Part shown: piece by piece, positions 1 to 10,283 of the stretch | Layout of the letters: each line of letters opens with the position of its first letter | How positions within the stretch are numbered: the stretch's first letter is position 1 | UHGV virus genome: UHGV-1551590 | DNA from: a virus | Reading direction: 5' to 3' (one strand) | DNA length: 10,283 nt | The notes under the pieces: generated by a model | Told to the model about the DNA's origin: nothing | Databases searched by the model: none | The model's input: only the letters and a program-made list of their open reading frames with translations | Position numbers and translations under genes: made by a program

Positions 1-242
1 TATGTCAGTAGATTATCCTTATAATGTTATTGGAGGGGTAAGTAGTTTTGCTTATTTTTTGGGAGGATGCATAAAAATAAAGCCACAATTTCAACAAGTG
101 TTATCATTAGGTAATGATAAATTAGTTTACATAAGCAAAGGAAAATCGGAGGGTATTATTTCCTGATTTTTGATTCTCATAATCAATGAATGTTTTTTGT
201 GAATATACTTATTTTAACCCTATAAATAATCAAGGTAATAAA

Positions 243-593
243 GTGCCTCCTCGTATCCCGAAAGCCTGCCGTGCTCGAGGTTGCCGTAATACCACCACAG
301 ACCCGTCAGGCTACTGCGAAAGCCACAAAAGCGAAGGCTGGAAGCAATACAAGCCAGGCCAGTCCCGACACCAGCGCGGTTATGGTGCGAAATGGGATGT
401 TATCCGTGAACGTGTGCTCAAGCGTGACAAAGGCCTGTGTCACTTGTGTTTGCGTGCCGGTGTGGTGCGCGAGGCGAAAACCGTTGACCACATCATCCCT
501 AAAGCACATGGCGGCACTGATGCCGACAGTAATCTGCAGAGTCTGTGCTGGCCGTGTCATAAGGCGAAGACGGCCCGTGAACGGTTGAAGTGA
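243..593 (+). CDS. Phage-associated HNH endonuclease (terminase-associated). Start uncertain: GTG at 243 preferred, in-frame ATG at 186 is the alternative.
   Basis: Translation contains a Cys-rich N-terminal motif (CRARGC...YCESH) and an HNH core (DHIIPKAHGGTDADSNLQSLCWPCHKAKT). It sits immediately upstream of the terminase small subunit, as in HK97-like phages. The ATG-186 N-terminus (MNVFCEYTYFNPINN) is AT-rich and low-complexity; GC content rises sharply at about 243, where an in-frame GTG follows AAGG at 232-235. Confidence 0.8.
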   Translation: MPPRIPKACRARGCRNTTTDPSGYCESHKSEGWKQYKPGQSRHQRGYGAKWDVIRERVLKRDKGLCHLCLRAGVVREAKTVDHIIPKAHGGTDADSNLQSLCWPCHKAKTARERLK

Positions 594-618
594 TAATGAT
601 TCTCAACTTCCTGAGGGG

Positions 619-680
619 AGGGGCGGGTCAAATCCCTGTGACCTGACGTCTTCCGGACTGCCCGCCCCGTCGTTTTTTTA
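619..680 (+). terminator. GC-rich inverted repeat followed by a T7 run; rho-independent terminator-like, or part of the cos region
   Basis: GGGGCGGG at about 620-627 pairs with CCCGCCCC at 661-668 (about 33 nt between them), followed by GTCGTTTTTTTA at 669-680. Lies in the HNH to terminase-small intergenic gap. Confidence 0.4.
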
Positions 681-718
681 TACCCGCGAAAAATGAAATT
701 TAACCAGGAGTGCCGCAT

Positions 719-1204
719 ATGGCTGGAACGGCGGGGCGTTCCGGGCGTCGCCCCAAGCCAACGGCGCGCAAGGCGCTGGCCGGAAACCCCGGCAAGCGAG
801 CCCTGAACAAAGATGAACCTGTTTTTACGCCCATCAAAGGTGTTGAGCCACCGGAGTGGTTCGCAGAAGAAGATCTCCCTCTCGCCACGATCATGTGGCA
901 ACTGACAACCAAAGAACTCTGCGGTCAGGGCCTGCTGTGCGTGACTGACCTGGCGGTACTTGAGCGGTGGTGTGTGGCCTATGAGTTCTGGCGACGTGCC
1001 GTGAAAAATATTGCCAGACAGGGTAACACCATCACCGGTGCAATGGGTGGCATGGTCAAAAATCCGGAGCTGACCGCCAAGAAAGAACAGGAGTCCGAGA
1101 TGAGCAGCACGGGGGCAATGCTCGGACTCGACCCCAGCAGCCGCCAGCGTCTGATTGGCCTGGCGGGGAAGAAGAAAGCCACTAACCCGTTTCTGACAAT
1201 CTGA
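719..1204 (+). CDS. Terminase small subunit, P27 family
   Basis: N-terminus [30 protein letters not shown] matches the remembered P27-family signature. AGGAG at 705-709 precedes the ATG at 719 (the track's ORF opens at GTG 710). Directly upstream of the large terminase gene. Confidence 0.85.
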
Positions 1205-1217
1205 AAATCATCGAATC

Positions 1218-2951
1218 ATGAGCCGGAAATCTTACCCCAACGTAAATGCTGCCAATCAGTATGCCCGGGATGTCGTGCGCGGAAAGATTGTGGCCTGCCA
1301 GTTTGTGATTCAGGCCTGCCAGCGCCATCTTGATGACCTGATGGCGGAAAAAAGTAAGTCGTTTCGTTACCGCTTCGACAAGGACCTGGCTGAACGGGCC
1401 GCCAAATTTATTCAGCTGTTGCCGCACACCAAGGGTGAGTGGGCATTTAAGAGGATGCCCATCACGCTGGAGCCGTGGCGGCTCTTTGTGATCTGCTGCG
1501 CGTTTGGCTGGGTCAATAAAGGCTCCCGGCTGCGCCGCTTCCGTGAGGTGTATACCGAAATCCCCCGTAAGAACGGCAAATCGGCAATCTGTGCCGGTGT
1601 CGCCCTGTATTGTTTTGCCTGTGATAACGAGTTTGGCGCGGAAGTGTATTCTGGTGCTACGACAGAGAAACAGGCGTGGGAAGTCTTTCGCCCGGCGCGA
1701 CTGATGTGTAAACGCACACCCATGCTGACGGAAGCGTTCGGGATTGAGGTTAACGCCTCAAACATGAACCGTCCGGAGGATGGCGCGCGGTTTGAACCGC
1801 TGATCGGTAACCCCGGTGATGGATCATCACCCCACTGTGCGGTGGTGGATGAATATCACGAGCACGCCACCGATGCGCTTTACACCACGATGCTTACCGG
1901 GATGGGGGCGCGACGTCAGCCACTGATGTGGGCCATTACTACTGCCGGGTACAACATTGAGGGGCCGTGCTACGACAAGCGGCGGGAAGTCATCGAGATG
2001 CTCAACGGCTCGGTGCCCAACGATGAACTGTTCGGGATCATCTATACCGTTGATGAAGGTGATGACTGGACCGACCCGCAGGTGCTGGAAAAAGCTAACC
2101 CGAATATTGGCGTGTCGGTTTATCGCGAATTTTTGTTAAGTCAGCAGCAGCGTGCGAAAAATAACGCCCGTCTGGCAAACGTCTTTAAAACAAAACACCT
2201 CAATATCTGGGTGTCGGCGCGTTCGGCGTATTTCAACCTGGTGAGCTGGCAGAGCTGCGAGGATAAATCACTGACCCTTGAGCAGTTCGAGGGGCAACCG
2301 TGCATTCTGGCCTTTGACCTGGCGCGTAAGCTGGATATGAACAGCATGGCGCGACTTTATACCCGCGAGATTGACGGTAAAACGCATTACTACAGTGTGG
2401 CTCCGCGCTTCTGGGTACCGTATGACACGGTGTACAGCGTCGAGAAAAATGAAGATCGCCGGACAGCCGAACGCTTTCAGAAATGGGTGGAAATGGGCGT
2501 TCTGACCGTTACCGATGGTGCGGAGGTGGATTATCGCTACATCCTCGAGGAGGCCAAAGCGGCGAACAAAATCAGCCCGGTCAGTGAGTCACCCATCGAC
2601 CCCTTCGGGGCGACCGGGTTGTCACATGACCTTGCTGATGAAGACCTGAATCCCGTCACTATCATTCAGAACTACACCAACATGTCCGACCCGATGAAAG
2701 AGCTGGAAGCGGCAATTGAATCGGGGCGCTTTCATCATGATGGCAATCCCATCATGACCTGGTGTATCGGCAACGTGGTCGGCAAAACCATTCCGGGTAA
2801 CGATGATGTGGTGAAGCCCGTCAAAGAGCAGGCGGAAAACAAAATCGATGGTGCAGTTGCGCTGATTATGGCGGTTGGCAGAGCCATGCTGTACGAGAAA
2901 GAAGACACGCTGTCTGACCACATTGAGTCCTATGGGATCCGCTCGCTTTAA
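1218..2951 (+). CDS. Terminase large subunit (ATPase/nuclease)
   Basis: 577-aa ORF immediately after the small subunit gene. Size and position are typical of HK97-like large terminases, and no long ORF competes with it. Confidence 0.9.
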
Positions 2952-2962
2952 CTGAGGTAATT

Positions 2963-3145
2963 ATGATCATGCTGATTCTCGCGCCTCTGGTGGGCGTGCT
3001 GGGGGCGCTTTTGCTGGCGTATGGTGCCTGGCTGATTTATCCCCCGGCGGGGTTTGTTGTTGCCGGGGCGTTGTGCCTGTTCTGGTCGTGGCTGGTGGCG
3101 CGATATCTCGACCGTACACAGTCGTCTGTCGGCGGAGGTAAATAG
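2963..3145 (+). CDS. Small hypothetical membrane protein (60 aa, two predicted transmembrane helices)
   Basis: GAGG at 2954-2957 precedes the ATG at 2963. Two hydrophobic segments ([24 protein letters not shown] and [17 protein letters not shown]) flank a PPAG turn. Stop TAG 3143-3145 overlaps the portal GTG start at 3145. GC content matches its neighbours. Confidence 0.55.
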
Positions 3146-4386
3146 TGTTCTTTTCGGGATTATTTCAACGAAAAAGTGACGCACCGGTGACCACGCCAGC
3201 AGAGCTGGCGGATGCTATCGGGTTGTCCTACGACACCTATACCGGAAAGCAGATCAGCAGCCAGCGGGCCATGCGACTGACGGCGGTTTTTTCCTGTGTC
3301 AGGGTGCTGGCGGAGTCGGTCGGGATGTTGCCCTGCAACCTGTATCACCTGAACGGCAGTCTGAAGCAGAGAGCCGCTGGCGAACGTCTGCATAAGCTGA
3401 TCTCCACGCATCCCAATGGCTATATGACGCCGCAGGAGTTCTGGGAGCTGGTGGTCACCTGTCTGTGCCTGCGGGGAAACTTTTACGCCTACAAAGTGAA
3501 AGCATTTGGCGAAGTGGCTGAACTGCTGCCCGTCGATCCCGGCTGTGTGGTACCGAAGCTTAACAGTAGCTGGGAGCCGGTCTATCAGGTCACATTCCCG
3601 GATGGCTCCACGGATGTACTGAGCCAGGAGGATATCTGGCATGTGCGCACGCTGACGCTGGACGGACTGGTGGGGCTGAATCCCATCGCCTATGCCCGCG
3701 AGGCAATATCGCTGGCGGCAGCGACCGAAGAGCACGGGGCCAGACTGTTCAGCAATGGCGCGGTGACGTCGGGTGTGTTGCGTACAGAGCAGACGCTGTC
3801 AGATCAGGCTTATGAGCGCCTGAAGAAAGATTTTGAGGAGCGTCACACCGGGCTTGGCAATGCTCACCGCCCGATGATCCTTGAGATGGGGCTGGACTGG
3901 AAGTCGATGGCGCTGAACGCCGAGGACAGCCAGTTCCTGGAAACCCGCAAGTTTCAGCTTGAAGAAATCTGTCGTCTGTTCCGGGTGCCGTTGCACATGG
4001 TGCAGAACACCGATCGCGCCACCTTCAACAATATCGAAGAGCTGGGGCTGGGATTTATCAACTATTCACTGGTGCCGTATCTGACCCGCATCGAACAGCG
4101 GATCAACACCGGACTGGTACGAAAAAGTAAGCAGGGCGTTTATTACGCCAAATTTAACGCCGGGGCGTTACTGCGCGGGGATATGAAGTCCCGTTTTGAA
4201 GCCTACGCCACCGGGATCAACTGGGGAATTTACTCTCCCAATGACTGCCGCGACCTGGAAGATATGAATCCGCGTTCCGGTGGTGATGTCTATCTCACAC
4301 CGATGAACATGACCACGAAACCCTCCGATGGCAGTAAAGCCGGTAAGCAGAAGGATAACGCCAATGCAGACGAAACAACGTCTTGA
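3145..4386 (+). CDS. Portal protein, HK97 family
   Basis: 413-aa ORF downstream of the large terminase. GTG start at 3145 follows GGAGG at 3134-3138. Size and conserved position are typical of HK97-family portals. Confidence 0.9.
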   Translation: MFFSGLFQRKSDAPVTTPAELADAIGLSYDTYTGKQISSQRAMRLTAVFSCVRVLAESVGMLPCNLYHLNGSLKQRAAGERLHKLISTHPNGYMTPQEFWELVVTCLCLRGNFYAYKVKAFGEVAELLPVDPGCVVPKLNSSWEPVYQVTFPDGSTDVLSQEDIWHVRTLTLDGLVGLNPIAYAREAISLAAATEEHGARLFSNGAVTSGVLRTEQTLSDQAYERLKKDFEERHTGLGNAHRPMILEMGLDWKSMALNAEDSQFLETRKFQLEEICRLFRVPLHMVQNTDRATFNNIEELGLGFINYSLVPYLTRIEQRINTGLVRKSKQGVYYAKFNAGALLRGDMKSRFEAYATGINWGIYSPNDCRDLEDMNPRSGGDVYLTPMNMTTKPSDGSKAGKQKDNANADETTS

Positions 4387-5014
4387 TGTACCGCTGAGTC
4401 TGAAATCTGTCAGTGACTCCGGTGAGTTTGAAGGGTATGGCTCCGTCTTTGGTGTAAAGGACAGCCACGATGATGTGGTGATGTCAGGGGCATTTGCCGC
4501 TTCCCTGCGGGCGTGGAGTGACAGAAAAGCGTTACCTGCGCTGCTCTGGCAGCACCGCATGGATGAACCCATCGGTGTTTACACCGAAATGAAGGAAGAC
4601 GATGTCGGGCTTTACGTCAGGGGACGGTTGCTTATTGATGATGATCCCCTCGCAAAACGCGCACATGCACACATGAAGGCCGGTTCGTTAACCGGCCTTT
4701 CTATTGGGTACGTCCTGAAAGACTGGGAATACGACCGGAGCAAAGAAGCCTTTCTGCTGAAAGAAATCGACCTCTGGGAAGTCAGCCTGGTGACGTTCCC
4801 GTCTAACGACGAGGCGCGGATCAGCGACGTCAAGAACGCACTGGCCCGCGGGGAAATCCCCGAACAGAAAAAAATCGAAAGAGTCCTGCGTGATGTCGGA
4901 CTCTCCCGTACCCAGGCCAAAGCATTCATGGCCGGGGGCTATGGCGCACTGTCCCTGCGCGACGCTGAGGATGTGGGCTCTGCACTGAATGCACTGAAAA
5001 ATCTGAACTTCTAA
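4364..5014 (+). CDS. Prohead maturation protease, HK97 family
   Basis: Contains the motif GYGSVFGVKDSHDDVVMSGAF typical of HK97 prohead proteases. Lies between portal and capsid genes. Preferred start is ATG 4364 with AAGGA at 4351-4355; the track's ORF opens at 4328 and overlaps the portal 3' end. Confidence 0.85.
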   Translation: MQTKQRLDVPLSLKSVSDSGEFEGYGSVFGVKDSHDDVVMSGAFAASLRAWSDRKALPALLWQHRMDEPIGVYTEMKEDDVGLYVRGRLLIDDDPLAKRAHAHMKAGSLTGLSIGYVLKDWEYDRSKEAFLLKEIDLWEVSLVTFPSNDEARISDVKNALARGEIPEQKKIERVLRDVGLSRTQAKAFMAGGYGALSLRDAEDVGSALNALKNLNF

Positions 5015-5028
5015 TCAGGAGAAATACG

Positions 5029-6234
5029 ATGGCGGTTGATATTAAAGATGTCGAACAGGTCGCGCAGGAGCTGCAGCAGAAGTTTGACGACTTCAAAGCA
5101 AAGAACGACAAGCGCGTTGAGGCGATTGAGCAGGAAAAAGGCAAACTTGCCGGGCAGGTGGAAACCCTGAACGGAAAACTCAGCGAGCTGGAAAATCTCA
5201 AAAGCGACCTTGAAAAAGAGCTGCTTGAGCTGAAACGTCCGGCAGGTGGAGCGCAAAATAAACTGGCCACCGAGCATAAAGAGGCGTTTGTGGGCTTCCT
5301 GCGTAAAGGCCGTGAAGACGGTCTGCGCGATCTGGAGCGTAAGGCATTGCAGGTGGGCACCGATGAAGACGGTGGCTACGCCGTGCCGGAAGAACTGGAT
5401 CGCAACATTCTTAACCTGCTGAAAGATGAAGTGGTGATGCGTCAGGAAGCCACGGTGATCACCGTTGGCGGTTCCGACTACAAAAAACTGGTGAATCTGG
5501 GCGGTACGGCTTCCGGATGGGTGGGGGAAACGGATACGCGATCCCAGACTGCCACCTCCAGACTGGAGCTGATTGAACCTCTCATGGGGGAAATCTACGG
5601 CAACCCGCAGGCTACCCAGAAAATGCTGGACGATGCCTTCTTCAACGTGGAGGCCTGGATCAACAGCGAGCTGGCAACCGAATTTGCCGAACAGGAAGAA
5701 ATTGCCTTTACCTCCGGCGATGGCACCAAGAAGCCGAAAGGGTTCCTGGCGTATGAGTCCACTGATGAAACCGATAAGGTCCGGGCGTTCGGCAAACTTC
5801 AGCATATTGTATCCGGCGACGCGACTGCGGTGACCGCAGACGCCATTATCAAACTGATTTACACGCTGCGAAAGGCACACCGCACTGGCGCGAAGTTCAT
5901 GATGAACAACAACAGCCTGTTTGCCATCCGTCTGCTGAAAGACACCGAGGGTAACTATCTGTGGCGTCCTGGGCTGGAACTGGGGCAGCCGTCCTCTCTG
6001 GCGGGTTACGGTATCGCTGAAAACGAACAGATGCCGGATATCGCCGCTGATGCGAAAGCCATTGCATTTGGTAACTTCAAACGGGGTTACACCATCGTTG
6101 ACCGTATCGGCACCCGCATTCTGCGTGACCCGTACACCAATAAACCGTTTGTCGGTTTTTATACCACCAAGCGCACCGGCGGGATGCTGGTCGATTCGCA
6201 GGCCATCAAACTGCTGAAGATTGCAGCGGCGTAA
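5029..6234 (+). CDS. Major capsid protein, HK97 family, with N-terminal coiled-coil scaffold-like (delta) domain
   Basis: 401-aa ORF with AGGAG at 5017-5021. The N-terminal roughly 100 residues are charged and heptad-like (EQVAQELQQKFDDFKAKNDKRVEAIEQEKGKLAGQVETLNGKLSELENLKSDLEKELLELK), followed by a capsid-sized body. Directly follows the protease gene. Confidence 0.9.
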   Translation: MAVDIKDVEQVAQELQQKFDDFKAKNDKRVEAIEQEKGKLAGQVETLNGKLSELENLKSDLEKELLELKRPAGGAQNKLATEHKEAFVGFLRKGREDGLRDLERKALQVGTDEDGGYAVPEELDRNILNLLKDEVVMRQEATVITVGGSDYKKLVNLGGTASGWVGETDTRSQTATSRLELIEPLMGEIYGNPQATQKMLDDAFFNVEAWINSELATEFAEQEEIAFTSGDGTKKPKGFLAYESTDETDKVRAFGKLQHIVSGDATAVTADAIIKLIYTLRKAHRTGAKFMMNNNSLFAIRLLKDTEGNYLWRPGLELGQPSSLAGYGIAENEQMPDIAADAKAIAFGNFKRGYTIVDRIGTRILRDPYTNKPFVGFYTTKRTGGMLVDSQAIKLLKIAAA

Positions 6235-6241
6235 TCATTCA

Positions 6242-6270
6242 GGGGCGCGGAACCGCGCCCCCTGTTCTGA
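6242..6270 (+). terminator. GC hairpin just after the capsid stop; possible partial terminator or attenuator
   Basis: GGGGCGCGG (6242-6250) and CCGCGCCCC (6253-6261) form a perfect inverted repeat, followed by CTGTTCTGA. The U tract is weak. Confidence 0.35.
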
Positions 6271-6283
6271 CGGGTGAAGAATC

Positions 6284-6484
6284 ATGATCCTGAAACAAGA
6301 TCTGAAATGGTCACCGGACGGTATGCGTGTTGAGGTCATTCGGGCCGGTGAGTATGACGACGGGACGCTTCCTGCCCGGGTGCAGGAGATTGCACTTCAG
6401 GCCGGGTTAGCAGAGCGCGGAACCAGTACAAAAAGCAGTAAAGCAGCAAAAGAGAAAAAAGCCACGACCAGTAAAGAGGGCTGA
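6284..6484 (+). CDS. Hypothetical small protein (66 aa) with Lys/Ser/Thr-rich C-terminal tail
   Basis: ATG 6284 with a weak purine-rich upstream (GTGAAGA). Fills the gap between the capsid and connector genes without overlap. C-terminus TSTKSSKAAKEKKATTSKEG is low-complexity and basic. Confidence 0.5.
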   Translation: MILKQDLKWSPDGMRVEVIRAGEYDDGTLPARVQEIALQAGLAERGTSTKSSKAAKEKKATTSKEG

Positions 6485-6486
6485 GT

Positions 6487-6810
6487 ATGCTTCTGACAAT
6501 GGAAGAGATTAAAGCCCAACTCCGGCTGGATGAGGATTTCGATGCTGATGACCGCCATCTGCAACTGCTGGCCTGTGCGGCGCAAAAGCGGACGGAAACG
6601 TATCTGAACCGGAAGCTCTATGCACCGGATGAAACCATTCCGGACAGCGATCCGGACGGGCTGCACCTGTCGGATGATATTCGTCTGGGGATGCTGATGC
6701 TTATCAGCCATTTTTACGAAAACCGCTCGTCGGTTACGGAAGTGGAGAAACTCGACATGCCGCAGAGTTTTGGCTGGCTTGTCGGCCCGTACAGGTACTT
6801 TCCGCAATGA
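6487..6810 (+). CDS. Head-tail connector protein (gp6-like / DNA-packaging family)
   Basis: N-terminal MLLTMEEIKAQLRLDEDFDADD resembles gp6-like connector proteins. 107 aa, AAGAGGG upstream, positioned right after the capsid region. Confidence 0.8.
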   Translation: MLLTMEEIKAQLRLDEDFDADDRHLQLLACAAQKRTETYLNRKLYAPDETIPDSDPDGLHLSDDIRLGMLMLISHFYENRSSVTEVEKLDMPQSFGWLVGPYRYFPQ

Positions 6811-7217
6811 AAATTCGTCAGGCGCAGACCAGCGCAACCTACATTCTGCCGGACCCCGGTGAACTGAATAAACGCGTCCTGATCCGCCAGCGGGTGGATA
6901 TGCCCGCGGATAACTTTGGCGTGGAGTCTCAATACCCGGTTACGTTCCGGACATGGGCGAAGGTTATCCAGACCAGTGCCACCACCTGGCAGGAAACCGC
7001 GCAGACCGGGGACGCCATCACCCATTACATCACCATTCGCTACCGCCGGGGGATCACTGCTGATTATGAGGTGGTCTGTGATGACAGTGTGTACCGGGTG
7101 AAACGTCAGCGCGATCTGAACGGGGCGCGGCGCTTTCTGCTGCTGGAGTGTACGGAACTGGGCGAATGTAGGCAGAGTCACGGAGGCAGCAATGGCGACT
7201 CCCTTTTTTCACGTTGA
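6807..7217 (+). CDS. Head closure / head-tail joining protein (SPP1 gp16-like family)
   Basis: 136-aa ORF whose ATG overlaps the upstream stop (ATGA at 6807-6810). Size and position after the gp6-like gene fit the family. Confidence 0.75.
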   Translation: MKIRQAQTSATYILPDPGELNKRVLIRQRVDMPADNFGVESQYPVTFRTWAKVIQTSATTWQETAQTGDAITHYITIRYRRGITADYEVVCDDSVYRVKRQRDLNGARRFLLLECTELGECRQSHGGSNGDSLFSR

Positions 7218-7698
7218 TGTTCAGCAGCCCGCGGAGATGCGCTTTAACCGTGCCCGTGTCCGGCGGGCGTTTGTCACGATTGGGCAGCGTCATATGCGTG
7301 ATGCCCGTCGGCTGGTGATGCGCCGTGCGCGGTCGGCACCGGGTGAAAACCCCGGTTATCAGACCGGACGCCTGGCTCGTTCGATTGGTTACATGGTGCC
7401 GAGAGCCAGTAAAAAGCGAACCGGTTTTATGACACGCATTGCCCCTAACCAGCGCAACGGGAAGGGGAACCGGATGATCTCTGGTGACTTCTATCCGGCG
7501 TTTCTGTTTTTTGGTGTCCGGGGAGGAGCAAAGCGTCGTCGCAGCCATCATCGTGGTGCATCCGGTGGCAGCGGCTGGCGACTGGCTCCACGTAATAACT
7601 TTATGGTGGAAACGCTTGAAAAGAACCGCAGCTGGACACGCTATTTTCTGGCGCGGGAATTGCGTAAATCACTGAAGCCGGAGCGACGATACAGATGA
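7192..7698 (+). CDS. HK97 gp10-like neck / tail-attachment protein
   Basis: 168-aa basic protein with GGAGG at 7182-7186 before ATG 7192. Sits at the conserved position after the head closure gene. Its start overlaps the 3' end of the head closure gene by 26 nt. Confidence 0.7.
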   Translation: MATPFFHVDVQQPAEMRFNRARVRRAFVTIGQRHMRDARRLVMRRARSAPGENPGYQTGRLARSIGYMVPRASKKRTGFMTRIAPNQRNGKGNRMISGDFYPAFLFFGVRGGAKRRRSHHRGASGGSGWRLAPRNNFMVETLEKNRSWTRYFLARELRKSLKPERRYR

Positions 7699-8255
7699 AA
7701 CTGACGCCTGTTATTGCTGCACTGCGTGCCCGCTGTCCGTATTTTGAAAACCGGGTTGCAGGCGCGGCCCAGTTCAAAAATCTGCCGGAGGTCGGAAAGC
7801 TGAAACTCCCGGCGGCATATGTTGTACCGGGTGATGATTCTCCGGGAGAAAACAAAAGCCAGACCGACTACTGGCAGGAGCTGAAAGAGGGTTTCTCCGT
7901 GGTTGTCATACTGAGTAACGGGCGTGATGAGCGCGGTCAGTTTGCCTCGTATGATGTGGTGGACGATGTCCGGCAGATGCTCTTTAAGGCTCTGCTGGGC
8001 TGGAACCCGGAGGCGTGCGGTAACCCGATTACCTATGACGGCGGCACGCTGCTGGATCTGAATCGTCATGAGCTGATTTATCAGTTCGATTTTTCGGTCA
8101 TCAGCGAGCTGACTGAAGACGATACCCGCCAGCAGGATGATCTGAACAGTCTGGATGAACTGCAAACGCTGGCGATTGATGTTGATTATCTCGAGCCCGG
8201 TAACGGGCCTGACGACGATATCGAACATCACACCGAAATAACCCTTCCTTCCTGA
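7695..8255 (+). CDS. Mu gp37-like tail protein (putative tail terminator or completion protein)
   Basis: 186-aa acidic ORF whose ATG overlaps the upstream stop (ATGA at 7695-7698). Located just upstream of the small gp38-like ORF and the sheath gene, as in Mu-like tail modules. The functional assignment is by position only. Confidence 0.65.
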   Translation: MKLTPVIAALRARCPYFENRVAGAAQFKNLPEVGKLKLPAAYVVPGDDSPGENKSQTDYWQELKEGFSVVVILSNGRDERGQFASYDVVDDVRQMLFKALLGWNPEACGNPITYDGGTLLDLNRHELIYQFDFSVISELTEDDTRQQDDLNSLDELQTLAIDVDYLEPGNGPDDDIEHHTEITLPS

Positions 8256-8263
8256 GGATCCTC

Positions 8264-8434
8264 ATGTTTGTCAAACCTGTTAAAGGGCGGTCAGTTCCTG
8301 ACCCTGCCCGCGGCGACCTTTTGCCCGCCGAAGGGCGAAATGTTGACGAGAACAACTACTGGCTGCGCCGTGAAGCAGCGGGTGATATCCGGCGCGTGAA
8401 TAAAAAGGTGAACACCGATGACGATAAGCTTTAA
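8264..8434 (+). CDS. Small Mu gp38-like protein (56 aa); not in the supplied ORF track
   Basis: Hand translation gives MFVKPVKGRSVPDPARGDLLPAEGRNVDENNYWLRREAAGDIRRVNKKVNTDDDKL. GAGGA at 8254-8258 precedes ATG 8264. Its 3' end overlaps the sheath start by 17 nt. It resembles the small basic proteins I recall encoded just upstream of the sheath gene in Mu-like tail modules. Confidence 0.55.
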   Translation: MFVKPVKGRSVPDPARGDLLPAEGRNVDENNYWLRREAAGDIRRVNKKVNTDDDKL

Positions 8435-9914
8435 CACCATTCCGTCGAATACGCTGGTTCCGCTGTTTTATGCGGAAATGGATAACCAGGCTGCGAATAC
8501 TGCACAGGACAGCGGAGCATCGCTGCTGATTGGTCATGCCAATAACGGTGCAGAGATTGTTGCCAACAGTCTGGTGCTGATGCCGTCGGCAGACTATGCA
8601 CGCCAGATTTGTGGTGCGGGAAGTCAGCTGGCGCGTATGGTCGAGGCTTATCGCCAGACAGACCCGTTTGGTGAGCTGTATGTGATTGCCGTTCCGGAAG
8701 CCACAGGCGCGGCGGCAACGGTTACGCTGGCGGTGACCGGGGAAGCAACCGAAAGCGGCACGGTGAATGTCTATGTGGGACGTACCCGCGTGCAGGCTCC
8801 GGTGACCAACGGCGATAACGTCACGACGATTGCCAGCAGTATCAAAGATGCCATCAATGCCGTTCCGGCCCTGCCGTTTACGGCTTCATCTTCGGCAGGC
8901 GTGGTCACACTTACCGCGCGTCATAAGGGGCTTTGCGGGAATGAAATTCCTGTCAGCCTCAATTACTACGGCTTTGGTGGGGGCGAAGTGCTGCCAGCGG
9001 GCGTACAGATTGCCGTGGCGACGGGTACCGCCGGAACGGGTGCTCCGGTTCTCACCGGCGCGGTGGCTGCAATGGCGGATGAGCCGTTTGATTATATCGG
9101 CCTGCCGTTCAACGACACGGCCTCCGTTAACACGCTGGTGACCGAGATGAACGATACCAGCGGTCGCTGGAGCTATGCGCGTCAGCTGTATGGTCATGTG
9201 TATACGGCAAAGATCGGCACGCTGTCAGAACTGGTGACCGCAGGTGACCAGTTTAACCAGCAGCACATTACCCTGGCAGGGTACGAAAAAGAGACCCAGA
9301 CGCCTGCCGACGAACTTGCGGCAAGCCGTACCGCCCGCGCAGCGGTGTTTATTCGCAACGATCCGGCACGTCCCACGCAGACCGGTGAGCTGGTGGGTAT
9401 GCTGCCTGCGCCGAAGGGGAAACGGTTCACGATGACCGAACAACAGACCCTGCTGTCTCATGGCGTGGCAACGGCGTATGTCGAAAGCGGGGTGCTGCGC
9501 ATTCAGCGTGATGTCACCACGTACAGGAAAAATGCTTACGGGGTTGCGGATAACAGCTACCTCGACAGCGAGACGCTGCATACCAGTGCGTATGTACTGC
9601 GCAAACTGAAATCCGTCATTACCAGTAAGTACGGGCGTCACAAGCTTGCCAGTGACGGTACCCGCTTTGGTCCCGGTCAGGCGATTGTCACCCCGGCGGT
9701 GATCAAAGGGGAACTGCTGGCAACCTACCGTCAGCTCGAGCGTGCGGGGATCGTGGAAAACTACGAACTGTTCAAGCAGTACCTGGTTGTGGAGCGTGAT
9801 GCCAGCGATCCGAACCGCCTGAACACGCTGTTCCCGCCTGACTATGTTAACCAGTTGCGTGTTTTTGCCGTGGTTAACCAGTTCCGTCTTCAGTATTCAG
9901 AGGAGTCTGCATAA
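8418..9914 (+). CDS. Contractile tail sheath protein (Mu gpL-like)
   Basis: 498-aa ORF with AAGGTG upstream of ATG 8418, followed immediately by a tube-like gene. Size and Gly/Ala/Thr-rich composition fit Mu-like sheath proteins. Confidence 0.8.
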   Translation: MTISFNTIPSNTLVPLFYAEMDNQAANTAQDSGASLLIGHANNGAEIVANSLVLMPSADYARQICGAGSQLARMVEAYRQTDPFGELYVIAVPEATGAAATVTLAVTGEATESGTVNVYVGRTRVQAPVTNGDNVTTIASSIKDAINAVPALPFTASSSAGVVTLTARHKGLCGNEIPVSLNYYGFGGGEVLPAGVQIAVATGTAGTGAPVLTGAVAAMADEPFDYIGLPFNDTASVNTLVTEMNDTSGRWSYARQLYGHVYTAKIGTLSELVTAGDQFNQQHITLAGYEKETQTPADELAASRTARAAVFIRNDPARPTQTGELVGMLPAPKGKRFTMTEQQTLLSHGVATAYVESGVLRIQRDVTTYRKNAYGVADNSYLDSETLHTSAYVLRKLKSVITSKYGRHKLASDGTRFGPGQAIVTPAVIKGELLATYRQLERAGIVENYELFKQYLVVERDASDPNRLNTLFPPDYVNQLRVFAVVNQFRLQYSEESA

Positions 9915-10283
9915 TGGCCCGTATCGGGGGAACCTGTTATTTCAAAATTGACGGTCAGCAGCTATCGCTGACCGGCGGCATTGAGGTGCCCATGAACAGG
10001 ACGGTCAATGATGACATCATCGGCCTGGACGGTTCAGTGGACCGCAAGGAAACTCACCGTGCGCCTTATGTCAAAGGGACCTTCAAGGTGCCGAAGAATT
10101 TTCCGGTGAGCAAAATCACCTCGTCTGATGAGATGACCATCACTGCTGAGCTGGCGAACGGTCAGGTCTATGTATTGTCGTCAGCCTGGCTGCACGGCGA
10201 AGCGAACCATAATGCCGAAGAAGGCACGTGTAGATTCAATCTGTCAATGCAACACCCCTTTCAATTATCTCTTTCGGTGTTTT
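9914..10283 (+). CDS. Tail tube protein (Mu gpM-like). Native sequence appears to end at about 10228 (codon 105); the rest is IS-derived and the ORF runs off the window.
   Basis: AGGAG at 9901-9905 precedes ATG 9914, which overlaps the sheath stop (TAATG). Hand translation MARIGGTCYFKIDGQQLSLTGGIEVPMNRT... has no stop to the window end. Position after the sheath gene and its size class fit a tube protein. Composition shifts to AT-rich at 10229. Confidence 0.7.
   Translation, partial: MARIGGTCYFKIDGQQLSLTGGIEVPMNRTVNDDIIGLDGSVDRKETHRAPYVKGTFKVPKNFPVSKITSSDEMTITAELANGQVYVLSSAWLHGEANHNAEEGTCRFNLSMQHPFQLSLSVF
10229..10283. mobile_element. Probable IS30-family terminal inverted repeat (partial element, continues beyond the window)
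   Basis: TGTAGATTCAATCTGTCAATGCAACAC at 10229-10255 closely resembles the IS30 terminal inverted repeat as I recall it (TGTAGATTCAATTGGTCAACGCAACAG): first 12 nt identical, about 22 of 27 overall. GC content drops to about 36 percent here against a GC-rich background. The junction falls exactly at a codon boundary inside the tube ORF. Confidence 0.5.

Follow-up and report, generated by a model that had tools for sequence, protein, structure and literature searches.

The 125-bp gap between the HNH endonuclease gene and the small terminase gene of UHGV virus genome UHGV-1551590 very probably holds the cos site of a prophage of the SfV/SfI/phiP27 type. This assignment draws on relatives in which cos has been mapped or annotated and on homology to them; by those defining features that sequence can test, the element belongs among the HK97/P27-type cos sites. 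The whole stretch of DNA that was analysed, 10,283 nucleotides in length, is referred to as the window, and positions are counted from its first base. Phages of the SfV/SfI/phiP27 type combine a myovirus tail with an HK97-like head and an HK97-like packaging module (HNH, TerS and TerL). The cos of this phage group is already known: it has been mapped in SfI and annotated in phiP27, SfII and SfIV. Three aspects may be undescribed, namely an upstream module, composed of a G-rich box (G-box) and TCAAATC, that is common to this group and HK97, the co-variation of the downstream half of cos with TerS, and the existence of genomic islands that carry cos alone. No description of the upstream (left) module or of the cos-only islands was found in a limited literature search, and a search of the literature for the motif strings produced nothing relevant.

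Packaging genes and the cohesive end

The gene order around the gap (HNH, gap, terS, terL) is that of the HK97-type packaging module, and the genes for the portal, prohead protease, HK97-fold capsid and tail sheath lie downstream of terL. The start of the window is organized as follows.

1-166: DUF6236-family gene, 3' end; AT-rich, the rest of the gene lying upstream, outside the window
243-593, + strand: HNH endonuclease gene, from GTG 243 to TGA 591-593; last gene before cos
594-718: HNH-terS gap, 125 bp, with the terS ATG at 719
719-1204, + strand: small terminase gene terS, P27 family, Pfam Terminase_4; Shine-Dalgarno AGGAG at 706-710
1218-2951, + strand: large terminase gene terL, HK97 type, Pfam TerL_ATPase and TerL_nuclease

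The HNH gene product matches Pfam HNH (PF01844, E = 1.8e-15), the HNH endonuclease 5H0M in the PDB (E = 1.6e-11) and HK97 gp74 (37% identity over 65 aa, E = 9e-10); its RefSeq-annotated start in a 99.6% identical prophage is at the position of GTG 243. The terL product matches PDB 6Z6D (E = 3.5e-25), which belongs to the same accession series as the HK97 TerS entry 6Z6E, and is 27% identical to the TerL of an HK97-like contig. Thus, TerL and HNH are homologous to those of HK97, whereas TerS is a different matter: it shares neither sequence similarity nor a Pfam family with HK97 gp1, and BLASTP, phmmer against the PDB and Pfam all failed to detect homology between the two. When a structural model of the window TerS is compared with known structures, HK97 TerS is the top match in two methods, the match being modest.

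The gene order HNH, cos, terS is the same in the Shigella phages SfI, SfV, SfII and SfIV, and two features distinguish the window from these phages. The first is the DUF6236 gene, an insertion that separates the lysis cassette from the HNH gene; it is annotated in a 99.6% identical prophage of E. coli MINF_1D, is absent from the SfV-group relatives, the homology to which starts at 244, and looks like a moron. The second concerns the 3' end of terS, where 8 nt, TCTGACAA (1193-1200), are inserted in comparison with SfV; they nearly duplicate the following TCTGAAAA, and the window TerS stops three residues early, at 161 aa versus 164 aa. A 13-nt gap between terS and terL replaces the usual ATGA stop/start overlap in the window, and translational coupling may be weaker there. 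Further downstream, between terL and the portal gene, a 60-aa ORF (2963-3145) matches ymfR as annotated in E. coli prophages and contains a terminator-like hairpin (2981-3008).

Evidence on the location of cos comes from SfI, in which the virion DNA ends were sequenced directly and found to lack exactly 10 nt relative to the prophage, 5'-TGCCCGCCCC-3' (PMC3636060). The same 10-mer occurs once in the window, at 659-668, so that the window holds the experimentally mapped cohesive end of a close relative. The authors of the SfI study contrast the packaging of this phage with that of the headful phages Sf6 and SfX (PMC3636060). The SfI record ends with this 10-mer and restarts at the base equivalent to 669, with 1 mismatch to the window over 613-668 and 100% identity over 669-900. 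The record of Edwardsiella phage EPP-1 ends with ...TGCCCGCCTC and restarts at the homologous base, and in HK97 the right end is ...GGGCAGGGGGGGGGATCAAATCTTCAAAACCTTTGCCCCAAATGACCGCCGCCAAA and the left end begins with GTTTGAATTTAACGCTAACCCGATTTTTTT; the HK97, SfI and EPP-1 records all break at the position equivalent to window 668|669. In the phiP27 record, the homologous 10-mer CGCCCGCCCC is annotated as cos, and the SfII announcement places cos at record positions equivalent to window 652-718. The SfI, SfII and SfIV publications name only the 10-mer or a broad range, with no layout of G-box, TCAAATC and TerS site. The expectation voiced in the preliminary description, that cos should lie in the HNH-terS gap, is therefore supported by the mapped SfI ends, the phiP27 annotation and the alignment to the HK97 ends.

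The HK97 genome ends in 10-nt 3' overhangs, and the HNH protein gp74 stimulates cos cutting by the terminase (PMC9410871, PMC11331095). Experimental demonstration comes only from close relatives, that is, from SfI for the identity of the cohesive end (PMC3636060) and from HK97 for the 3' polarity and the HNH stimulation (PMC9410871, PMC11331095). For the SfI group, we infer 3' polarity because the 10 nt are missing from the run-off reads at both ends, as expected of recessed 5' template ends. The top-strand cut is predicted at 668|669, and given a 10-nt 3' overhang, the bottom-strand cut would fall at 658|659, directly after an invariant GAC; the exact cuts in this element are thus assigned by homology and remain predictions. 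The two cut contexts differ in their conservation: around the bottom-strand cut the sequence is invariant (GAC|YGC), and around the top-strand cut it is variable (CCCC|GTCG, CCTC|CTCG and others; 657-662 versus 667-672 in alignment A2, described below). Such a difference would be consistent with one nick that depends on sequence and another whose position is set by distance. The ends of IMG/VR contigs are uninformative as an independent mapping of the genome ends, the positions of the motif matches showing no pile-up at cos.

Layout of the cos block

A search with tblastn of species-representative genomes yielded 43 loci with TerS 51-99% identical to that of the window; they come from Enterobacterales, apart from one in Cupriavidus and one on a contig labelled Bacillota. 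Once duplicates were merged and phiP27 and one satellite copy added, 37 distinct cos blocks were available (alignment A2; TerS 50-99% identical), which align almost without gaps, a single one-column gap being present within the block. The Bacillota-labelled contig (locus L005, JAEWTL010000102.1, a metagenome-assembled genome) carries an E. coli-type HNH-cos-terS arrangement with a 99% identical TerS, and its label is probably a binning or contamination artefact. In the window, the elements of the block are arranged as follows.

613-627, + strand: G-box GAGGGGAGGGGCGGG; G-rich in 37 of 37 sequences, G 622-623 invariant; the 5' arm of the inverted repeat (620-627) lies inside
628-637, + strand: TCAAATCCCT box (TCAAATC); AAATC 630-634 invariant in A2
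638-654, + strand: variable spacer of 17 nt, its length constant in A2; includes GACGTC 645-650
655-658, + strand: GGAC, left of the predicted bottom-strand cut; A657 and C658 invariant
659-668, + strand: cohesive end TGCCCGCCCC, predicted 10-nt 3' overhang; contains the 3' arm CCCGCCCC (661-668)
668-669, + strand: predicted top-strand cut (SfI, EPP-1 and HK97 ends); 669 is +1 of the packaged genome
669-681, + strand: AT-rich linker with T7 at 673-679; TTT 675-677 invariant
682-698, + strand: predicted small-terminase binding site ACCCGCGAAAAATGAAA, +14 to +30; CCGCGAAA (684-691) invariant in 37 of 37
616-698, + strand: -53 to +30, counted from the top-strand cut, probably the functional cos; the sole stretch kept by satellite-like islands

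The conservation of the individual elements among the relatives is far beyond chance. The invariant or nearly invariant positions comprise the G run, AAATC, C.T (636-637), AC (657-658), GC (660-661), TTT, CCGCGAAA and most of ACCCGCGAAAAATGAAATTTAA. The G-box is found also in HK97, and GAC is shared with HK97 and with two further types of right half considered below (types C and D). GACGTC is restricted to close relatives (phiP27 carries CCTGGCTG in its place), so the palindrome that the preliminary description included in its structure is not a conserved feature. The T tract is 5 to 7 nt long in 35 of the 37 sequences and is reduced to T3 in L016 and L047. Within the predicted TerS site, which is unique in the window, ACCCGCGAAAAAT is invariant at +14 to +26 (+1 = 669) and takes the form of ACCCG followed by an A/T tract, as in HK97. 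Shigella phages SfI, SfII, SfIV and SfV, together with several phages of E. coli and Salmonella, match the region at 93-99% identity; among 5,426 complete E. coli genomes, 1,153 contain it, or about one in five.

Other identities considered for TCAAATC were discarded. A tRNA or tRNA-derived element, to which a T-loop-like TCAAATC could point, was rejected because ARAGORN found no tRNA and Rfam has no match in the gap; the sole Rfam match in 1-1500 is a weak one to sR084 (111-173, minus strand, E = 0.4), far under the gathering score. An IHF site was rejected as well, the by-eye comparison with the consensus WATCAANNNNTTR giving no fit. No promoter was found in a scan of the gap.

The same flanking layout (G-box, TCAAATC, a spacer of fixed length, GAC) is common to the window and HK97. 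In HK97, the HNH gene precedes cos, the right end lies some 320 nt past the HNH stop and TerS is the first gene after cos. The G-box and ATCAAATC are present, ATCAAATCT is the counterpart of window TCAAATCCCT, the T of TCAAATC and the final base of the right end are 41 nt apart in HK97 as in the window, and GAC precedes the 10-nt 3' overhang (a predicted one in the window). The minimal TerS site of HK97 is CTAACCCGATTTTTT at +15 to +29, in which the C:G pair at +21 is critical and the A/T tract at +24 to +29 essential (PMC11331095); window ACCCGCGAAAAATGAAA occupies the position of this site. The two sites differ, however, in that ACCCG in HK97 is 4 bp further from the cut and the following tract consists of T rather than A on the top strand. 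HK97 also differs from the window in its overhang, CGCCGCCAAA, and in the AT-rich GTTTGAATTTAA after the cut, which contains no tract of five or more T.

In phiP27, the type phage of the P27 TerS family, CGCCCGCCCC lies at the position homologous to the cohesive end, and the G-box, TCAAATC, GAC and ACCCGCGAAA are found at the same spacing; the differences are a TerS that is 49% identical, a spacer without GACGTC, T5 instead of T7 and the A-tract AAATTAAAAA.

In the lambda cos, a staggered cut likewise has a small-subunit site next to it towards the start of the genome and a second element towards the genome end. Lambda has 5' overhangs of 12 nt, its small subunit Nu1 binds repeated R sites together with IHF, and no HNH protein is needed. 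One passage of the HK97 paper gives other lengths for the lambda overhang (PMC9410871). In contrast to lambda, the window has a single predicted TerS site, a TerS of the Terminase_4 family (P27 family, not Nu1-type) and an adjacent HNH gene; a search for repeats in the gap found no repeat family, the one 11-nt match in two copies (675-685 and 822-832) being taken as chance. The window cos therefore resembles that of lambda in outline and is not of the lambda type.

The conservation of the block could also be explained by a function in RNA, as a leader or operator that controls the translation of terS rather than a site in DNA. In most of the relatives, the invariant ACCCGCGAAAAATGAAATTTAA indeed lies just upstream of the terS Shine-Dalgarno sequence. 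In Xenorhabdus, Photorhabdus and Morganella, however, some 50-70 extra bases separate the block from terS, and therefore the block is not simply a terS leader; satellite islands keep it without terS downstream, and the gap shows neither a conserved RNA structure nor an Rfam match. A leader function is accordingly considered highly improbable.

The inverted repeat and the terminator question

The features that had drawn attention to the gap (594-718, 125 bp) are all present, that is, GAGGGGAGGGGCGGG at 613-627, an 8-nt inverted repeat, GACGTC at 645-650 and T7 at 673-679. The observation of the inverted repeat itself is confirmed: GGGGCGGG (620-627) and CCCGCCCC (661-668) are perfect inverted partners with 33 nt between the arms. 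The 3' arm corresponds to the last 8 bases of the 10-nt cohesive end, and the 5' arm falls within a separate element, the G-box.

By itself, the repeat is unremarkable. Perfect 8-nt inverted repeats with a gap of 3-60 nt between the arms arise in 7.8% of the dinucleotide shuffles of the gap, and their density in the window is 0.19 per 125 nt; the version composed entirely of G and C is rarer (0.1% of shuffles). The lack of significance at 7.8% would be compatible with a chance feature of an ordinary spacer, in a phage that packages by the headful mechanism or starts packaging elsewhere. Such an explanation is at odds with the conservation of the elements without gaps across Enterobacterales and HK97, and with the cohesive end mapped in SfI, for which the contrast with headful Sf6 and SfX was drawn (PMC3636060), and is extremely improbable.

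Nor is the pairing maintained among the relatives. The RNA fold is no more stable than those of shuffled sequences (z = -0.60 for the 125 nt; z = -1.56 for 610-685), and RNAalifold finds essentially no consensus fold among the 37 sequences (-1.66 kcal/mol, with 0 pairs changed on both sides). The 8-bp stem is paired in 74.3% of cells compared with 75.2% in column shuffles, its covariation is below that of the shuffles, and slid registers are about as good for covariation; in single-sequence folds, the G-rich and C-rich parts pair differently in different clades. A conserved hairpin, in RNA or DNA, was rejected on the basis of RNAalifold and the pair counting on this stem, and what looked by eye like a triple compensatory change in Gilliamella failed across the 37 sequences. 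The inverted repeat is thus not the functional unit but a by-product of composition: the arms are complementary because a conserved G-rich box faces a C-rich cohesive end, and the hairpin is not under selection.

The same data bear on the proposal that the G/C stem and T7 constitute a rho-independent terminator at about position 680, instead of or besides cos, which could isolate the HNH gene or, for example, stop read-through from DUF6236 or HNH in the lysogen. G/C-rich pairing followed by a T tract is indeed present in the window, T5-T7 is found in 35 of the 37 aligned sequences, and Xenorhabdus L032 has a strong hairpin directly before T7. When the segment upstream of the tract is folded, the predicted structure reaches to within 2 nt of T5-T7 in 25 of the 37 relatives, although this test is biased, the folded segment stopping there. 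A short-loop G+C hairpin directly before a U tract is not what the window contains, though: the loop is 33 nt long, a 4-nt spacer precedes T7, and a terminator scan made no call at the inverted repeat and T7. The stability does not exceed that expected from composition, the pairing is not kept in relatives through compensatory changes and its partners vary among clades, HK97 has a homologous cos without a T5+ tract after the cut, and the stem is broken in a satellite copy (CCAGCCCC). In lambdoid phages, late transcription has to pass through cos before it arrives at the head genes, and such terminators are ignored by Q-modified (antiterminated) polymerase. Furthermore, the HNH protein acts together with the terminase (PMC11331095), and therefore isolating the HNH gene from terS and terL makes little biological sense. 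A terminator that isolates the HNH gene is not supported, and a terminator at this site, whether in place of cos or as an additional role beside it, is unlikely.

Exchangeable halves and satellite-like islands

The cos reading can be extended to a scheme of packaging. A concatemer would be cut with a 10-base stagger, at 668|669 on the top strand and 658|659 on the bottom strand, leaving the 3' overhang TGCCCGCCCC on the right genome end and making 669 the first base of the left end. A small-terminase ring would bind ACCCGCGAAAAATGAAA at +14 to +30 (682-698), just inside the left genome end, and would position the large terminase over the cut site with the help of the HNH protein. The G-box and TCAAATC (613-637) lie upstream of the cut, towards the end of the genome, and their distance from it is fixed; together they would constitute a second element that must be recognized. 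Most likely, the nuclease side (TerL/HNH) would read this element or it would serve at termination, since this half is kept even with an unrelated small terminase. In the window, both the TerS site and this role of the left half are predictions from homology.

A scan of IMG/VR with the pattern GGNTCAAATC-N21-GACNGCC gave 121 matches, 109 of them with a G-box upstream. In these loci, one left half, common to the window and HK97, is joined to at least four right halves, namely the SfV type (that of the window), the HK97 type, type C (CACACCGCCGCAGGTTAGAAAAC) and type D (ACGCGCCCAAAATAAG). The right half changes with the TerS lineage: each adjoins a different one, with identity to the window TerS of 28%, 31% or an undetectable level. 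HNH (35-68%) and TerL (27-37%) are still recognisably homologous across the right-half types. A locus of a different kind, L081:3115-6947 (IMGVR_UViG_2711768073_000020), contains two HNH-cos-terS copies 2.87 kb apart that flank about 2.3 kb with leftward ORFs, with terL following the second copy only; packaging interference should be expected from two cos sites this close.

In some E. coli genomes, an isolated 83-bp match to window 616-698, 96% identical, occurs with no HNH gene or terS nearby. The island that contains it in E. coli NZ_CP048330.1 (L003:1-9100) adjoins clpS and has the cos copy at its end (L003:9001-9083); the genes of the clpS-adjacent island encode an integrase, a small HTH regulator, an Icd-like protein, a primase, SSB, a ClpP-protease/capsid fusion and a DUF1441 protein. 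At a coverage threshold of 80%, 44 E. coli genomes contain the cos flank of the island, and the cos-only pattern also appears in IMG/VR loci L088, L114, L134 and L162. The homology between island and phage extends from the G-box (-53) to +30, and these bounds (616-698) therefore delimit the probable functional cos; the right boundary, 698, coincides with the end of the HK97 TerS site. The 83-bp copy has the appearance of a borrowed packaging signal.

Related islands carry SfV-type, phiP27-like or C'-type copies of cos, as if the versions had been swapped to match different helper phages. In some island copies, TGCCAGCCCC replaces TGCCCGCCCC, and further related loci are L112, L070 and L122.

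The E. coli PICIs with Rpp and the cos SaPIs of S. aureus are comparable in that terminase-less islands carry a copy of the cos of the helper, and such copying is established for the E. coli PICIs that depend on lambda or 80. In the published E. coli PICI, the cosB of the island differs from that of the helper, and Rpp redirects TerS. In contrast, the satellite-like islands described here reproduce the HK97/P27-type cos in full, with the predicted TerS site, and they encode the ClpP-protease/capsid fusion and the DUF1441 protein. The idea that the latter is a solved Rpp-like protein was dropped: it has no sequence match in the PDB, and the Rpp paper makes no mention of DUF1441.

Taken together, these comparisons lead to a tentative proposal, with somewhat less than an even chance of being correct, that cos in the HK97/P27/SfV supergroup consists of two exchangeable modules, a deeply conserved left one, extending from the G-box through TCAAATC and the fixed spacer to GAC and the overhang, that would be read by TerL/HNH or used for termination like the cosQ of lambda and a right one that would co-evolve with TerS, and that one family of satellite islands may carry helper-matched versions (SfV-type, phiP27-type and type C') as its sole packaging signal.

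For this prophage, the annotation of the region would be settled, with 669 as the predicted physical left end of the virion genome and 659-668 as the cohesive end, and HNH, terS and terL form one packaging unit around cos. More generally, the comparison maps an HNH-assisted cos site base by base and in testable form. The site is found in about one in five complete E. coli genomes, and the map suggests that its function requires the upstream half, a part of cos so far not studied in HK97. The islands that apparently borrow only the 83-bp signal bear on the movement of prophage and satellite genes among Enterobacterales.

Follow-up and report, generated by a model that had tools for sequence, protein, structure and literature searches.

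The stretch of DNA analysed here (the window) comprises 10,283 nucleotides of the viral genome UHGV-1551590 and carries an intact head module, with the genes ordered as HNH endonuclease, TerS, TerL, YmfR, portal, S78 prohead protease and major capsid protein. The gene for the large terminase subunit, TerL, occupies 1218..2951 (+), where it is recovered by the Pfam TerL_ATPase and TerL_nuclease models and by PHROG 9 (E 1e-195), and its TAA stop at 2949-2951 is separated by 11 nt from the ATG of a 60-residue ORF at 2963..3145 (+), the boundaries of which we confirmed exactly. A Shine-Dalgarno (SD) element, GAGG, can be read from the sequence at 2954..2957 (+), with a spacer of 5 nt to the ATG at 2963. 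Downstream lies an HK97-type portal gene at 3145..4386 (+), identified by TIGR01537 portal_HK97 (2.3e-76) and Pfam Phage_portal (1e-107), and its own SD, GGAGG at 3134..3138 (+), likewise read from the sequence, falls within codons 58-59 of the small ORF. The TAG stop of the latter (3143-3145) overlaps the portal GTG (3145-3147) by 1 nt to give TAGTG, such that both the dedicated ribosome-binding site and the overlapping stop described in an earlier, sequence-only reading of this locus are indeed present. Given that the portal SD lies inside the small ORF, deletion of the latter would damage portal expression, and the embedded SD together with the overlapping stop and start suggests that the two proteins should be made together, late and in linked amounts. 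The GC content of the ORF (0.607; GC3 0.705) is slightly above that of TerL (0.545) and the portal gene (0.562), yet it remains in their range, because 7% of the 183-nt windows drawn from the neighbors are equally high. This region-native composition, noted in the same reading, argues against a recent foreign insert.

The protein encoded at 2963-3145 is 100% identical to YmfR of E. coli K-12 (b1150, from the e14 prophage) and matches the PHROG 502 "membrane protein" profile with an E-value of 2.5e-28. The ORF is therefore ymfR, a previously catalogued gene and not a new one; the sequence-only reading did not recognize it by this name. The K-12 protein, listed in RefSeq as "IPR020297 domain-containing protein YmfR", has the same 60 residues and the same neighbors, but in e14 these, namely aaaE (the upstream terminase remnant) and beeE (the downstream portal remnant), are pseudogene fragments, whereas the head module in the window is intact. 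In K-12 ymfR is induced by about 4.5 log2 units along with other e14 genes in the SOS response (PMC10012262), which agrees with the late co-expression that had been proposed and that follows from the operon layout. The ymfR region is matched in 1593 of 5426 complete E. coli genomes (~30%). Among 67 distinct nucleotide versions of the gene the variable columns are most frequent at the third codon position (50, as against 33 at the first and 22 at the second), the pairwise dN/dS has a median of 0.37 and stays below 1 in 99.9% of 1863 pairs, and an intact ORF of 55-64 residues was recovered at nearly all YmfR-type loci examined. Hence, ymfR is a genuine gene rather than a chance reading frame. 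Neither the window protein nor 66 relatives belong to a Pfam family, with only scattered sub-threshold matches to two-helix DUFs being recovered, and a search of NCBIfam with the window protein gave no match. A sequence search of the PDB found no solved structure with a YmfR homolog, and Foldseek comparisons with BFVD and the PDB retrieved only uncharacterized small helical proteins or noise, as is expected for a 60-residue hairpin. We found no functional, localization or proteomic study of YmfR or its homologs in the literature, where YmfR appears only in lists of genes, among e14 deletions, in a transcriptome of the SOS response and in a screen of overexpressed genes; searches for b1150, IPR020297, phrog_502 or a membrane protein between terminase and portal likewise yielded nothing functional.

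The proposal that this gene encodes a small two-helix membrane protein is supported by both hydropathy and structure prediction. Two hydrophobic stretches, at residues 2-25 and 31-47, are separated by a YPPAG turn, with 19-residue Kyte-Doolittle means of 1.3-2.7 over residues 1-50, and an AlphaFold2 model consists of helices at 2-25 and 27-56 with a mean pLDDT of 75.7. In the window the first transmembrane helix (residues 2-25) is encoded at 2966..3037 (+) and displays a glycine-rich face comprised of G11, G14 and G21; the turn (residues 26-30) at 3038..3052 (+); the second helix (residues 31-47) at 3053..3103 (+); and the C-terminal tail (residues 48-60) at 3104..3142 (+). Selection acts on both helices and the YPPAG turn and spares the tail: pN/pS is lowest in the turn (0.02), followed by helix 2 (0.25) and helix 1 (0.38), and reaches 0.87 over residues 48-57. 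The charged tail to which the sequence-only reading had called attention is in fact the one part under almost no selection. Within Enterobacterales P8, G11, G14, L17, L18 and G21 are invariant in the alignment, whereas among 66 diverse members of the family G14, G21, W23, P28 and G30 are kept in at least 90% and G35 is invariant. A family signature of the form G-A-W-x-I-Y-P-P-A-G-F extends across the turn and is present in the window protein. The invariant G58 and G59 coincide with the portal GGAGG at 3134-3138, and this terminal GG is a nucleotide-level constraint, the portal SD read as codons. Across 105 family members the mean number of lysines and arginines is 0.11 in the turn, 1.7 on its N-terminal side and 1.6 on its C-terminal side, and these charges, read with hydropathy under the positive-inside rule, predict insertion in the inner membrane with cytoplasmic N- and C-termini, including the tail, and with the turn facing the periplasm. 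The conserved glycines, along with natural tandem double hairpins (4 among the 148 family representatives listed), hint at an oligomer, and YmfR is probably a homo-oligomer packed via its glycine faces. We also considered whether helix 1 might be a cleavable signal peptide, as suggested by a motif of the form A/S-Y/F-G followed by A, similar to a signal-peptidase site, but judged this unlikely because certain glycines and leucines of helix 1 are conserved, which is not the case in signal peptides.

A profile search recovered at least 381 clusters of the family at 50% identity, and all 66 of the diverse members match PHROG 502. Named members of this group or of its sibling PHROG 7105 include SfII gp03, ST64B Sb3, the phiP27 "putative integral membrane protein", phiKO2 Gp3 and Marinobacter phage AS1 Gp3; these are like the window protein in size, two-helix build and location between TerL and portal, with no difference in kind. 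In nearly all diverse loci examined the hairpin ORF adjoins an HK97-type (PF04860) portal gene, usually with an overlapping stop and start, the hosts being Alpha-, Beta- and Gammaproteobacteria and that of a mycobacteriophage. Of 25 divergent genome loci, which include Reyranella, Shinella, Rhodoferax, Lysobacterales and Ruminococcaceae MAGs and have portals of 26-39% identity, 20 place the end of the ORF at the portal gene or just ahead of it, and 19 of these display a TGATG or TAATG junction between the two. The same adjacency recurs in five metagenome loci (L200-L204) and, among more divergent subfamilies, in 11 of 12 loci; those of the most divergent subfamily were located by single-protein searches. 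It is likewise seen in phiKO2 (gp3), Marinobacter phage AS1 (gp3), Mycobacterium phage Baka (gp7) and Vibrio phage K336. In certain loci (L021, L028-L030, L200/L201) TerL lies 0.7-2 kb away and the ORF still adjoins the portal gene. That the hairpin gene directly precedes the portal gene in numerous phages of distant relationship indicates that it has long resided in the head operon, attached to the portal gene, and is not a recent insert.

Exchange of the flanking genes presents a similar picture. SfV has the TerL 3' end in common, but with a different portal and a different hairpin homolog, while phi467 and 606R7 have the hairpin and portal in common and a different TerL. Hairpin identity correlates with identity of the portal 5' end with a Spearman rho of 0.89 and with that of the TerL 3' end with a rho of 0.75. 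Among pairs of loci with divergent hairpins, 150 have a near-identical TerL 3' end and none a near-identical portal 5' end, although the linkage signal is mixed in that 83 pairs combine a near-identical hairpin with a portal 5' end of less than 90% identity. The sequence-only reading had suggested that conservation at this position be checked in relatives: rather than being missing from syntenic relatives, the hairpin is kept at the same place far beyond close ones. Its description of the gene as inserted into the terminase-portal junction does not hold, as the hairpin is the rule in its lineage, being present at nearly all YmfR-type loci and in 80 of 80 SfV-type loci. Conversely, none of 80 HK97-type loci has it, so that it is missing from a whole clade and not sporadically; in HK97 itself the TerL stop overlaps the portal start. 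Of 18 phages sampled for a related portal type, 13 likewise have no such ORF. In two listings of the best family members (148 and 120), no Rosetta-stone fusion of hairpin and portal was encountered, the only fusions being tandem duplications of the hairpin. A hydrophobic-then-basic motif at the portal N-terminus (MFFSGLFQRK, MAGLFGSLASGLRRR) at first looked correlated with the hairpin and was considered as a partner site, but we dropped it because it is also found on portals without a hairpin.

The tight junction with the portal gene raises the question of whether the peptide matters at all, or whether its translation alone is of use, with the ORF serving to feed ribosomes to the weak portal GTG. 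The overlapping stop and start, the portal SD within the ORF, the recurrent TGATG/TAATG junctions and the invariant C-terminal GG, a nucleotide-level constraint, are all compatible with such a pure translational leader. However, a functionless peptide is at odds with the strong selection at the amino acid level, most pronounced in the turn, and the dN/dS pattern already conflicts with it. Moreover, the peptide motif is retained across phyla despite differences in DNA composition, in a family of several hundred clusters. Consequently, we regard this explanation as the least credible of those considered here.

A different possibility takes up the superinfection-exclusion or other host-modifying role suggested by the sequence-only reading, and holds that YmfR is a moron made in the lysogen that blocks incoming genomes. 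There is a precedent in gp15 of HK97, a small inner-membrane protein encoded in the structural operon that excludes superinfecting phages (PMC3594210). As a moron, gp15 has a promoter and a terminator of its own, deviates in GC, is sporadically distributed and is expressed from the prophage (PMC3594210). One could also cite in favor of such a role that ymfR has stayed intact in the decayed e14 of K-12, where pseudogene fragments of terminase and portal flank it, but this is weak evidence because a gene of 183 nt offers mutation only a small target. We evaluated the moron criteria of Juhala and Hendrix, as summarized in PMC3594210. A scan of the plus strand for a promoter of its own, limited to consensus signals, yielded only a weak 9/12 site about 500 nt upstream. 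A candidate Rho-independent terminator within the ORF, marked in the SfII record and found in a consensus scan at 2981-3008, was rejected, since its z-score is -1.09 and 28 of 200 shuffled sequences were equally stable. The GC content falls within the range of the neighbors, and the distribution is not sporadic, with the gene kept in nearly all YmfR-type loci and every SfV-type locus sampled. Thus, while YmfR is, like gp15, a small protein and is predicted to lie in the inner membrane, it is set apart from the description of gp15 by having none of the moron features tested, and a prophage-expressed exclusion role is poorly supported. The coupling of its translation into the late operon further counts against this role, as does the SOS response of K-12, in which ymfR transcription rises together with that of the lytic genes (PMC10012262). 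No similarity emerged to Imm, a small inner-membrane protein of T4 (hhalign probability 0.23%), and the PADLOC defense models gave 0 matches for four family members. Taken together, an exclusion moron appears improbable. PHROGs places the family in the category "moron, auxiliary metabolic gene and host takeover", a label that the genomic evidence presented here does not support.

More difficult to set aside is the possibility that YmfR is a late membrane effector, an inner-membrane oligomer that alters the host envelope in a manner unrelated to the portal protein, for example by causing an ion leak or affecting membrane potential, by influencing the timing of lysis, or by a late block of DNA entry by other phages. 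Under this proposal adjacency to the portal gene would be due solely to tight operon packing and the embedded portal SD. It is in line with selection being concentrated on the membrane helices and the outward-facing turn rather than on the cytoplasmic parts, with the self-association suggested by the tandem double hairpins, with the host-takeover category assigned by PHROGs, and with the ability of HK97 and of 13 of 18 related phages to do without the gene. Holins, antiholins and viroporins, too, are typically built as small glycine-rich hairpins of two helices. In particular, class II holins or pinholins, such as S68 of phage 21, are about 60-70 residues long and have two transmembrane helices, with faces of small residues, and a C-terminus that is short and charged. 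Unlike these, however, ymfR is located outside any lysis cassette, between TerL and portal, and no Pfam holin match was obtained for the window protein or 66 relatives, nor a PADLOC match for the four members searched; in one related phage, at locus L203, a PF16085 holin is annotated as a gene of its own, upstream of the terminase genes. Further, the same turn motif occurs in phages of very different hosts, from Alpha-, Beta- and Gammaproteobacteria to that of a mycobacteriophage and possibly Firmicutes, so any host target would have to be near-universal. An ASKA clone overexpressing ymfR released D-alanine in a first screen (PMC10299036). The clone grew at 0.1 mM IPTG; leakage or lysis was what the authors suspected, and the behavior was shared by 65 of 392 membrane-protein clones (PMC10299036). 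We regard the result as non-specific. Entrenchment through the embedded SD accounts for the position of the gene, but not for the absence of locus pairs combining divergent hairpins with near-identical portal 5' ends. We consider a late effector of this kind to be a real but doubtful possibility.

The reading that we prefer, though tentatively and with well under even confidence, is that YmfR is a late, portal-coupled membrane accessory factor and not an exclusion moron expressed from the prophage. In this scenario, ribosomes would start at the gene's own SD just past the TerL stop, and YmfR and the portal protein would be made together late, in linked amounts, by means of the embedded SD and the overlap of the stop with the GTG. 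The selection on helices and turn, along with the predicted topology, suggests that YmfR works within the membrane, probably as the glycine-packed homo-oligomer, where it might provide an inner-membrane site for the portal or for the onset of prohead assembly. Other lineages would manage without this role, as the gene is missing from HK97 and many related phages. A parallel is offered by T4, whose viral chaperone gp40 takes part in assembling the portal initiator gp20 on the inner membrane (PMC9958956). YmfR would be a functional analog of gp40 and not its homolog: the hhalign probability is 0.35%, gp40 is a largely polar protein of 114 residues with no two-helix hairpin, as opposed to a 60-residue hairpin, and its gene adjoins uvsX and gene 41 rather than the portal gene, which ymfR adjoins. 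Direct binding of the portal protein, on the other hand, is disfavored by the predicted cytoplasm-facing parts being short, variable and almost neutrally evolving; with the most conserved element predicted to be on the periplasmic side, a target in the membrane or the periplasm fits better. It should also be noted that, as deletion of the ORF would harm portal expression, the conserved adjacency could reflect entrenchment without any functional link.

In a more specific form of the accessory-factor proposal, which we consider unlikely, the hairpins would form an oligomeric inner-membrane platform, possibly a ring as in glycine-rich two-helix proteolipids, on which the portal dodecamer is assembled or positioned. 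Were this true, the membrane would be where a large group of HK97-like phages begin to assemble their proheads, a mode for which T4, with its gp20 and gp40, is so far the only documented case, and the stop/start coupling would keep the amounts of platform and portal matched.

The constant pairing with the portal gene might alternatively point to a virion or ejection protein, with the hairpin entering the capsid at the portal vertex and being released at infection to aid DNA in crossing the inner membrane. The genes of proteins that travel with the portal are often found close to that of the portal itself, examples being SPP1 gp7 and the P22 ejection proteins. Nevertheless, as YmfR is hydrophobic from residue 2 onwards, it would be expected to insert co-translationally into the membrane of the producer cell, and the sequence search of solved structures recovered no homolog. 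In addition, the family occurs in both myovirus-type and siphovirus-type genomes, and in such phages the task of DNA crossing is usually performed by the tail tape-measure proteins. Hence, we hold this to be very improbable.

The old residence of the hairpin next to the portal gene, combined with selection on its membrane parts, favors reclassifying the family from a "moron or host-takeover gene" to a possible head-module accessory factor. This concerns a catalogued gene, the region of which is found in about 30% of complete E. coli genomes, with relatives in prophages of several bacterial phyla, and a membrane factor made with the portal would provide a concrete lead on how a single portal is placed at one vertex in HK97-like phages. 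The analysis also corrects certain annotations: the ORF was missed in SfV, and in several GenBank records it is mislabeled "head-tail joining protein W", evidently because it is a small protein between TerL and portal. In lambda the 68-residue gpW is indeed encoded at a comparable position, between genes A and B for the large terminase subunit and the portal, but identity with it was rejected, the hhalign probability being 3.8% with only a four-residue coincidence (PAGF). Lambda W is polar and charged, without a hydrophobic helix, whereas YmfR is hydrophobic over residues 1-47.

The window contains an HK97-type head module, in which an HNH endonuclease (186-593), a P27-family small terminase (TerS, 710-1204) and the large terminase (TerL, 1218-2951) precede a 60-residue ORF (2963-3145), which is followed by the portal (3145-4386), an S78 prohead protease (4328-5014) and the major capsid protein (5029-6234). 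The translation signals of the ORF and the portal are interlocked: the TAG stop of the former has one base in common with the GTG start of the latter, as noted in the sequence-only reading, and the GGAGG Shine-Dalgarno of the portal is embedded in codons 58-59 of the ORF. That reading was also right in giving the ORF its own ribosome-binding site (GAGG, 5 nt ahead of the ATG) and a composition like that of its neighbors, the GC content being slightly higher than theirs but inside their range. The product would hence be expressed late, in amounts tied to portal production. The longest protease ORF (ATG at 4328) runs 59 nt over the 3' end of the portal (4328-4386), and its true start may lie further downstream.

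The encoded protein has the same sequence (100% identity) as YmfR (b1150) in the e14 cryptic prophage of E. coli K-12, where ymfR is flanked by terminase and portal remnants. It matches PHROG 502 (E 2.5e-28) and no Pfam or NCBIfam family, and all features tested place it in the YmfR/PHROG 502 family. As an object the gene is already known: the region is matched in 1593 of 5426 complete E. coli genomes, in which RefSeq names the ORF ymfR, and the phages SfII, SfI, ST64B (Sb3), phiP27, 118970_sal3 and phiKO2 (Gp3) have it annotated as a "(putative integral) membrane protein", while the SfIV copy is unannotated. In the searchable literature ymfR occurs in gene lists only. What is added here is how deeply it is attached to the portal gene, how selection is distributed along the protein, a homolog in phage SfV missed by annotation and the mismatch between this family and its "moron" category. 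In K-12 MG1655 (locus L207, 2671-4705) ymfR is intact and the same as the window copy, with the aaaE terminase and beeE portal reduced to truncated fragments; for a gene this short, intactness in the decayed e14 is no evidence of selection.

A pattern scan with one genome per species recovered 33 loci. The ORF ends at or just before the portal, usually with a TGATG junction, in 20 of the 25 divergent loci, whose portals are 26-39% identical to that of the window. These 20 come from Reyranella and Shinella (Alphaproteobacteria), Rhodoferax (Betaproteobacteria), Lysobacterales and Ruminococcaceae MAGs, so that the position is kept well outside the circle of close relatives. The MAG taxonomy calls for caution, since one contig assigned to "Bacillota" clearly belongs to an E. 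coli prophage. The same layout is seen in the metagenome loci L200-L204 and in 11 of the 12 loci that represent more divergent subfamilies, and the ORF still adjoins the portal where TerL lies 0.7-2 kb off with genes between (loci L021, L028-L030 and L200/L201). Two compact modules, L198 (JGI Ga0376689_0103876) and L027 (an alphaproteobacterial MAG), have the hairpin upstream of an S78-type protease with no recognizable portal gene after it; the neighboring proteins of 320, 125 and 227 residues, which lack Pfam or PHROG matches, may be very divergent portals, or the modules may be reduced satellite- or GTA-like elements.

Phage SfV (NC_003444; L114) has the TerL 3' end in common with the window and a different portal (28% identity), and its annotation leaves a 100-nt gap. 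This gap holds an unannotated 53-residue two-helix ORF (MKSLIADVIGLAGFGLLTCGVYLQFGMAPALILSGALLLVGALAMARRGTRAA; NC_003444 2289-2450, between orf2 and orf3), which matches PHROG 7105 (3e-22) and PHROG 502 (6e-6) and scores 25 bits against the family profile, where 500 shuffles reached at most 8.3 bits. This homolog rules out SfV as an exception without the gene, and the hairpin is present in all 80 SfV-type portal loci from IMG/VR. The annotated SfV portal start (GTG 2392) overlaps the hairpin ORF; the likelier start is GTG 2440, which has AGGGGGA ahead of it and lines up with that of the window portal. Recombination junctions fall at the TerL end: SfV kept TerL and swapped hairpin and portal together, and phi467 and 606R7 kept hairpin and portal with a different TerL. 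Across 129 haplotypes, whose pairs are not independent, hairpin identity follows the portal 5' end (Spearman rho 0.89) more closely than the TerL 3' end (0.75). A divergent hairpin accompanies a near-identical TerL end in 150 pairs and a near-identical portal start in none; the reverse comparison is mixed, near-identical hairpins having a divergent portal start in 83 pairs and a divergent TerL end in 69. Thus, ymfR is co-inherited with the portal gene and linked to it, not to the terminase gene.

This constant pairing would be best explained if YmfR were a portal-linked accessory factor, offering a membrane site for portal or prohead initiation by analogy with T4 gp40 and gp20 (PMC9958956), though YmfR is not the same protein as gp40. 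We propose this tentatively, as many phages do without ymfR. In HK97 TerL and portal overlap at stop and start, and none of 80 HK97-type loci has the hairpin. Among 18 phages with related portals (21-39% identity), sampled for spread, a two-helix ORF adjoins the portal in five, namely Mycobacterium phage Baka gp7 (20 bits against the profile), Ralstonia YO168_1 (22.5), Vibrio K336 (15) and, weakly, Vibrio Va_91-7-154_p41 and Pseudomonas PAJU2 ORF005, and the other 13 have none. The hairpin is therefore dispensable for this head type in general; the gene is ancient, widespread and stable within lineages, with Baka extending the family to actinobacteriophages. Baka gene 7 (L383, 510-698), annotated "membrane protein", and the K336 "hypothetical protein" (L382, 541-744) both lie at the TerL-portal junction, and the K336 portal, from its annotated start, shares 44 nt with the hairpin ORF. 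Portals of this clade open with a hydrophobic-then-basic motif (MFFSGLFQRK, MAGLFGSLASGLRRR, MGIFSGLFRSRDK, MGWFDFIRRGK), found at 3145-3180 in the window and in loci L006-L033 and L380-L392, with or without a hairpin gene ahead, and not in HK97 gp3 or lambda gpB.

Hydropathy and an AlphaFold2 model (helices 2-25 and 27-56, pLDDT 75.7) agree in predicting a helical hairpin, bearing out the earlier description of a small two-helix ORF between TerL and portal. A profile of 28 enterobacterial sequences retrieved 381 clusters (50% identity level) at E ≤ 0.001, with lengths of 45-110 residues in nearly all of the 148 listed, and a broader profile retrieved 1532 (90% level). The family signature begins D-[LV]; all 66 diverse members tested match PHROG 502, and 16 of them also PHROG 7105. 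Lys+Arg counts average 1.7 on the N-terminal side of the turn, 0.11 within it and 1.6 on its C-terminal side, from which the positive-inside rule predicts both ends to be cytoplasmic and the turn to lie at the periplasmic face. Conserved glycines (G14, G21, G30, G35) and natural tandem double hairpins of 102-122 residues (family proteins P0152, P0169, P0178 and P0222, and L198 1500-1808) hint at self-association, the duplications suggesting a working unit of two or more hairpins oriented alike.

Among 67 distinct nucleotide versions of ymfR, third codon positions are the most variable and the median pairwise dN/dS is 0.37; ymfR is a real protein-coding gene, and we regard its being a pure leader as extremely improbable. 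Selection targets the intramembrane parts and the turn: pN/pS is 0.02 in the YPPAG turn, 0.25 in helix 2, 0.38 in helix 1 and 0.87 in tail residues 48-57. The invariant C-terminal Gly-Gly simply is the portal GGAGG read as codons, and therefore the helices and turn, not the charged tail, are the business end of YmfR. Where selection acts is best explained by a late membrane effector, causing an ion leak, a shift in lysis timing or exclusion of late-arriving phages, and kept in position by operon entrenchment. This is possible, if doubtful, as it needs a near-universal target and leaves the asymmetric linkage unexplained; against the accessory factor, the parts predicted to be cytoplasmic are short and free of constraint. 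The two readings are about equally good. In a second prophage copy of Shigella flexneri SFBU0723 (L011, 4001-4179) ymfR is frameshifted, 1 nt shorter and split into two tblastn pieces, between neighbors that look intact (TerL 99%, portal 98.5%). Either the sequence contains an error or loss of the gene is tolerated; the protein database likewise has singleton variants with a frameshift (P0128, P0133, P0134, P0140, P0142, P0157).

The superinfection exclusion role raised from sequence, taken as that of a moron, fared poorly. A moron is recognized by a promoter and terminator of its own, a GC content that deviates, sporadic presence and prophage expression (PMC3594210). No convincing promoter was found for ymfR, its GC is unremarkable and its presence is lineage-stable instead of sporadic. 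K-12 ymfR rises together with other e14 genes upon SOS induction (PMC10012262), and YmfR has no similarity to PADLOC models or T4 Imm. There is thus little support for an exclusion role expressed from the prophage, and the moron reading is unlikely. The only terminator-like hairpin lies within ymfR (2981-3008, + strand) and is annotated as "putative rho-independent terminator" in the SfII record; it folds no better than shuffles (z -1.09) and probably arises from the Gly/Ala/Leu codons.

YmfR does not show the holin features tested. Some GenBank records (ON470603, ON470584, ON470580 and PQ793804; matches H1, H7, H19 and H10) label the homolog "head-tail joining protein W"; as it has no homology to lambda gpW, the label appears to be positional only. 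That YmfR is a virion protein we hold to be very improbable, and the remaining probability lies with functions other than these five readings. Three contigs deposited under unrelated taxa share 96-100% identity with this head module of E. coli/Shigella prophages: JAEWTL010000102.1 ("Bacillota bacterium" MAG; L002), OR844959.1 ("Enterococcus phage Efm 3-10", 1764 bp) and Edwardsiella hoshinae NBRC 105699 (L004). Mis-binning, contamination or mislabelling is likely, though the Edwardsiella case could be a real transfer.

Follow-up and report, generated by a model that had tools for sequence, protein, structure and literature searches.

The last gene of this viral sequence (UHGV-1551590; the window, that is, the whole 10,283-nt stretch analysed) encodes a phage tail tube protein whose reading frame runs into the right end of IS30, and the explanation that we hold with high confidence is that an SfV-like prophage received a copy of IS30, by transposition, at a preferred target sequence within this gene. 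This is ordinary prophage damage, and the fusion product is already catalogued in RefSeq; the new point, a modest one, is that the tube site acts like a naturally occurring hot spot for IS30. A sequence-only reading of the window had proposed an IS insertion here; the insertion is real, but it is not a one-off, the site having been struck recurrently and in both orientations. The features at this end of the window are:

8418..9914, + strand: tail sheath gene, 498 aa, intact (ORF list; 'phage tail sheath' in L002; Pfam Phage_sheath in L003-L012)
9914..10228, + strand: native section (codons 1-105) of the 118-codon tail tube gene (Mu gpM / SfV tube family, PF10618; translation and Pfam Tail_tube)
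9914..10283, + strand: tube::IS30 fusion ORF, 105 native and 18 IS-encoded codons (123 aa by translation)
10213..10228, + strand: left half of the IS30 target site, TGCCGAAGAAGGCA plus CG (an A/G-rich run, GGC, one base and the duplicated dinucleotide), resembling other IS30 flanks
10227..10228, no strand: CG dinucleotide, the left copy of the 2-bp target site duplication (comparison of L003 with L002)
10229..10283, - strand: terminal 55 bp of IS30 (55/55 identity)
10229..10254, - strand: IS30 right terminal inverted repeat (IRR), 26 bp, outer end at 10229, identical to full copies
10236-10238, - strand: transposase stop codon (from the anatomy of the full copy in L001)
10239-10283, - strand: last 15 transposase codons (same basis)

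The terminal segment at 10229-10283 (TGTAGATTCAATCTGTCAATGCAACACCCCTTTCAATTATCTCTTTCGGTGTTTT) is identical to IS30 at 55 of 55 positions (E = 9e-20 against complete E. coli genomes), and the 55-base match is found in 3,986 E. coli records, corresponding to 3,659 of the 5,426 complete genomes, with all matches falling under features annotated 'IS30-like element IS30 family transposase'. In the full 1221-bp copy of L001 (1601-2821), whose transposase CDS (WP_001254932.1) stops 8 nt short of the IS tip, the same 55 nt form the end adjoining the transposase stop codon, which identifies them as the IRR end, read as the reverse complement. The first 26 of these nucleotides, 10229-10254, start with TGTAGATTCAAT and agree throughout with the IRR of complete IS30 copies; in a direct comparison within L001, IRR and IRL match at 23 of 26 positions. 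The AT-richness and the IS30 inverted repeat noticed earlier are thus both genuine: G+C is 36% in 10229-10283 vs 55% in the phage part, only 2% of which, taken as 55-nt windows, is equally AT-rich. The element is canonical IS30 itself, beyond mere membership in its family; in comparison with IS30 of Escherichia coli (1221 bp, DDE transposase) no difference is detectable over the 55 nt, which represent only the end of an element whose copies vary by 0-5 substitutions.

The sheath stop codon and the tube ATG overlap (ATAATG), and translation places the tube start at 9914 and not at 9916. Tube residues 1-105 are identical to those of the intact 118-aa protein WP_000090998.1 (in L002), which is itself 100% identical to the SfV/SfI/SfII/SfIV tail tube. 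After T105 the intact homologue continues with VDLEFHGEEGDYQ and a stop codon, 13 residues that are lost in the fusion, whereas the fusion ORF reads CRFNLSMQHPFQLSLSVF after codon 105 (10228); the assignment of residues 106-123 to the IS, with exactly this C-terminus, had been made from the sequence and stands. In full copies a TGA stop closes this frame, and base 10283 is its T; L001 and L003 continue GTG TTT TGA. Uninterrupted L002 DNA at the site reads GGCACGGTTGATCTTGAG. Alignments of uninterrupted prophages (complete genomes; SfII/SfI/SfIV) end at 10235, and the uninterrupted homologous region, present in 1,089 complete genomes, ceases to align at the junction in all of them. We considered and rejected a junction at 10235: the seven extra bases come from a gapped alignment that sets native GTTGAT against TGTAGAT. 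Tube and IS sequence meet at 10228/10229, directly after codon 105. The 123-aa fusion protein is already public (exact matches WP_089578787.1, MBB6804155.1 and TGH30513.1) and occurs in exact form on at least 25 contigs from NCBI, ENA, JGI and Logan. Five separate NCBI assemblies carry the junction, among them L007 (GCA_026283425.1), which is 99.98% identical to the window, with 2 mismatches over 10,283 nt.

By its sequence, the host element is an SfV-like prophage, predicted to have an HK97-type head and a Mu-type contractile tail. The window shares 97.0-97.6% identity over 90-97% of its length with vB_EcoM-720R4, SfII, SfI and SfIV, a group that also includes a second E. coli phage (two E. 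coli phages in all), and prophages in complete E. coli genomes are at most 98.5% identical to it. Its genes run HNH, TerS, TerL, portal, protease, capsid, connectors, terminator, DUF2635, sheath and tube, a structural module collinear with, and highly identical in nucleotide sequence to, that of SfV-group phages, and the remaining structural genes in the window equal those of relatives in length. As in SfV/SfI/SfII/SfIV and Mu (gpM/gp40), the tube gene follows the sheath gene directly and precedes the assembly chaperone gene; unlike the SfV-group tube, its product has had the conserved last 13 residues swapped for 18 IS-encoded ones. IS-disrupted, decaying prophages are a general phenomenon in E. 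coli and Shigella, and the present case resembles them in that the IS interrupts one structural gene while the rest of the module is intact and in that two carriers, L011 and L057, are further deleted; repeated strikes at one nucleotide position set it apart from generic IS-disrupted prophages and suggest that the IS selects its target.

Short-read assemblers are unable to extend contigs through repeated elements, and 55 and like lengths are typical assembler k-mer sizes (SPAdes defaults). Carrier contigs stop within IS30 as follows:

the window: 55 nt into IS30
L058 (SPAdes NODE): 55 nt into IS30
L009-L011: 77 nt into IS30
L008 (k119 MEGAHIT contig): about 119 nt into IS30
L007: 127 nt into IS30

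Because the stops of the carriers match assembler k-mer lengths, the end at 10283 is most simply read as a contig break at a repeat and not as the biological end of a phage, and a short IS stub at the end of a sequence can be taken more generally as the signature of a contig break and not of a prophage end. The same property could be turned against the insertion itself: the junction lies within the last 55 nt, where de Bruijn assemblers leave k-mer overhangs, and no complete genome has it, as would be expected if a chimeric join of phage and IS30 reads had arisen at the contig end. We consider such an assembly artefact extremely improbable, for an identical junction recurs across assemblies, assemblers and k values (NCBI, ENA MEGAHIT and SPAdes, Logan), it coincides with the very tip of the IS and with the top-scoring IS30 target of the module, and one contig spans the whole IS with the correct 2-bp duplication, which a chimera would not produce.

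That contig, L003, supplies much of what the window, holding just 55 nt of IS30, leaves out, and the downstream structure is known from such relatives. L003 is a 136-kb metagenome contig with the identical junction that spans the whole insertion: its IS30, at 10316-11536, is 1221 bp long with IRL present, and the sequence reads GGCACG / IS30 (1221 bp) / CGGTCGATCTTGAG, with CG duplicated on both sides. The transposase (383 aa in L003-L005, with the Pfam domains PF13936 HTH_38 and PF00665 rve) is encoded on the minus strand of L003, antisense to the phage genes. After IS30 come the tube 3' remnant, 39 nt and a stop codon, and beyond it the tail chaperone (TAC), tape measure, DNA-circulation, baseplate and fibre-assembly genes. 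Full 1221-bp copies of IS30 are present in L003, L004 and L005, each with the identical left junction. What the sequence-only reading had predicted downstream, namely a full IS30, its transposase, the second repeat, the duplication and the 3' end of the tube gene, was all found in L003; the boundary of intact phage sequence that it placed here is better read as an assembly break at a repeat, and the tail module of L003 is intact right after the IS.

IS30 duplicates 2 bp of its target and transposes by a copy-out-paste-in route (PMC9333248). We posit that it arrived in this way between codons 105 and 106, at a nearly palindromic, hot-spot-like sequence, and that the insertion duplicated the dinucleotide CG. 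With IRR pointing towards the 5' part of the tube gene, the transposase gene would lie antisense to the phage late genes; the tube would lose its conserved last 13 residues and gain 18 unrelated ones, and the chaperone, tape measure and baseplate genes would be cut off from their operon by a 1.2-kb antisense IS. The source genome would accordingly hold a whole IS30 and the tube remnant downstream of the window: after a simple insertion the far side would read CAATTGAATCTACA CG GTTGATCTTGAGTTCCAC, with the left end of IS30 followed by CGGTTGATCTTGAGTTCCACGGTGAAGAAGGGGATTACCAGTAA and then by the tail chaperone gene.

The junction could also be a real IS30 junction with a rearranged far side, through (i) deletion, (ii) inversion, (iii) recombination with another IS30 or (iv) the presence of an IS30 fragment only. 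Deletions and inversions are among the documented products of IS30 activity (PMC9333248), the prophages of L011 and L057 carry extra deletions, and in L004 (Logan ERR2138727_114, 10316-12945) the tube 5' part is followed by IS30 and then by a 5'-truncated mhpA, the IS being flanked by CG vs GT with no matching duplication. However, L003, the sole contig that spans the IS into prophage DNA, has the structure of a simple insertion, and L004 may just record a path taken by the assembler, the IS30-mhpA junction being that of a resident copy in complete genomes, for example L082 (E. coli KL53, NZ_CP030919.1). L004 was therefore set aside as evidence of an IS30-mediated deletion; either two IS30 copies recombined in it, with a large segment lost or inverted, or the assembler was misled by the repeat. 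We regard a rearranged far side as quite unlikely and a simple insertion as the structure to be expected. The mhpA-mhpB segment of L004 (11537-12945) reaches 99% identity or more in just 102 records, against 80-90% in 4,791, a split which indicates two well-separated allele classes of the mhp locus in E. coli. In L011 (9270-10001; GCA_002226905.1) and L057, the region from the portal gene through the N-terminal two thirds of the sheath gene is missing, and these losses are further decay of an already interrupted prophage.

A fusion of the opposite orientation, in which tube residues 1-105 are followed by CRFNWSTQQLCENMGLRRFFE (built as an expected protein), is found on 22 contigs, the longest of 4.95 Mb, and its junction was confirmed as DNA in L058. 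It occurs also in a second tube allele, N66 (WP_096981003.1), as does the orientation of the window (P0007), and both orientations are thus found in both the S66 and the N66 allele. The 600 nt before the junction fall into at least 8 haplotypes among the carriers. The window and L007 share a flank haplotype that also exists as an uninterrupted allele; at -46 and -82 it departs from every other carrier, and at -54 from every other carrier except L004. The IS30 copies of L003/L005 and L004 differ from each other at 4 sites. An IS cannot be turned round against one of its flanks by homologous recombination, so transposition must have struck the same dinucleotide at least twice. The inverted repeats of a resident IS30 are themselves targets for incoming copies (PMC9333248), and the events may therefore not be fully independent.

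Neither junction is present in any of the 5,426 complete E. coli genomes, which indicates that the insertion is rare, and all evidence spanning the IS comes from draft or metagenome assemblies. The junction gave no match among GTDB representative genomes, as expected of a set with one genome per species; in IMG/VR the right-hand junction gave none in either orientation, and the left junction was matched once there (L057) and once in a metagenome (L058). This low frequency (0 of the 1,089 complete genomes with the region) would fit a single ancestral insertion, or one per orientation, spread by descent and prophage recombination, with no hot spot involved; prophages of the SfV-like family recombine freely, and three SNPs in the 82 nt nearest the junction are common to most carriers. 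Such an origin is nevertheless unlikely in our estimate. The two orientations are not interconvertible by homologous recombination, so that at least two transposition events are needed, and both are found in both alleles; the flank of the window and L007 is that of an uninterrupted allele, differing from other carriers 46 nt from the junction; the IS30 copies themselves differ at 4 sites; and the tube site is the top IS30 target among about 19,000 positions.

The last of these points rests on a weight matrix that we derived from the flanks of IS30 ends, collected in IMG/VR contigs, because no published consensus was located; a search of the literature library, reviews included, did not find an IS30 target consensus in print. 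The matrix was built from 21 non-redundant IS30 half-sites, with the tube sites left out, and was run over the 19-kb structural module as reconstructed. At matrix lengths 12, 14 and 16, the site in the tube gene (TGCCGAAGAAGGCA CG GTCGATCTTGAG) ranked 1 of about 18,965 positions. LHS, a published hot spot at 33290 in lambda that served as the positive control, ranked 5-11 of 48,470; on this rank and this control, the tube site scores like a hot spot. Its right half (GTYGATCTTGAG) scores 7.84 bits vs 5.64 bits for the left half and matches the GC core less obviously by eye than the left half does. Comparable IS30 flanks are CAGAAAAAGGCA/CT, TTAAAGAAGGCT/CT and TTAAAAAAGGCT/AC, and those in IMG/VR contigs share a half-site of approximately T-AAAAA-(G)GC-N followed by two duplicated bases. 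IS30 sites in ycjM and in the late control D gene (complete genomes) resemble the tube site over 12-18 nt of flank.

LHS, at 33290 in phage lambda, was described as a natural IS30 hot spot by Olasz and co-workers (PMC9333248). The tube site resembles it in its nearly palindromic target, A-rich run, G(G)C, central duplicated 2 bp and use in both orientations; it differs in lying in the tail tube gene of SfV-like prophages and in that its proposed status follows from the matrix and from recurrence. Considering the two orientations, the two alleles, the at least 8 flanking haplotypes, the IS30 copies differing at 4 sites and the top matrix rank, we think it probable that tube codons 104-106 of the SfV group constitute a natural IS30 hot spot that has been struck independently several times. 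No description of an IS30 hot spot in the tube gene was found in the literature searched. If true, target choice by IS30 would be a repeatable, sequence-determined way of disarming a widespread family of E. coli and Shigella prophages.

How far the insertion disarms the prophage depends on the tube protein. The fusion scores 103.7 bits against Pfam Tail_tube PF10618 (cut-off 23), 11 bits lower than the intact homologue at 114.9 bits; the intact protein covers the profile to position 115 of 117, and the fusion falls short of the full-length domain. Its similarity to tube homologues ends at T105, whereas phage tube homologues at 22-45% identity align to residues 112-118. The homologue alignment that had been suggested along with the insertion, made here with seven homologues, has its conserved block, (V/I)-D-L-E-F-x-G...(W/Y)-Q, at the very point of divergence of the fusion ORF, and this (V/I)DLEFxG C-terminus persists in homologues as distant as about 21-45% identity. 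Mu gp40 (118 aa), whose structure 9KHY the tube matches weakly in sequence (E = 0.67), is a compact beta-sandwich, and its hexamer forms a 24-stranded barrel to which each subunit gives strands (PMC11915804). Because the lost C-terminus is part of a conserved domain and the Mu homologue is a compact beta-sandwich, loss of tube function is likely, and the prophage is most likely unable to make tails.

A polar effect of IS30 on the downstream tail genes would be expected from the literature, but the scans made here lend it no support. A simple consensus scan found no terminators inside IS30 in either direction, and a consensus scan found no hybrid outward promoter at IRR, where TTGACA is followed 16-18 nt on by GCCTTC/CCTTCT/CTTCTT, a poor -10 by eye. 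The lack of a consensus terminator in either direction and the 89% of the tube protein that is intact would suit a fusion tube that still polymerises, with read-through across IS30 sufficing to keep the prophage viable. We judge this improbable: the lost (V/I)DLEFxG..(W/Y)Q block lies inside the Pfam domain and is conserved to about 21-45% identity, the compact 118-aa Mu homologue leaves little room to lose a terminal strand (PMC11915804), and some carriers are further deleted, as expected of a dead prophage. The tail-defective state thus remains the preferred reading, and prophage-completeness tools will call such prophages intact though their tails are probably not made.

RefSeq gives the name 'phage tail tube protein' to the fusions WP_089578787.1, WP_137490251.1 and WP_096981003.1 (123 and 126 aa), of which WP_137490251.1 is the 123-aa form of the N66 allele and WP_096981003.1 the 126-aa form of the opposite orientation, also N66. 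All three are IS30 fusion artefacts with translated inverted-repeat C-termini and not tube variants. The tube::IS30 insertion opens no new question; it is a small, clean case in which the target specificity of an IS leads repeatedly to the same prophage-inactivating mutation.

Other IS30 copies seen in the course of this work also cluster at particular sites. A second recurrent site in a phage tail gene, GAACCGCTGACAGAAAAAGGCA/CT/TACATTGTTGATG, was seen in L014, L021, L024, L027, L029, L036, L038, L040 and L053 (IMG/VR) and in H82; it lies within a 411-codon ORF with the motif GWKGEPLTEKGTYIVDEI, annotated as late control D / P2 gpD-like, and differs very little from the tube site in its left half. 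Given this recurrent gpD site of P2-like prophages, IS30 may be biased towards a small set of phage tail genes. Most IS30 copies in these Shigella and E. coli IMG/VR contigs occupy one site inside IS3-family transposase genes, in both orientations, with ATATTAAAAAAAGCAAC or TTAAAAAAGGCTAC directly before IS30 (L013, L015, L017, L020, L025, L028, L031, L034 and others; L001 1560-1600). The A-run and G at this site resemble the A6G slippery sequence of the IS3-family programmed frameshift, and the target preference of IS30 may coincide with the IS3-family frameshift signal.
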